Assembly: GCA_964354255.1 (NCBI GenBank)
Contig: CAYGYX010000002.1
Location: 8,697 to 72,696, forward strand
Reading direction: 5' to 3'
Length of the DNA: 64,000 bases
Origin: an uncultured Acidimicrobiia bacterium
GTDB lineage: Bacteria > Actinomycetota > Acidimicrobiia > Spongiisociales > UBA11373
The translations under genes and the position numbers were made by a program. Of the stretch, positions 1 through 64,000 are shown one piece after another (within the stretch, counting starts at the first letter, position 1; each line of letters opens with the position of its first letter). The notes beneath the pieces are model-generated. The model was not told where the DNA came from, did no database searches, and saw only the letters and a program-made list of their open reading frames with translations.

Positions 1-210
1 AAGCGGTCGGGGAGGACCCCGCCGACTGGGCCGAGGAGCAGCACGGGCAGGAACTGGAGGGCGAGCACTAGGCCGATGGCCGTCCCCGATCCGGTCAGCT
101 CGAGCACCAGCCAGCCCTGGGCAACGCTCTGCATCCAGGTGCCGGAGAGGGAGATGGCCTGCCCGGCGAGGTAGAGGCGGTAGTTGCGAACGCGCAGCGA
201 GGAGAACATC
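1..210 (-). CDS. MFS transporter, N-terminal fragment (gene runs off the window start; partial)
   Basis: Reverse complement of 1..210 reads [63 protein letters not shown].DR, a typical MFS TM1-TM2 N-terminus. The frame is open at the window edge, so it is absent from the ORF track. An alternative GTG start lies near 239. Confidence 0.5.
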
Positions 211-488
211 CGGCGGGCGGCGGCAGCGGTGGAGATCACGGTGACACCCTCGCTTCACGCGACGGAGCGCGGCGTTGCCGCCCGGGGAGCGCCACGGTGC
301 GGAGCCCGGCGGGAAGCTCGTGCAGGGCCTGACCTGTGGGGTGTGTCATTGCACCAGCGCGCCAACCAAGCACCCAGCCTACGAGGTTGCGCCGCGCCCC
401 CCGCCGCCGCGGCCATCGACTCGCCCCGCCGGAGGGGCAGGACGCGCCGGGGCCCGGCCGAAGGACCGGGCCCCGAGCATCGCGACGA

Positions 489-1097
489 TCAGCCCACGTA
501 GGGGATGGTCAGGAAGACGGCGCCGGTGCACACGGCCTGCTCGCCGGCATCGTATGCGTTGTTGTTGTTGGTGTCGCTCCAGCCCCCGGAGAACCCGACG
601 ATGCCCGCCTCCTCGCCGGCGCCGGTCCCGGCGGGGCGCTCGATCTTCACGGTGGCCCGCAGGGTCACCGCCATGTCGGCAACCGTCAGGCCGGTGGCGT
701 CGATGTTGGCCCGGGTGTGCCAGGCCTCCCAGGTGTCGAAGGCAGCCTCGACATCGGAGGCGTCGATCCCGTACGCCTGGCAGGCGCCCGGCTGCAGGAG
801 GGCGTTGGCGAGGCCGACGGTGTTCTTGCCCCGAAAAGGCCCGCCCCAGTTGCCCTGCGTGTCGAACAGCACGCTGGCCACTCGATCGGCGTTGGCCACT
901 CCGACCAGGATGAAGACCTTGTCGGACGTGGGTACGGTTATCGCGTAGGGCTTGAGGTCGAAACGGACCGCGGTGCGGTCGCCGGGGCCCAGCGAGTACT
1001 GCGTCATGCTGGTCCCGCGGAGCGCGAAGCAGGACGAGGCCAGCAGGGCGAAGACCGCCACCAGAACGGCGGCGAATCGGAAGGTGGACCGACTCAT
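489..1097 (-). CDS. hypothetical secreted protein (signal peptide, Arg-poor composition unlike the surrounding spurious ORFs)
   Basis: ORF 489..1109(-). A likely start is MSRSTFRFAAVLVAVFALLASSCFALRG (residue 5 of the track ORF), followed by a non-repetitive sequence rich in Asp/Thr/Asn. I do not recognise a family. Confidence 0.45.
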   Translation of the reverse strand: MSRSTFRFAAVLVAVFALLASSCFALRGTSMTQYSLGPGDRTAVRFDLKPYAITVPTSDKVFILVGVANADRVASVLFDTQGNWGGPFRGKNTVGLANALLQPGACQAYGIDASDVEAAFDTWEAWHTRANIDATGLTVADMAVTLRATVKIERPAGTGAGEEAGIVGFSGGWSDTNNNNAYDAGEQAVCTGAVFLTIPYVG

Positions 1098-1253
1098 GAA
1101 CCCCTCCAAGGTTGACTGGACTCACCCTACTCCTGAGGGCGTCGGGGTGCAGGACGGGGCGGGCCGAACTGCCAAGCGGTTCGGTCGGAGAGAGGGACCT
1201 CCCCAGAGTCGGATGCGTGCCTCGCCGCACTCCCGGTACCCTGCTCGCGGAGC

Positions 1254-2192
1254 GTGACCGCGAAGGGCAGGATGCAGCCGCGACAACGCCGGCGAGGCCC
1301 ACTGGCTGTTTGGCTGGCTTGTGGGCTGGTGGCAGGTGCCTGTTCGGGCGGTGCCGAGGCTCCTCAGGCGAATGGGCCGACGACGACGGCCACCGCCACC
1401 CCGACGACCGTGACCAGCACCACGGCAGCCGCCACCACCACGGAAACGCCGCCCACCACGCCGCCGGCCACCGCCACTACCGGCACCGTCGCTGCCACGA
1501 CGACGAGCACTACCCGGCCGGGGTGGTGGCGCGCCGTCAGCCCGTCCGATCCCTTGCGGGTCTGGGTCATCGGCGATTCGCTGGCGGGGCCAGTGGGGAA
1601 TGCTCTCGCCGGACGGGGGGCCACGACCGGGCCGATGGTGGTCACGGTCGATCACGAGAAGGGCACCGGCCTGGTGCGAGACGACGTCTTCGACTGGCCC
1701 GAGTACATGCGCCAGCGCCTGGGCGAGGTGAGCCCGGACGTCGTGGTGACGCTCATCGGGGCCAACGACGGGCAAGCCCTCCGGCTGCCCGGCGGCTGGC
1801 TCCAGTTTGGAACCCCCGAGTGGGACCGCGAGTACGCCGCCCGCGTCGGAGCCTGCATGGATCTACTGGTCGGCGGGTCCCCCCGGGTCTACTGGGTGGG
1901 CGTGCCGATCATGGCCGACCCTGCCTACGACGGGCGGGTGCAGCACATCAACGCCCTTGATCACGAGCAGGCGGGTGCCCGTGGCCAGTTGGTCTATGTG
2001 GATGCCTATTCCCTCTTCCAGGACGAGGCCGAGGACTTCGCCACGGAACTGGTCGACGAGCACGGCGACCTGGTGGCGATGCGCCTCCCCGACGGGATCC
2101 ATCTGACCGCGGCCGGAGCCGATCGGCTCGCCCAGGCCGTGCTATCCCAGATAGCGGGCGATTGGGGTTTCGAAGCCCCGCTGGGCAGCTGA
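1254..2192 (+). CDS. SGNH/GDSL-family hydrolase lipoprotein with a Thr/Ala/Pro-rich linker
   Basis: Lipobox LVAGAC after a basic N-terminus (alternative start at 1272). A Thr-rich low-complexity linker follows. SGNH blocks are present: VWVIGDSLAG (block I), LIGANDG (block III) and DGIHLT (block V, DxxH). Confidence 0.7.
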   Translation: MTAKGRMQPRQRRRGPLAVWLACGLVAGACSGGAEAPQANGPTTTATATPTTVTSTTAAATTTETPPTTPPATATTGTVAATTTSTTRPGWWRAVSPSDPLRVWVIGDSLAGPVGNALAGRGATTGPMVVTVDHEKGTGLVRDDVFDWPEYMRQRLGEVSPDVVVTLIGANDGQALRLPGGWLQFGTPEWDREYAARVGACMDLLVGGSPRVYWVGVPIMADPAYDGRVQHINALDHEQAGARGQLVYVDAYSLFQDEAEDFATELVDEHGDLVAMRLPDGIHLTAAGADRLAQAVLSQIAGDWGFEAPLGS

Positions 2193-2238
2193 GCGGGAGG
2201 CCAAAGATGGGCCAACCGGCCGTCACCGGGCCCAGGAG

Positions 2239-2934
2239 CTAGGCGTCGGTCCTGGCGGTGGCGGCCGCCTTGCGGCGCCGACGGATGAGCTCGGCCACTG
2301 TCGGTATCACCGAGACGAGCACGATCCCGAGGATGACCAGCGGGAAGTGGTTCTTGACGAAGGGGATGTTGGCGAAGAAGTACCCGGCGAAGGTGAAGAG
2401 GCCGACCCAGCCGATTCCCCCGATCACGTTGTAGGTGAAGAAGCGCGGGTACCCCATGCGCCCCATCCCGGCCACGAACGGAGCGAAGGTGCGCACGATG
2501 GGCAGGAAGCGGGCGACGATGATGGTGGCCGGCCCGTACCTCTCGAAGAAGGTATGGGTGCGCTCGAGGTTCTCCTTCTTGAAGAAGCGGGTCTGCTCCT
2601 CCCTGCGAAACAGCTTCGGGCCCAGGTAGCGCCCGATCGTGTAGTTGAGGGCGTCGCCGAGCACGGCCGCGACGCTGAGACTGATGAAGAGAACCCAGAC
2701 GTCGAGGTCGCCGCGAGCGGCGAAGGTCCCCGCCGCGAAGAGCAGGGAGTCCCCGGGGAGGAGGGGGGCGATGACCAAGCCGGTTTCCCCGGTGATCACC
2801 AGGAAGATGATCACGTAGGTCCACAGGCCGAAGTCCTGGATCAGTTGGCTGAGGTGGACATCGATGTGGAGGATGAAGTCCACGATGTTCGCCAGGAACC
2901 CCATGCTTACCCCGATGGTGTGACGACAGCCCAA
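2239..2934 (-). CDS. DedA-family (SNARE-associated) inner-membrane protein
   Basis: Carries the DedA signature region VIIFLVITGETGLVIAPLLPGDSLLFAAGTFAA and several TM segments, in about 230 aa. Confidence 0.75.
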   Translation of the reverse strand: MGCRHTIGVSMGFLANIVDFILHIDVHLSQLIQDFGLWTYVIIFLVITGETGLVIAPLLPGDSLLFAAGTFAARGDLDVWVLFISLSVAAVLGDALNYTIGRYLGPKLFRREEQTRFFKKENLERTHTFFERYGPATIIVARFLPIVRTFAPFVAGMGRMGYPRFFTYNVIGGIGWVGLFTFAGYFFANIPFVKNHFPLVILGIVLVSVIPTVAELIRRRRKAAATARTDA

Positions 2935-3055
2935 ACCCCGGCCCGACCCATCATGTTAAGGGCCGCGCCCAGCAACCTCGGGATGCACGGTGCGCGGGCC
3001 TTCGACCCGGGCCGGCCCTCGTCTCCGCAGTAGCGGTGGCGCCCCGACCTCAGGG

Positions 3056-4576
3056 TCAGGGCGCAGGCGGGCTCGACGGGGCGGCAGCCTCACGGCGCCG
3101 TAGCAGCAGGGCGACCCCGAGCGCCCCGGCCAGGAGCAGCGCCGAGAACAGGAAGGTCTCCCCGAGGGCCGAGGAGGTTATCTGCCCCTGGGCCCGGCGC
3201 AGGGCCTCCTCGTAGCCGGGATCGGCCATGGGCGGCAGGTCCAGGCTGCGGCGGGCGGCGTCGAAGCGGAAGATCGCCCAGGAGGTCAGGCCGGAGAGGC
3301 CCACCGCGAGCCCCATGAGGCGGGACAGGATCACGAGCCCCCCCGCCACGCCGCGCCGGTCGGCGGGCACGGCATCGACCGCGGCGGCATTGGCCGGGGC
3401 GGTTACCAGGCCGAAGCCGGCCCCGAGCAACGCCAGGCAAGCGACCATGAGCCCCAGAGTGACCTCCGGGCCCCAGGTGGCTCCCATGAGCAGGAAGGCC
3501 GCGGCGGCGGTGGCGAGCCCCGCCAGGGCCGGGGGGCGGTACCAGCTGCGCTCGGTCAGACGTCCGCCCGCCCAAGAGGCGAGCGCCATGGAGGCGGTCA
3601 GGCCGCTGAGAACCCAGCCGCTGAGGACGGCGGCGCGCTTCAGACCGGTCTCCACCACCAGGTTCACGAAGAGGGGGACGTCCACCATGGCGATGATCAG
3701 CGCCGCTCCCACCAGGAAGTTGATGGCCATGGCCGGGGCGAAGTTGGGCCGCCGGAACAGGCTCAGGTCGATCAGCGGGTCATCGCTGCGCCGCTCTAAC
3801 CAGACGAAGGCACCCACCGCGATCAGGGCAACCAGCAAGAACGGCAGGGTGGGCAGCGAGCGGCGCCCGGTCAACTCCTCCAGACCGCCCACGCCGGAGA
3901 TCTCGCTGGTGTTGACCAGGGCCACGTTCAGGCAGACGAGGGCGGTCGAGAGCCCCAGGGCGGCCGCCCAATCGATGCGCCGGCGCTCCGCCGGCCGATC
4001 GAGGTCGGCCAGCGCCCACCAGGCGGCGACGAGGGCGATCACCGCCAGGGGGATGTTAAGGAAGAACTGCCAGCGCCAGTCGAGGAAGCGCACAAGCAGC
4101 GCGCCGAAGAGCGGCCCCCACACCCAGCCGATGGTGTCCACCGCCCCCAGCACGCCGAGAGCGCCGGGTCGGCGGCGCTCCTCGAAGACGTCTCCCACCA
4201 CGGCCAGAGCGACCGGGACCATGGCCCCGCCGCCCAGGGCGCTGAGTATGCGGGCCACCATGAAGGGCCCGAGAGTCGTGGTGAAGGGGATCCAGGCCGA
4301 CCCTGCCAAGAAGAGGGCCAGGGCGCCCACGAAGACCCGACGCCGGCCGAGGACGTCGCTCAGGCGGCCCATGAAGGGCATCACCGCCACATACGCGACC
4401 AGATAGGAGTTGACGATCCAGGCGGCCCGGTCCCAGCCGTCGGGCAGCGGGATGCCCAGGTGGCCGATGATCTGGCGGAGCATGGTGGACACGACGGTGA
4501 GGTCGTCGGCCGCGATGAAGACACCGAAGCAGACGACGGCCAATACCGTCCCCGGCGAGGGGCGACGGCGGGTCAT
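3056..4576 (-). CDS. MFS drug-efflux transporter (14-TM DHA2/EmrB-like; P55/Rv1410c-like by context)
   Basis: 506 aa and highly hydrophobic, with MFS motifs (MPFMGRLSDVLGRRRV). Its start overlaps the stop of the upstream lipoprotein gene by 4 nt (ATGA), as in the lprG-p55 operon. Confidence 0.8.
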   Translation of the reverse strand: MTRRRPSPGTVLAVVCFGVFIAADDLTVVSTMLRQIIGHLGIPLPDGWDRAAWIVNSYLVAYVAVMPFMGRLSDVLGRRRVFVGALALFLAGSAWIPFTTTLGPFMVARILSALGGGAMVPVALAVVGDVFEERRRPGALGVLGAVDTIGWVWGPLFGALLVRFLDWRWQFFLNIPLAVIALVAAWWALADLDRPAERRRIDWAAALGLSTALVCLNVALVNTSEISGVGGLEELTGRRSLPTLPFLLVALIAVGAFVWLERRSDDPLIDLSLFRRPNFAPAMAINFLVGAALIIAMVDVPLFVNLVVETGLKRAAVLSGWVLSGLTASMALASWAGGRLTERSWYRPPALAGLATAAAAFLLMGATWGPEVTLGLMVACLALLGAGFGLVTAPANAAAVDAVPADRRGVAGGLVILSRLMGLAVGLSGLTSWAIFRFDAARRSLDLPPMADPGYEEALRRAQGQITSSALGETFLFSALLLAGALGVALLLRRREAAAPSSPPAP

Positions 4577-5250
4577 TCCACCGCCGGTGGCTGGATCTCC
4601 ACCGGTTCGTCGTAGCCCGACAGGGTGATGCTCCAGTCGCTCACCCCCGCGTCTCCGGTGGTGGAAAGCTCGAGGCGCCGAATGCGGCCGGAGGACTCAT
4701 CCAGCCAGAGGTCGATCGGGACCGACTGGGCGGCGGCGAACCCGGCGGTGAGCACCTCCACCCGGGCGGGGGGGACGGTGGCGGTCAGGTGATGGCCGTC
4801 CTCCTCGGCAGCCACAAAGGACACATCGGTGAGGTCGGCAAGGAGGGCCACCCAACCCGCATCCGGGTCGAAGAGCACCGCCGGGTTGAAGCCGGTTCCG
4901 GGGGTCAGCTCCTCCCACCGCCCGGTGAGGGGGTTGGTGAGCCAGGTACGCGAGGCCACGGAGATGGTTCCCAGCTGCACGGTGATGTCGCCGGCCCGGA
5001 CCTGCAGCACGGCCTCGGCCGAGGCGGGCGCCGAATACCGGCCCATGGCCGAAGTGAACTCGAAACCCTCGATGGTGACCGGGGCGCCGGCGCGGGACAT
5101 CTCGAAGGAGGCGGTCTCGACCACCGCCATGGCCGACCTCGCTTGGTCGAGCAGGGCGGTGGCATCGGGCGGGGGGGACCCGGGCTCCCCGGAGCAGGCG
5201 GCGAGCAACAGGCCCACAGAGAGCAGCAACTGGCGTCTCATGCTGGGCAA
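4573..5250 (-). CDS. lprG: LppX/LprG (LprAFG) family lipoprotein
   Basis: Signal peptide plus lipobox LLAAC and about 225 aa in total. It is co-oriented with, and 4-nt overlapped by, the downstream MFS gene, which is the classic mycobacterial lprG-Rv1410c arrangement. Confidence 0.7.
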   Translation of the reverse strand: MPSMRRQLLLSVGLLLAACSGEPGSPPPDATALLDQARSAMAVVETASFEMSRAGAPVTIEGFEFTSAMGRYSAPASAEAVLQVRAGDITVQLGTISVASRTWLTNPLTGRWEELTPGTGFNPAVLFDPDAGWVALLADLTDVSFVAAEEDGHHLTATVPPARVEVLTAGFAAAQSVPIDLWLDESSGRIRRLELSTTGDAGVSDWSITLSGYDEPVEIQPPAVE

Positions 5251-5354
5251 GGCTAATGATCCCGAAGCCCCGAAGGTGCCCGCCCCGGACCGGTGCCACG
5301 AAGCGACGGTATACCATCGTGCCGGTCCCGCCGCCGGCGGGGGCGGACGAGGTC

Positions 5355-7172
5355 ATGACCACACCGGAACCGATCAAGGCAGTGCTGCGCGACGGCTTCG
5401 CCCTGGTGGGCCGCTTCGTCGCGGCGCGCCCGGGGGCCTTCGCCCTCGCCGTGGCCGGGGCCATGGTGTACGCCTCGGCCATCGTGGCCTCGGCCCTGGT
5501 GGTGGGCCGGGTCACCGACGATCTCATCATCCCCGTGCTGGGCGGGGGCGAGCCCCTGGGCAACCGCTGGCTGGGCGGCGTGCTGGTCATCGCCGGCGTC
5601 GCCGCCTACAAGGCAGCGGGGATCACCCTGCGCCGGACCTTCGCCGGATGGCTCCAGGGGCGCACCCAGGCCGACCTGCGCTACCGCCTCATCGACCACC
5701 AGATGCGGCTCCGGCTCTCGTGGTTCAGCCGCCAGTCGACCGGGGACCTGATGGCGGTGAGCGAGACCGACGGCCGCCAAGCCACCTACATCCTCGCCCC
5801 GCTGCCCTACGGCACGGGGTCGGCGCTGCTGCTCCTGGGGAGCATCGCCATCATCACCTGGCTCGACCCACTGCTGGGCCTCATCACCCTGGCGGGCCTG
5901 GCCGGGATCATCGGCATCGACCTGCGGGGCTCCTGGCGGACCTTCGCGGCTTTCGAGCAGGTGCAGCGGAGTCGGGGGGCGGTGAGCGGGATCGCCCACG
6001 AGAGCTTCGACGGCGCCCTCACCGTGAAGGCCCTGGGTCGCGAGGAGTATGAGGTCGAGCGCATGCAGCGGGCGTCGGAGGGACTCCGCGACGACATCGT
6101 AGAGGTCAACCGCCTCTGGGCGTTCTTCGGGGCCTTCATCGAGTCCTTCCCCGCGTTCTGGACCGTGCTCCTGCTCGTGGTGGGGGCAGTGCGGCTCGAA
6201 GCGGGGGCGATCACCCCCGGCGACCTGATCACCATCACCTACCTGCTCTCGCTGCTCGCGGTGCCCATGCGCCTCTTCGGCTGGGTGTTCTGGGATCTGG
6301 CGCACAGCCTGGCCGGATGGCGCCGGGTGGAGGCAGTGCTCGGGGTGGAGGAGTTCGTGGTGCACGGGGACCTGTCGGCCGACCCGAGCCCCACTGGAGC
6401 TGCGGTCACCGGAGAGACGGTGGGTTTCACCTACACCGGGAACGAGGTAGTGCTTGCGGGGCTGGAACTGGACATCCCCCCGGGCCGGACCGTCGCGGTG
6501 GTCGGGCCCACCGGCTCGGGGAAGTCCACCCTGGCGATGCTCCTCGTCCGACTCTGGGACCCCTCCACGGGGGTCATCTCCCTGGACGGGCGCGACCTGC
6601 GCCGCTTCGCCCGGGCCGAGCTGCCCCAGGAGGTGGCCTTCGTCCCCCAGGAGGCGTTCCTGTTCAACGACGACGTGCGGGGCAACATCACCCTGGGGAT
6701 GCCCTTCAGCGATGAGGAAGTCACCGCCGCCGCCCGCCTCGCCGGCGCGGACGGGTTCGTGCGGGAACTCCCTCAGGGCTACGGGACGCGCCTTGGGGAG
6801 CGGGGCACGACGCTGTCGGGCGGGCAGCGGCAGCGGGTGGCCCTGGCCCGGGCCTTGGCCCGCCGCCCTCGCCTGCTGGTCCTCGATGACGCCACCTCGG
6901 CGGTGGACCCCTCGGTCGAGGCCGAGATCCTGCGTGGGCTGAGGGAGGCCGACCTTCCCTCCACGGTCGTGGTGGTCGCCTACCGACCCTCGAGCATCGC
7001 CCTGGCCGACTCGGTCGTCTTCGTCGACGAGGGCCGGGTGATGGCCCACGGGCGCCATCAGGACCTGCTGGCTATCCAGCCGGGTTACGCCCGGCTGCTC
7101 CAGGCCTACGAGGAGGATGCCGCCGCCCGGCGCGCCGAGCGGGAGAACGAAGCAGAGGAGGCGGCGCGATGA
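5355..7172 (+). CDS. ABC exporter, fused permease/ATP-binding subunit (heterodimer partner 1)
   Basis: Six-TM N-terminal domain plus Walker A GPTGSGKST, the signature LSGGQRQRVALARAL and Walker B LLVLDDATSAVD. The start was set at MTTPEPIKAV (residue 34 of track ORF 5256..7172). Confidence 0.8.
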   Translation: MTTPEPIKAVLRDGFALVGRFVAARPGAFALAVAGAMVYASAIVASALVVGRVTDDLIIPVLGGGEPLGNRWLGGVLVIAGVAAYKAAGITLRRTFAGWLQGRTQADLRYRLIDHQMRLRLSWFSRQSTGDLMAVSETDGRQATYILAPLPYGTGSALLLLGSIAIITWLDPLLGLITLAGLAGIIGIDLRGSWRTFAAFEQVQRSRGAVSGIAHESFDGALTVKALGREEYEVERMQRASEGLRDDIVEVNRLWAFFGAFIESFPAFWTVLLLVVGAVRLEAGAITPGDLITITYLLSLLAVPMRLFGWVFWDLAHSLAGWRRVEAVLGVEEFVVHGDLSADPSPTGAAVTGETVGFTYTGNEVVLAGLELDIPPGRTVAVVGPTGSGKSTLAMLLVRLWDPSTGVISLDGRDLRRFARAELPQEVAFVPQEAFLFNDDVRGNITLGMPFSDEEVTAAARLAGADGFVRELPQGYGTRLGERGTTLSGGQRQRVALARALARRPRLLVLDDATSAVDPSVEAEILRGLREADLPSTVVVVAYRPSSIALADSVVFVDEGRVMAHGRHQDLLAIQPGYARLLQAYEEDAAARRAERENEAEEAAR

Positions 7173-8950
7173 CCGCCGCGGACCCCGAGACCCCTCCGAT
7201 CCCGGCCCGGGTCGCCCTGCGCCGCTCCGTCAGGGAGGCCCCCGCCCTGTTGCGCGGGCTGTGGCTGACCCTGCTCCTGATGACGGCCGGCACCGCCATG
7301 CAGATCGTGGTACCCGTCGTCATCCAGCAGATCGTGGACGGGGAGATCCTGGCCCCCGGAGGCGTCGACGTGGGCGGCGTGCTGCTCCGGGGCCTGGCGG
7401 CTCTGGCCGCCATCGTGGCGGCGGCTGCCGCCCGGCGCCTTGGCCTGGTCAGGCTGCTGACCGCCTCGGCGACGGGCCTCTCCGACCTGCGCGTCGTGAC
7501 CTTCCGCCACATGCACCGCCTCTCGATCCTCCACGTGGAGGGGGAGCGGCGCGGCGCCCTGGTGTCGCGGGTGACCTCGGACATCGCCACCATCCAGGAC
7601 TTCATGGACTTCGGAGGGGTGGCGATGGTCATCGGCTCCCTCCAGGTGGTCCTGGCGGTCGTGGTGATGACCGTGTACCGCTGGCAGCTGTCGCTGCTGG
7701 TGGTCCTCGGCGTGGTGGCTTACGCGGTGATGCTCTCCTGGTTCCAGTCGATCCTGGCCCGGGCCCACGATCGGGTCCGGGTCCGTGTGGCCGACAGCCT
7801 GGCCGCCGTGGGCGAGGCCATTTCCGGGCTGCCGGTGGTGCGGGCCTTCGGCGCCGAGGACGTGACCCTGGCCCGGGTGCGCCGGGCCCTCGACGCCCAG
7901 TTCCTGGCCGAGTTCCGGGCCAACCGCCTGGGGGCCTTCCTGTTCTCCTCGGCCGAGCTGTTCGCCGGGCTCATCACCGCCGCCGTCATCGGCGTCGGGG
8001 TATGGCTGGGGGCGGCACGGGGGGTCTCGGCCGGCGGCCTGCTCGCCTTCCTCTTCCTGGTGAACTTGCTGGTCGAGCCGGTGCAGATGCTGGTGGAGAC
8101 CCTGGACCTGGTGCAGAGCGCCGGCGCCGGGGTGCGGCGCATCCTCGGGGTGCTCGACACCCCCATCGACGTCCCCGACCCGGTGGATGGGGTCGACCTG
8201 CCGGCCGGGAGCCTCGACGTGGACTTCGAGGGGGTGCGCTTCCGCTACCCGACCGGGCCCGACGTGATCAGCGACCTCAACGTGCGCATCCCCAACGGCA
8301 CCCGGGTGGCGGTGGTGGGGGAGACCGGTTCGGGCAAGACGACCTTCGCCAAACTGGTGACCCGCCTCCTCGACCCCACCGCAGGCTGGGTGATCATCGG
8401 CGGGGTGCCCCTCAACCGGATCCGCTTCGCCTCCTTGCGGCGGCGGGTGGCCTTCGTTCCCCAGGAGGGCTTCCTCTTCGACACCACCGTGGGTGGCAAC
8501 GTGCGCTACGGCAGGCCGGAAGCAACCGACGCCGAACTGCACGCGGCCTTCGAGGAACTCGGGCTGGCCGACTGGCTGGAGCAGCTGCCGGCGGGCCTGG
8601 ACACGCCGGTGGGGGAGCGGGGCGGGCAGCTGTCGGTGGGCGAGCGGCAGCTGGTGGCCCTGGTGCGGGCCTGGATCGCCGACCCCGACTTGCTGGTCCT
8701 CGACGAGGCCACCTCGGCGGTGGACCCGGCCCTGGAGGTGCGCCTGCGCCGGGCCATCGAGCGCCTCACGGCAGGCCGGACCAGCATCACCGTGGCCCAC
8801 CGCCTCTCCACGGCCGAGGCTGCGGACGAGGTCCTGGTCTTCGACCAGGGCAGCCTGGTGGAGCGAGGCCCGCACGACGAGCTGCTGGCCGCGGGCGGGG
8901 TCTACGCCGCCCTGCATGCCGATTGGGCAGTAGGCACCGCCAACCCCTGA
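7169..8950 (+). CDS. ABC exporter, fused permease/ATP-binding subunit (heterodimer partner 2)
   Basis: TM domain plus Walker A GETGSGKTT, the signature LSVGERQLVALVRAW and Walker B LLVLDEATSAVD. There is a 4-nt ATGA overlap with the upstream partner gene. Confidence 0.8.
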   Translation: MTAADPETPPIPARVALRRSVREAPALLRGLWLTLLLMTAGTAMQIVVPVVIQQIVDGEILAPGGVDVGGVLLRGLAALAAIVAAAAARRLGLVRLLTASATGLSDLRVVTFRHMHRLSILHVEGERRGALVSRVTSDIATIQDFMDFGGVAMVIGSLQVVLAVVVMTVYRWQLSLLVVLGVVAYAVMLSWFQSILARAHDRVRVRVADSLAAVGEAISGLPVVRAFGAEDVTLARVRRALDAQFLAEFRANRLGAFLFSSAELFAGLITAAVIGVGVWLGAARGVSAGGLLAFLFLVNLLVEPVQMLVETLDLVQSAGAGVRRILGVLDTPIDVPDPVDGVDLPAGSLDVDFEGVRFRYPTGPDVISDLNVRIPNGTRVAVVGETGSGKTTFAKLVTRLLDPTAGWVIIGGVPLNRIRFASLRRRVAFVPQEGFLFDTTVGGNVRYGRPEATDAELHAAFEELGLADWLEQLPAGLDTPVGERGGQLSVGERQLVALVRAWIADPDLLVLDEATSAVDPALEVRLRRAIERLTAGRTSITVAHRLSTAEAADEVLVFDQGSLVERGPHDELLAAGGVYAALHADWAVGTANP

Positions 8951-8959
8951 CCGCGGTAG

Positions 8960-10291
8960 TCAGCGGGTCGCCGCCCCCATCGCCAGCCCGGCGGCCACCA
9001 CCTTCCCCAGTTCCTCGGCGTGCCTACCCGCCGCGGCGGCCGTTTCGACCAGGGCGGCGGTGGGGAACAGGCCGAGCACCTCGATAGCGGCGGCGCAGGC
9101 GGCTAGGCCCTGGTCGGCCTTGGCCAGCCGCGTGCCGGCCGAGGCGGGATCGAGCACCACCACCCGGGCGGGGGTCTCCAGGTCGGCCACCTCCGGCAAG
9201 GCAAGCACGGTGGACTGGGCAGCCAGGCGGGGCAGGTAAGGGCGGGCCTTGGCGAGGCCGTCGTTGCTGAGGACGACCAGCGAGTGGGGCACATCCATGC
9301 CGGCGAAGTCGAGCGGCTCGGGGGAGAGGATGAGCGTGGAGACGCTGTGCCCGGTGCGGACGGTGATCGGGTAGTCGTCAGCCTGGGCGGCGTAGAGGCC
9401 CGAGCGGATGGCGGCCTGGGCGGCCAGCCGCACCCCGGAGCGCACCCGGCCGCCGGCCGAGCCGGCCACCAGCAGCGCGAAGCGCCGGTCCAGCGCGGTG
9501 GCCTGTGTCACCGGGATGGGAAAAGGCCCTAGCGAGGGGCGCCCGGGACGGGCGGCGGCCCGGTAGGCGGCGGCGTACTCGGGCAGCTCGGGGCGCCGCT
9601 GGATGATCCCGGCGGCCATGCCGAGGTCGTCGAGGGTGGTCTGGATGGCCCGCCGGGTGAACTTGTTGGAGCGGACGAAGTAGGCCGTGCACAGCTCCCA
9701 GATGTCCAGCAGGGCGAACCCCCGGGCGTCCATGGCCTCGGCGATCCGCTCGGGCAAGTCCTCATCGAACGATGTGCCTCGCCAGACGTAACCGGCGCCG
9801 TTGACTGCCACGGTGGCGCAGATGTCCAGCGGACGCTCGAGATTGCCGGTGGGGGTGGTCGAGGTGAGCGCCCCGGCCGGGGTGGTGGTGGAGTGCTGGC
9901 CGCCGGTCATGCCGAAGTTGAAGTTGTTGAAGACCAGCACGGTGATCCCGATGTTGCGCCGCGCGGCGTTGAGCAGGTGGGCCCCGCCGATGCCGGTCCC
10001 GCCGTCGCCCATGACCACGACCACGTCCAGGTCGGGCCGGGCCAGCTTGATGCCGGTGGCGTAGGTGATGCTCCGCCCGTGCAGGCCGTGGAACGCGCTG
10101 GTGACGAAGTACTGGTCGCTGAGGCCGCTGCAGCCGATGTCGCTGACGATCACCACCTTGGTCGGGTCCGCCCCCCGGCGCACGAGGGCGGCGTTGAGGG
10201 CGTCGAGGATGGGGGAGTGGCCGCAGCCCGGGCAGAAGGGGTAGGGCAGGTCGTTGCGGTAGGTGGCGAGGGGGGTGATGGTGGTGGTCAT
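8960..10291 (-). CDS. korB: 2-oxoacid:ferredoxin oxidoreductase beta subunit (TPP-binding) fused to a C-terminal gamma-like domain
   Basis: TPP-binding region FCPGCGH..DIGCSGL..GDGGTGIGGAHLLNAARRNIGITVLVFNN, then a C-terminal POR gamma-type domain (ALLVAGSAGGRVRSGVRLAAQAAIRSGLYA..). The start was refined to MTTTITPL (ATG at 10291), which overlaps the korA stop by 4 nt. Confidence 0.75.
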   Translation of the reverse strand: MTTTITPLATYRNDLPYPFCPGCGHSPILDALNAALVRRGADPTKVVIVSDIGCSGLSDQYFVTSAFHGLHGRSITYATGIKLARPDLDVVVVMGDGGTGIGGAHLLNAARRNIGITVLVFNNFNFGMTGGQHSTTTPAGALTSTTPTGNLERPLDICATVAVNGAGYVWRGTSFDEDLPERIAEAMDARGFALLDIWELCTAYFVRSNKFTRRAIQTTLDDLGMAAGIIQRRPELPEYAAAYRAAARPGRPSLGPFPIPVTQATALDRRFALLVAGSAGGRVRSGVRLAAQAAIRSGLYAAQADDYPITVRTGHSVSTLILSPEPLDFAGMDVPHSLVVLSNDGLAKARPYLPRLAAQSTVLALPEVADLETPARVVVLDPASAGTRLAKADQGLAACAAAIEVLGLFPTAALVETAAAAGRHAEELGKVVAAGLAMGAATR

Positions 10292-11418
10292 CCCGCCGCC
10301 TCCAGCACCTGCTCGGGGGTGATCATCTCCCCGTCGACCCGATTCAGGCCCACGACGTGCGCAGCGGGCAGAAGGCGCTCCACCTCCAAGCGATACTGGC
10401 CCAGGTTCAGTTCGGGGACGAGCACGCGCCCCACGCCGGCCGCGGCAGCCCGCAGCGCGTCCTCGGGTACCGGCCACAGGCTCTTGACCACCAACGAGGA
10501 GAGGTGGCGGCCTTCCTGGCGGGCGCGGCGGATGGCCTCTCGGACGGCCCCGGCGGTGACCCCGTAGGAGACCACCAGGGTGTCGGCCCCGGGCTGGAGA
10601 TCGGCCTCTACCAGGTCGATCTCGTCGCGGTGCTCCTCGATCTTGGCGGCCAGATGGCGGTTGAGGGCGTCCACGGTGGCCGGGTCCTTGGTGATGAAGG
10701 CACGCTCGTCGTGGCTGGAGCCGGTGAAGCGGACGGTCTCCTCGCCGCCGTAGTGGCGCAGCGGCGGTACCTGGCCGGCGGGCAAGTAGCGGTAGGGCAT
10801 GCCGGGGGCATCGGGAAGGGGACGCGGGCGGACCTCAGCAGGGGCGTAGTCGTCGAGCGCCACGGTGTTCATCGTCATGTTCAGCTCTTTGTCGGTGAGC
10901 AGGAACACCGGGCAGCGGAAACGCTCGGCCAAATCGAAAGCCTTCATCGTCAGGCGGTAGCAGTCGGGGATCGAGGAGGGGGCCAGGGCGATGATCGGGT
11001 AGCCGCCGGAGGTGCCCCAGCGCACGAACTGGACGTCGCCCTGGCCGACGGTGGTGGCCCCCCCGGTGGCCGGGCCGAGGCGCTGGACGTCCACCACCAC
11101 CAGCGGCACCTCGCCCATGACGCCCAGGCCCAGGTTCTCGCTGTACAGGCTCAGCCCGGGGCCGCTGGTGGCGGTGAGGGCCCGGGCCCCGGCCATCACC
11201 GCCCCGATGCACATGCCGATGGAGGCGATCTCATCTTCGCCCTGCACGGCCACCCCGCCCACCTTGGGGAGCTCGCGCATCATCATCATGAGGATCGGCG
11301 AAGCCGGAGTTATGGGGTAGCCGGCGAAGAAGGTGCAGCCTGCGTCGAGAGCGCCGCGCACGATGGCGGTGGAGCCGTCGGTGTACTCGCGCAGCGGCGG
11401 GCTGGGGTCAAGGGCCAT
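10288..11418 (-). CDS. korA: 2-oxoacid:ferredoxin oxidoreductase alpha subunit
   Basis: TFFAGYPITPASPILM..VAVQGEDEIASIGMCIGAVMAGARALTATSGPGLSL, the pyruvate/2-oxoglutarate:Fd oxidoreductase alpha signature. The start was refined to MALDPSPP (residue 96 of the track ORF), giving 376 aa. Confidence 0.75.
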   Translation of the reverse strand: MALDPSPPLREYTDGSTAIVRGALDAGCTFFAGYPITPASPILMMMMRELPKVGGVAVQGEDEIASIGMCIGAVMAGARALTATSGPGLSLYSENLGLGVMGEVPLVVVDVQRLGPATGGATTVGQGDVQFVRWGTSGGYPIIALAPSSIPDCYRLTMKAFDLAERFRCPVFLLTDKELNMTMNTVALDDYAPAEVRPRPLPDAPGMPYRYLPAGQVPPLRHYGGEETVRFTGSSHDERAFITKDPATVDALNRHLAAKIEEHRDEIDLVEADLQPGADTLVVSYGVTAGAVREAIRRARQEGRHLSSLVVKSLWPVPEDALRAAAAGVGRVLVPELNLGQYRLEVERLLPAAHVVGLNRVDGEMITPEQVLEAAG

Positions 11419-11486
11419 GGATGGCCAATGGTATCGCCGGGGCCGACGCAAGCGGCCGATGGGCGGTGGGCGGATTCCCGGAGCCG

Positions 11487-11987
11487 CTACTCGCCGGTGG
11501 CGCCGTCGGCCGCTTCGCGCAGGAGATCGGCGTGGCCGGCGTGCCGGGCGGTCTCCTCTATCATGTGCAGCAGGATCCAGCGCAGGGTCACCGGATCCCC
11601 ACGGGTCGCGAGCGCGTCCAGCCCGGGGGCCGCCGCCACCACCTGCCGACTCTGCTCGGCCTCGCTGTGATAGAAGCCGGCCACGCCCTCCGGGCTCTCC
11701 CATTCCTCCGCACGCCAGTCGGCATCGGGATCCTCGTCCGACCAGGGGAAGGCGACGTCCCGCCCGGCGAATCTGGCCTGGAACCAGTAGCGCTCGACGA
11801 AGGCGAGGTGCTTGGCGACGCCGAGGAGGCTCATGCCCGAGGGCAGCAGGCTGGCGCGGCCCTGTTCAGGAGTGACGCCGTCGAGCTTCCAGAGAATGGT
11901 CTCGCGCAGGTCGTCCAGGAAGCCGGTCAGGAGGGCGAGTTCGTCGATGCTGGTTCTCGCGGCGTGTCGGCGGCCTCGGTACTGCAT
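11487..11987 (-). CDS. DinB/DUF664 (DinB_2, mycothiol-dependent maleylpyruvate isomerase N-terminal-like) family protein
   Basis: About 166 aa with a C-terminal His-rich metal-binding motif HMIEETARHAGHADLL, typical of DinB_2. Confidence 0.5.
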   Translation of the reverse strand: MQYRGRRHAARTSIDELALLTGFLDDLRETILWKLDGVTPEQGRASLLPSGMSLLGVAKHLAFVERYWFQARFAGRDVAFPWSDEDPDADWRAEEWESPEGVAGFYHSEAEQSRQVVAAAPGLDALATRGDPVTLRWILLHMIEETARHAGHADLLREAADGATGE

Positions 11988-12102
11988 GCAGGCACTCTAG
12001 GTCCGACCGGGCCGCCGGCCGGGCTGCCAGCCGCGGCCAAGCGGGAGCCTTGTTGGGATGAGAGGTTCGCCCCGGGCGTTCGTTGTTTGGTTTGTCTCTT
12101 GT

Positions 12103-12131
12103 AATATCGGGATATTCAGAGTATCCTGAAT
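12103..12131. promoter_or_regulatory. AT-rich overlapping inverted repeats immediately upstream of the regulator start codon (candidate operator)
   Basis: AATATC-GG-GATATT (12103..12116) overlaps ATTCAG-agtatc-CTGAAT (12114..12131). It sits in the only strongly AT-rich stretch (12090..12135) of this roughly 70% GC window, 3 nt upstream of the ATG at 12134 and inside the divergent intergenic region with the DinB-like gene. Confidence 0.4.
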
Positions 12132-12133
12132 CT

Positions 12134-12649
12134 ATGATGAGTACATACAGCGAGCATCAGCATCGCCTGGTTCGGGAGCTTCATTTCGCCGAGGACTGGG
12201 GCATGGTCTTCGAACTCCTGGCCATGCCCCGGATGGCCGGACGGGTCTGGGCGGTGATGGCGATGGCCGATGAGCCGTACTTGTCGGCCGACGACCTGGA
12301 GAACAGGTTGGAGGCGAGTTCGGGGGCCGTCAACGGGGCGCTGCAGTACCTGACCCGCCAGGGCGTGCTGGAGAGGGTGCGGGTGCCCGGCCAGCGCCGT
12401 TACTACTTCGGGCTGCGCCCCGGGACGATGGAGGTCCTGGTGGCGCGGCGGCTGGCGGTGATGGGTGAGATCCGGGACCTGGCCGCCCGCGGGATCCGGG
12501 AGTTCGCCGATCGCCCGGCAGCGCGCGCCCGCTTTGAGGAGGTTCACGAGTTCTACGAGTGGGTGGACGCGGAGATGGCCGCCCTCGTGGACCGGTTCCG
12601 GGAGTCGCGGCCCGCGAAGAAGCCGGCGAAGAAGGGGGCCCGGGCGTGA
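12134..12649 (+). CDS. winged-helix transcriptional regulator, GbsR/MarR-like
   Basis: The core RMAGRVWAVMAMADEPYLSADDLENRLEASSGAVNGALQYLTRQGVLERVRVPGQRRYYF resembles the GbsR/MarR wHTH. The track ORF starts at TTG 12083, but the ATG-ATG at 12134 follows the palindromes and is the preferred start. Confidence 0.5.
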   Translation: MMSTYSEHQHRLVRELHFAEDWGMVFELLAMPRMAGRVWAVMAMADEPYLSADDLENRLEASSGAVNGALQYLTRQGVLERVRVPGQRRYYFGLRPGTMEVLVARRLAVMGEIRDLAARGIREFADRPAARARFEEVHEFYEWVDAEMAALVDRFRESRPAKKPAKKGARA

Positions 12650-13344
12650 TCGAGCTGGCTGGGGTCGGGAAGACCTTCGGCGAGGGGGCGGGCAGGGTGG
12701 TGGCCCTGCAAGGTGTGGACCTGAGAGTCGAGGCGGGGGAGTTCGTGGTGGTGCTCGGGCCATCGGGGAGCGGGAAGACCACCCTCCTCAACCTCATCGG
12801 GGCACTGGACACCGCCACCGAGGGGACAGTCAGGGTGGGAGGAGTTGACATCTCCCGCGCCGCACGGCGCGAGCTGTTCGAGTTTCGCCGGCGAACCGTG
12901 TCGTTCGTGTTCCAGAGCTTCAACATCTTCCCCGGCCTGACCGCAGCCGAGAACGTTCAGTTCGGCATCGATGTCGCCGGACGGGCCGGGACCACCGCAG
13001 CCGAGATCCTGGCGAGCGTCGGCCTGGAGGGGCGGGAGGACAGCTTCCCGCATCAGCTGTCGGGAGGGGAGCAGCAGCGGGTGGCGATTGCCCGCGCCCT
13101 GGCCACCGGGAACCCGGTGCTCCTCGCCGATGAGCCCACGGGTGAGCTGGACTTCCGTACCGGGGTGCAGATCCTGGGCCTGCTCGAGGCGCGCGCCGCC
13201 GAAGGCCGCGCGGTGCTGGTGGTAACCCACAACCGGGAGATCTCCCGCGCCGCGGACCGCGTAGTGGAGCTCAGCGGCGGTCGCATCGTGTCGGATGGCC
13301 CGCCGGCAGGCGGGCGGGCCAGGACCGCGGACCTGCACTGGTGA
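12646..13344 (+). CDS. ABC transporter ATP-binding protein (MacB/LolD-type)
   Basis: Walker A GPSGSGKTT, the signature LSGGEQQRVAIARAL and Walker B LLADEPTGELD. A GTG start at 12646 overlaps the regulator's TGA stop (GTGA). Confidence 0.8.
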   Translation: MIELAGVGKTFGEGAGRVVALQGVDLRVEAGEFVVVLGPSGSGKTTLLNLIGALDTATEGTVRVGGVDISRAARRELFEFRRRTVSFVFQSFNIFPGLTAAENVQFGIDVAGRAGTTAAEILASVGLEGREDSFPHQLSGGEQQRVAIARALATGNPVLLADEPTGELDFRTGVQILGLLEARAAEGRAVLVVTHNREISRAADRVVELSGGRIVSDGPPAGGRARTADLHW

Positions 13345-15776
13345 GCGGCATGAGGCTCTCGCTGCGCTGGTCGTGGCGCGACATGCGGGCCCACTGGGTC
13401 CAGGTGGCCGCCATCGCCCTTGTCGTTGCGCTGGGGACCGGGACCTACGCCGGCCTGGGGAGCACCGGCCAATGGCGGCGCACCTCCGCCGACGCCTCCT
13501 ACGCGCTCCTCGGCTTCCGGGACCTGGAGGTGGAGCTCTCCGAGGGCTCGCTCGTGGAGCAGGGGAGCCTCTTGGCGGCCCTCGAGAGCGTGGAGCCGGG
13601 GCTCATCGCCGCGGCCGAGGAGCGATTGGAGCTCCCCACCCAGGTTGACGCCAGCCTCCCCGGCCGGACGATCCTGGTCCCGGGCCGGGTCATCGGGGTG
13701 CCGCTGGGCGACGGCGGCCCCACGATCGACCGCCTGGAGACGGTGGCAGGACGGGCCCTTGGATCGGAGGACTCCGGGGCAGCGGTGGTGCTGCTCGAGC
13801 GCAACTTCGCCGAGTACTACGACCTCCCAGCCGAGGGCTCCCTGTCCATCGCAGGAGGGCGGCCGCTGACCTACGTGGGCTGGGCCGGTTCGCCGGAGTA
13901 CTTCATCGTCATCCCTGAGGACGGCTCGGGGTTCTTCATGCAGGCGAACTACGCCGTCGTGTTCACCTCGCTGGAGACGGCGCAGGATCTGGCCGGCGCA
14001 CCCGGCCAGGTGAACCGCGTGTTCATCCGCTTCGCGCAAGGCGCCGACCTGGGCCAGACCGAAGGGGCGGTGACGACCGCCCTGGAAGAGAAGTTCCTCG
14101 AGTTCGGCATCACGGTGGTGCCCCGCGACGAGGAGCCCGCCTACTCGATGATGTACGACGACATCGAAAACGACCAGCGGACCTACAACATCTTCGCCGG
14201 CCTCATCTTCGTGGGGGCGGTCGCCGCCGCTTTCAACCTCACCACCCGCTTGGTGGAGGCTCAGCGCCGGGAGATCGGGATCGCCATGGCGCTGGGCGTG
14301 CCCCGGTCCCGCATAGCGCTGCGGCCCCTACTGGTCGGAGCCCAGATCGCTCTGTTGGGCGTGGTCTTCGGGCTCGGGGTCGGCTGGGCGGTCGGCTTGG
14401 CGATGCGCCAGGTCGTCCAGGGCTTCTTCCCCCTGCCGGCCTGGACCACGTCGTTTGTCGGTGGGCCCTTCGCCCGCGCCGCGGTGGCCGGCTTCGTGGC
14501 ACCCTTCCTCGCGGTGGTCTACCCCGTCTGGCGAGCGGTTCGGGTCCGCCCGATCGAGGCCATTCGGCCGGCTCACCTGGCACGCAGGGCCAGGGTCCAC
14601 TGGGCCCGCCCGGGGCGCGGGCCCGGGCACACCCTCCGCCGGCTGCCGTTGCGCAACCTGGCACGGGCACCGCGCCGCACCACCCTCACCGCGCTGGGCA
14701 TCGGTGCAGCGATCGCCGTCCTCACCGCACTGTTGGCAATGGTCGACTCGTTCACCCGCACCGTTGACGTCGGCGAGCAGCAGATCCTGGTGGGCAAGGC
14801 CGACCGGATCATGGTGGACTTCGACCGGGTGTACGCCGCCGACGCCCCCGAGGTGGCCGCCGTCCTGGGTTCAGCCACCGTGACACAAGCCGAGGCTTCG
14901 CTCGCGTTGCCGGGGCGCCTGCAGACCGCCGGGTCGGGTTTCGACGTGGTGATCGGCCTGGTCGATCTGGAAGCGTCGGTGTGGATCCCGGATCTCTCCG
15001 CCGGGCGCCTGGACCCCGGCGGGGTGGTGATAGCCCGCAAGGCGGCGGAGGACCTGGGGGTGGGTGTGGGCGACCAGATCGTCCTGATCCATCCCCGTCG
15101 GACGGGGGAGGCTTCGTACGGGTTTGCCGCCACGTCGGTGGAGGTCGTGGGAATCCACGAGACGCCCTACCGGTTCCTGGCCTACCTGGACGTGTCCCAG
15201 GCCGAGGCCCTGGGCCTGGGAGGCCTGGTGAACCAGGTGAACGCCACTCCGGCGCCCGGCAACAGCCTCGACGATGTCAAGCGAAGCCTCTTCGAGGTGG
15301 AGGCAGTGGCTTCGGTGCAGCCGGCGACGGTGGTGGCCGACACCTTCCGCGACTTCCTGGAGCGCTTCATCGGAGTGCTGCAGGTGGTCCAGGGCGCGGT
15401 GTTCCTCCTCGCGCTGGCCATCGCGTTCAACTCGGCGAGCCTCAACCTCGACGAGCGGGCGCGCGACTACGCCACCATGTTCGCCTTCGGCGTGTCACGG
15501 GGCCGAGCCCTGGCCCTGGCCATGGTGGAAGGGGCGATGCTGGGCCTGCTCGCCACCGGGCTGGGGATGGCGGCCGGCTACGGGCTCACGCGATGGATGG
15601 TGGGCAGCTTGTTCGCCGAAACCGCACCCGATATCGGTGTGCTCCTGTGGATCACCCCGAAGACGTTCGGCGTGGTGGTGGCCATGGGGGTGGCGGCGGT
15701 GGCCCTGGCCCCCCTGCTGACGATCAGGAAGATGGGCCGCATGGACCTGCCCGCCACCCTGCGGGTGATGGAGTAG
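13341..15776 (+). CDS. ABC transporter permease, FtsX/MacB-type with duplicated FtsX domains (811 aa)
   Basis: Two 4-TM FtsX-like modules, each preceded by a large extracytoplasmic domain. There is an ATGA overlap with the ATPase gene. Confidence 0.7.
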   Translation: MSGMRLSLRWSWRDMRAHWVQVAAIALVVALGTGTYAGLGSTGQWRRTSADASYALLGFRDLEVELSEGSLVEQGSLLAALESVEPGLIAAAEERLELPTQVDASLPGRTILVPGRVIGVPLGDGGPTIDRLETVAGRALGSEDSGAAVVLLERNFAEYYDLPAEGSLSIAGGRPLTYVGWAGSPEYFIVIPEDGSGFFMQANYAVVFTSLETAQDLAGAPGQVNRVFIRFAQGADLGQTEGAVTTALEEKFLEFGITVVPRDEEPAYSMMYDDIENDQRTYNIFAGLIFVGAVAAAFNLTTRLVEAQRREIGIAMALGVPRSRIALRPLLVGAQIALLGVVFGLGVGWAVGLAMRQVVQGFFPLPAWTTSFVGGPFARAAVAGFVAPFLAVVYPVWRAVRVRPIEAIRPAHLARRARVHWARPGRGPGHTLRRLPLRNLARAPRRTTLTALGIGAAIAVLTALLAMVDSFTRTVDVGEQQILVGKADRIMVDFDRVYAADAPEVAAVLGSATVTQAEASLALPGRLQTAGSGFDVVIGLVDLEASVWIPDLSAGRLDPGGVVIARKAAEDLGVGVGDQIVLIHPRRTGEASYGFAATSVEVVGIHETPYRFLAYLDVSQAEALGLGGLVNQVNATPAPGNSLDDVKRSLFEVEAVASVQPATVVADTFRDFLERFIGVLQVVQGAVFLLALAIAFNSASLNLDERARDYATMFAFGVSRGRALALAMVEGAMLGLLATGLGMAAGYGLTRWMVGSLFAETAPDIGVLLWITPKTFGVVVAMGVAAVALAPLLTIRKMGRMDLPATLRVME

Positions 15777-15790
15777 CGCCCGCCGCCCGG

Positions 15791-16987
15791 CTAGGGCACC
15801 ACGCCCAGGGCCCGCCCGACTCGCGTGAAGGCCTCGGCTCCCTTGCCCAGGTCGTCGTCGCTGTGAGCGGCGGACACCATCACCCGGATGCGGGCCTTGC
15901 CGCGCGGGACGGTGGGAAAGCCGATGGCCTGGGCGAACACGCCGTGCTCCTCGAACAGGCGTCGCGATACCTCCTGGGCCAGGGAAGCCTCCCCGAGCAT
16001 CACCGGGGTGATGGGGGTGGCACTGATGCCGATGTCGAACCCGGCCCCCGACATCATCTCCTTGAAACGGCGGGCGTTGGCCCACAGGCGCTCCACCAGC
16101 TCGGTGGAGGACTCGAGCAGGTCGACCGCGGCCAGGCAGGCGGCCACGTCGGCCGGGGTGGCCGCCGAGGAGAACAGGAAGGGGCGGGCCCGCTGGTGGA
16201 GCCACTCGACCAGGGCCGACGACCCGGCCACGTAGCCGCCCATGACCCCGAAGGCCTTCGACATAGTCCCCACCTCGACGTCCACCCGGCCGTGGACGCC
16301 GAAATGGTCGACGATGCCGCGCCCACCTCGGCCCAGCACCCCCTCGCCGTGGGCGTCGTCCACCATAAGCATCGCCTCGTGGCCCTCGGCCACCGGAACA
16401 AGGGCGTCGAGCGGGGCCAGGTCGCCGTCCATAGAGAACACACCGTCGGTGATCACCAGCACCCGGTGGGCCCCGGCAGCCCGAGCTTCGCGGAGGGCCC
16501 GGTCGAGGTCGCCCGGGTCGGCGTGGTGATAGATGGACCGGGCGGCCCGGGTCAGGCGCACCCCGTCGACGATGGAGGCGTGGTTCAGCTCGTCCGAGAC
16601 GACCGCGTCGCCCTCGCCGACCAGGGCGGCGATGGTCCCCAGGTTGGCGGCGAAGCCGGACTGCAGGGAGATGGTGGCGGGCACTCCCTTGAAGCGGGCC
16701 AGCCGCTGCTCGAGCTCCTCGTGGATGGCCATCGTGCCGGCGATGGTGCGCACCGCCCCCGGCCCTACTCCGTAGCGCTGCAGCGCCTCGGCGGCCGCCG
16801 CCACCAGCCGGGGATGGTCGGCGAGCCCGAGGTAGTTGTTGGAACAGAAGTTGAGCACCTGCCGGCCGTCGATGGTCAGCCAGGGGCCCTGCGGCCCGTC
16901 GATGCGCCGGATGGTGGTGTAGAGGCCCTGGCGGCGCAGGGTATCCAGCTCGTCTTGCAGGAAAGCGGTCCGGTCTGCCATGTTCAC
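15791..16987 (-). CDS. kbl: glycine C-acetyltransferase (2-amino-3-ketobutyrate CoA ligase)
   Basis: PLP-dependent class-II aminotransferase fold with the lysine motif GTMSKAFG and strong similarity across the protein to the Kbl/BioF family. It lies immediately downstream of tdh. Confidence 0.8.
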
Positions 16988-16988
16988 C

Positions 16989-18062
16989 TCACGCAGTGGT
17001 CAGCGGCCCGTCGGCGTCGGCGGGGTCCGGGAACATCACCACCTTCCCGCACTGGCCCGAGGCCATCAGGGCGAAGGCGGCCTCGAAATCGGCGAGGGCG
17101 AAGCGGTGAGTCACCATCGGCGCGAGATCCACCGCCCCGCTGCGCAGCATCGCACGCATCTGGTACCAGGTGGCCCACAGGCGCCGGCCGGCGATGCCGT
17201 GCACCGTGGCCCCCTTGAAGACGATGCGGTTGTCGAAGTCGAAATCGATCGTCCGGGAGAACAGGCCGAGCAGCGCGGCCTCACCTCCGGGGCGAAGCAG
17301 GCGGAAGCCCTGGTCGATGGCGGAGGCCACTCCCGACATCTCCAGCAGCACGTCTACGCCGTCCCCGTCGGTGGCCGACATGACGGCCTCGTACAGGTCG
17401 ACCAGGGAGGGGTTGAAGGTGGCCTCGGCCCCCATGGCCCGGGCCAGGGCAAGCCGGTACTCGCTGATGTCGCTGGCCAGCACAGTGCGGGCGCCGAGGG
17501 CTCGGGCGGCGGCGATGGACATCACGCCCACCGGGCCGCAGCCGGTCACCAGCACCTTGCGTCCGGCCACGGCCGGCGTGGAGGCGGTGTGGACCGCGTT
17601 GCCGAAGTTCTCTTGGAGAGAAGCGATCGAGTAGGACATGCCGGGCGGGTCGGGCCAGCAGTTGACCGCCGGGGCGGCCACGAACTCGGCAAAGACCCCA
17701 TCGCGATGCACCCCGAAGATGCTGGTCTGGGGGCACAGGTGCCCCTTGCCGGTGCGGCAGAGCACGCAGACCCCGCACACCACATGCGACTCGACCGATA
17801 CCAGCGAGCCCAGGGGCGGGTCGGAGACACCCTCCCCGTGGGCAACGACGAGGCCACAGGTCTCGTGGCCGATGACGCGCGGCGGGACGACGCGGTCGAC
17901 GGCCCAGGGGTCCCAGTTGCGGATGTGCAGGTCGGTGCCACAGATCGACGCTGCCTTGACCTTGAGGAGCACCTCACCTCGCCCCGGCCGAGGCGTGGGC
18001 ACGTCCACCATGGCAAGGCCGGGGCCGGGGCCCGGCTTCACTACCGCGTGCATCACTCCCAC
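16989..18062 (-). CDS. tdh: L-threonine 3-dehydrogenase (Zn-dependent MDR family)
   Basis: Catalytic Zn site CGTDLH..GHE and structural Zn site CGVCVLC, with the Rossmann motif VTGCGPVG. It is 1 nt upstream of kbl (tdh-kbl operon). Confidence 0.8.
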
Positions 18063-18149
18063 CCTACCGGGCCGGCGCCGCCCGGGGGGCCGGGCGAGGG
18101 ATTTGGGCAGTTCTCGAGGGATTCAACCGGGCGGGCCATACTGTGGCCC

Positions 18150-19793
18150 ATGCGCGCCCGCCTCGCCCTCTCGGCACTGGTCCTCGGGGCCGGCTGGCTG
18201 CCCGCCTCGCCGGCTGCAGCCGGGGGCGAGACCCTGGTGTCGGTGGTTCCGGCGGTGCAGCCGACCTTCCGGGCGACTATGCCGGAACGCTTCGGCGGCG
18301 ACGAGGACGGGGACGGTCTGATCGACCTACCCAACACGGTCGAGTACGTGCAGAGCTGCCCGGGCGCCTGCGACGGCCCCGTGCGCTTCACCCTGCGGCT
18401 GGACGCCTCCGCCAGCCGGGCCACCCTGGCCGGGGCACCGCTGGCGATCATCGGCTATCGATGGCGCATCACCAGCCCGAATGGCCTGTTGCTGGCCCGC
18501 TCGACGTCGCTGCCCGCGGTGGAGGTGCAGTTGCCCGAGGGGACCTACCGGGTGGCGCTCGACGTTCAGGCAGCTCTCGGCTGGGGCACGGCAACCGCGC
18601 GAGTGGAGCGGGAGGTGGTGGTCGAGGACCTGCTCATCGTGGCCGTGGGCGACTCGTATGCCTCCGGGGACGGCAATCCGGAGCGTTCCCGCCCGCCGGG
18701 AGCGGACGAGGCGGTGTGGGCCGATTCACCGGGCGACCCGGCAGCAGAGGCTGCCCACACGACGGCCCATCGCTCCACGGTCGCCTGGCCCGGCCTCGCC
18801 GCCCTGGCGCTGGAGCGGGACGACCCGGCCACTTCGGTGACCTTCGTCTCGCTGGCCGCCACCGGCGCGCGGGTGGGCCGGGGCCTACTGGAGGCGCAGT
18901 CGGGCGACGGCGGGCCGGGACAGCTGGACAAGGTGGCCGCCCTGGTGGGAGGGCGGCGCATCGATGCCCTCCTCGTCTCGATCGGAGGCAACGACATCGG
19001 CTTCGCCCGCATCGTGCGCGGCCTGGTCGACGCCGACCCGCAGGGCGACCCGGTCTGCTACCGGGTCGACGTGGAGAACGTGTGGCGGTCGACGGCCGAC
19101 GGCGACTGGAACCGGGGATCGGGCCTGCGCTTCGCCCTGCCCTGGGGCGTCGCATGCCGCGAGAGGCAAGAGACCGGACGGCCCGTGCTCCCCGGCCTGC
19201 AGGGCCTGCCCGCCGAGCTGGACGCCCTCGCGGCGGGCATCGAGGGGGGCCTCCAGGTGGAGAGGGTCTACCTGATGGAGTACCCGGACCCCACCGGCGC
19301 GGGCGACGGTGTCGAGAGGTGCGCCGAGATCGCCGGAGATCTGACGCCCCCGTTCGGCTTCCATGAGATCGACACCGCCGAGCAGGCCGCCGCCCAGACC
19401 CGGGTGCTGGGCCCGCTCAACCAGGCCCTGGCCGAGGCGGCCCGGCGCCACGGCTGGGTGCTCGTCGATGAGATCGCCAGCGCCTTCGCGGCCGGGCACG
19501 GGTACTGCGCCGAGCGGCCCGACTACGGCGCACCCCCGAACGACCGGGTCGAGACGGCGGCCCCCTTCCCGCGGCTCTCCCCCGAGGGGTGGTACCGCCA
19601 CCCGCTACAGGAGGATCTGAGCGACCTCCTGGCCGAGCCCGGTCTGTCCTGGTACCGGACGGCTTCCCAGTCGGTGGTACTGCAGGGGCCCGGGGCCCGA
19701 TGGGACACGACCGGGACGTTGCACCCCAACGAGCTGGGCCACCTGGCCATGGCGAGGGCCCTCCTGGAGGCCATGCGCCCGGCGGGGGGCTAG
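18150..19793 (+). CDS. secreted SGNH/GDSL-family hydrolase
   Basis: The real start is MRARLALSALVLGAGWLPASPAAAGG (signal peptide), in frame within track ORF 16980..19793. SGNH blocks are present: IVAVGDSYASGDGNP, LVSIGGNDIGF and HPNELGH. The upstream 1.17 kb of the 937-aa track ORF is antisense to tdh and was rejected. Confidence 0.6.
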   Translation: MRARLALSALVLGAGWLPASPAAAGGETLVSVVPAVQPTFRATMPERFGGDEDGDGLIDLPNTVEYVQSCPGACDGPVRFTLRLDASASRATLAGAPLAIIGYRWRITSPNGLLLARSTSLPAVEVQLPEGTYRVALDVQAALGWGTATARVEREVVVEDLLIVAVGDSYASGDGNPERSRPPGADEAVWADSPGDPAAEAAHTTAHRSTVAWPGLAALALERDDPATSVTFVSLAATGARVGRGLLEAQSGDGGPGQLDKVAALVGGRRIDALLVSIGGNDIGFARIVRGLVDADPQGDPVCYRVDVENVWRSTADGDWNRGSGLRFALPWGVACRERQETGRPVLPGLQGLPAELDALAAGIEGGLQVERVYLMEYPDPTGAGDGVERCAEIAGDLTPPFGFHEIDTAEQAAAQTRVLGPLNQALAEAARRHGWVLVDEIASAFAAGHGYCAERPDYGAPPNDRVETAAPFPRLSPEGWYRHPLQEDLSDLLAEPGLSWYRTASQSVVLQGPGARWDTTGTLHPNELGHLAMARALLEAMRPAGG

Positions 19794-19836
19794 CCGGGCT
19801 ACCGGCCCGGCGTTCGAGGAGCCCCCGCGGCCGGGC

Positions 19837-21117
19837 TCAGGCTGCCGGGCCGGCAGCGCGCAAGCGGATGCGCCAGAGGCTGGTGCCGGTGAGGAAGAGG
19901 GCCATGGCCACGATCGTGGCCGAGGCCCCGGTGTATACCGCAGGCAGCCCGAAGGCCTGGCCGGCGGCTCCGCCGAGCACCGCTCCGAGGGGCAGGCCGG
20001 CCCAGGAGAGGGTGCGCGAAGCGGCGATGACCCGGCCCCGGAGCCCCGGCGGGGGCAGCTGCTGGCGCATGGTCGTGAAGGCGACGTTGAGGAACGAGAC
20101 GCCGGTGACCGCCACCCCGGCAGGCAGGATGGCGAACAGAGTGGTGAGGGGCGGTGACAGCTCGGCGAGCGCCGGAGCGGCGAGGGCGAGAGCCAGGAAC
20201 CCTGCCCCCATGGCCCCCAGCCCGCAGACGAAGGTGCGACCCAGCCCGAGGCGCCGGGCCAGGGTGGGGGCGGCCACCACTCCCAGCGCCCCCAGCAGCG
20301 AGTGGCCCCCGAAGAACCAGCCGATGAGCGCGCTCTCCGTCAGCCCCAGCTGCTCTTGGCAGAACAGGACCAGCAGCGCCTCCATGGGGACGAAGACCAG
20401 GTTGGCGGCCGTCCCCGCCAGGGTGGTCACCCGCAGCGCCGGCAGCCGCCAGAGGCAGGACATGCCCTGGCGGAAGGAGCTCAGCCAGGGATCCCGGGCC
20501 GGGGCGGGGCGAGGACGGATCTCCATGAGGACCAGCAGCGTGGCGGCGGAGACCACGAAGGTCGCCGCGTCGAGGCCGAACGCCAGGCGAAAGCCGCCGG
20601 CGGTCCCCGCCAGAAAGCCCGCCAGAGGGGGGCCGAGTGTCCAGGCCAGGCTGCGCACGAACTGGAGGCGGCTGTTGACCACTACCAGGGCGTCATCCCC
20701 GGCGAGGGTGGGGAGCCAGGCCTGGAAGCCGGAGTCGAAGGTGACGGTGAGGCTCCCCACCACGAAGGCGGCCACAAAGACCATCCACACCTCGGCCACC
20801 CCGGCTGCTGCCGCCAGCCCGAGCGCGAGGAACGCCCAGGCCCGGGCCAGGTCGGCAATGATCAGGGTCCGGCGCAGAGGGGCCCGGTCGAGCAACACCC
20901 CCACCGCGAACCCGAAGAGCAGGGTGGGGATCGTCTCCAGAGCGGTGGTGAGTCCCAGGTCGAGAGCCGACCCGGTCAGGTGCACGACGAACAGGGGGAG
21001 AGCCAGCAGGGCGACGTAGTCCCCGAACAGGGAGGCCGACTGGCCGGCCAGGACCCACCGTACGTTGCGGCGGGCCGCGGCCGCATCGGCAGGGCGCAAC
21101 CGGCCGGTGCCGCTCAT
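19837..21117 (-). CDS. MFS transporter (12 TM)
   Basis: 426 aa and hydrophobic, with the MFS motif GVLLDRAPLRRTL after TM2. Confidence 0.75.
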   Translation of the reverse strand: MSGTGRLRPADAAAARRNVRWVLAGQSASLFGDYVALLALPLFVVHLTGSALDLGLTTALETIPTLLFGFAVGVLLDRAPLRRTLIIADLARAWAFLALGLAAAAGVAEVWMVFVAAFVVGSLTVTFDSGFQAWLPTLAGDDALVVVNSRLQFVRSLAWTLGPPLAGFLAGTAGGFRLAFGLDAATFVVSAATLLVLMEIRPRPAPARDPWLSSFRQGMSCLWRLPALRVTTLAGTAANLVFVPMEALLVLFCQEQLGLTESALIGWFFGGHSLLGALGVVAAPTLARRLGLGRTFVCGLGAMGAGFLALALAAPALAELSPPLTTLFAILPAGVAVTGVSFLNVAFTTMRQQLPPPGLRGRVIAASRTLSWAGLPLGAVLGGAAGQAFGLPAVYTGASATIVAMALFLTGTSLWRIRLRAAGPAA

Positions 21118-21179
21118 CGGCGGCGAGCCTAACCGCCGGCAGCCCGGCTTCCGGGGACCGGGCGGCGTACGATCTGCCG

Positions 21180-21767
21180 GTGAGCCCGGCCTACCTGCCT
21201 CTGCTGTCCATCCGCCGGGTGCTGGTGCCCGGAACGAGGGCGGCGTTGCCTTCCGCCCGTACGGACCTGCGGGCAGGGGAGCACGTGGTGACTGCTCTCG
21301 AGCCGGATGGAGACGAGCGGGCGGTAACCCGCTCGGTAGGCACCCTGGCTCACCTCGAGGAGGTGCGGCCCCTAGGGCCCGAGGCCGTCCTGTTGCGGCT
21401 CAGCGGCCGGCGGCTGGTCCGGCTCACGGAAGCGGAGCAGCGGGAAGGCCGGTGGTGGGCGAAGGTAGCCGAGATCGCCGAACCGAATCGGGAGGCGAGC
21501 CCTTTGATCGAAGAGGCCGAGAGGGCGGTGCGCCGGTACCTGGCCCTGCGGAGCGAGGCCGGAGAGGGCGGCGGGCCGATCGTCGAACTCAGCCGGGACC
21601 CGGTGGCCGCCTCACATGAGGTAGCCTCCAACCTGCACATCAGCTGGCCGGAAGTGCAGGACATCCTCGAGGCCGGCAGTGCCGCCGACCGGCTGCGCCG
21701 GGCGGGGGCCGTGCTCGACAGGGAAACGGAGCTGCTGCGGCGGCTCCTCGGCCGGGAAGGTACCTAG
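21180..21767 (+). CDS. LON N-terminal (substrate-binding, PUA-like) domain protein
   Basis: LPLLSIRRVLVPGTRAALP..EHVVTALEP..LAHLEEVRPLGPEAVLLRLSGRRLVRL matches the Lon N-domain pattern, with no AAA or protease domain. Confidence 0.55.
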   Translation: MSPAYLPLLSIRRVLVPGTRAALPSARTDLRAGEHVVTALEPDGDERAVTRSVGTLAHLEEVRPLGPEAVLLRLSGRRLVRLTEAEQREGRWWAKVAEIAEPNREASPLIEEAERAVRRYLALRSEAGEGGGPIVELSRDPVAASHEVASNLHISWPEVQDILEAGSAADRLRRAGAVLDRETELLRRLLGREGT

Positions 21768-22060
21768 TGGCGAAGGCGAGAGAGCTCCCCCAGCAGGTCG
21801 GCGAGTTCGTGGCGCTGGCCAAGGAATACACCAAACAGCGAACCCTGGAGCCCGCCAAGGCCCTCGGGAGGGCAGCCGGGCTTGGCTTCGCCGCCGCCCT
21901 CCTGCTCTCCCTGGCCGCCCTCTTCGGGGCGGTGGCAGGGATGCGGCTCATCGTCGACGCGCTTCCCGATGGCCGCATCTGGGGAGGCTTCGGCTACATC
22001 CTGGCCGCCTTCGGCTTGTTCGGCGTGGCCGGGATCATCGCATGGAGGGCCGCCAAGTGA
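21767..22060 (+). CDS. small two-TM membrane protein, actinobacterial Holin-X (holin superfamily III)-like
   Basis: 97 aa: an amphipathic N-terminus and then two Gly/Ala-rich TM helices (LGFAAALLLSLAALFGAVAGM and WGGFGYILAAFGLFGVAGIIAW). The GTG start overlaps the upstream TAG by 1 nt. Confidence 0.45.
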   Translation: MAKARELPQQVGEFVALAKEYTKQRTLEPAKALGRAAGLGFAAALLLSLAALFGAVAGMRLIVDALPDGRIWGGFGYILAAFGLFGVAGIIAWRAAK

Positions 22061-22251
22061 GAGTGGAGAAGGCCGATCTCGAGGCCAAGCTGCAGGAGAT
22101 CCAGGGAATTGTCGACGAGACCACCCAGTCGGCGCGGGGGGCCGTCGTGGTGACGGTGGCGGTGGTCGTGCTGATTGCCCTGTTCTTCCTGCTGGGCAAG
22201 CGCCGGGGCAAGAAGGGCAGCGCCCGGGTCGAGGTGTACCGCCTCGGCTGA
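22057..22251 (+). CDS. small coiled-coil protein with a C-terminal TM helix and basic tail (DUF3618-like)
   Basis: VRVEKADLEAKLQEIQGIVDETTQSARGAVVVTVAVVVLIALFFLLGKRRGKK. The GTG start overlaps the upstream TGA (GTGA). An alternative ATG lies at 22042. Confidence 0.35.
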   Translation: MRVEKADLEAKLQEIQGIVDETTQSARGAVVVTVAVVVLIALFFLLGKRRGKKGSARVEVYRLG

Positions 22252-22282
22252 CGGCAGGGTCGCAAGCGTGCGCCCTCCAGCT

Positions 22283-22501
22283 TCAGCCCTCGACTTCGAG
22301 CTCCTCGTCGCTGCCTGCCAGCCGTATGCGCAGTGACTCTCCGCTGCGCAAAGTGCGCGCGTAGAGCAGGCGCTTGCGCGGGCCGGCGAACCGGCGGAAC
22401 ACCCCGACCACGGCCACAGCCGTCCCCAGGCCGGCCAGCAAGGCGTTGCCCCGCCGGGCCCCGCCGGCGAGCGCCCGGATACCGGTTCGGATGAAGTCCA
22501 C
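22283..22501 (-). CDS. hypothetical small protein (72 aa)
   Basis: It is the only ORF in the 330-bp gap between the triad and trmI. It has one hydrophobic stretch. The overlapping plus-strand ORF 21882..22364 looks spurious. Confidence 0.25.
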   Translation of the reverse strand: MDFIRTGIRALAGGARRGNALLAGLGTAVAVVGVFRRFAGPRKRLLYARTLRSGESLRIRLAGSDEELEVEG

Positions 22502-22650
22502 CGGCGGATCTTAGGGGTTCGGGGAAGGTCGGCATGGCCCTAGAGTGACACCGTGTTCCGGCACCGCACCCGCCTGGTGAAGTGGCTGGGCGTCATCCTG
22601 GCGGTGATGCTGCTGCTCTCCTTCACCCTTCCCCTGCTCCTCTCCGGACG

Positions 22651-23460
22651 GTGAGCGAGGTCTTCCGCCCCGGTGAGCCGTGCCTGCTCGTGGACGGGCG
22701 GGGCCGGCACTACCTGGTCGACCTCGACCCGGATGGTGTCTTCCAGTACCACGTGGGAGCCCTGCCGCTCGGCCGGGTGATCGGGCAGCCGGAGGGGGCG
22801 GTGCTTCGCTCGTCGGGGGAAGGGCGGCTGGTGGCATTGCGCCCCCGCCTGGCCGACTACATCCTCCGGATGCGCCGGGGAGCGCAGGTGGTCTACCCGA
22901 AGGACATCGGGCCCATCCTGCACTGGGGGGACATAGGCCCCGGGATGAGGGTCCTCGAGGCCGGCACCGGGTCCGGGGCGCTCACCATGGCTCTGGTACA
23001 AGCAGTAGGGCCCACCGGGAACGTGGTCAGTGTCGAGGAGCGGCCCGACCACGCGGCCGGGGCCCGCGCTGCCATCCTGCGCTTCTTCGGAGAGCTGCCG
23101 CCCAACCTATCGCTGCGCCTCGGAAGGGTGGAGGACGTGGTGGAAGAGGTGGCCCCCCATCGGCTGGTCCTCGACCTGCCCGAGCCGTGGCTGGTGGTAG
23201 GCCCGGCCGCCGCCGGGCTGGCCGAGGGTGGGGTGCTCACCACCTACCTGCCGACCGTTCCGCAGGTGCAGCACCTCCACGATGAGCTTCGACGCTCCCG
23301 CCGGTTCCTCGACGTCTTCACCTTTGAGATCCTGCTTCGCGAGTGGGTGGCGGAAGGCCGCTCGGTGCGGCCGGCGAGCCAGATGGTGGGTCACACCGGG
23401 TTCATCACCACCGCCCGCAGGGTGGCGCCGCTGGGAGGCGACGAAGAAGACCGGGAATAG
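22651..23460 (+). CDS. trmI: tRNA (adenine58-N1)-methyltransferase TrmI (GCD14 family)
   Basis: Carries the SAM-binding motif VLEAGTGSGALT and TrmI-like N- and C-terminal regions. The start was set at GTG 22651 (VSEVFRPGEP). The track ORF begins at 22582 with a non-conserved extension. Confidence 0.75.
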   Translation: MSEVFRPGEPCLLVDGRGRHYLVDLDPDGVFQYHVGALPLGRVIGQPEGAVLRSSGEGRLVALRPRLADYILRMRRGAQVVYPKDIGPILHWGDIGPGMRVLEAGTGSGALTMALVQAVGPTGNVVSVEERPDHAAGARAAILRFFGELPPNLSLRLGRVEDVVEEVAPHRLVLDLPEPWLVVGPAAAGLAEGGVLTTYLPTVPQVQHLHDELRRSRRFLDVFTFEILLREWVAEGRSVRPASQMVGHTGFITTARRVAPLGGDEEDRE

Positions 23461-23462
23461 GC

Positions 23463-23489
23463 GGGGCCCCGCCGGGAAGGCGGGGCCCC
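23463..23489. terminator. GC-rich perfect hairpin between the convergent trmI and ferredoxin genes (terminator-like, no U-tract)
   Basis: GGGGCCCCGCC-gggaa-GGCGGGGCCCC, an 11-bp perfect stem that starts 3 nt after the trmI stop. Confidence 0.35.
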
Positions 23490-23513
23490 GTGCCGGAGAG
23501 GCGGCGGGGCCGG

Positions 23514-23762
23514 CTACTCCTCGATGATGAAAATGCACTCGCCGGGGCACTCCTCGGCCGACTCGCGGGTGGCGTCCTCCAGGCCCGCCGGGACCTGAGC
23601 AATACCTTCGGCACCCTGCGGGCTGCCCTTGGCGGCGGCGTAGATCTTGTCGCCCTCCCGTACATAGGCCAGCCCGTCGTCCAGTAGGACGAAGACATCC
23701 GGGGCGATCTCCTCGCAGAGCCCGTCGCCGGTGCACAGGTCCTGGTCGATCCAAACCTTCAT
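23514..23762 (-). CDS. ferredoxin (single-cluster, FdxA-like)
   Basis: MKVWIDQDLCTGDGLCEEIAPDVF...CPGECI cysteine pattern. The start was refined to MKVW (residue 12 of the track ORF). Confidence 0.65.
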   Translation of the reverse strand: MKVWIDQDLCTGDGLCEEIAPDVFVLLDDGLAYVREGDKIYAAAKGSPQGAEGIAQVPAGLEDATRESAEECPGECIFIIEE

Positions 23763-23885
23763 TGTTCCCCTCTGTAGTCGGGATTCGGCAAGCATTGTAT
23801 CGGCCGTGCTCGACCTCCCGGTCCACTCCCGAGACAGTAGGGTGCCGGCCGTATACTGACCGGCGGCCTACCCGGGAGGGCCCCC

Positions 23886-25607
23886 GTGCCCGAGGGCGAG
23901 AGCTCTGCCGAAGAGTCCGCTCAGACCATCAGGATGCTGGAAGAGGAGATCGCCATCCTCCGGCGGCGGCTGCAGGATGCCCCCCGCCGGGTGCGAGTCC
24001 TGGAGGAGCGCCTGCTCGAGGCGAAGGGCCGGCTCTCGCAGGCGACGTCCCAGAACGAACGCCTCTCGGCGGCTTTGCAGGAAACCCGCGAGCAGCTGAC
24101 GCTGCTGCGGCGCGAAGTGGAGAAGCTGACCGCCCCACCCAACCCCTTCGCCGTGATCGAGCGGGTCAACCCCGACGGCACGCTCGACGTGTTGACGGGA
24201 GGCCGCAAGCTGCGGGTGGGGGTCCAGCCCTCCATCGAGGTCAAAGAGCTGGACCGCGGCCAGGAGGTACTGCTCAACGAGGCCATGAGCGTGATCGACG
24301 TGGGCACATTCGACGCGGGGGGCGAGGTGACCACGGTCAAGGAGGTCCTGGGGGACGGCCGGGTCATCGTCGTCGGGCCGGCCGACGACGAACGGGTCGT
24401 GGGCCTGGCCGGGCCCATGGAGCCGGTTCCCCTGCGGGTAGGGGACGCGGTTCGCCTGGATGCTCGTACCGGGCTGATCCAGGAGCGCCTGGTGCGCCCG
24501 GAGGTCGAAGAGCTGGTGCTGGAGGAGATACCCGACATCACCTACGAGCAGATCGGCGGCCTGACGGCTCAGATCGAGACAATCCGCGACGCCGTCGAAC
24601 TGCCCTACCTCTACAAGCACCTCTTCGAGGACTACGAGCTCAGCGCCCCCAAGGGGGTGCTCCTCTACGGGCCCCCCGGCTGCGGGAAGACCCTCATCGC
24701 CAAGGCGGTGGCCAACAGCCTGGCCGGGGCGGTGGCGGCCAAGACCGGGTCGGTCGACGCCCGCTCCTACTTCCTCAACATCAAGGGCCCCGAGCTCCTG
24801 AACAAGTACGTCGGCGAGACCGAGCGCCAGATCCGCCTCATCTTCGCCCGGGCGAAGGAGAAGTCCGACGAGGGGGTCCCGGTCATCGTGTTCTTCGACG
24901 AGATGGATTCCCTCTTCCGCACCCGGGGGAGCGGCGTCTCGTCGGACGTTGAATCCACCGTGGTACCGCAGCTGCTGTCCGAGCTGGACGGGGTGGAGGG
25001 CCTCAAGAACGTGATCGTGATCGGGGCCTCCAACCGCGAGGACCTCATCGACCCGGCCATCCTGCGCCCCGGCCGACTCGATGTGAAGATCAAGGTGGAA
25101 CGCCCGGACGTGGCGGCCGCCCGGGAGATATTCGGGATCTACCTGCGGCGCAGCCTCCCCTTCGCCGATGACGAGCTGGGGGCTGCCGGGGGCGACCTCT
25201 CCGCTCTGATCGCCTCCCTGATCGACCGGGTGGTGGAGGCCATGTTCGCCACCGTCCACGAGAACCGCTTCCTCGAGGTGACCTATGCCAATGGGGACAA
25301 GGAGACCCTCTACTTCCGCGACTTCGCCTCCGGGGCGATGATCGAGAACGTGGTGCGCCGGGCGAAGAAGGCGGCAATCAAGCGGGAGATCGCCGGCGGG
25401 GCCAGGGGAGTGGGAGTCGGCGACCTGCTGGGGGCGGTGCGCCAGGAGTACCGCGAGCACGAGGACCTCCCCAACACCACCAACCCCGACGACTGGGCCC
25501 GCATCTCCGGCAAGAAGGGCGAGCGCATCGTCTACGTGCGCACCCTGGTGGAGGGAGACACCCCCCACCGCGCCATCGAGGCGATCAGCACGGGCCAGTA
25601 CCTGTGA
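23886..25607 (+). CDS. mpa: proteasome-associated AAA ATPase Mpa/ARC
   Basis: N-terminal coiled coil, Walker A GPPGCGKT, Walker [10 protein letters not shown] and a C-terminal GQYL proteasome-docking motif. It starts at a GTG. Confidence 0.9.
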
Positions 25608-27103
25608 GCCGGTCGGTCCGCAAGATCCTCGGGACCGAGACCGAGTTCGGCATCGCGGTGAGGGGACGGCCGGGCTACGACCCGGTCATGGCCAGCAGCC
25701 TGGCGGTGGCCGCCTACACCGGGCCTTCCCGCACCAACTGGTCCTCCGAGGAGGAGACGCCGGGGCGCGACGCCCGCGGGTTCGCCCGGATTGCCGGCGA
25801 GCCGGACACCGGCATGCTCAACGCGGCGCTGAGCAACGGCGCCCGCCTCTACGTCGACCATGCCCACCCCGAGTACTCGACCCCCGAGTGCTTCGACCCT
25901 CTCGAGGGAGCCCTCTACGACAAGGCGGGCGAGCTGATCATGGCTCAGGCGGCGGCTGCCGTCGAACTCCCTCCGGGCGAGCGGCTGCTGATCTACAAGA
26001 ACAACAGTGACGGGAAGGGCAACTCGTACGGGGCGCACGAAAACTACTTGATGGCCCGGTCGGTGCCCTTCGAGGAGATCGCACGCCACCTCACCGCCTT
26101 CCTGGTCACCCGACAGGTGCTCACCGGGGCGGGGAAGGTGGGGAGCGAGAACGGCCGCCCCCGGGTTTCCTACCAGATCAGCCAGCGGGCCGACTTCTTC
26201 GAGGAGGAGGTCGGGCTGGAGACCACGGTCCGGCGCCCCATCAACAACACGCGGGACGAGCCCCACGCCGATCCTGCCACCTACCGGCGCCTGCACGTGA
26301 TCGTCGGCGACGCGAACCTCTCCGAGCAGCAGATCTTCCTCAAGCTGGGCGCCACCGCCTTGGTGCTGGCCGCCCTCGAGATGGGGACGCTGGGCAAGCC
26401 GGTGGCGCTCGAGAGCCCGGTCGAGTCCCTCTGGCGAATCAGCCACGACCCCACCTTGCGCCGGACCGTCCGCCTGGCCGGCGGGCGCAGCGCGACGGCA
26501 CTCGATCTGCAGCACGAATACCTGAGCAGGGCGGCGGCCGGTGCCGGCGGGGAAGTCGGGGACCCAGTGTCCGGCCGGGTGCTGGCCCTTTGGGAGGAGG
26601 CGCTGGCGGATCTCGAGCGCGATCCGCTCTCCACCTCCGGCTACCTGGATTGGACGGCCAAGCTCGCCTTGCTCGAGGGGTATCGGGAGCGCGATCGCCT
26701 TGCCTGGGATCACCCCAAGCTGCGGCTGCTCGACCTCCAGTACCACGACGTCGACCCGCAGCGCAGCCTGTACGGGCGGCTGGTAGCGGCCGGGCGAATG
26801 AAGCGGCTCTTCAGTGACGAGGAGATCGAACGGGCCACCGTGGCCCCACCGGGGGGGACGCGCGCCTACTTCCGCGGGCGGTGCGTCGCCAAGTACGGTG
26901 AGGCCGTGGTGTCGGCCAACTGGGACTCGCTGGTGCTGGACACGGGCCGGGCTGCTCTCCAACGGGTGCCTATGATGGACCCGCTGCGCGGGGGCCGGGA
27001 GAGCGTGGCCGACCTCATAGATCGGTGCGCCTCGGCCGCCGACCTCGTCCGTGCCCTCGGAGGAAACAATGGCCGAACAGGAACGCAAACACCCCCGTCG
27101 TAG
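25604..27103 (+). CDS. dop: Pup deamidase/depupylase Dop
   Basis: PafA/Dop carboxylate-amine ligase fold ([23 protein letters not shown]). At 499 aa it carries the Dop-specific insertion, and it is positioned immediately upstream of pup. Confidence 0.85.
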
Positions 27104-27263
27104 CGAGGCTCGCCGGGAGGCTGCGGCCGAGCTCGTGACCCCACGGGACGTCGGGGGCGAGCTGACCGAGAAGATCGACGGCCTGCTCGAAGAGATCGAC
27201 AGCGTTCTCGAGGAGAATGCCGAGGAGTTCGTCAGGGACTACGTGCAGAAGGGGGGCCAGTGA
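27069..27263 (+). CDS. pup: prokaryotic ubiquitin-like protein Pup
   Basis: 64 aa, [43 protein letters not shown], with the C-terminal GGQ. The start lies 35 nt inside the dop 3' end. Confidence 0.85.
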   Translation: MAEQERKHPRRSEARREAAAELVTPRDVGGELTEKIDGLLEEIDSVLEENAEEFVRDYVQKGGQ

Positions 27264-28048
27264 TCACCGATCCCCCGGGAGCCCCCGGGTCCCCCGTGCC
27301 GGGCGAGAGCTTCACCGCGCTCTTGCGGGCCCAGGGGATGGAGCCCCGCTGGACCCTCCCCTCCGACGCGTCTCTCCTCGACGCCCCGGAAGGCACCACG
27401 GTGCTGGCCTTCCGCTACGTCGACGGGGTGATCATGGCCGGCGACCGGCGGGCCACGGCCGGCAACGTCATTGCCTATCGCACCATGCAGAAAGTATTCC
27501 CGGCCGATGCATACTCGGCAGTAGGCGTTTCCGGGACGGCCGGGGTGGGGGTCGAGCTGATACGCCTCTTCCAGACCGAACTGGAGCACTACGAGAAGCT
27601 CGAAGGAAGTCGCCTCAGCCTGGAGGGCAAGGCCAACCACCTGGCCGCCATGGTACGGGCCCACCTCCCTATGGCCTTCCAGGGCCTGGTGGTCGTACCC
27701 CTGTTCTGCGGGTTCGATGAGGACGGCGGGCAGGGGCGGCTCTACAGCTTCGACGTGGTCGGGGGGCGCTACGAAGAGACCGACTACGCCGCCACCGGCT
27801 CGGGAGGCCGCGATGCCAAGGCCTACCTCCGCACCGCTTTCCGGGAGTCCTTGAGCGAAGAGGAAGCGCTGCGGCTGGCCATCGAGTCCCTGGTCGCCGC
27901 CGCCGAGGAAGACACCGCGACCGGAGGACCGGACCTGCAGCGCGGGATCTACCCCAATGTGGCAGTCGTGTCGGCAGAGGGATACCGCGAGATCGATGAG
28001 GAGCGGGTGGCGGCCGTGTCTCGCGAGGTGATGGGAGCCGCGCGATGA
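27260..28048 (+). CDS. prcB: 20S proteasome beta subunit (with propeptide)
   Basis: Propeptide then G/TTVLAFRY (Thr1 nucleophile), with the Ntn-hydrolase fold. GTGA overlap with pup. Confidence 0.9.
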   Translation: MITDPPGAPGSPVPGESFTALLRAQGMEPRWTLPSDASLLDAPEGTTVLAFRYVDGVIMAGDRRATAGNVIAYRTMQKVFPADAYSAVGVSGTAGVGVELIRLFQTELEHYEKLEGSRLSLEGKANHLAAMVRAHLPMAFQGLVVVPLFCGFDEDGGQGRLYSFDVVGGRYEETDYAATGSGGRDAKAYLRTAFRESLSEEEALRLAIESLVAAAEEDTATGGPDLQRGIYPNVAVVSAEGYREIDEERVAAVSREVMGAAR

Positions 28049-28719
28049 ACCTCCCCTTCTACGTTCCCCCCGAACAGCTGATGAAGGACCGGGCGGAATA
28101 CGCCCGCAAGGGAATCGCCCGGGGCAAATCGATAGCGGCCGTGGCCTACGCCGACGGCATCCTGCTACTCGCCGAGAACCCGAGCGGCACGCTCCACAAG
28201 ATCGGGGAGATCTACGACCGCATCGCCTTCGCCGGGGTAGGGAAGTACACCGAGTTCGAGGCGCTGCGCGTGGCCGGCATCCGCCATGCGGACCTCAAGG
28301 GGTACGCCTATGCCCGCCGCGACGTGACGGCCAAGGGACTGGCCAACGCCTACGCACAGGTGCTCGGCCAGATCTTCACCCAGGAGATCAAGCCGTACGA
28401 GGTGGAGATCATGGTGGCCGAGGTCGGGAAGGACAGCGGAGCAGATCTCCTGTTCAAGGTCACCTACGACGGCACCCTCTTCGCCGAGGAGCACTACTCG
28501 GCCATCGGCGGCCAGGAGGAACGGCTGACGGCCTTCCTGCAGGAGCACTTCCGTGCTGGAGCCTCCCTACCCGAGGCGCTGGGCTGGGCAGTGGGCGCCT
28601 TCGAGGCGGCCAGCTCGCAGAGGTTCGAGCCCCAGGAGTGGGAAGCCGCGGTTGTCGACCGCACCCTGGGACGGCGCACCTTCCGGCGTCTCCGGGGCGA
28701 GGAGATGACGCCGGCCTAG
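28045..28719 (+). CDS. prcA: 20S proteasome alpha subunit
   Basis: [29 protein letters not shown], the alpha-subunit N-terminus. ATGA overlap with prcB. Confidence 0.9.
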   Translation: [224 protein letters not shown]

Positions 28720-29081
28720 AGCAGCCGGGCCACCACGAGCCAGAGGGTCAGGACCAGGAGCAGCGCCCCCAGGGCCACCGTCAGCGGGCTCCAGCCGGCC
28801 TTCGGCGGGACCGGGGCCCGTTCCGGCTCGCCGTCCGCCAACTCGAGGTGGCTGATGTCCCCCTCGGCCACGAGGCTGCGAGCATCGTCGAGGCGGCTGA
28901 GGGGCACCCAGACCTGGGTGGCGGCCATCTCCCCGATGGTGAGCCGATAGGGCCCAAGAGACTCGCCCCGCAGGCGCGACTCGATACCCTCGGAGCGCAG
29001 GAGAGCGGCACACAGGTCGGCGGCGGCCGGATCGCTCACCGTGGCCAGCAGGAGGAAGGGCTCGGGGTCGGTCGAGGGCAC
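28716..29081 (-). CDS. DUF2007-like (putative signal-transducing) small membrane protein, antisense within the PPS locus
   Basis: This is the C-terminal 121 aa of antisense track ORF 28716..31091. VPSTDPEPFLLLATVSDPAAADLCAALLRSEGIESRLRGESLGPYRL... ends with a TM helix (WSPLTVALGALLLVLTLWLVVARLL). It has a GTG start at 29081. It fills the otherwise empty 428-bp prcA-pafA gap. The remainder of the 791-aa ORF is antisense to pafA and was rejected. Confidence 0.4.
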   Translation of the reverse strand: MPSTDPEPFLLLATVSDPAAADLCAALLRSEGIESRLRGESLGPYRLTIGEMAATQVWVPLSRLDDARSLVAEGDISHLELADGEPERAPVPPKAGWSPLTVALGALLLVLTLWLVVARLL

Positions 29082-29147
29082 CTCCGGATCGTATCGGCCT
29101 CTGCCTCCTAACCGGCCAACGGCCGAGGCCGGGGTACCCTGCCCGGC

Positions 29148-30503
29148 GTGGAACGGCGCATCGTCGGAATGGAGAACGAGTACGGGGTGACCTGCACCCT
29201 GCGGGGGCAGCGGCGCCTGTCCGCCGATGAGGTGGCCCGCTACCTCTTCCGGCGGGTGGTCTCCTGGGGCCGGTCCTCGAACGTCTTCCTCGAGAACGGG
29301 GCCCGCCTGTACCTGGATGTGGGCAGCCATCCGGAGTACGCCACCCCGGAGTGCGACAGCCTCTACGAGTTGGTGGCCCACGACAAAGCGGGGGAGCGGG
29401 TGCTGGAGGGCCTGTTGCACTCCGCCGAGCGCCGGCTGGAGGAGGAGGGCATCAGGGGCCAGGTGTACCTCTTCAAGAACAACACCGACTCGGCCGGGAA
29501 CTCGTATGGCTGCCACGAGAACTACCTGGTGGCCCGGCAGGGGGACTTCCAGCACATCCTGGACACCCTCATCCCATTCCTGGTCAGCCGGCAGGTGTTC
29601 TGCGGCGCGGGCAAGGTGCTCCAGACCACGCGCGGGCCGGTGTACTGCCTGGCGCAGCGCGCCGAGCACATCTGGGAGGGCGTCTCTTCGGCCACTACCC
29701 GCAGCCGTCCGATCATCAACACCCGCGACGAGCCTCATGCCGATGCCGAGCGCTACCGGCGGCTGCACGTCATCGCCGGCGATTCCAACATGAGCGAGTA
29801 CGCCACCTACGCCAAGGTGGGGAGCACCCTGGCCCTGCTGCAGATGCTGGAGGAGGGGGTGGTGTTCCGCGACCTCGGCTTGGAGAACCCGATCCGGGCG
29901 CTGCGCGAGATCAGCCGCGACGTCACCTGCCGGCGCAGGGTGCGGCTGGCGAACGGCCGGGAGCTCTCCGCCCTGGACATCCAATGGGAGTACCTGGAGC
30001 GGGTGCTCCGCTACTCGCGGGCGCATTCCTTCCCGGCGCAGGTCGAGGCCGCGGTCGCGATGTGGGAGCACTTGCTCACCGGCCTGGAGAAGGACCCGCT
30101 CTCTCTGCGGCGCGAGTGCGACTGGGTCGCCAAGTACCACCTCGTGGAAGACTACCGAGCGCATCGCGACCTCGACCTGGGGGACCCGCGGGTCTCCTTG
30201 CTCGATCTCACCTACCACGACGTCAGCCGGGAGCGCGGCCTCTACTACATCCTGCAACGGCGCGGAATGGTGGACCGGGTGGTCACCGACGAAGACGTGG
30301 CGCGGGCCCTGCTCGACCCGCCCCAGACGACCCGCGCCCGCCTGCGTGGAGAGTTCATCAAGGCGGCCAAGGCGCGCCAGCGTGATATCACCGTCGACTG
30401 GGTGCACCTGAAGGTGAACGACCAGGCACAGCGCACGGTGCTGCTCAAGGATCCCTTTCGCGCCTTCGACGACCGCGTCGACCGTCTCATCGCCGGGCTC
30501 TGA
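29148..30503 (+). CDS. pafA: Pup-protein ligase PafA
   Basis: [31 protein letters not shown]. At 451 aa it has no Dop loop, and it sits downstream of prcA. Confidence 0.9.
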
Positions 30504-30563
30504 GGGCACCCTGTCCGCCCGACGGCTTCCACCCACGCCCGGGTCCGGATACAGTCGGCGGCG

Positions 30564-31487
30564 ATGCAGCGAGTGATCGAACGGATCCTGAACCTGCTCG
30601 CCTTCCTGCTCACCGTCGGCCGGCCGGTGACCGCCGAGGAGATCCGGCACACCGTGGCCGGCTACGGACAGGAGGGAGACGAGGCCTTCCGGCGCACCTT
30701 CGAACGCGACAAGGACCTGCTGCGCAGCCTGGGCATCCCGCTGCGGCTGGTCTTCACCGACCGCTGGGAGGTGGAACAGGGCTACCTGGTACCCAAGGAT
30801 GAGTATGCCCTGGCGGACCCCGGCCTCACCGACGAGGAACGAGCGGCGCTGGGGCTGGCCGCCCAGGTAGTGCGCATCGGGGGCCTGGCCTCCGAGCCGG
30901 CGGCTCTCTTCAAGCTGGGGGGGGCTCCCCCGGCAGGCTCGGGAGAGCCCGTGGGCGCCGACCTGGGCGCGGCCTCGGCCGACCTGCCGCTGCTCTTCGC
31001 GGCGGCGGCCGAGGCCCGGGAGGTGGCTTTCACCTACCTCGGCAAGGCTCGCCGAGTCCGACCCTACGGCCTGGTCCACCGGCGGGGCCACTGGTACCTG
31101 GTGGGCCCCCCGGCGGGGGAGACGGCGGTGCGAACTTTTCGCGTCGACCGGCTGGAAGCGCTCCGACTCGGCAATCGGCCCCAGGCCTTCTCCCGTCCCG
31201 CCGGTTTCCGAGCGGCGGACGCCATCCCCGAGGCTCCCTGGGAAGGCGGCGAGGAGGAGGTGGAGGTGACGGTCCGCTTCGATCGCGAGGTGGCCTGGTG
31301 GGCGCGGCGGCAGCTGACCGCCGCCGCCGCAGTCGTCGAGGAGCCCGGCGGTTCCCTGGTGGCCCGCCTGCCGGTGCGAGCCGTTGGTGCCTTCATCGGA
31401 TGGATGGTCGGGTTCGAGGATGCCGCCGAGGTGTTGGAGCCGACGGAAGTACGACAGCGCCTGCTAGCCCATGTGGAGGGCCCGTGA
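30564..31487 (+). CDS. pafB: proteasome accessory factor PafB (HTH + WYL domain regulator)
   Basis: N-terminal wHTH (RILNLLAFLLTVGRPVTAEEI) plus a WYL domain (HWYLVGP). Confidence 0.8.
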   Translation: MQRVIERILNLLAFLLTVGRPVTAEEIRHTVAGYGQEGDEAFRRTFERDKDLLRSLGIPLRLVFTDRWEVEQGYLVPKDEYALADPGLTDEERAALGLAAQVVRIGGLASEPAALFKLGGAPPAGSGEPVGADLGAASADLPLLFAAAAEAREVAFTYLGKARRVRPYGLVHRRGHWYLVGPPAGETAVRTFRVDRLEALRLGNRPQAFSRPAGFRAADAIPEAPWEGGEEEVEVTVRFDREVAWWARRQLTAAAAVVEEPGGSLVARLPVRAVGAFIGWMVGFEDAAEVLEPTEVRQRLLAHVEGP

Positions 31488-32416
31488 GCAGCAGCCGGAC
31501 CGCCGATCGTCTCTCCCGCATCCTGGGCATGCTTCCCTGGGTCATCGCCCACCCGGGCGCCCGGGTAGCCGAGGTGTGCGAGCGGTTCGGCTACACGAGG
31601 GCGGAGCTGGCCCGCGACCTCAACCTGGTCTTCGTGTGCGGACTGCCCGGCTACGGCCCCGGGGATCTCATGGTCGCCTACATCGACGGAGATGAGGTAG
31701 TGGTGGACCTGGCCGACTACTTCGCCCGACCGGTGCGACTCGCTCCTGCCGAAGCCCTGCTGTTGCTTGCCGCCGGGATGGCCATGATCTCGACGGGGGA
31801 GGCCCCGGACGCGCTGGTATCGGGTGTCGCCAAGCTGCAGGCAGCCCTCCTGCCCGATGGGCAGCCTCTGGCGGTCGACCTCCCCGCGCCGCCACCGCTG
31901 CTGCGTATGCTCGGAGAGGCCGCGGCCGGGGGCCGGGTGGTCCAGATCACCTACACCTCGCTGGCCACCGGCGAGACCACCCGGCGGGAGGTGGAGCCGT
32001 GGCGGGTGTTCTCGGCGCTCGGCAACTGGTATCTGACCGGGTGGTGCCGCCTGGCCGGGGATGAGCGCCTGTTCCGGGTCGATCGCATCCGAGAAGCGGC
32101 TCTTACCGGCGGGGATTTCGCGCCACCCGCCACACTCCCCCCGGCCGAGGTGCGCTTCGTGCCTCGGGCGGAGGACGTACAGGCTTTGATACGCCTGGGG
32201 GCCGCAGCCGGGTGGGTGGCCGAGTACTACCCGGTGGAAGTCGTGTCGCAGGACGACGCGGGCACCGTGGTCAGGTTCACCGCCTCGGACCCGTCCGTCG
32301 GCGCCCGTCTGCTGGTGCGTTTGGGCGGCGATGCCGAGTTGCTGGAGGGCGAACAGGTGGCGGCGGCCGCCGCCGACCTGCGGGCCCGGATCAGGCGCCG
32401 CTACGAGGCGACGTAG
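31484..32416 (+). CDS. pafC: proteasome accessory factor PafC (HTH + WYL)
   Basis: The GTG start at 31484 overlaps the pafB TGA. Carries wHTH (DRLSRILGMLPWVIAHPG) and WYL (NWYLTGWC). The track ORF start at 31298 was rejected. Confidence 0.8.
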   Translation: MSSSRTADRLSRILGMLPWVIAHPGARVAEVCERFGYTRAELARDLNLVFVCGLPGYGPGDLMVAYIDGDEVVVDLADYFARPVRLAPAEALLLLAAGMAMISTGEAPDALVSGVAKLQAALLPDGQPLAVDLPAPPPLLRMLGEAAAGGRVVQITYTSLATGETTRREVEPWRVFSALGNWYLTGWCRLAGDERLFRVDRIREAALTGGDFAPPATLPPAEVRFVPRAEDVQALIRLGAAAGWVAEYYPVEVVSQDDAGTVVRFTASDPSVGARLLVRLGGDAELLEGEQVAAAAADLRARIRRRYEAT

Positions 32417-32515
32417 CCCCCGGTGACTATAAGGGCAATGGTCATTCAGTACCCGTGCAAGCGCTCCGATAAGCCGGTCAGAACCGGTAGCCGCCCGCTC
32501 TGGAGAAGCGCCTCG

Positions 32516-32806
32516 ATGACCACCATCCGCACCTCATGCCCGCTCTGCGGCGACGTGGAACTGGCCCCGGCCGACCTCTCGTTGCGACTGGCCCCCTGCC
32601 GGGGGACTGGCACCTATCACTTCCGGTGCCCTCATTGCGAAGAGGTGCGGCAGCGCCCCGCCGGTCACCGCGTCGTCAGCATCTTGCTGGCCACCGGCGT
32701 GATGTACGAGGTGGTCGACGAGGAGACCCCGATCACCGAAGGGGAGATTCGGCACTTCGTGGACGGGCTGGCCCGGGACACCTGGCAGGAGCACCTCATC
32801 TCCTGA
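32516..32806 (+). CDS. hypothetical zinc-ribbon protein (CxxC..CxxC)
   Basis: MTTIRTSCPLCGDVE...HFRCPHCEE. It occupies the position held by tatA/tatC in the M. tuberculosis pafC-helY interval. Confidence 0.4.
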   Translation: MTTIRTSCPLCGDVELAPADLSLRLAPCRGTGTYHFRCPHCEEVRQRPAGHRVVSILLATGVMYEVVDEETPITEGEIRHFVDGLARDTWQEHLIS

Positions 32807-32955
32807 GCCCTGCCATCAGACCGAGCGTGAAGAGGGCGGCCCGCGGGCCGCTCTCGGCATGCCGGGCCGGGCGGCAACCCTTCCTACCATGGTCGAGTGC
32901 CTCCACACCGTCTGCGCTCGATCAACCCGCCGCGCACCGCTGAGCAGGCCCGGCC

Positions 32956-35493
32956 ATGAGCGCCGTTGGGTACCTGCAGGGGCTTCCCTTTCGCGCCGAT
33001 CGCTTCCAGGTAGACGCGGCCGAGGCCATCGATCGCGGCGAGACCGTGGTGGTTTCGGCGCCCACCGGGTCGGGCAAGACGGTGGTGGCTGAGGCGGCCA
33101 TCGCCCTGGCCCGGCGGCGCGGGGAGCGAGTGCTCTACACCACCCCCCTCAAGGCGCTGTCGAACCAGAAGTACGCCGATCTGCGCGCCCAGCATGGGCC
33201 GGCCGCCGTCGGTCTCCTCACCGGCGACAACTCCATCAACGGTCGGGCTCCCGTCGTCGTGATGACCACCGAGGTGCTCCGCAACATGATGTACGCCGCC
33301 AGCCCCGACCTGGCCGATGTGGGGATCGTCGTCCTCGACGAGGTCCACTATCTCCAGGACCGGGCGCGCGGGCCGGTTTGGGAGGAGATCATCATCCACC
33401 TTGATCGGGCGATTCGCCTGGTCTGTCTCTCCGCCACGGTGGCCAACGCCGCCGAGTTCGCCGGCTGGGTGGAGGCCCGCCGGGGGCCAACCGCCCTGGT
33501 CGTCGAGGGGGAGCGCCCCATCCCCCTGTCGTCGGAGTACCTGCTGCGCGACCGCTGGGAGGGCGGCCGCCTGCGTCTCCTGCCGGTCTTCGGGGAGGGC
33601 GAGGGGCGCCGGTCCAACCCACGGCTCGTCGCCATGCTGCGCCGGACGGGCGAACTGGAGCATCGCTACGCCGCGCCGCGTCGCACCGAGACCTGCGAGT
33701 TCCTGCATCGGGAGGGGCTGCTCCCTGCGATCTACTTCATCTTCTCCCGGGCGGGTTGCGCCGCGGCCTCCGCCCAGGTAGTCGAGCGCGGCCTTCGGCT
33801 CACCACCCGGGAGGAGGCCGCCGAGATCCGGCGCGCCGCCGCCGAGCGCACCGCCCACCTCTCGCCCGGCGATCTCAAAGTGCTCGGCTACGGCCGCTGG
33901 CTGGCCGGCCTGGAGGCCGGCGTGGCGCCCCACCACGCCGGGCTGGTCCCCGCCTTCAAGGAGACCGTGGAATACCTATTCGCCGCCTGCCTGGTGCGCC
34001 TGGTTTTCGCCACCGAGACCCTGTCGCTCGGCATCAACATGCCCGCCCGCTCCGTGGTCCTCGAGAGCCTGTACAAGTTCAGCGGCGAGCAGCACGAGCT
34101 CCTCCAGCCCGGGGACTACACACAACTGACCGGGCGCGCCGGTCGGCGGGGCATCGACCGGCTGGGCACGGCCATCGTCCTGCACTCGCCCTACCTGCCC
34201 TTCGAGCGCGTCGCCGCCATCGCCGCGGCTGGGGCCCATCCCATGCGCTCCAGCTTCCGGCCCACCTACAACATGGCGGCCAATCTGATGGCCGGCTACC
34301 CGCAGGACCAGGCAGAGCGGCTCCTGAACGCCTCCTTTGCCCAGTTCCACGAGGACCGGCTGGCCGGCGACCTGGTCGCGATGATCGAGGACGAGGAGGC
34401 ACGGCTGGCCGCCGACCGTCAAGCCGCGCACTGCGAGTTGGGAGACACCTGGGACCCCAGTGAGCAGGCCCCTTCCGGGCACGACCAGATAATGAGCGCC
34501 TTCGTCTCCTCAACGGCGGCGGGCGATGTGCTCGCCTGGCCGCTGGAGGGCGGACGCGAGATGCGCCAGGTCGTGGTGGCCCGTGGGCATGGGAAGCGCC
34601 CGCGCCTCCTGACGATCGCCGACGACGGGAGCCTGCATCGGCTGCCTCCCGACAAAGTGCCGGCCGCCGCCGCCGTGGCCGGCAGGCTCGATCTGCCCGA
34701 GCCCTATCGGCCCCGCGAGCCCGACTACCGCCGCGAGGTGGCGGCCCTGCTCCGCCGCTGGCAGGCGGGAGGGACGATCCTTCGGCCGGCCTACGCGTCC
34801 GGGGCGTCCGTCCCCGGCGGCGCGGCCGCCTGCCCCGACCTGGCGGCTCACCTGAGGGCGGTTCGCTCGGCCCATCGGCGGGAAACGCGCCTAGAAGCCC
34901 TCCGCCGACGCCAGCGGGTGAGCGGAGCCGGCATGGTTCCCCGGCTCCGGGCCATAGTGGCGCTACTGCAGGACTGGGGCTACGCCGACGACTGGCGCCT
35001 CACTCCCGGTGGCAGGCGCCTCCGCTTCATCTACAACGAGCTCGACCTGCTCCTGGCCGAGTCGCTGGAGCGGGGGTGCTTCGATGGTCTCGATGGCCCC
35101 GAGACCGCCGCCCTGGCCTCGCTCTTCACCTTCGAGCCGCGAGCCGAGGCAGCCCGGTCCGTCTGGCCCACCCCGCGCTTGCAGGAGCGGGCGGAACGTG
35201 TCGCCGAGCTCGCGACCCGACTCGCCTCCGCCGAGGAGGCCGCCGGGTTGTCCCCGACCCGGGCTCCCGAGGCAGGCTTCGCCACGATCGCCTACCGTTG
35301 GGGTAGCGGCGCCGGGCTGGAGGACCTCTTCGGGGAGGAGGGAGTCGGGGTGGGAGACTTCGTGCGCAACTGCCGGCAGCTGATCGACCTTCTTCGCCAG
35401 CTCAGCGACGCGGCCCCGCGGCTCGCGCCCGTCCTCTCACAGGCCCTCGCCGCCGTGGACCGGGGAGTGGTGGCAGCCTCGGGAGCAGTATGA
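32956..35493 (+). CDS. helY: Ski2-like DExH-box RNA helicase HelY
   Basis: Motif I APTGSGKT, motif II DEVH and SAT (LSATVAN), in 845 aa with a C-terminal DSHCT-like region. Confidence 0.85.
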   Translation: MSAVGYLQGLPFRADRFQVDAAEAIDRGETVVVSAPTGSGKTVVAEAAIALARRRGERVLYTTPLKALSNQKYADLRAQHGPAAVGLLTGDNSINGRAPVVVMTTEVLRNMMYAASPDLADVGIVVLDEVHYLQDRARGPVWEEIIIHLDRAIRLVCLSATVANAAEFAGWVEARRGPTALVVEGERPIPLSSEYLLRDRWEGGRLRLLPVFGEGEGRRSNPRLVAMLRRTGELEHRYAAPRRTETCEFLHREGLLPAIYFIFSRAGCAAASAQVVERGLRLTTREEAAEIRRAAAERTAHLSPGDLKVLGYGRWLAGLEAGVAPHHAGLVPAFKETVEYLFAACLVRLVFATETLSLGINMPARSVVLESLYKFSGEQHELLQPGDYTQLTGRAGRRGIDRLGTAIVLHSPYLPFERVAAIAAAGAHPMRSSFRPTYNMAANLMAGYPQDQAERLLNASFAQFHEDRLAGDLVAMIEDEEARLAADRQAAHCELGDTWDPSEQAPSGHDQIMSAFVSSTAAGDVLAWPLEGGREMRQVVVARGHGKRPRLLTIADDGSLHRLPPDKVPAAAAVAGRLDLPEPYRPREPDYRREVAALLRRWQAGGTILRPAYASGASVPGGAAACPDLAAHLRAVRSAHRRETRLEALRRRQRVSGAGMVPRLRAIVALLQDWGYADDWRLTPGGRRLRFIYNELDLLLAESLERGCFDGLDGPETAALASLFTFEPRAEAARSVWPTPRLQERAERVAELATRLASAEEAAGLSPTRAPEAGFATIAYRWGSGAGLEDLFGEEGVGVGDFVRNCRQLIDLLRQLSDAAPRLAPVLSQALAAVDRGVVAASGAV

Positions 35494-36371
35494 CCTGGTG
35501 GGTGGTGGTCAACCCGGCGGCGGGGACGCACCAGCAGTGGGAGCCGCGGGTGCGCGGCGCGCTTGCGAGCCGCGCGCTGGAAGGGGTGGTCAACGTCTCG
35601 GAGTCGGCCGAGCACCTCCGGGAGCTGGTGGCGGCCGGCGTCGCGGCCGGGGCGACCCGCTTCGTCGCGGCCGGGGGAGACGGGACCATCAGCCTGCTGG
35701 CCGATGCCCTGCTCTCCCATCCTTGGGCGGCGCCGCCGACCCTCGGCATCCTCCCGGCCGGATCGGGGTGCGATTTCATCCGCACCTTCCGCTTCTCCCA
35801 GGTCCTCGAGGAGGCGGCCGACCACCTGGTGGGGGAGCAGACCGTGCCAGTCGACGTCGGAGTGGCCGAGGGCGCCTGGGGCGTCCGCCGCTTCCTGAAC
35901 GTCCTCGACATCGGGGTGATCGCCGCCACGGTGCGCACCGCCGAGGGACCCACCCGACACCTGGGGCGCTTTCGCTACAAGGCGGCTTTCTGGGTCACCC
36001 TGCCGCTGTTCCGCACCACCCGGCTCACCGTGGAGATGGAACGCCGCACCTTCGCGGGCAGGGCCAACACGGTCGTCTTCGCCAACGGGCAGTACTTCGG
36101 CTTCAACATGAATGTGGCTCCCCGGGCCTCTCCGAGTGACGGCCTGCTGGACGTCCAGGTCTTCACCGGGCCCAAGACGAGTGCGCTCTCGCTGCTGCCC
36201 AAGGTGAGCCGCGGCCGCCACCTGGCTCACCCTCTGGTCCACCGGTTCCGTGCGGCCGCGGCGACCGTGGTCACCGAGCGGCCCTGGCCCATCGAGGTGG
36301 ACGGTGACTACCTGGGGGAAACCCCCGTCACGGTGCGGATCGAGCCGCGTGCGCTGCTCCTCAAGGTCTGA
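35490..36371 (+). CDS. diacylglycerol-kinase-family lipid kinase (DAGK_cat, YegS-like)
   Basis: Carries the DAGK_cat GGDGT motif (AAGGDGTISLLADAL). ATGA overlap with helY. Confidence 0.75.
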   Translation: MTWWVVVNPAAGTHQQWEPRVRGALASRALEGVVNVSESAEHLRELVAAGVAAGATRFVAAGGDGTISLLADALLSHPWAAPPTLGILPAGSGCDFIRTFRFSQVLEEAADHLVGEQTVPVDVGVAEGAWGVRRFLNVLDIGVIAATVRTAEGPTRHLGRFRYKAAFWVTLPLFRTTRLTVEMERRTFAGRANTVVFANGQYFGFNMNVAPRASPSDGLLDVQVFTGPKTSALSLLPKVSRGRHLAHPLVHRFRAAAATVVTERPWPIEVDGDYLGETPVTVRIEPRALLLKV

Positions 36372-36427
36372 GCACCCAGGCCCGCCACCCCGACCTATAC
36401 TCCCCGCCGCCCTGGTAGAGGAGCCGC

Positions 36428-36871
36428 ATGGTGCCCCCCCGTACCCCCCCGCCCGAGGACGATCTCGAGGAAGAAGAGCCGGAGGCTGAGGGCTGGCTCG
36501 ACGAGGAAGTCGAGGAACTCGACGAGGAGCCCGAACCCGATTTCGCCGCCGTGGTGGAGGTGGAAGAGGAAGAGGAAGAGGAAGAGGCGTACGAGGAGGG
36601 GGAGGCCGAGGAGGCCGAGGAGGCCGAGGAGGAGGCCCTCGACGAGCTCGAAGCCGAAGAGCTCGACATGCTCACCGAAGACGAGGCAGCGGAGTCGCTG
36701 CCGGTCGATGAGGTAGAGGAGCTGCGTCAGCTGCGCCGGGAGGCGATCGAGCTCGAGTTGGGAGCCGACGGGGCGGGGGAGGGTGAGTTCGTCTGCAGCG
36801 GCTGCTTCCTGGTCAAGCGCATCACTCAGCTCGCCGACAAGCGGAAGAGGCTCTGCCGGGACTGCGTGTGA
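36428..36871 (+). CDS. DUF4193 acidic protein with a C-terminal Cys4 motif
   Basis: Asp/Glu-rich N-terminal 100 aa and then EFVCSGCFLVKRITQLADKRKRLCRDCV. Confidence 0.6.
   Translation: MVPPRTPPPEDDLEEEEPEAEGWLDEEVEELDEEPEPDFAAVVEVEEEEEEEEAYEEGEAEEAEEAEEEALDELEAEELDMLTEDEAAESLPVDEVEELRQLRREAIELELGADGAGEGEFVCSGCFLVKRITQLADKRKRLCRDCV
36563..36637 (+). repeat. in-frame tandem codon repeats (GAAGAG)x4 and (GAGGCCGAG)x3 that encode poly-Glu / Glu-Ala
   Basis: Read directly from the sequence, inside the DUF4193 gene. Confidence 0.6.
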
Positions 36872-36905
36872 GGGTCCTCGGCTCCGCCGCGGCGCAGCCG
36901 CAGAG

Positions 36906-37724
36906 GTGCACCAGTTGAGGGGAGACACGGCCAAGAGCGCGCCGCCTCTGCGAGTCGCGCGCGGGAACGTCGTCTGCGACCTCGATGGGGTGGTCTACCT
37001 GTCCGATACCGCGGTGCCCGGCGCCGGTGCCGCACTATCGGAAATCGACCGCCGCGGGTACCGCCTGCTGTTCGCCACCAACGCCCCCATCCGCACACCG
37101 GAGGCAGTGGCCCTCCACATCACCTCGGTAAGTGGCTACCCCGCCGCCCCGGACCAGGTGGTCACCTCGGCGATGGCCGCCGCGGAAGTGCTCTCCCCTG
37201 CAGACGCACCGGTCCTGGTGGTGGGGGAGGCAGGGCTGGGCGTCACGCTGCAGCGGTCCGGGTTCTCGCTGACGGAGGATCCGCGGGAGGCTCGGGCCGT
37301 GGTGGTCGGCCTCGACCGCCGCCTGACGTACGACCATCTCCGCATCGCCGCTCAGGCCCTGCTGGGAGGTGCCCGGTTCATCGCCAGCAACCGGGATCCC
37401 ACCTACCCGACCGAGTTCGGGCCCTGGCCGGGGGGTGGGGCCATCGTGGCCGCCCTGGAGGCGGCCACGGGACGGACGGCCGAGGTGGTCGGCAAGCCCC
37501 ACCCACCGATGCGCGACGCCATCCGTCGGCGCCTGGGCTCCGGGCCCACCTGGGTGGTGGGTGACCGCCCGGAGACCGATCTGGCCCTGGGACGCGCAGA
37601 GGGGTGGACCACGGTGCTGGTCCTCACAGGCGTCGTCGAGGACCCCGCGCAGGTCCCCGAGGCCCTCCGTCCCGATCTGGTCCTGGCGACGATCGCCGAG
37701 CTGCCGGCTCACCTCCCAGGCTGA
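36906..37724 (+). CDS. HAD-superfamily hydrolase, subfamily IIA (NagD-like phosphatase)
   Basis: Motif I VVCDLDGVVY, motif II FATN and motif IV GDRPETDL. The GTG start at 36906 was chosen. The track ORF start at 36783 overlaps the upstream gene. Confidence 0.7.
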   Translation: MHQLRGDTAKSAPPLRVARGNVVCDLDGVVYLSDTAVPGAGAALSEIDRRGYRLLFATNAPIRTPEAVALHITSVSGYPAAPDQVVTSAMAAAEVLSPADAPVLVVGEAGLGVTLQRSGFSLTEDPREARAVVVGLDRRLTYDHLRIAAQALLGGARFIASNRDPTYPTEFGPWPGGGAIVAALEAATGRTAEVVGKPHPPMRDAIRRRLGSGPTWVVGDRPETDLALGRAEGWTTVLVLTGVVEDPAQVPEALRPDLVLATIAELPAHLPG

Positions 37725-37740
37725 AGCCGCTGCCTGCCGC

Positions 37741-38490
37741 CTACCAAGTGCCGGCCGCGACCGAGCGGGGAAGGGGCTGCGGGTTGAGGGTGTTGGCCAG
37801 CAGGCGCCGGCGCAGCGGCAGAGCGATCAGCACCCCGAAAAGGAACCCAGCGACGTGCGCTTCCCAGGCGATCCCGGAGGCCGCGTCGACGAGCAGGAAC
37901 TGGCTGACGATCCAGATCCCCAGGAAGGCGACGGCGGGAATGGCCACGATGCGGAACAGCACCAGAGTCAGCACCAGGTGGCGCGGGAAGAGGACCAGGT
38001 AGGCGCCCATCACCCCGGCGATCGCCCCGCTCGCTCCGACCAGAGGGATCGTGGTGTCCGGGTTGGCCCAAACGAACCCCGCCGTGGCAGCTATCCCCGA
38101 AGCGAGGTAGAACAGCAGGTAGGCGAAGGGCCCAAACGCCTCCTCGACGTTGTTGCCGAAGATCCACAGGCTCCACATGTTGAACAGCAGGTGGGCAGCG
38201 CCCCCGTGCAGGAACATGGAGACCCCGGCCGCCAGCCACACGTTCTTGCCGCCGAAATAGGGGGTGGAGGGCTCTTCGCGGCAGACCCCCCCGTTGATCT
38301 CGGCCAGATCGAGCGCGTCGCCGGTGGTCAGCTCGCAGGCGATGGCGGCCCGCTCGTACAGGAACTCGGCTTCCTCCTGGGTCCCGCTCGCCGGCTGCAG
38401 CGCGAAGAACACGATCGCGCAGCCGGCGATGATGGCCCAGCTGATGAGGGGGCGGGCCCGGGTGGGGTTGACATCGCGAATCGGCAGCAA
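37741..38490 (-). CDS. rhomboid-family intramembrane serine protease
   Basis: Carries the GxSG motif (GASGAIAGVMGAYL) and a downstream His in TM6 (HVAGFLFG), across 6 TM segments. Confidence 0.8.
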   Translation of the reverse strand: MLPIRDVNPTRARPLISWAIIAGCAIVFFALQPASGTQEEAEFLYERAAIACELTTGDALDLAEINGGVCREEPSTPYFGGKNVWLAAGVSMFLHGGAAHLLFNMWSLWIFGNNVEEAFGPFAYLLFYLASGIAATAGFVWANPDTTIPLVGASGAIAGVMGAYLVLFPRHLVLTLVLFRIVAIPAVAFLGIWIVSQFLLVDAASGIAWEAHVAGFLFGVLIALPLRRRLLANTLNPQPLPRSVAAGTW

Positions 38491-38528
38491 ATCCGCTTCC
38501 TGTCCCCGCGGGGAGGGATAATAGCTGT

Positions 38529-38657
38529 ATGGATTCTACGCGGATCGACTCCCTGCTCCACGATCTGGAGGATGCCGACCCCGCCGACGCTCCCGACCTC
38601 GCCGAGGCTGTGGCCCGGGCGCTGTCCAGCGGGCTCGATACCGGGGCGGTCCGCTGA
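38529..38657 (+). CDS. small acidic upstream ORF (42 aa) whose stop overlaps the probable tlyA start
   Basis: MDSTRIDSLLHDLEDADPADAPDLAEAVARALSSGLDTGAVR. It has a strong SD (GGGAGGG) 9 nt upstream of the ATG. Its TGA at 38655..38657 overlaps CTG 38654. It is too short for the ORF track. Confidence 0.35.
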   Translation: MDSTRIDSLLHDLEDADPADAPDLAEAVARALSSGLDTGAVR

Positions 38658-39436
38658 CCCGCCGTCGACTCGACCTGGAGTTGGTGCGGCGCGGACTGCT
38701 CACTACCCGCTCCGCGGCACAGCGGGCAATCGCCGAAGGGCGGGTCCTGGTCGGCGGCATGCCTGCCACCCGGTCGGCAACGCTGGTGGATGAGCAAGTG
38801 GCCCTGTCGCTCGTCCGGGAAGGCCCGCAGTGGGCGAGTCGCGGCGGCGTCAAGCTGGCCGCCGCCCTGGAGGCGTTCGCCGTGGACCCCTCCGGCCGGC
38901 GGTGCCTCGACGTGGGCGCCTCCACCGGCGGCTTCACCGACGTGCTCGTGGCCCGGGGGGCGGCCAGCGTGGCTGCGGTCGACGTCGGTTACGGCCAACT
39001 CGACTGGCGGCTGCGCTCCGACCCCCGGGTGAGGGTCTTCGACCGCACCAACTTCCGTACGGCCGACCCGGGGGCACTGGGAGCTCCCTTCGACATGGCC
39101 ACCATGGACGTCTCTTTCATCTCGATCCGCCTGCTGGCCGCCAATCTGGCGGCTTGCGGCCGGCCCGGCACCGACTACGTTGTCCTCGTGAAGCCCCAGT
39201 TCGAGGTTGGGCGAGAGCACGTTGGTCGCGGCGGCCTGGTCACCGACCCTCTCCGGCAGGCGTCCGCGATCGACGGCGCGGCCCGGGCGCTGGCCGCGGT
39301 GGGCATAGGCCCCATCGGGGTCTGCGCCTCACCGATCGCCGGCACTACGGGCAATCGCGAGTTCTTCCTGCACGGCCGACACGGTGCCGGTCCGGCCGTC
39401 GACCGAGCGTCGGTCGAGGCAATGGTGACCCGATGA
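38654..39436 (+). CDS. tlyA: 16S/23S rRNA (cytidine-2'-O)-methyltransferase TlyA (S4 + FtsJ-like)
   Basis: S4 domain (T)RRRLDLELVRRGLLTTRSAAQRAIAEGRVLVGGMP plus the MTase motif LDVGASTGGFTDVL. The conserved N-terminus begins 9 codons upstream of the first canonical start (TTG 38681). The proposed start is CTG 38654. A conservative alternative is 38681..39436. Confidence 0.75.
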   Translation: MTRRRLDLELVRRGLLTTRSAAQRAIAEGRVLVGGMPATRSATLVDEQVALSLVREGPQWASRGGVKLAAALEAFAVDPSGRRCLDVGASTGGFTDVLVARGAASVAAVDVGYGQLDWRLRSDPRVRVFDRTNFRTADPGALGAPFDMATMDVSFISIRLLAANLAACGRPGTDYVVLVKPQFEVGREHVGRGGLVTDPLRQASAIDGAARALAAVGIGPIGVCASPIAGTTGNREFFLHGRHGAGPAVDRASVEAMVTR

Positions 39437-40258
39437 GGCTGGCACTGATCATCCACCCCGAGCGCGACAGCGCCGCCGCCCTGGCCGCCGACCTCGTCGC
39501 CCGGGCGGCGAGCCGGGGCATCGAGGTCTCCGCCGAGCCGGCCGACGCAGCCCGCGTGCCCGGCACCTCGGTTCGTACCCCCGGCCGGCCTCTCCAGGCC
39601 GATGTGGTCGTCGCGGTCGGCGGTGACGGCACGGTGCTCGAGGCGGTGCGAGTGGGCCTGGCGGCCGACCTGCCGGTGCTGGGCGTCAACGCGGGGCACC
39701 TGGGCTTCCTCACCCGTGTCGAGCCCGAGCGCCTCGACGAGGCGCTCGACGCCCTGGCGGCGGGGGGCTGGGCCGAGTCGCCGAGAATGACCCTGACCGC
39801 TCGCGTGGCCGGGAAGCCGGCGGCCGTTGGGATCAACGACGTAGTGGTCGAGAAGGCGGTCAGCCAGCACGTCGTCAAGATCTCGGTGACGGTAGGGGCC
39901 GAGCACCTGGTCTCCTATCGCGCCGATGGGGTGGTGGTCGCCACGCCCACGGGCTCCACCGCCTACACGTTCTCTGCGGGCGGGCCGCTGGTCGACCCCG
40001 AACTCGAAGCCCTCGTGATCACCGCGGTCGCCCCCCACAACCTCTTTGGGCGCCCCATCGTCCTGCGACCCGATCAGCACCTGCGGCTGACGGTGGACGA
40101 CGATCGCCCGGCTCGGGTCAACGTCGACGGCCGGACCCTGACCCTGCTCACCCCGGGAGAGCATGTCGAGGTAGCCCGGGGCGATCGGTCGGCTCGCTTC
40201 ATCGAGCTGTGGCCGCGCAACTTCGCGGTCTCGGTGCGCGAGAAGTTCCACCTGCACG

Positions 40259-40266
<8 letters not shown>
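39433..40266 (+). CDS. nadK: NAD kinase
   Basis: Carries GGDGT (VVAVGGDGTVLEA) and NGHLGFLT motifs. The start was refined to MRLALIIHPE (ATGA overlap with tlyA). The track ORF start at 38830 was rejected. Confidence 0.85.
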
Positions 40267-43592
<3,326 letters not shown>

Positions 43593-43598
43593 GGCACG

Positions 43599-44144
43599 GT
43601 GCGCCGGCCAGCCTTGACCCTCCTCGGCAAGCGCTTCGTGGCTCGGGGGCAGTTCATCGCCCTGGAACGGGCCTACTACCTGGCCGACGGCGGGAGATGG
43701 GTGGCACGCGAGGTCATTCGCCACCCGGGATCGGCTGCGGTCGTCCTATGGGACGGCCGGCGCGTCCATCTGGTGCGGCAGCATCGCGCCGCAGTGGGCG
43801 GAAGCCTCCTCGAACTCCCCGCCGGGAAACTGGACGTCGCCGGGGAGCCGCCCCACCTGGCCGCCCGGCGTGAGTGCGTGGAGGAGCTGGGCCTGCAGCC
43901 GGGCCGCCTCACCCTTCTCCACATCGGCTACACCTCGCCCGGTTTCACCGACGAGCTGACCTGGATCTACCTCGGCGAGGACCTGACTGCGACGTCCGCC
44001 GCGCCGCAGGGGCCAGAAGAGGCGGCGGCCGAGGTGGTGAGCTTGTCGTTGGACGAGGTCGTCTCCGCGCTGGAAGATGGGGACGTGCGCGACGCCAAGA
44101 CCATCCTCGGACTGTGCAGCCTCCTCCGCCGCCTGGGCCGATGA
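43599..44144 (+). CDS. NUDIX hydrolase (ADP-ribose pyrophosphatase-like)
   Basis: Nudix box GKLDVAGEPPHLAARRECVEELG. Confidence 0.7.
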   Translation: MRRPALTLLGKRFVARGQFIALERAYYLADGGRWVAREVIRHPGSAAVVLWDGRRVHLVRQHRAAVGGSLLELPAGKLDVAGEPPHLAARRECVEELGLQPGRLTLLHIGYTSPGFTDELTWIYLGEDLTATSAAPQGPEEAAAEVVSLSLDEVVSALEDGDVRDAKTILGLCSLLRRLGR

Positions 44145-45091
44145 CCCTCGAAGAGCGCATCGCCGAGTACCTGGCTGCTCTCCGAGCGGAGCGGGGGCTG
44201 GCCGACGCCACCATTGCTGCCTACCGACGGGACCTGCGCCAGTACGCCGCGGCGTTGGGCGGGGCCTGGCCGGGGGCAGCGGCCGTTTCCGCGTTCGTTC
44301 GCGGCCTTCACGAGCGGGGCCTCGCCCCCGCCTCGGTGGCCCGCAAGGTCGCCGCCATCCGCGGATTCCATCGGTTCCTGGTGGCAGAGGGGCTCTGCCA
44401 GGAGGACCCGACCGTGCTGATCGATGCCCCGCGCCGGCCGGCTGCCCTGCCGAAAGCGCTCACGGTCGAGGAGGTCGTGCGGCTTCTCGAGGCTCCCGAC
44501 CCGGCTGCCCGCGGGGGGCGCCGTGACCGGGCCTTGCTGGAGTTCATGTACGCCACCGGGGCCCGGGTAGCGGAAGTGGTGGGTCTCCAGCAAATGGATC
44601 TCGATCTACCGGAGGAGGGGGAGAACGATAAGAAGAGGAGGGACCGACAGGGCCAGGAGCGTGAGGAGGAGCAGGAAAGGGCCGCCACTGCCCGGCTGAT
44701 GGGAAAGGGCCGCCGTGAGCGAGTGGTCCCGGTGGGGAAGCCGGCGTGCGAGGCGATCAGGGCCTACCTGCCCGACCGCCTCGCCATGCGCCAACCCGGG
44801 CGAGACCCAGGGGTGCTGTTCCTCAACAACCGGGGGCGGAGGCTCACGCGGCAGGGGGTATGGACGATCGTGCGCCGCCACGCACTGCGGGCCGGGCTCG
44901 ACCCAGAGAAGGTGTCGCCGCACGTGCTGCGACACTCGGCGGCGACCCACATGGTGGAGAGGGGAGCCGACCTGAGAGTCGTACAGGAACTCCTCGGGCA
45001 CGCTAGCATTGGGACCACACAGGTCTACACCCGAGTGTCCCCGCCGCACCTGCTCGAGGTGTATGCCACTTCCCACCCCCGCAGCACCTGA
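44141..45091 (+). CDS. xerD: site-specific tyrosine recombinase XerD
   Basis: Start refined to MTLEERIAEYLAAL (ATGA overlap with the nudix gene). Catalytic residues are in the R..HxxR..Y context (HVLRHSAATHM..GHASIGTTQVYT). An insert rich in Lys, Arg and Glu sits between the core-binding and catalytic domains. Confidence 0.8.
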   Translation: MTLEERIAEYLAALRAERGLADATIAAYRRDLRQYAAALGGAWPGAAAVSAFVRGLHERGLAPASVARKVAAIRGFHRFLVAEGLCQEDPTVLIDAPRRPAALPKALTVEEVVRLLEAPDPAARGGRRDRALLEFMYATGARVAEVVGLQQMDLDLPEEGENDKKRRDRQGQEREEEQERAATARLMGKGRRERVVPVGKPACEAIRAYLPDRLAMRQPGRDPGVLFLNNRGRRLTRQGVWTIVRRHALRAGLDPEKVSPHVLRHSAATHMVERGADLRVVQELLGHASIGTTQVYTRVSPPHLLEVYATSHPRST

Positions 45092-45098
45092 GGCCCTG

Positions 45099-45452
45099 AT
45101 GAGCACAGCTACCTTCCCCGACGCCGAGCAGCGCCTACGCCAGGAGCGCAGCAAGCTGGTGCACCAGCTCGCGGAGCTCGGCGCCGACGAGACCGGAGAG
45201 CTCCGGGCCGACGTGGAGTTCGGCGACGGCTTTGCCGACGCCGCCGCCGCCACGGCCGAGCGAACCGAGGTGCTGGGGCTGGTGGACTCCCTCAAGAAGA
45301 ACCTCGACGACGTCCACCTTGCTCTGGGCCGGATCCAGGAGGGCCTGTACGGCGTCTGCATCGGGTGCGGCCGCGACATCGGTACCGACCGGCTGGCCTT
45401 CCGGCCGGAGTCGGTGTACTGCGTCGAGTGCAAGGCCAGGGCCGGGTCCTGA
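45099..45452 (+). CDS. DksA/TraR-family C4-type zinc-finger protein
   Basis: Coiled-coil N-terminus plus CIGCGRDIG...CVEC. The start was refined to MSTATFPD. Confidence 0.6.
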   Translation: MSTATFPDAEQRLRQERSKLVHQLAELGADETGELRADVEFGDGFADAAAATAERTEVLGLVDSLKKNLDDVHLALGRIQEGLYGVCIGCGRDIGTDRLAFRPESVYCVECKARAGS

Positions 45453-45486
45453 ACAACAGGGCGGCCTCTTCGGCAGGGGCGGCCGG

Positions 45487-46176
45487 ATGATCGACGACAA
45501 CCGGGTGCTTGACGTCGTCCTCTTCCTGGCCGTGCTCCTCCCCAGCGTGATCTTCCACGAGGTGGCCCACGGGTGGGTAGCGGAGCGGTTGGGCGACCCG
45601 ACCCCCCGCCGGGCGGGCCGCATCACCCTCAACCCGATTCGGCACATCGACCCGGTCGGCTCCTTGCTGTTCCCGGCCCTCCTCGCCGCGGCCGGCCAGA
45701 GCGTCTGGGGATGGGCTCGCCCGGTCCCGGTCGAGCCCCGCCACTTCCGGCATCCCACCCGGGGCATGGCCTGGGTGGCCCTGGCCGGCCCGGCCAGCAA
45801 CCTGGCGCTGGGCGCGGTGGTAGCCCGGTTCGGACCGTTCATTGACCTGCGTGGTGCCGCCGACTCGGCGGCACCACCGGCCGCGGTGTACTGGCCCAGG
45901 CTGGAGGTCGGGGCCACCAGCGGGGCGCTCTGGGCCCGGGTGCTCTTCGCCTTCGTGCTGGTCAACTGCGCCCTGGCGGTGTTCAACATGCTCCCTATCC
46001 CGCCGCTCGACGGCAGCCGGCTCGTCCCCCTCGCTCTTCCCCCCGGGGGGCGGGAGGCCTTCAACCGCCTGGCCCCCTATGGCTTCTTGATCATCTTCCT
46101 CCTCGTCGTCGTGTTCCCCGGCGCGCTCGCCTTCGTGGGCGACGCGGTCGGCTGGCTGCTCCGAGTCCTGGTGTGA
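45487..46176 (+). CDS. site-2 protease family (M50) membrane metalloprotease
   Basis: HExxH in a TM helix (IFHEVAHG) and LPIPPLDG motif. The start was refined to MIDDNRV. Confidence 0.7.
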   Translation: MIDDNRVLDVVLFLAVLLPSVIFHEVAHGWVAERLGDPTPRRAGRITLNPIRHIDPVGSLLFPALLAAAGQSVWGWARPVPVEPRHFRHPTRGMAWVALAGPASNLALGAVVARFGPFIDLRGAADSAAPPAAVYWPRLEVGATSGALWARVLFAFVLVNCALAVFNMLPIPPLDGSRLVPLALPPGGREAFNRLAPYGFLIIFLLVVVFPGALAFVGDAVGWLLRVLV

Positions 46177-46652
46177 TGCGCCATCTCTCGCACCTGGCGC
46201 GACGGGCCTTGGGGGCCCTGTGCCTTCGCCCGCTCCAGCCCGCCGAGCAGGCGGAGGCAGCCCGGCTCCTGCGCCCGGAAGAGAGAAGGCTGTTCTGGGG
46301 ACAGGCCGCCGCCGACCAGCGGCACGCCCTGGGGTGCGCCCGGGTGGTGCTCGAGCGTGCCCCCGGCCGGCCCGACCTGGCACGGGCCGCCCTCTTGCAC
46401 GACGTGGGCAAGGGCACGGTTCGCCTCGGGGTCGGCGGCCGGGTGCTGGCCACCGGCCTTTCTCTCCTCCATCTCCCCACCCCCGGACGCCTTGGTGCCT
46501 ACCTGGCCCACGGGTGCCGCGGGGCCCACGAACTGGCAAGGGCACGAGCGGAGCCGCTGGTGGTGGCCTACGCCCGCCACCACCACGCCGCCCGCCCGCC
46601 CGCGGTCTCCGCGGAGGACTGGGACCTGCTGGAGGCCGCCGACCGGGCCTGA
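46173..46652 (+). CDS. HD-domain-like phosphohydrolase (weak)
   Basis: AALLHDVGK motif plus upstream and downstream His residues. Otherwise it is a low-complexity Ala/Arg-rich sequence. Confidence 0.35.
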   Translation: MMRHLSHLARRALGALCLRPLQPAEQAEAARLLRPEERRLFWGQAAADQRHALGCARVVLERAPGRPDLARAALLHDVGKGTVRLGVGGRVLATGLSLLHLPTPGRLGAYLAHGCRGAHELARARAEPLVVAYARHHHAARPPAVSAEDWDLLEAADRA

Positions 46653-46696
46653 AAGCCGGGGCCGGCGCGCCCCGTGGCAATACCATGGGGTGTCGC

Positions 46697-47455
46697 ATGA
46701 GCTACCAGGTCAGGACGCCGGTCTTCGAGGGCCCCCTCGACTTGCTGCTGCGCCTGATCACGGAGCGGCAGGTCGAGATCACCGAGGTAAGCCTCCTCGA
46801 CCTGGTCGATGAGTACCTGGCTCATCTCGCCCTGTTGCCGGATCTCGACATCGATTCCGCCAGCGAGTTCCTGGTCATCGCCGCCACCCTGATCCAGTTG
46901 AAGGCGCGTCGGCTGCTGCCCGGCTCGGCGGGGGTCGACCTCGATGAGGAACTGGCCCTGGCCGAGGAGCGCGACCGCCTGCTGAGCCGGCTCCTGGCCT
47001 GCCTCACCTTCAAGGATGTGGCGGCGGTCTTCGCCCACCGCCTCGAGGCCACGGCCCGCTTGGTGGGGCGGTACGCCGGACTCGACCCCGGTCTCGTCCC
47101 GCCGCCCCCTCTCGTCAACCTGCCGGTGACCGCCGCCGACCTGGCCGGCCTGGCGACTCGCCTGCTCTCGAGGCGCCGCGAGCTCGAGCTTGATCACCTG
47201 GACCTCGACCTGCCTTCCGTGGCCGCCGCCATCGAGGAAGTGCGGCGGCGGGTAGCAGCGGAGGTGCAAACCGACTTCGAGAGGCTCACCGCCCACCTGG
47301 GCAGGCCGCTCGAGGTGGTGGCGTACTTCCTGGCCGTGCTCGAGCTGGCCCGCTGGGGGCTCGTGCAAGCGGCCCAGGAGCACCCGGGAGCCCCGATCGT
47401 CCTCCACCACCGCACCAATCCCGACCGGGAGCTTGTGAGCGAATGGCCGAGCTGA
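46697..47455 (+). CDS. scpA: segregation and condensation protein A
   Basis: MSYQVRTPVFEGPLDLLLRLITERQVEITEVSLLDLVDEYL. The start was refined (alternative ATG at 46685). The track ORF start at 46220 was rejected. Confidence 0.8.
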   Translation: MSYQVRTPVFEGPLDLLLRLITERQVEITEVSLLDLVDEYLAHLALLPDLDIDSASEFLVIAATLIQLKARRLLPGSAGVDLDEELALAEERDRLLSRLLACLTFKDVAAVFAHRLEATARLVGRYAGLDPGLVPPPPLVNLPVTAADLAGLATRLLSRRRELELDHLDLDLPSVAAAIEEVRRRVAAEVQTDFERLTAHLGRPLEVVAYFLAVLELARWGLVQAAQEHPGAPIVLHHRTNPDRELVSEWPS

Positions 47456-48033
47456 ACGACCTCGTGGCAACCTTGGAAGCCATCCTGTTCGTGGCCGAGG
47501 ACCCGGTGCCCGTACGGGAGATTGCCGAGGTGTTGGAGGTGCCGCTCGCGTCCGTGGAGGAGGGTCTGGCCGCCCTCCAGGCTCGGCTCGAGGCAACCGG
47601 GGCCGGGCTGGTGGTGCGGCCGGCAGCGGCGGGCTGGCGCCTTTACACCCGACCCGACCTCCACCCCTACCTCGAGCGCTTCGCCGCGGGCGCCACCGCC
47701 GCCCGCCTCAGCCGCGCCGCGTTGGAGACACTGGCGGTCGTGGCCTACCGCCAGCCGGTGTCGCGAGCCCAGATCGGGGAGATCCGCGGGGTCGACTCCG
47801 ACCACGCCCTCCGTACCCTGGAACGACGGGGCCTCGTGGACGTGGTAGGGCGGGCCGGAGGGCCGGGACAGGCCGCCCTCTACGGCACCACCGACCTCTT
47901 CTTGGAGAAGCTGGGTATGCGGTCGCGCGCTGAGCTGCCGCCCCTGGCCGACCACGTGCCCCCGGCCGGAATCGTCGATCGGCTCGAGGAGCCTTTCCGC
48001 CCGGAGGAACCATCGAGCGACTCCAGCGCCTGA
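47443..48033 (+). CDS. scpB: segregation and condensation protein B
   Basis: LEAILFVAEDPVPVREIAEVL..GAGLVVRPAAAGWRLYTRPD..TLAVVAYRQPVSRAQIGEIRGV, i.e. the tandem wHTH of ScpB. Confidence 0.8.
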   Translation: MAELNDLVATLEAILFVAEDPVPVREIAEVLEVPLASVEEGLAALQARLEATGAGLVVRPAAAGWRLYTRPDLHPYLERFAAGATAARLSRAALETLAVVAYRQPVSRAQIGEIRGVDSDHALRTLERRGLVDVVGRAGGPGQAALYGTTDLFLEKLGMRSRAELPPLADHVPPAGIVDRLEEPFRPEEPSSDSSA

Positions 48034-48716
48034 TCGCCCACGCCGGGCTGGCTTCCCGGCGCGCCGCCGAGGACATGGTCCGGGCCGGCCGGGTCACCGT
48101 GGATGGGCGGGCCGCCCACCTCGGACAGAAGGTCGATCCCGCCACCGCCCGGGTAGAGGTCGACGGCATCCCACTCCCCATTCGTCCCGACCTGGTCTAC
48201 TACCTGCTGTTCAAGCCGGCCGGGGTGGTAAGCACCGCCTCCGACCCGCAAGGGCGGCCCACGGTGGTGGACCTGGTGCCCAAGGGCACCCGCGTCTACC
48301 CGGTCGGGCGCCTCGACGCCGACACCGAGGGGTTGGTCATCCTCACCAACGACGGGGACCTGGCGGCGCGGGTGACCCATCCCCGCCACGGCGTCGGCAA
48401 GACCTACCTGGCCCGGGTCACCGGCAACCCGGGGAGGGCGGCCCTGCGGGCGCTCATCGCCGGGGTGGAGTTGGAGGACGGCCCCGCCCGCGCTCGGGAG
48501 GCCCGGCTGGTGAGTCAACAGCGGGGCGAGGCACTGGTCCAGTTGGTCATGGGAGAGGGCCGCAAGCGAGAGGTGCGTCGCCTGCTGGCGGCAGTGGGCC
48601 ACCCGGTGCTGGCCCTGGTCCGCACAGCCATCGGCCCCGTTACCGACCGCGGCCTCAAGCCCGGAGCCTGGCGCGAACTCACTCTCGACGAGATCCGCTC
48701 CCTCTACATGGGATGA
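48012..48716 (+). CDS. rluB: 23S rRNA pseudouridine synthase RluB (S4 + RsuA-family catalytic domain); start codon uncertain
   Basis: S4 domain (I)ERLQRLIAHAGLASRRAAEDMVRAGRVTVDG plus catalytic GRLDADTEGLVILTNDG. The conserved S4 N-terminus lies upstream of the first canonical start (ATG 48075). There is no ATG/GTG/TTG in frame between the stop at 47931 and 48075. An ATC at 48012 is the proposed near-cognate start. The conservative CDS is 48075..48716. Confidence 0.7.
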   Translation: MERLQRLIAHAGLASRRAAEDMVRAGRVTVDGRAAHLGQKVDPATARVEVDGIPLPIRPDLVYYLLFKPAGVVSTASDPQGRPTVVDLVPKGTRVYPVGRLDADTEGLVILTNDGDLAARVTHPRHGVGKTYLARVTGNPGRAALRALIAGVELEDGPARAREARLVSQQRGEALVQLVMGEGRKREVRRLLAAVGHPVLALVRTAIGPVTDRGLKPGAWRELTLDEIRSLYMG

Positions 48717-48723
48717 TGACCGG

Positions 48724-49989
48724 GTGGTGACGTTCCGCGTTCCCCCGGGCCTGTTCCGCGCCGACACCAGAGTGCCCGGGGACAAGTCACTCTCGCACCG
48801 TGCTCTGATCCTGGCGGCCCTGGCGAAAGGGGTCAGCTACGTGCTGGGTGCGGGCCCCGGGGAGGATGTCGCCGCCACCCGCCGGGCGGTGGAGGGGCTG
48901 GGGATCGCCTTCGACGGGGACTTGGTCCGATCACCCGGGGCAGGCGCCTGGACGGAACCGGCTGGCCCCATCGATGCCGGCAACTCGGCGACCACGTTGC
49001 GCCTGCTCGCCGGTGCCCTGGCCGCTCAGCCGTTCCGTACCACCTTGGTGGGAGATGCCTCGCTGATGCGCCGCCCCATGAGCCGGCTGGTTGCTCCCCT
49101 CGCCGCCCTGGGGGCCTCAGTCGAGGTCGGCCCCGAGGGCCTCCCCCCGGTGACTGTCGGGGGAGCGGCCCTGCACGGCGCCGACATCCAGGTCCCGGTG
49201 GCTTCGGGCCAGGTGCGCAGCGCGGTCGCCCTGGCCGCGCTGCAGGCGGATTGCCCTACCACGATCACCTCCCCCCCCGGCTTTCGCGACCATACGGAAC
49301 GCTGGTTGGAGGCCAGGGGCCTCGGGCGTCGCCTCTCGGAGGTGGACTTCCTGGTCCTTCCCGGGCCTGTGCCGCCCGGCGTCTACGCGATACCCGGCGA
49401 CCTCTCCTCGGCCGCCCTCCTCCTGGCGGCCGCTGCCCTCCGGCCGGGGTCCGAGGTGACCGTGCGCAATGTCACCCTCAACCCGGGCCGCACCGGCTTC
49501 CTGGATCTCCTTGAGGCGATGGGCGCCCGGGTCTTGCGTCGCGCCACCGGCCTGGTGTACGGCGATCCGATCGGCGACATCACCGTGTTCGGAGAGGAGC
49601 TACGACCGGTCCACGTGAGCGGCACCCTGGCGGTCAGGGCGCTGGACGAACTGCCCCTGGTCGCGGTCCTCGGGGCGGCGGCGACCGGGGAGACGGTGGT
49701 GTCGGGGGCCGCCGAACTCCGTGTCAAGGAGAGCGATCGGGCCGCGGCCGCCGTTCGCCTGGTCCGGGGCCTGGGGGGGCAAGCCACCGAGCTCCCCGAC
49801 GGGTTCATCGTCACCGGGCGAGGCGGCCTGGCGGGGGGCGAGGTCGATGCCGCCGGCGACCACCGAGTGGCCATGGCTGCCGCGGTCGCCGGGGTGATCT
49901 CGCCCGGGGGAGTCACGGTACGAGGCTTCGAGGCCGCGGCCGTATCCTGGCCCGGCTTCGCCGACGCTCTGGAGGCGCTGTGGTCGTGA
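48724..49989 (+). CDS. aroA: 3-phosphoshikimate 1-carboxyvinyltransferase (EPSP synthase)
   Basis: LPGDKSLSHRALILAALA N-terminal signature and the RPMSRLVAPL motif, in 421 aa. Confidence 0.85.
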   Translation: MVTFRVPPGLFRADTRVPGDKSLSHRALILAALAKGVSYVLGAGPGEDVAATRRAVEGLGIAFDGDLVRSPGAGAWTEPAGPIDAGNSATTLRLLAGALAAQPFRTTLVGDASLMRRPMSRLVAPLAALGASVEVGPEGLPPVTVGGAALHGADIQVPVASGQVRSAVALAALQADCPTTITSPPGFRDHTERWLEARGLGRRLSEVDFLVLPGPVPPGVYAIPGDLSSAALLLAAAALRPGSEVTVRNVTLNPGRTGFLDLLEAMGARVLRRATGLVYGDPIGDITVFGEELRPVHVSGTLAVRALDELPLVAVLGAAATGETVVSGAAELRVKESDRAAAAVRLVRGLGGQATELPDGFIVTGRGGLAGGEVDAAGDHRVAMAAAVAGVISPGGVTVRGFEAAAVSWPGFADALEALWS

Positions 49990-50630
49990 CGGTGGATGGG
50001 CCCGCCGGCGTGGGCAAGAGCACTGTCGCCCGGGCGGTGGCGGCCGCGCTGGGTCTCCCCTACCTGGACACCGGCGCTTTCTACCGGGCGGCCACCCTGG
50101 CGGTGATCCGAGCTGGGGGCGAGGACGCCGATCCCGCCGCCGTGCTCGCCGTGGTGGAAGCCGCCGAGCTGGACTTCCGCGACGGGGAGATGCTGCTCGG
50201 CGGCGAAGTGGTCACCGACGCCATCCGGGCCCCGGCGGTGGCGGCGCTGGCCAGCGCCGTGTCCACCCTGCCCGCAGTCCGTCGCGTGGTGGTGGCCAGG
50301 CAACGCGCCTGGGTCGCCCGGCGGGGGGGACGGGCAGTCGTGGAAGGGCGGGACATCGGCACCGTGGTCTTCCCCGAGGCGGCCGTCAAGGTCTACCTGA
50401 CGGCCGACCTCGCCGAGCGAGCCGCCCGTCGGGCGCGGGACGCGGAGGCCGCCGGCCTGGCCCTGGAGGACATCGAGCGCCAACTGCGGGCACGCGACCA
50501 CACCGACTCGACCCGGGCGGCGTCTCCGCTGCACCCGGCCGAGGATGCGGTGATCATCGACACGACCGTGCTGTCGGTGGGCGAAGTCGTGGCCATCGTC
50601 CTGGGCCTGGTGGCCGAGGCGCGGGAGTAG
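49980..50630 (+). CDS. cmk: cytidylate kinase
   Basis: P-loop VDGPAGVGKST. The GTG start overlaps the aroA 3' end. Confidence 0.85.
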   Translation: MVVTVDGPAGVGKSTVARAVAAALGLPYLDTGAFYRAATLAVIRAGGEDADPAAVLAVVEAAELDFRDGEMLLGGEVVTDAIRAPAVAALASAVSTLPAVRRVVVARQRAWVARRGGRAVVEGRDIGTVVFPEAAVKVYLTADLAERAARRARDAEAAGLALEDIERQLRARDHTDSTRAASPLHPAEDAVIIDTTVLSVGEVVAIVLGLVAEARE

Positions 50631-50713
50631 GGGCGGCCGGCCACCTGCAGGCCCCTAGCACCGGTGCCCACCGGGATCACGGGCGGGCCCGGCCGTCCGG
50701 CTCTCGACGAGCG

Positions 50714-51772
50714 TCACCCCCCGCTCAGCAGGTCGAGGGCTTCCCCAGCGCCCCAGCACCGGTCGTCGTCGAGGGGCCCGGGCCTGCCCGGGCGGCAGGC
50801 ACCGTACCCTCCCTCCACTGCGGCCTGGAGAGCGAGCAGCATGGCCCGCAGCTGGGGTGGGGGAGGGAAGTACTCGTCCTCGGCGCCGACCGCCACGATC
50901 TCTACCCCGTCGCGAGGCGCCAGCTTCCGGATGACCTCCTGGACCGACCTGTCCGGCGCCGAGGCCCCGGCCGTCACGCCCACCAGCGCTGCTTCGCCGA
51001 TCCAGGCCGGGTCGATGGACTCCGGCCCGTCGATGCGATGCGCCCTGGCCCCGGAGGCGCGGGCCACCCGCACCAGCGCCCGGGTGTTCGAGGAATTGGC
51101 GCTGCCCACCACCAGGACCAGGTCGCCCCGGGCGGCCAGGACCTCCACCGCCGCCTGGCGATTGGTGGTGGCGTAGCAGAGGTCGCTCTTGCGGGCGGTC
51201 CACAAGCTGGCGAACCTACCCGACGCCTCGTCGAGCACATCCTCCCACTCGTGATGCCCCAGCGTCGTCTGGGCCACCAGCGCCACCCGGCTCGGATCGG
51301 CCGGGGTGAAGCCGCCCAGGCCGCCCTGCGGATCGACCAGGGTCACGGCCTCCGGCGCCTCCGCGATGGTGCCGACTGCCTCGTCGTGGCCTTCGTGCCC
51401 CACATAGAGGACCTGGTACCCCTCCGCGGCCATCCGCCGGACCTCATGGTGGACCTTGGTGACCAGAGGGCAGATTGCATCCACCACTACCGCGGTGCGC
51501 TCCCGAACGGCCGCGCCCACCGCCGGCGCAGATCCATGCGCCGAGAGCATGACCGGGCCACCGGCCGGCACCGCCCCGATGTCGTCCACGAAGACCACCC
51601 CGGCTGCCTCAAAGGCGGCGACCACCGGGGCGTTGTGCACGATCTGGTGGTAGCAGTAGACAGGGGGGCGGAACACCCGGGTCATCCAGGTGAGAGCCTT
51701 GATGGCCATCTCCACTCCGGCACAGAATCCGCGCGGCTCGGCCAGGAGCACCCGTTCCACCATGCCGGCCAT
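50714..51772 (-). CDS. ispH: 4-hydroxy-3-methylbut-2-enyl diphosphate reductase IspH/LytB
   Basis: PRGFCAGVEMA (Cys1), VVDAICPLVTKVH (Cys2) and the later SANSSNT motif, followed by a C-terminal extension. Confidence 0.85.
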   Translation of the reverse strand: MAGMVERVLLAEPRGFCAGVEMAIKALTWMTRVFRPPVYCYHQIVHNAPVVAAFEAAGVVFVDDIGAVPAGGPVMLSAHGSAPAVGAAVRERTAVVVDAICPLVTKVHHEVRRMAAEGYQVLYVGHEGHDEAVGTIAEAPEAVTLVDPQGGLGGFTPADPSRVALVAQTTLGHHEWEDVLDEASGRFASLWTARKSDLCYATTNRQAAVEVLAARGDLVLVVGSANSSNTRALVRVARASGARAHRIDGPESIDPAWIGEAALVGVTAGASAPDRSVQEVIRKLAPRDGVEIVAVGAEDEYFPPPPQLRAMLLALQAAVEGGYGACRPGRPGPLDDDRCWGAGEALDLLSGG

Positions 51773-51859
51773 GGTAGGGAGGGCCGCACGGGAAACACGC
51801 CCCTATCCTGGCCCCGTGCCTGTTTTCGCCTTTCGGCGCGCTGCTGCGGGGAGCCTGCC

Positions 51860-53185
51860 GTGACCCGGCTCCCGGTCGTGGCTGTGGTCGGCCGGCCCAA
51901 CGTGGGCAAGTCCACCCTGGTCAACCGGATCCTGGGGCGTCGCGCCGCCGTGGTCGAGGAGAAGCCGGGGGTGACCCGCGATCGCAAGGAGTTCGCCGCG
52001 GACTGGGCCGGCCGTCACTTCCTGCTGGTGGACACCGGCGGCTGGGTCGTCAAGGGCGACGACCTCGTCGCCGCGATCCGCCATCAGGCCGAAGCGGCCG
52101 TGAGCGGCGCCGACGTGGTCGTGTTCGTGGCCGACGCCACCACCCCGCACACCGAAGACGACCTGGCCGTGGCCCGCCTCGTCCAGGCCTCCCGGCTGCC
52201 GGTCGTCCTGGCGGCCAACAAGGCCGACGGCCCCGGCGTCGATCTCGAGGTCGGCCACCTGTGGGCCCTGGGCTTGGGGGAGCCGCGACCGATCAGCGCG
52301 CTGCACGGGCGGGGCACGGGCGACCTCCTGGATGAGATCGTGGCTCTCCTCCCCCCCGGTGACGAGCGGCCTGCCCGGGACCGCGTGCCCACACTGGCGA
52401 TACTCGGACGCCCCAATGTGGGCAAATCCACCCTCCTCAACCGACTGCTCGGGGGGGAGCGCGTCCTGGTGTCCCCCCAGCCCGGGACGACTCGCGATGC
52501 CATAGACGTGGTGGTCGACCTCGGGGGAGAAGCCTTCCGGGTCTGGGACACGGCCGGGATCCGCCGGGCTTCCCGGGTGGGGGAAGCCACCGAGTACTTC
52601 TCGGTCCTGCGGGCCCGGGAAGCCCTTGCCCAGGCCGATGTGGCCCTGCTGGTGACCGACGCCACCGCCGGCATCACCCACCAGGATCAGCGCCTTGCCG
52701 AGGAGATCGAAGAAGCGGGAGTGGGTCTCATCGTGCTCCTCAACAAGTGGGATGCCGCCGACCCGGAGGCCAAGGAGGTGGCCGAAGACGGAGCCGACGA
52801 CCGGCTCGGCTTTGTCGACTGGGCCCCGGTCCTGCGCATCTCGGCCCTGCGCGGGGCCCGGCTCCACCGGCTGCCCGGCACGGTCCGCTCCGTGCTCGCG
52901 GCCCGGCGCAAGCGCCTGCCGACACCCGAACTGAACCGGCGCCTGCGCTCCTGGCAGGAGGCACACCCCGCCCCGGCCCGCCGCGGCCGGCGGGCCCGCA
53001 TCATGTACGCGGTGCAGGCCGGGATAGAGCCGCCCACCTTCGTCCTCTTCGGGCGCGGCGAGCTCGGTCCCGATTACCTGCGCTTCCTCGAGCACCGCCT
53101 GCGCGCCGAATACGAGTTCACCGGCACCCCGCTGCGGCTCGTCGCCCGTCCCGGTCGAAGAGGGGAGGAGGAAGGGAACCGCTGA
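51860..53185 (+). CDS. der: ribosome-biogenesis GTPase Der (EngA), tandem G domains + KH-like domain
   Basis: G1 boxes GRPNVGKSTLVNR and GRPNVGKSTLLNR, with DTGG/DTAG and NKAD/NKWD motifs. The GTG start at 51860 (VTRLPVVAVVG) was chosen. The track ORF start at 51038 is antisense to ispH and was rejected. Confidence 0.85.
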   Translation: MTRLPVVAVVGRPNVGKSTLVNRILGRRAAVVEEKPGVTRDRKEFAADWAGRHFLLVDTGGWVVKGDDLVAAIRHQAEAAVSGADVVVFVADATTPHTEDDLAVARLVQASRLPVVLAANKADGPGVDLEVGHLWALGLGEPRPISALHGRGTGDLLDEIVALLPPGDERPARDRVPTLAILGRPNVGKSTLLNRLLGGERVLVSPQPGTTRDAIDVVVDLGGEAFRVWDTAGIRRASRVGEATEYFSVLRAREALAQADVALLVTDATAGITHQDQRLAEEIEEAGVGLIVLLNKWDAADPEAKEVAEDGADDRLGFVDWAPVLRISALRGARLHRLPGTVRSVLAARRKRLPTPELNRRLRSWQEAHPAPARRGRRARIMYAVQAGIEPPTFVLFGRGELGPDYLRFLEHRLRAEYEFTGTPLRLVARPGRRGEEEGNR

Positions 53186-53223
53186 GCCGGTCGGCGCCAC
53201 CGGGGGGTACACTGCGGCGGTCC

Positions 53224-53298
53224 CGGGCTGTGGCGCAGCTTGGTTAGCGCGCTTGACTGGGGGTCAAGAGGTCGCCGGTTCGAATCCGGCCAGCCCGA
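53224..53298 (+). tRNA. tRNA-Pro (anticodon GGG)
   Basis: Manual cloverleaf: acceptor CGGGCUG/CAGCCCG, D-stem GCGC/GCGC, anticodon stem CUUGA/UCAAG, loop CUGGGGG (U33, G34-G36 = GGG, G37), T-arm GCCGG-UUCGAAU-CCGGC and discriminator A. 75 nt with no encoded CCA. Confidence 0.8.
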
Positions 53299-53353
53299 CG
53301 GAGCTCCGCCTCCTGCCGGGCTTCGTCGGCGTTCCGGCGAGGAAGGTTGAGGA

Positions 53354-54004
53354 ATGAGCGAGCAGAAGATCGAGTTCACCCGCAACTACCACGACCAGAG
53401 CACCAACGAGGGATTCCAGTTCGAGTTCGTGTGCGACCGCTGCGGGACCGGCTTCCGCACTCCCTTCGACGACTTCGTGGTGGCCCGCGTCACGGGCGGC
53501 TTGCAGACCGCCTCGCACATGCTCGGCGGGCTGCTCGGGCGGGCCGCCCAGGTGGGAGAGCACGTCCGCTCCGCCGCTTGGGAGAAGGCGCACGACAAAG
53601 CCTTCCGCGAGGCCGCCGAGAAGCTGAAGCCCGACTTCCGGCAATGCCCGCGTTGCTCGAGGTGGGTGTGCCGCCGCCAGTGCTGGAACGACGGGAAGGG
53701 CCTGTGCAAGAACTGCGCGCCGGACCTGGGCGTGGAGATGGCCGCCGCTCAATCCTCCCGGACCGTGGAAGAGATCTGGGCGCACTCGAAGATGGCCGAG
53801 GAGGACAGGGAGATGCTGAAGGAGGAATCCTGGCGCGAGGGTGCCACCGCCTCCTGTCCCGGGTGCGAAGCCCCCTTGCCCGCCAAGACCAAGTTCTGCC
53901 CGGAGTGCGGTACCGCCATCGGCCGGGCGGCCAACTGCGCCAAGTGCGGCGCCAAGCTCGAAGCCGGGGCCAAGTTCTGCGGCGAGTGCGGGGCGAAGGC
54001 CTAG
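53354..54004 (+). CDS. hypothetical multi-zinc-ribbon protein (four or five CxxC pairs)
   Basis: CDRCGTG, CPRCSRWVCRRQCWNDGKGLCKNC, CPGCEAPLPAKTKFCPECG and CAKCGAKLEAGAKFCGECG. It sits 56 nt downstream of the tRNA-Pro. The overlapping frame of track ORF 53347..55707 was rejected for this segment. Confidence 0.55.
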   Translation: MSEQKIEFTRNYHDQSTNEGFQFEFVCDRCGTGFRTPFDDFVVARVTGGLQTASHMLGGLLGRAAQVGEHVRSAAWEKAHDKAFREAAEKLKPDFRQCPRCSRWVCRRQCWNDGKGLCKNCAPDLGVEMAAAQSSRTVEEIWAHSKMAEEDREMLKEESWREGATASCPGCEAPLPAKTKFCPECGTAIGRAANCAKCGAKLEAGAKFCGECGAKA

Positions 54005-54042
54005 GGGGCCACCTGCTCCGCCTCCCTCATGCCAACCTGGTC

Positions 54043-55707
54043 GTGGTCGCCGGGCCGCGGCTGGAGCCCGGGTGGCCGGCCCTGGTGGGGAAGGGCCGGC
54101 GGGGGACCGCCCGCCTCTTCACCAATTGCCACGCCCCGGCGGTCGAGCCTGCCGCCGCGGTCGGCATGCTGCTGGCGGGCGACCTCCCGTCGCCCGCCGA
54201 GCCGGTCGAGGAGCTGTGGCGGTTCGCCCCCCCGCACCTGGGCCACTTCCTGGCCGGATCCCACTACCGCCTGGCTCTGCTGCTGGCGGCCCCCGCGATC
54301 GCCCAGGAGGTCAGGAGCAGCACCTTCGCCACCGGTTTTGACGACGTGCGGCTGGTGGAGCCGGGCGGTCACGGCGGTGCTGCCCTCGGGGCCGCGGCCG
54401 CTCATCTGGCCGAGTGCGCGAGGCAGGCCGACCGTCCCTGGTACCTGTTCGCTTACCTCCCGGGGGAGGATGGCCTCTTGGAGGCCATCGCCGCCCTGAT
54501 GGCCACAACCTCGTTCCGCAACACCATGCTCGTGGTGTACGACACCGGCCTGGGCGGCACCGGCCCCACGCGCCGCACCCCGCTGTGGCTGGAGCGCCCC
54601 GGCCGGCCCGGACCCATCAACCCGGGGTCGGTGGTGTACCCCCACCTGGTCTCTCCGGTTGACCTGCCGCTCACCCTGCTAGGGGAGACAACCCCCGCCT
54701 CGCCGATCGCCCGCGATCTGTGGACCCGCGCCGGCGGCCTCCGGGGCGACCTCCTCGCCGCCACACTCGGGGTCGGCGGGCAGGTGGACGACGAGGTCGC
54801 GGCAGCCTGCCTGCTGCGCCTAGCCGCCACGCGGGGGGCCCCCGCCCCGGGCCGGTTCGAGCCGGTCTCCTTCGTGGTCGCGGTGGACGACCCGGCCGAG
54901 CTGCACAACAACCTGCTGCGGTGCCCTCTCGCCCGGCACAGCGAGCATCAGTGGCTGTTGATCGACAACACCCAAGCGGCGTACCCGAGCATCTCCCGCC
55001 TCTACGACGACGCCTACGGGCGCGCCGTCAACGACCTCGTGCTCTTCTGTCACCAGGACCTCCTACTTCCCGAGGGCTGGGAAGCTCTCTTCTTCTCCGC
55101 CCTGGCCGACCTGGAACGGGCCGACCCGGCCTGGGGGGTCATCGGTTCAGTGGGGGTGGTGCCCCACCCGCCCACAGCCAGTCAGGAGCCCCTGCGCCGG
55201 GCGTCCCGGTTGCGCGGGCACTGGGCAGACCCGAGAGGCCATCACTACGCGGGGCCCCTGCCCCACGCCGTGGACTGCCTGGATGAGATGTGGCTCGGCC
55301 TGCGCAAGAGGAGCGGGGTTCGCTTCGATCGGGACCTGCCCGGCTTCCACTGCTATGGCATCGACCTCTCGCTGACGGCCCGTCGCACAGGGCGCCGGTC
55401 CTATGCGCTCGACTCCTTCGTCTGGCATAAGCATCGCGACGCGCAAGGCCGAGTGATCACCCGGCCCCAGGAGTCAACCCGCATCCGCCAGCGCTCCGGC
55501 GAGCAGTTCCGCCAGCGCTATGCCCAGTCATATGATTACGTCGCCGGCAAGTGGGGACAGATGCGGCCCTTCGCCTCGACCTCGGCGGATTGGCCCGCCT
55601 GCCCTCCTGGGCCGGGCCTCCCGGCCCCAGACGGGCCGCGGAAGGCAAGAGGGTCAGCAGCGGAGGGGTCGGCTCATCCGACGCCGCCGCCGGGCAGAAT
55701 GCGCTAA
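54043..55707 (+). CDS. hypothetical 554-aa protein with a C-terminal glycosyltransferase family 2-like (GT-A fold) region, possibly two degenerate GT-A halves
   Basis: This is the second part of track ORF 53347..55707, beginning after the Zn-ribbon gene stop. GTG 54043 (VVAGPRLEPG) was chosen as the start. The C-terminal SFVVAVDDPAELHNNLLRCP..WLLIDNTQ..LVLFCHQDLLLPEGW..FHCYGIDLS resembles GT2 motif order, with DxD replaced by HQD. There is no signal peptide or TM segment. Confidence 0.4.
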   Translation: MVAGPRLEPGWPALVGKGRRGTARLFTNCHAPAVEPAAAVGMLLAGDLPSPAEPVEELWRFAPPHLGHFLAGSHYRLALLLAAPAIAQEVRSSTFATGFDDVRLVEPGGHGGAALGAAAAHLAECARQADRPWYLFAYLPGEDGLLEAIAALMATTSFRNTMLVVYDTGLGGTGPTRRTPLWLERPGRPGPINPGSVVYPHLVSPVDLPLTLLGETTPASPIARDLWTRAGGLRGDLLAATLGVGGQVDDEVAAACLLRLAATRGAPAPGRFEPVSFVVAVDDPAELHNNLLRCPLARHSEHQWLLIDNTQAAYPSISRLYDDAYGRAVNDLVLFCHQDLLLPEGWEALFFSALADLERADPAWGVIGSVGVVPHPPTASQEPLRRASRLRGHWADPRGHHYAGPLPHAVDCLDEMWLGLRKRSGVRFDRDLPGFHCYGIDLSLTARRTGRRSYALDSFVWHKHRDAQGRVITRPQESTRIRQRSGEQFRQRYAQSYDYVAGKWGQMRPFASTSADWPACPPGPGLPAPDGPRKARGSAAEGSAHPTPPPGRMR

Positions 55708-55726
55708 GCACAACGGAAGGAAGTCA

Positions 55727-56896
55727 ATGACGGCCTATGGAGTGGTGGGAGCCGGACGCCAGGGCACCGCGGCGGCGTACGACCTGGCCCGGCACGGCGG
55801 CGCTACCCGCCTCGTGGTGGCCGATCAGGATGGGGCGGTGGCCCGGCGGGCCGCCGACCGCGTGAACCGCCTCCTCGGCGCGGAAGTGACCGAGGCCGCC
55901 GAGTTCGACGTGGCCGACCGCCGCGCCCTGGCCAAGTTCCTCTCGCCGCTGGACGTCTACATCTGCGCCGTGCCGTATGCCTTCTTGCTGCCCTGCACCC
56001 GGGCGGCCATCGCCTCCGGTACCGGCATGGTCGACTTGGGAGGGCACACGGACACCGTCGTGGCACAACTGGCGTTGCACCCCGAGGCCCGCCAGGCGGG
56101 CGTGGCCATCGTGCCCGACTGCGGCATGGGACCGGGCATGAACAACACCCTCGGGCTCTACGCCATGGAGCTCATGCAAGCCCGGGGTGCCACCCCCCGC
56201 CACATCCGCTTGTGGGACGGGGGCCTGCCCCAGGATCGCTCCCAGCCCTGGGGCTACCGCCTCTGCTTCAACCTCGAGGGCCTCACCAACGAGTACGACG
56301 GCGAGGCGGTGATGCTGCGGGAAGGGCGCATAGTCCACGTCGAGACGCTGAGCGAGTTGGAGCCCGTCGACTTCGACGAGTTGGGCACTCTCGAGGCCTT
56401 CGTGACCTCCGGCGGGACCTCCACCGTCCCCTTCGCCTTCCAGGGAGTCCTGGAGACCTACGACAACAAGACGGTCCGCTACCCGGGCCACCTGGAGGCT
56501 TTCAAGGCCTTCAAGGACCTGGGTCTCTTCGGGCGGGACCCGGTGCGGGTGGGCAAAGCCGAGGTCCGCCCGCGGGACTTCTACCACGCCCTCCTAGGCC
56601 CCATCATCGAGTCGGAAGGCCTGGTGGACGTGTGCGTGCTCCGGGCCCAGGCCGAGGGCGAGATGAACGGGGAGCGCGCCACAGTCACCGTCGACATGGT
56701 CGACCGGCACGACCCGGCCACCGGGTTCGCCGCCATGGAGCGCCTGACCGGATGGCACGCCTCGATCATGGCCGCCCTCATCGCCGCCGGCGAAGTGCCC
56801 GCCGGGGTGCATTCGCTGGAGAAGGCCGTGCCGGCAACCCGGTTCATGCAGGAGGTCCGCCGGCGCGGGCTTTCGTTCAGCGAGCGCTGGGGTTAG
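55727..56896 (+). CDS. saccharopine-dehydrogenase-family NAD(P)-dependent oxidoreductase
   Basis: Rossmann motif VVGAGRQGTAAAYDLA and Sacchrp_dh N- and C-domain architecture. An RBS (GGAAGG) precedes the ATG at 55727. The track ORF start at 55520 was rejected. Confidence 0.65.
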   Translation: MTAYGVVGAGRQGTAAAYDLARHGGATRLVVADQDGAVARRAADRVNRLLGAEVTEAAEFDVADRRALAKFLSPLDVYICAVPYAFLLPCTRAAIASGTGMVDLGGHTDTVVAQLALHPEARQAGVAIVPDCGMGPGMNNTLGLYAMELMQARGATPRHIRLWDGGLPQDRSQPWGYRLCFNLEGLTNEYDGEAVMLREGRIVHVETLSELEPVDFDELGTLEAFVTSGGTSTVPFAFQGVLETYDNKTVRYPGHLEAFKAFKDLGLFGRDPVRVGKAEVRPRDFYHALLGPIIESEGLVDVCVLRAQAEGEMNGERATVTVDMVDRHDPATGFAAMERLTGWHASIMAALIAAGEVPAGVHSLEKAVPATRFMQEVRRRGLSFSERWG

Positions 56897-57565
56897 CGCA
56901 CCGGCGTCGGAACGGGTCGTGCCCGTTCCCGACCGCCTGCCGTCAGCGGGACGACCGGGCGGCCGCCGGCATGCCCGGGCCGAGAGGAGCCGGATACGAT
57001 CCGGCCGAGCTTCCCGGGAAGGCCCTCCGGCTCCGCCAGCAGAGGCCCGCTCAGCCCGTGTTCCCACGCTCCCCAACCCAGCCCCCGTCCGCCCTCCTCA
57101 TCCCCTGGCAACCCGAGCAGGTTGGGAACGTCCTCCGCGCTCCCGGCGACGGAGGCCATGACCCGCAGTCTGAAGGCCACCCCGAAGCCGAGGCCGTCCC
57201 CGTGGAGCCCGAGAACCTCCAACGTGTCCGGCCCCCCCGAATGCAGCCTCCAGCCAGAACGCGATGTTGGTGGTCCCGGGCGGGTCGAAACCGGCGGTCT
57301 CCTCGTCTTGGTCGGCGCCAGCCGGAGGGGCCCAAGTCGCCAACCCGGCTACCACCATCGCCGCCAACGCGCCGCGGCGCTGCTCTGGTGTCGTCGCCGA
57401 CCTACTGCTGCGACCCATCATGCGAGTCACCGGCCCGAAGGGCCCCCGGAACTCGAAACCCCCTCCGGCGGCGGAGGAGCCCGGCCCGCCTCCCGGCCCC
57501 GGCGGCAACCGCCCGACTACCCTCCACCCGGTGCCGGTGCCCGCCGGGCAAGAGGAGGCCCGCCC

Positions 57566-57973
57566 ATGCGCCTGACGGTAGCCATGCTCGCCGACTCCGC
57601 CCAGGTGGCCGGTGGGAAGCTGTACGTGCTCGGAGGTGCCTTCGACACGATCAACGCCCGAGCCTTCCCTGCGCTGGTGCGCGGCCTCTCGGTAGTCCTG
57701 GTGGCCGAGGTCGAGCCCGCCGACCGCAATCGCGACCTGCCCATCGCCATCCGCCTCCTCGATGAGGACGGCGCGGCAGTTGGGGTGGAGTCGAAGGGCA
57801 TGATGCGGGTGGGGTCACCGTCCTCGCTCCCGGCCGGAGCCTCGAGCCTGGTCCCGCTCGTCGGTTCCTTCCTCGGGGTCCGCTTCCCCAAGGCGGGCGG
57901 CTACCTCTTCGTCATCGAGCACGAAGGCAAGGAACTGGGCCGCATCTCCTTCCGGGTGCGGGAGGCCAGGTGA
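57566..57973 (+). CDS. hypothetical 135-aa protein, translationally coupled to pgsA
   Basis: MRLTVAMLADSAQVAGGKLYVLGG.., preceded by a strong SD (AGAGGAGG). Its stop overlaps the pgsA GTG (GTGA). The upstream in-frame portion of track ORF 57122..57973 is junk-like and was rejected. Confidence 0.5.
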   Translation: MRLTVAMLADSAQVAGGKLYVLGGAFDTINARAFPALVRGLSVVLVAEVEPADRNRDLPIAIRLLDEDGAAVGVESKGMMRVGSPSSLPAGASSLVPLVGSFLGVRFPKAGGYLFVIEHEGKELGRISFRVREAR

Positions 57974-58539
57974 GCGGCCGCATCCTCACCATCCCCAACG
58001 TGATCTCGCTCGTGCGGGTGGCCCTGGTGCCGCTGTTCCTCTGGCTCCTCTTCGGAGCCGATGCTCCTATGCCCGCCGGGATCCTTCTCGGGGTGATCGG
58101 CGGCACGGACTGGATCGACGGCTTCCTGGCCCGCCGCCTCGGCCAGGTGTCCGAGCTAGGGAAGCTGCTCGATCCCGTCGCCGATCGGCTGGCCATCACC
58201 GCGGCGGTGATCGGCGGGTGGATAGCCGGAGTGCTGCCCTGGCCGGTGGCCCTGGCACTCGTGGTCAGGGAGACCGTCCTTGCCGTCGGAGCACTGCTCG
58301 CCGCCTGGCGCTGGGGAGTGCGGGTCGAGGTGCGCTTCCTGGGCAAGGTGGCCACCTTCGGGCTCTACTCGGCCATCGGGTCCTTCTACGTGTACGCCGG
58401 CTTCCACCATCCCTTCTTCATCTGGTGGGCCTGGGCGGTGGTGGTGCCCGGCCTCATCCTGTACTACCTGGTCGGTGCCCAGTACTTCCTCGACATCCTG
58501 AAGAGGCGACGGCAGGCCGCCCCGGTATCCTCCGGCTGA
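57970..58539 (+). CDS. pgsA: CDP-alcohol phosphatidyltransferase (phosphatidylglycerophosphate synthase-like)
   Basis: Carries the D-x2-DG-x2-AR-x8-G-x3-D-x3-D motif (DWIDGFLARRLGQVSELGKLLDPVADR). Confidence 0.8.
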   Translation: MSGRILTIPNVISLVRVALVPLFLWLLFGADAPMPAGILLGVIGGTDWIDGFLARRLGQVSELGKLLDPVADRLAITAAVIGGWIAGVLPWPVALALVVRETVLAVGALLAAWRWGVRVEVRFLGKVATFGLYSAIGSFYVYAGFHHPFFIWWAWAVVVPGLILYYLVGAQYFLDILKRRRQAAPVSSG

Positions 58540-58555
58540 CAGCGATCAGGAGGAG

Positions 58556-58936
58556 TTGGTGAACGTCCCCGAGGACCGCCGCTACACCGAGGAGCACGAG
58601 TGGGCGCTGGCCGAGGACGGCAGGGTCCGTATCGGGATCACCGACTACGCCCAGGAGGCCCTGGGCGACGTCGTGTACGTCGATTTGCCCAAGGTGGGCC
58701 GGCGGGTGCAAGCGGGAGAGACGGTGGCCGAAGTCGAGTCGACCAAGTCGGTGGCCGAGGTCTACGCGCCCCTCAACGGGGCGGTCGTGGCCGTCAACGG
58801 CTCACTCGCCGAGACCCCAGAGCTGATCAACCGCGATCCCTATGGGGAGGGCTGGTTCGTCGTCATCGAGGCGGACGACCCTCTGGTGCTCGACGGCCTC
58901 CTCGACGCGGCTGCCTACCGCGCCCTGCTCGGCTAG
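58556..58936 (+). CDS. gcvH: glycine cleavage system H protein
   Basis: Lipoyl-lysine motif AEVESTKSVAEVYAPLNG, in 126 aa. Confidence 0.9.
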   Translation: MVNVPEDRRYTEEHEWALAEDGRVRIGITDYAQEALGDVVYVDLPKVGRRVQAGETVAEVESTKSVAEVYAPLNGAVVAVNGSLAETPELINRDPYGEGWFVVIEADDPLVLDGLLDAAAYRALLG

Positions 58937-58985
58937 CTCCCTCCGCTCCAGTCCGGGTTTCGGCGGCAGCACTACCATTCCTGGG

Positions 58986-59420
58986 ATGGAGCCACGCGAC
59001 GAGACTCCCCAGGAGGCGGCCGGAGGTGCGCTGGAGCAGCAGGCCGACGCGACCCTCACCTACGACCCGGTGGACGAGGCCCGCCACTTGCGAGCGCGCG
59101 AGGCCGCCGCCGGCATCCCCGGGCTGGGGGGTTTCGGGCTCGTAGTGACCGACGGGCCGCACGAGGGCACCCACTGGACGCTCTCCGACGGCCGCAACGA
59201 GGCCGGGCGTAACGTCGAAGCCATGCTCTTCCTCGACGACATCACGGTCTCCCGGCACCACGCTGCCTTCCTGTCCGAGGGCGGCCGACTCTGGCTGGAG
59301 GACCTCGGCTCTACCAACGGGACCTACGTCAACGGCAAGCGGGCCGAGCGGGCGGAGCTGTTTCCCGGCGACGAGGTGATCATCGGGCGCTTCCACCTGG
59401 TCGTGGCGCGTGGGGCATGA
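58986..59420 (+). CDS. garA: FHA-domain protein GarA/OdhI-like
   Basis: C-terminal FHA domain (FLDDITVSRHHAAFLSEGGRLWLEDLGSTNGTYVNG). The start was refined to MEPRDET. The track ORF start at 58842 was rejected. Confidence 0.8.
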   Translation: MEPRDETPQEAAGGALEQQADATLTYDPVDEARHLRAREAAAGIPGLGGFGLVVTDGPHEGTHWTLSDGRNEAGRNVEAMLFLDDITVSRHHAAFLSEGGRLWLEDLGSTNGTYVNGKRAERAELFPGDEVIIGRFHLVVARGA

Positions 59421-60112
59421 GCGACGGCCGGGCGCTGGCCATCGGGGAAGTGATCGCGCTCCTCAACGAGGAGTTCCCCGACGTCAGTATCTCCAAACTC
59501 CGCTTCCTGGAAAGCCAGGGATTGCTCCGCCCGAGCCGTAGCCCCTCCGGCTACCGCCAGTTCCGCGCGGCAGACGTCGAGCGGGCCCGTTACGTGCTGA
59601 GACAGCAGCGGGACCACTTCCTGCCGCTCAAGGTCATCAAGGCCAAGCTCAGCGCCTGGGAGCACGGTGAGGAGCCGACCGTCGCCCCGGCCGCCGGCCC
59701 CCCGCCCGACGCCTACTTCGCCGGCGGGAGGGTCCGCATGTCCACAGAGGAGCTCGCCCGCACCACCGGGGTGACGGTGGACTTCGTCCACCGCCTCGTC
59801 CAGGACGGGGTGCTCGACTCGCGGCGGGATGCCCAGGGCGAGCTCCAATTCACCGAGGACGACGCGGCGGTGACCCGCGCCGCTAATCGCCTCGTGGCGC
59901 GCGGCCTGGAGCCCCGGCATGTGAAATCCCTGCGGCTGGCCTTCAATCGGGAGACGGACTTGCTCGCCCAGCTGGCGGGCCCCTTGCTCCGCCACCGTAC
60001 CCCCGCCAGCCGCCGACAGGCTGCCGAGATCCTGGCCGACTGCGCCCAGGCGGCACGCGACCTCCAGGATGCGGCCGTGCGCTCCCAGCTGCGGGAACTG
60101 CTCGAGGGCTGA
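59417..60112 (+). CDS. MerR-family transcriptional regulator (Rv1828-like)
   Basis: N-terminal MerR HTH (IGEVIALLNEEFPDVSISKLRFLESQGLLRPSRSPSGYRQF) plus a C-terminal effector domain. Confidence 0.75.
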   Translation: MSDGRALAIGEVIALLNEEFPDVSISKLRFLESQGLLRPSRSPSGYRQFRAADVERARYVLRQQRDHFLPLKVIKAKLSAWEHGEEPTVAPAAGPPPDAYFAGGRVRMSTEELARTTGVTVDFVHRLVQDGVLDSRRDAQGELQFTEDDAAVTRAANRLVARGLEPRHVKSLRLAFNRETDLLAQLAGPLLRHRTPASRRQAAEILADCAQAARDLQDAAVRSQLRELLEG

Positions 60113-60114
60113 GG

Positions 60115-61173
60115 ATGACCGCCCTTGCCGCCCTGACACTCGCGTTGGCGCTGATGCCCCAGGCCTCATTGACACCGCTGACCACCCCTCTCCCTCCGCT
60201 GCCCATCGCCGTCTTCCCAGACCACGAGCCGCCCCGGCTTACCGCCGGCGCCTGGGCGCTCTACTCGGTGGACGAAGGGGCCATGATCTGGGCAAGCGCC
60301 GCCGATCAGGTGCGCCCTCCGGCCTCGGTGACCAAGCTGATGACCGCCCTGCTCGTCGTGGAGGCCGGGATCGACCCGGCCGAGGAGGTGACCATCAGCG
60401 CGGCCGCCGCGGCCGAGCCCATCGGGTACGTGGGCCAGCAGAAGATCTACGAGGGCGAAGTGTGGACGGTGGAGGCCCTGCTCACCGACCTGCTCATCTA
60501 CTCGGACAACGGGGCGGCGATCGCCTTAGCGGAGCGCGTGGCCGGCTCGGTGGCAGCCTTCGTGGAACTGATGAACGAGCGAGCAGCTGAGCTGGGAATG
60601 ACCAGCACCAACTTCGAGAACCCCAACGGGCTGGACAAGGCCGGCCACGTCTCCTCCGCCCGGGACCTGATCCGCCTCGGGGCGGCAGTCATCGGCCAGC
60701 CCCGCATCGCCATGATCACCCGGGTCAAGTACATCACCTTCACCCCGGGCGGACGGGTCATGGAAGTCAAGAACACCAACCGCCTGCTCGGCACGTTCCC
60801 CGGGGTGTTCGGGCTGAAGACGGGGGACACACTGACTGCCCGGCAGGTACTGCTCTCCTACGCTGCCCTTCCTCATGAGGATTTCCTGGGCGTGGTCATG
60901 GGCACCGACGGCCACATGAGGGACACCAGGGCCCTCATCGCCTATGCGATGCGCACGCTCGGGCCCAAGGACTGCTTCTACTCCGTGGGGGCGGACCTCC
61001 CGGCCCTGGCCGAATGGCCAGAGTGGCTGCTCGCCCGCATCGACGCCGCTGGGACTCTGGACGACGGCCACCGCGCCGGCATCCCCACCCCGCTCAGCCC
61101 GGCCGAGCGTGAGCTCACCGCGGCCCTGCGCGACCTGCTCCCCAGGGTCCTCGGGGGAGGGGAGGGCTCGTGA
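60115..61173 (+). CDS. D-alanyl-D-alanine carboxypeptidase (S11 / PBP5-like serine peptidase)
   Basis: Signal peptide, then SVTK (SxxK), YSDN (SxN) and KTGDT (KTG) motifs. Confidence 0.8.
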   Translation: MTALAALTLALALMPQASLTPLTTPLPPLPIAVFPDHEPPRLTAGAWALYSVDEGAMIWASAADQVRPPASVTKLMTALLVVEAGIDPAEEVTISAAAAAEPIGYVGQQKIYEGEVWTVEALLTDLLIYSDNGAAIALAERVAGSVAAFVELMNERAAELGMTSTNFENPNGLDKAGHVSSARDLIRLGAAVIGQPRIAMITRVKYITFTPGGRVMEVKNTNRLLGTFPGVFGLKTGDTLTARQVLLSYAALPHEDFLGVVMGTDGHMRDTRALIAYAMRTLGPKDCFYSVGADLPALAEWPEWLLARIDAAGTLDDGHRAGIPTPLSPAERELTAALRDLLPRVLGGGEGS

Positions 61174-61751
61174 GCGTCATGGCCCTGGCGGTCTCCGCGG
61201 CCACCATCGCGGCCCGGGTTTCCGAAATGGCCGCCGCGATCCGCGCCGACTTCGAAGGCAAGGAGCCCGTCCTGCTCGGTGTACTGCAGGGCGCGGTCCC
61301 CTTCCTGGCCGACCTGAGCCGCCAGCTCTCCCCCCGGGTCGACGTCGACTTCCTGAGCCTCACTCGCTTCGGGTCGGAGGGGCGCGTCGCCATCTCCGTC
61401 GACAGCGCCACCCCCATCTCCGGGCGACACGTGCTCCTGGTGGAGGACATCGTGGACACCGGCCTCACCCTCGCTTACCTCCTGAGCTTGCTCGAGACAC
61501 GCCGGCCGGCCTCGCTGACCACCGTGACCCTCCTCGACAAGCGCAGCCGGCGCATCGTCGATGTGCCCCTCCGCTACCGTGGCTTCCAGGTGGGTGACGA
61601 GTTCCTGCTCGGCTACGGCCTCGACTGGGAGGGCCGGTACCGGAACCTGCCGGCGTTGTGGGCGGTGATCGACCTCGCCGATTTCCGGCGCCACCCCGAA
61701 GCAGCCACCCGGGGCGTCTTCGGCGGCGACGGTGATAAGGTGAGCGTATGA
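61170..61751 (+). CDS. hpt: hypoxanthine-guanine phosphoribosyltransferase
   Basis: PRPP-binding motif VLLVEDIVDTGLTL in a type-I PRTase fold, about 190 aa. Confidence 0.85.
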   Translation: MSVMALAVSAATIAARVSEMAAAIRADFEGKEPVLLGVLQGAVPFLADLSRQLSPRVDVDFLSLTRFGSEGRVAISVDSATPISGRHVLLVEDIVDTGLTLAYLLSLLETRRPASLTTVTLLDKRSRRIVDVPLRYRGFQVGDEFLLGYGLDWEGRYRNLPALWAVIDLADFRRHPEAATRGVFGGDGDKVSV

Positions 61752-62236
61752 CCGAGGGTGTGCCCGTCGAGCTGGTCGGGGTGCGGATCGAGCTCCCCAG
61801 CAACCAGCCGATCGTTCTCCTGAAGGAGGTCGACGGCACTCGTTACCTGCCCATCTGGATCGGGGCAGGTGAGGCAACCGCCATCGCCTTCGCCCTCGAG
61901 GGAGTGCAGTCGCAACGTCCCCTCACCCACGACCTCCTCAGGCTTTCAGTCGAGGCCCTCGACGCCCAGGTGCGCCGGGTGGTCGTCACCGAGATGCGCG
62001 ACGGCATCTACTACGCGGACCTGGTCTTCTCCCGCGATGGCAACGAGATCACCGTGTCCTCGCGGCCCTCCGACGCCATCGCCCTCGCCGCCCGCACCGG
62101 ATCGCCCATCTTCGTTTCCCCTCGCGTTCTCGAGGAGTCGGGCGTGGAGATCCGGGACGAGGATGAGGAGGACGAGGTCGCCCGCTTTCGCAGCTTCCTC
62201 GACTCGGTGACGCCGGAGGACTTCGACGCAAGCTGA
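61748..62236 (+). CDS. bifunctional nuclease family protein (DUF151, Rv1829-like)
   Basis: PIVLLKEVDGTRYLPIWIGAGEATAIAFALEGVQSQRPLTHDL..RDGIYYADLVF, the BFN-family pattern. Confidence 0.7.
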   Translation: MTEGVPVELVGVRIELPSNQPIVLLKEVDGTRYLPIWIGAGEATAIAFALEGVQSQRPLTHDLLRLSVEALDAQVRRVVVTEMRDGIYYADLVFSRDGNEITVSSRPSDAIALAARTGSPIFVSPRVLEESGVEIRDEDEEDEVARFRSFLDSVTPEDFDAS

Positions 62237-62344
62237 GAGGGCCCCTCGCAGCCGGGGGACCGATGGTCCTCATCCCCATCACCACCGGCCGACTGAGCCC
62301 CCCGTCCGCCGGTCGGCTGGGGCCCCAGCCGGCAGTTTTCCACA

Positions 62345-62381
62345 GGGGTTGTTGACAACCCCTGGTCGCGCCATCTAGTTT
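62345..62381 (+). promoter_or_regulatory. candidate MerR-type promoter/operator: 18-bp near-palindrome embedding TTGACA, 18-nt spacer, TAGTTT
   Basis: GGGGTTGTTGACAACCCC (62345..62362) then an 18-nt spacer then TAGTTT (62376..62381). It lies about 50 nt upstream of the MerR-like gene start (GTG 62434), in a region of locally reduced GC. Confidence 0.3.
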
Positions 62382-62433
62382 CACGGCAGTAGTTCCAGGT
62401 CCGGGAATTACCGTGGTGTAAGCTCTCGGGGAG

Positions 62434-62910
62434 GTGAGCCACGCCGTGAGTGAGGAACAGGGCTATCGGGCCCCGCAGGTCTGCAAGATTGTCGGCATCA
62501 CCTACCGGCAACTCGACTACTGGGCCCGTACCGCGTTGCTGGCCCCTTCCCTCCGCCAGGCGAGCGGCTCGGGATCGCACCGGCTCTACGCCTTCCAGGA
62601 CATCGTGCAGCTCCGGGTGGTCAAGCGGCTCCTCGATGCCGGCATGAGCCTGAAGCGCATCCGCCAGGCCGTAGGGATACTCCGTGATCAGCTGCACAGC
62701 GAGCGTCCCCTCACCGACGTCACTCTCCTCTCCGACGGTTCCACCATCTACGCCGCCCAGAGCGCCGACGAGGTCGTCGACGTCTTCCGGCGAGGCCAGG
62801 GGGTGTTCGGCATCGCGGTGGGCCCCGTCCAGGAAGAGCTCGAGGGGGAGCTGCACCGGCTCTTCCCCGACCTCCCGGCCATCGAGACCCACGTGCCCGT
62901 GGAAGCGTGA
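62434..62910 (+). CDS. MerR-family transcriptional regulator (Rv1830-like)
   Basis: HTH region YRAPQVCKIVGITYRQLDYWARTALLAPS..HRLYAFQDIVQLRVVKRLLDAGMSL. Confidence 0.7.
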   Translation: MSHAVSEEQGYRAPQVCKIVGITYRQLDYWARTALLAPSLRQASGSGSHRLYAFQDIVQLRVVKRLLDAGMSLKRIRQAVGILRDQLHSERPLTDVTLLSDGSTIYAAQSADEVVDVFRRGQGVFGIAVGPVQEELEGELHRLFPDLPAIETHVPVEA

Positions 62911-63353
62911 CCGGTCCCGCCGACACCGACGACTTTGCTTCCCCGGCGGACGCCGTCGATTTCGCTCACCACAGTGAGGAGCAGTTCGCCCGCTTGCTCG
63001 ACTTCTACGGGATCGACTGGGAGTACGAGCCCCGTTCCTTCCCCGTCGAGTTCGACGAGGCCGGCGCCCCCAGCGGCTACTTCACCCCGGACTTCTACCT
63101 GCCGGATGAGGACCTGTTCATCGAGATCACGACCATGAACCAGAAACTGGTGACCAAGAAGAACCGCAAGGTGCGCCGGCTGCGGTCCCTGTACCCGGAG
63201 GTCCGCTGCAAGATCTTCTACCAGCGTGACTATCTGCACCTGCTGGTCAAGTACGGCTTGGAGCCCGGGGAAGCCACCGGCGACCCGGTCCTGCCCACCC
63301 GCCTGCCCGGACCCCCCCAGGTCATCAGCCTCAGTGAGGCGGAGACCGGCTGA
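62907..63353 (+). CDS. hypothetical protein
   Basis: 148 aa with an acidic N-terminus. It is conserved in position between the MerR gene and gcvP (Rv1831 position). No family recognised. Confidence 0.45.
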   Translation: MTGPADTDDFASPADAVDFAHHSEEQFARLLDFYGIDWEYEPRSFPVEFDEAGAPSGYFTPDFYLPDEDLFIEITTMNQKLVTKKNRKVRRLRSLYPEVRCKIFYQRDYLHLLVKYGLEPGEATGDPVLPTRLPGPPQVISLSEAETG

Positions 63354-63489
63354 CCGCCACCGGGAGAGGGCGGCGCCTCCCACTAACCTGCGAGCCGTGA
63401 CCAGAACTTTGTTCGCCCTGCGCTTCTTGCCCCTCGAGGAGGCCGCCCGGGGGACACCCCGGAGCAGGCAAGGCGCTGGGGAACGCTGA

Positions 63490-64000
63490 GTGGACTTCAC
63501 CCCGCATACGCCCGCCGACATCGAGCGCATGCTCGGTGCCCTCGGCTTGGGCTCGTGCGAGGACCTGTTCTCCCATCTCCCGGCAGCGGTGAGGCTCACC
63601 CGGCCTCTCGATCTGCCCGGCCCCCTCGCGGAGGCGGAAGTGATGAAGCATCTCGAGGCTCTCGCCTCCCGCAACCGCCCGGACCTGGCCTGCTTCGCGG
63701 GAGGGGGCATCTACGACCACTATCTGCCCCCGGTGGTCCGGGCCCTCACCATGCGCCCCGAGTTCGTCACCTCCTACACGCCCTACCAGAGCGAGGTGTC
63801 CCAGGGCATGCTGCAGGCCCTATTCGAGTACCAGTCCATGGTGGCCGCCATCACCGGGCTGCCGGTAGCCAACGCCTCCCTCTACGACGGGGCCACGGCG
63901 GCCCTCGAGGCGGCCAACCTGGCGGTCGGGGCCACCGGGCGCCGCGGCCTGTGGGTCTCCCGCGGCCTCCCCCCGCAGACGCGCCGGGTGGTGGCCACCT
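63490..64000 (+). CDS. gcvP: glycine dehydrogenase (decarboxylating) GcvP, N-terminal part (runs off the window end; partial)
   Basis: A GTG at 63490 opens a frame that stays open to 64000: VDFTPHTPADIERMLGALGLGS..LPGPLAEAEVMKHLEALASRNRP..FAGGGIYDHYLPPVVRALTMRPEFVTSYTPYQSEVSQGMLQALFEYQSMVAAITGLPVANASLYDGATA. It is not in the ORF track because it is unterminated. Confidence 0.8.
   Translation, partial: MDFTPHTPADIERMLGALGLGSCEDLFSHLPAAVRLTRPLDLPGPLAEAEVMKHLEALASRNRPDLACFAGGGIYDHYLPPVVRALTMRPEFVTSYTPYQSEVSQGMLQALFEYQSMVAAITGLPVANASLYDGATAALEAANLAVGATGRRGLWVSRGLPPQTRRVVAT

Follow-up and report, generated by a model that had tools for sequence, protein, structure and literature searches.

The region immediately 3' of a tRNA-Pro(GGG) gene in the 64-kb stretch of DNA analysed here (the window) is, in the reading that we consider fairly likely, a conserved Acidimicrobiia gene block into which one rare gene has been inserted. 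This gene, P554, would have been acquired and maintained, and would encode a probably nucleotide-sugar-dependent transferase with no obligate tie to the neighbouring saccharopine-dehydrogenase-family enzyme (SDH). An earlier note on this DNA had described four genes at a break in synteny as lineage-specific and taken them for an island or cassette at the tRNA. The variability of P554 stands, but the gene of the zinc-ribbon protein (ZnR), the SDH gene, the DUF6941 gene and the tRNA are all in place in four related loci that lack P554 (L007, L008, L117 and L118). A false lead is removed in this way, as the apparent tRNA-flanking island is better described as conserved Acidimicrobiia order plus one inserted gene. 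The locus is not a new biosynthetic system, and neither the architecture of P554, nor ZnR, nor the coupling of DUF6941 to pgsA as yet constitutes one.

Gene order and composition around tRNA-Pro(GGG)

The tRNA-Pro(GGG) gene, already recognized in the earlier note, lies at positions 53224–53299 of the plus strand (ARAGORN; Rfam, 66 bits; alignment A3 and tRNA scans of related loci); its sequence is identical in L007 and L008, and the gene belongs to the block conserved in Acidimicrobiia. It is followed on the same strand by ZnR (53354–54004, a soluble protein of 216 aa), P554 (53986–55707; 573 aa from the GTG at 53986 or 554 aa from the GTG at 54043, from which residues are numbered here), the NAD(P) oxidoreductase SDH (55727–56896), a lineage-specific gap of ~670 bp (56897–57565), the DUF6941 gene (57566–57973, 135 aa) and a CDP-alcohol phosphatidyltransferase gene that is pgsA/ClsA-like and Rv1822-like (57970–58539, Pfam PF01066).

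The order der–tRNA-Pro–ZnR–SDH–DUF6941–pgsA, with P554 absent, was found in L007 and L008 and, with full flanks, in L117 and L118. L005 and L006 carry ZnR–P554–SDH in collinear arrangement, and these P554-bearing loci are the closest relatives of the window; in the N-terminal 113 residues of SDH, L005 is 85% identical to the window and L007 and L008 are 69–72% identical. The more distant L115 (complete genome CP129495.1) reads der–carboxyltransferase–tRNA-Pro–Septum_form–DUF6941–pgsA. Among the members of the gene block P554 alone varies, and ZnR, SDH and DUF6941 stay in place. The arrangement conserved in the class is cmk–ispH–der–tRNA-Pro(GGG), a variable slot, and then DUF6941–pgsA-like–gcvH–FHA–MerR–dacB, and in the subclade of the window ZnR and the oxidoreductase SDH occupy the slot. 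Within it, a smaller group (window, L006 and L005) would have received P554 by insertion into the ~100-nt ZnR–SDH spacer. Gain of P554 is the probable direction rather than its loss, as judged from an unrooted comparison of only five related loci.

GC content is flat throughout the region, and GC3 gave no sign of the foreign origin that it had been proposed to reveal, P554 standing at 0.88 against 0.87–0.92 for its neighbours (ZnR, P554, SDH and DUF6941, 0.88–0.92; flanking housekeeping genes, 0.87–0.91). A search of the 64-kb window for the 3' end of the tRNA, allowing up to 3 mismatches, returned the tRNA itself as sole match, no direct repeats were found flanking the region, and no integrase or recombinase turned up when the four proteins and the ORFs of the gap were scanned with Pfam, NCBIfam and PADLOC; the absence of an integrase and of a tRNA 3' repeat, as first reported, holds. 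None of the four proteins matched a PADLOC defence model. The Rfam scan of 52.9–58.7 kb recovered the tRNA only (sub-threshold matches to mir-1249 and P10 were dismissed as chance), and a scan for promoter and terminator consensus sequences gave nothing exceeding the shuffled background.

Domains, evolution and relatives of P554

The true start of P554 is probably the GTG at 53986, which yields the 573-aa form and a 19-nt overlap with ZnR. The equivalent start is used in the gene calls of L005 and L006, and the 19 codons upstream of 54043, which are conserved, encode the first beta-strand of the protein. No signal peptide or transmembrane segment was detected in P554, a soluble protein.

A GT-A domain of majastridin type spans residues ~270–520 and contains H337-Q-D339, D414-E415 and H462; its structure model is confident (pLDDT >90). 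Foldseek relates it to the majastridin-UDP complex (2qgi, E 1e-13), and phmmer matches residues ~327–493 to PDB 2nxv (E 3.6e-16); both bear out the proposal of a GT-A-like C-terminal half with HQD in place of DxD. In the sequence alignment this HQD stands where majastridin has HED, and the motifs pair as FCHQDL/FCHEDV, LDEMWL/LDECFL and GFHCYG/GFHYYG. Residues W364, G371, D414, D429 and H462 are invariant in 103 sequences, with H337, D339 and E415 present in at least 90% of them. No Pfam family matched P554 at E ≤0.1, and among 102 family representatives PF13712 is reached by 43 and PF00535 by 13. The homologues amount to 1105 representatives at E ≤1e-3, all of them aligning to residues ~265–520. 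To our knowledge no activity, donor or acceptor has been described for any majastridin-family member, and because no reaction is known in the family the label "glycosyltransferase" denotes conservation of fold and motifs only. The conserved H-x-D, D-E and His residues suggest that this domain may bind a nucleotide, as majastridin does UDP in its crystals, or a nucleotide-sugar together with a divalent metal, and that it would transfer the sugar to a cytoplasmic acceptor.

Residues ~1–265 adopt a shortened alkaline-phosphatase/sulfatase fold, and the second, degenerate glycosyltransferase repeat that had been suggested for the N-terminal half was not supported. This domain is ~150 aa shorter than in the long forms and lacks the catalytic residues: the aspartates that bind metal, the nucleophilic Thr and the DH motif are gone, with the long-form VVDDLR, GWT and SDHGEG corresponding in alignment A1 to VAGPRL, VEP and YDTGLGG of P554, and the losses are common to all six short-form sequences aligned. 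Neither PF00884 nor PF01663 matched P554, whereas the long-form relatives match both. From the loss of these residues we infer that the domain has no catalytic role and serves for binding or as a scaffold. The tail after residue ~520 is disordered (low pLDDT) and unconserved and reads into the ancestral ZnR–SDH spacer.

The P554 ORF is intact in three lineages. Compared with L006 it shows 9 synonymous and 5 nonsynonymous differences (dN/dS ~0.2, on 14 substitutions only), and between the window and L005 it is 62% identical (N-domain 54%, C-domain 72%) against 85–86% for its neighbours. Purifying selection, and hence a selectively maintained gene, is the best reading of these values.

The combination of the two domains is very rare and occurs in some six clusters out of 15 billion proteins: a search with P554 gave 35 matches in 5.8 × 10^9 proteins, and full-length representatives were only 5 among 1.84 × 10^9. 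Elsewhere the homologues adjoin sulfotransferases or amidases. A PF13469 sulfotransferase gene overlaps the glycosyltransferase gene on its 3' side in 36 of 59 metagenome loci, and Sulfotransfer_3 is carried by 30 of the 102 majastridin-family representatives; in the family of P554 the link to sulfotransferases is ancestral and takes the form of overlapping or fused genes. P554 itself lacks both the sulfotransferase partner and a live sulfatase-like domain, and no sulfotransferase was found in the 64-kb window (weak tblastn matches at 22.8–25 kb are actually TrmI and the Mpa/ARC ATPase). The functional pairing of a glycosyltransferase with SDH, proposed in the earlier note, finds no support in the comparison, as neither ZnR nor SDH was found near P554 homologues in 62 other loci and both occur without P554 in four. 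In the literature searched majastridin is mentioned incidentally only, and the combination of PF13712 and sulfotransferase returned nothing relevant. Through the P554-type architecture the majastridin GT-A family, itself uncharacterised, is connected with sulfatase-like domains and with sulfotransferases, and this points to an ancestral role of the family in sulfated-glycoconjugate chemistry.

Conserved neighbours and the 670-bp gap

SDH passes the thresholds of both PF03435 and PF16653 (52 bits, cut-off 25.1, and 125 bits, cut-off 31), carries a GAGRQG motif at residues 8–13 in agreement with the GxGxxG pattern, and has 3abi (E 1e-22) as its closest solved structure, as expected from its first assignment to the saccharopine-dehydrogenase family. 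The spacer that separates it from P554 is 19 nt, and in L005 the two genes overlap by 4 nt. A CAGAAYGCGC motif ~30 nt upstream of SDH is kept in all seven loci, and the P554 stop codon sits directly after it. This motif could be a -10-like element, and a candidate SDH promoter near CAGAATGCGC could lie inside the 3' end of P554.

The multi-zinc-ribbon character proposed for ZnR is upheld by 16 cysteines in 8 pairs within its 216 aa, enough for the four Cys4 zinc sites that are predicted here; the Pfam DZR/Zn_Ribbon matches are confined to residues 167–215, a C-terminal double zinc ribbon. Across Actinomycetota, Chloroflexota, Bacillota and Acidobacteriota the protein keeps 60–70% identity. No SDH, DUF6941 or pgsA gene was seen near it in 40+ loci of other phyla, and in a survey of its neighbourhoods the commonest neighbour occurred in at most 8 of 48 loci, with no conserved partner. 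ZnR is the more intriguing by-product of this analysis, being a highly conserved, unstudied family without a solved fold.

The ~670 bp between SDH and DUF6941 compare with 105–111 nt in L008, L117 and L118, and in L007 this spacer holds a radical-SAM/SPASM gene. The gap begins with a perfect 8-bp hairpin, GGAACGGG-TCGTG-CCCGTTCC, and a hairpin between SDH and DUF6941 is conserved. Positions 56897–57565 gave no Pfam or Rfam match, and neither did Pfam searches with both minus-strand gap ORFs and the in-frame upstream extension of DUF6941. The gap resembles neither the radical-SAM gene of L007 nor the Septum_form gene of L115, and tblastx against relatives returned low-complexity noise only. In the GC-phase plot there is a hint of what may be a decayed coding sequence on the minus strand, at ~57090–57240.

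DUF6941 matches Pfam PF22091 over all 125 profile positions (87.4 bits, cut-off 27; E 1e-24), and its homologues, in >120 clusters at ≥66% identity, are conserved across the Acidimicrobiia. Its stop codon overlaps the GTG start of the pgsA-like gene by 4 nt (GTGA), which bears out the translational coupling described for this 135-aa protein, and the overlap is also conserved. The pgsA-like protein scores under the cut-offs of both the ClsA and the pgsA models of NCBIfam, and its gene is the first of the conserved downstream block pgsA–gcvH–FHA–MerR–dacB. This class-wide coupling to a pgsA/cardiolipin-synthase-like gene hints at a role of DUF6941 in phospholipid synthesis.

Alternative readings and comparison with known systems

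An unlikely alternative is that P554 was recruited by its neighbours after insertion, being co-translated with ZnR and acting on ZnR or on the substrate or product of SDH; one example would be the glycosylation of ZnR or of a metabolite derived from an amino acid. Such a secondary link is possible because the genes are tightly packed (19-nt ZnR overlap, 19 nt before SDH, 4-nt SDH overlap in L005); the same overlap of the P554 start with ZnR recurs in the window, L006 and L005, and the purifying selection on P554 fits a working partner. However, tight packing is the norm in the host genome, SDH retains its own conserved upstream motif, possibly a -10-like element, and the conserved partners of the family elsewhere are sulfotransferases rather than ZnR or SDH.

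It is quite unlikely that P554 is a remnant in decay or devoid of enzymatic function, a pseudoenzyme in all its parts that lacks transferase activity and has lost the live sulfatase-like domain and the sulfotransferase partner. The N-domain, short of ~150 aa and of its catalytic residues, the lack of a sulfotransferase in the window and the faster divergence of P554 with respect to its neighbours would agree with decay; against it stand the ORF kept intact in three lineages, the dN/dS of ~0.2 and a C-domain that retains every invariant residue of the family, shows 72% identity to its L005 counterpart and is modelled at pLDDT >90. A bolder reading, which we hold to be very improbable, makes the short form (dead sulfatase fold plus majastridin-like GT-A) a distinct and undescribed class of cytoplasmic transferase, in which the sulfatase-like domain would now serve as an acceptor-recognition module (e.g. 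for small molecules or proteins that bear sulfate or phosphate) and which, coupled translationally to ZnR in this Acidimicrobiia subclade, would modify or assist it; if true, it would give the first functional handle on the majastridin and ZnR families. Least probable of all is a single mobile or lineage-specific cassette of four genes at the tRNA-Pro 3' flank (a GT-A protein plus SDH making a sugar- or polyamine-type conjugate), which the co-directional and tightly spaced genes, the class-level variation of the slot (Septum_form in L115, ZnR–SDH in others) and the collinearity in L005 and L006 might suggest, but which is largely refuted by synteny, with ZnR–SDH–DUF6941 in place without P554 in four loci, P554 homologues elsewhere having no SDH or ZnR nearby, ZnR in 40+ loci of other phyla having no SDH, DUF6941 or pgsA nearby, no tRNA 3' repeat, flanking repeats, integrase or defence match, GC3 the same as in the neighbours, and SDH and DUF6941 parted by the conserved hairpin and the gap.

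SDH shares its two Pfam domains with PH1688 of Pyrococcus horikoshii (PDB 3ABI) and with saccharopine reductases, at low similarity. P554 has in common with PF13712 Glyco_tranf_2_5 and GT2-type enzymes (ppGalNAc-T, KfiA, TarP, SpsA) the GT-A fold and an acidic/His motif at the DxD position, which is HQD in P554 and DxH in the ppGalNAc-Ts; its identity to characterised glycosyltransferases is only 8–16%. The resemblance of its N-domain to inactive alkaline-phosphatase-fold domains such as the periplasmic domain of PbgA/YejM is one of fold only. YejM has an incomplete catalytic set, and proteins of this type are membrane-anchored, periplasmic and act on phospholipids, whereas P554 has neither a signal peptide nor a transmembrane segment.

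Majastridin itself (ORF6 of the Rhodobacter blasticus atp operon; PDB 2NXV, and 2QGI with UDP) shares the H-E/Q-D, LDE and GFH-YG motifs with P554. It is a stand-alone protein of 249 aa from an ATP-synthase operon, whereas P554 has an extra 265-aa degenerate sulfatase-like domain, a disordered tail and an unrelated context; we know of no function for majastridin. The domain order of P554, sulfatase-like and then GT-A, is that of the "sulfatase-like hydrolase/transferase" proteins of Planctomycetota (~675 aa, e.g. P0005–P0035). These long forms keep PF00884/PF01663, the DD, GWT and DHGEG motifs and ~150 more residues, all missing from P554; the next gene, which overlaps theirs, encodes a PF13469 sulfotransferase, and P554 has no such neighbour. 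The similarity to these proteins is weak in the N-domain (22–30% identity), and the C-domains are 50–56% identical.

Gene order between der and pgsA in Acidimicrobiia

Every feature listed in the earlier note was located in the window sequence. The tRNA-Pro(GGG) gene (53224–53299) is followed by the ORF of a 216-aa zinc-ribbon protein (ZnR, 53354–54004), with 16 Cys in 8 CxxC-type pairs, by the long ORF P554, which ends at 55707, and by a saccharopine-dehydrogenase-family gene (SDH, 55727–56896; PF03435 and PF16653, both above threshold). A 670-bp gap (56897–57565), with neither gene nor RNA recognisable, separates SDH from a gene for a 135-aa DUF6941 protein (57566–57973), whose TGA shares nucleotides with the GTG initiation codon of a CDP-alcohol phosphatidyltransferase gene. 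No hydrophobic segment was found in any of the four proteins (ZnR, P554, SDH and DUF6941). The window is actinobacterial, with a high GC content (about 72%), and its closest genomic relatives in a genome-collection scan are Acidimicrobiia MAGs. The stretch at 22582–27103 encodes a TrmI-like tRNA methyltransferase, the proteasomal ATPase Mpa/ARC and a Pup-ligase-family protein (Dop/PafA); the two pupylation genes (23.9–27.1 kb) confirm the window as actinobacterial and are ordinary content.

Synteny was established by scanning the genome collection with ZnR, followed by tblastn of all window proteins. The order der–tRNA-Pro(GGG)–ZnR–SDH–DUF6941–pgsA was recovered, in the orientation of the window and with P554 missing, in L007 (Acidimicrobiia, JAFGCH010000147) and L008 (Actinomycetota, JBDROA010000092), with identities to the window proteins of 79% for der, 86–87% for ZnR, 76–77% for SDH, 72–82% for DUF6941 and 77–83% for pgsA. 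Context look-ups from DUF6941 homologues added further loci, two of which (L117 and L118) carry ScpA/B–aroA–cmk–ispH–der–tRNA-Pro–ZnR–SDH–DUF6941–pgsA–gcvH–FHA–MerR–dacB, that is, the window minus P554. A complete Acidimicrobiia genome (L115, CP129495.1; DUF6941 66% identical) retains cmk–ispH–der…tRNA-Pro…DUF6941–pgsA–gcvH–FHA–MerR, with a carboxyltransferase and a Septum_form protein between der and DUF6941 in place of ZnR and SDH. In view of these five loci, the der and pgsA blocks are adjacent throughout the class, and the synteny breakpoint proposed between them in the earlier note is not present. The tRNA-Pro gene and the DUF6941–pgsA pair, with its overlap of 4 nt, belong to the block as fixed parts, and variability is confined to the slot that follows the tRNA. 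Two more places vary inside the ZnR–SDH subclade. One is the stretch between ZnR and SDH, about 90–125 nt long in L007, L008, L117 and L118 and occupied by P554 in the window, L006 and L005; the other is the SDH–DUF6941 spacer, of 105–111 nt in L008, L117 and L118 and 670 unassignable nt in the window.

The reading of the four genes as a lineage-specific island or cassette is thus not supported, since their order is kept without P554 in L007, L008, L117 and L118. As the earlier note had already observed, neither an integrase nor a direct repeat of the tRNA 3' end could be detected: no duplicate of that end exists within the 64 kb with up to 3 mismatches allowed, no flanking repeats were found, and Pfam, NCBIfam and PADLOC gave no integrase or defence-protein matches. 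Nor does GC3, which that note had proposed to profile, set P554 apart (0.88 versus 0.87–0.92 in the housekeeping neighbours).

The neighbours of P554 and the second spacer

The ZnR family, which counts at least 2792 proteins, is an orphan under striking constraint. Its members (loci L007–L054, besides the window) span at least five phyla with 16 invariant or near-invariant Cys and the motifs FTRNYxDxSTNxGFQFEF and QCPRCSxWVCxxxCWN, and are 60–70% identical across Acidimicrobiia, Anaerolineales and other Chloroflexota, Armatimonadota, Acidobacteriota, Bacillota and Thermoleophilia. Pfam double-zinc-ribbon models match residues 167–215 only, and the JGI label "stomatin/prohibitin" on some members is probably due only to this C-terminal ribbon. 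The predicted model is of moderate confidence (pLDDT 67; 78–90 in the N-terminal core); no solved structural relative, functional annotation or conserved neighbour was found, the best gene being common to at most 8 of 48 loci. A homologue 69% identical to that of the window lies on a contig of an archaeal Methanomethylovorans MAG (L014, NZ_JBGMEB010000017.1); it is probably an Anaerolineales binning contaminant, or else a recent transfer.

The closest solved structure to SDH is 3ABI (E 1e-22). DUF6941 is at least 66% identical throughout Acidimicrobiia (more than 120 clusters), and its 4-nt overlap with the pgsA-like gene was seen in every locus examined, which suggests that the CDP-alcohol phosphatidyltransferase has in DUF6941 a stoichiometric partner or a regulator. 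The overlap reads GTGA in the window (gene pair at 57566–58539) and is kept in L007, L008, L115, L116 and L118. The phosphatidyltransferase gene itself stays under the cut-off with either NCBIfam model, ClsA or pgsA.

The SDH–DUF6941 spacer holds a radical-SAM/SPASM gene in L007 only (11959–13203, minus strand; CVAHCVMC motif, PF04055 and PF13186). This gene, together with the 105–111 nt of L008, L117 and L118 versus the 670 nt of the window, marks the spacer as a second insertion hot spot. In the window, the gap opens with a perfect 8-bp hairpin (GGAACGGG/CCCGTTCC) directly after the SDH stop. Two minus-strand ORFs in different frames (57508–57098 and 57222–56893), with a partly coding-like GC-phase pattern and an N-terminus like a twin-arginine signal (…EQRRGALAAMVVAGLA…), may be what is left of a small secreted protein after a frameshift; for neither was a homologue found.

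Probable insertion and maintenance of P554

The arrangement ZnR–P554–SDH recurs on two short metagenomic contigs, one 99% identical to the window (L006) and the other more divergent (L005; ZnR 86%, P554 62%, SDH 85%). Over the same 113 SDH residues, L005 is 85% identical to the window versus 69–72% for L007 and L008, so that the P554-bearing genomes look like a subclade. The motif (G/C)CAGAAYGCGC is placed about 30 nt before the SDH start, upstream of its ribosome-binding site, in all 7 loci compared (window, L005, L006, L007, L008, L117 and L118), and is a candidate for a -10-like promoter element (TAGRRT-like) or for a regulatory site. Where the gene is inserted, the motif falls within the 3' end of P554: the window copy lies within 55688–55710, with the P554 stop codon immediately 3' of it, and in L005 the P554 ORF continues into the SDH start. 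The tail past residue ~520 (numbered from GTG 54043) is not conserved, varies in length and has low pLDDT. Both the motif position and this tail are expected if the gene landed in an old spacer and the end of its ORF was recruited from spacer sequence.

P554 likely starts at GTG 53986, which makes it 573 aa long and lets it overlap ZnR by 19 nt. This start is favoured because the genes of L005 and L006 are called from it, and because the protein sequence of the additional 19 codons is conserved and supplies the first beta-strand, aligning with the NILLFVVDD strand of the ~675-aa relatives (long forms). Nine synonymous and five nonsynonymous changes separate the gene from that of L006 (dN/dS about 0.2, on small counts), a pattern that argues for selective maintenance and against decay. 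Functional recruitment of P554 by its new neighbours ZnR and SDH is possible, given how tightly it is packed between them.

Domain architecture, relatives and putative activity of P554

P554 has a very rare architecture. Among 5.8 billion proteins, a word-indexed search returned 35 relatives, including six full-length proteins of the same architecture (short forms). Of 1.84 billion cluster representatives searched exhaustively with phmmer, 1105 matched at E<=1e-3, only five over the full length and all others through the GT-A domain alone. The nearest relatives are the long forms of Planctomycetota, with an intact PF00884/PF01663 domain and a C-domain 50–56% identical. In a metagenome scan, a ~281-aa PF13469 sulfotransferase gene follows the GT gene in 36 of 59 loci with an overlap of about 45 nt. 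The sulfatase-like and GT-A fusion followed by the PF13469 gene, on Planctomycetota-type contigs (L056–L113; e.g. L112 250–1095, L059 8001–10717), has the appearance of a two-gene module, not described before, for sulfated glycoconjugates. Among 102 GT-A family representatives, PF13712 (Glyco_tranf_2_5) was matched in 43 and PF00535 in 13, and a fused Sulfotransfer_3 or Sulfatase domain is present in 30 and 8, respectively. These conserved companions point to sulfated-glycoconjugate chemistry for the family. No sulfotransferase was found near P554 in the window; weak tblastn matches elsewhere in the window were rejected, the genes being TrmI and Mpa. Distant short forms (L001 and L003) adjoin PF01425 amidase genes, one of them with sulfotransferases also nearby, and both lack ZnR and SDH in their vicinity. 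A ~340-aa protein without Pfam match follows the short-form gene in L001 and five metagenome loci (33% identity between L001 and L099); the coordinates recorded for these homologues and their neighbours are L001 8422–9825 and 11646–12662, L003 11584–12978 and L099 732–1766.

P554 itself has no match in Pfam, NCBIfam or PADLOC. Its C-terminal half (residues ~270–520) is homologous to majastridin, encoded by ORF6 in the atp operon of R. blasticus (phmmer E 3.6e-16), with the aligned motifs FCHQDL/FCHEDV, LDEMWL/LDECFL and GFHCYGIDLSL/GFHYYGADLCL. The top Foldseek match for this half is the UDP complex 2QGI (E 1e-13). The earlier note was therefore right in calling a GT-A fold, and also in reading HQD in place of DxD; as majastridin has HED, HQD is this family's form of the motif. 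The second glycosyltransferase repeat that it had suspected in the N-terminal half is instead a sulfatase-like domain, with weak BLAST matches (22–30% identity) to that of the long forms. The domain lacks ~150 residues and all catalytic positions of the long forms (VVDDLR to VAGPRL, the GWT nucleophile region to VEP, SDHGEG to YDTGLGG), losses that are identical in all six short-form sequences. It is also the faster-evolving part, 54% identical between the window and L005 versus 72% for the C-domain.

Residues W364, G371, D414, D429 and H462 are invariant in 103 family sequences, and conservation reaches at least 90% for H337, D339 and E415. P554 would most likely be a soluble enzyme binding a nucleotide or nucleotide-sugar and a metal, with H337, D339 and H462 as candidate ligands and D414/E415 as the putative base region. 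It would move a glycosyl group onto a cytoplasmic acceptor, a step proposed from the fold, residue conservation and the homologue's complex with UDP, while the dead sulfatase-fold domain would probably act as a binding or scaffold module. No reaction is known for any majastridin-family protein. P554 is one inserted, selectively maintained gene that combines a rare domain architecture with a known fold family.
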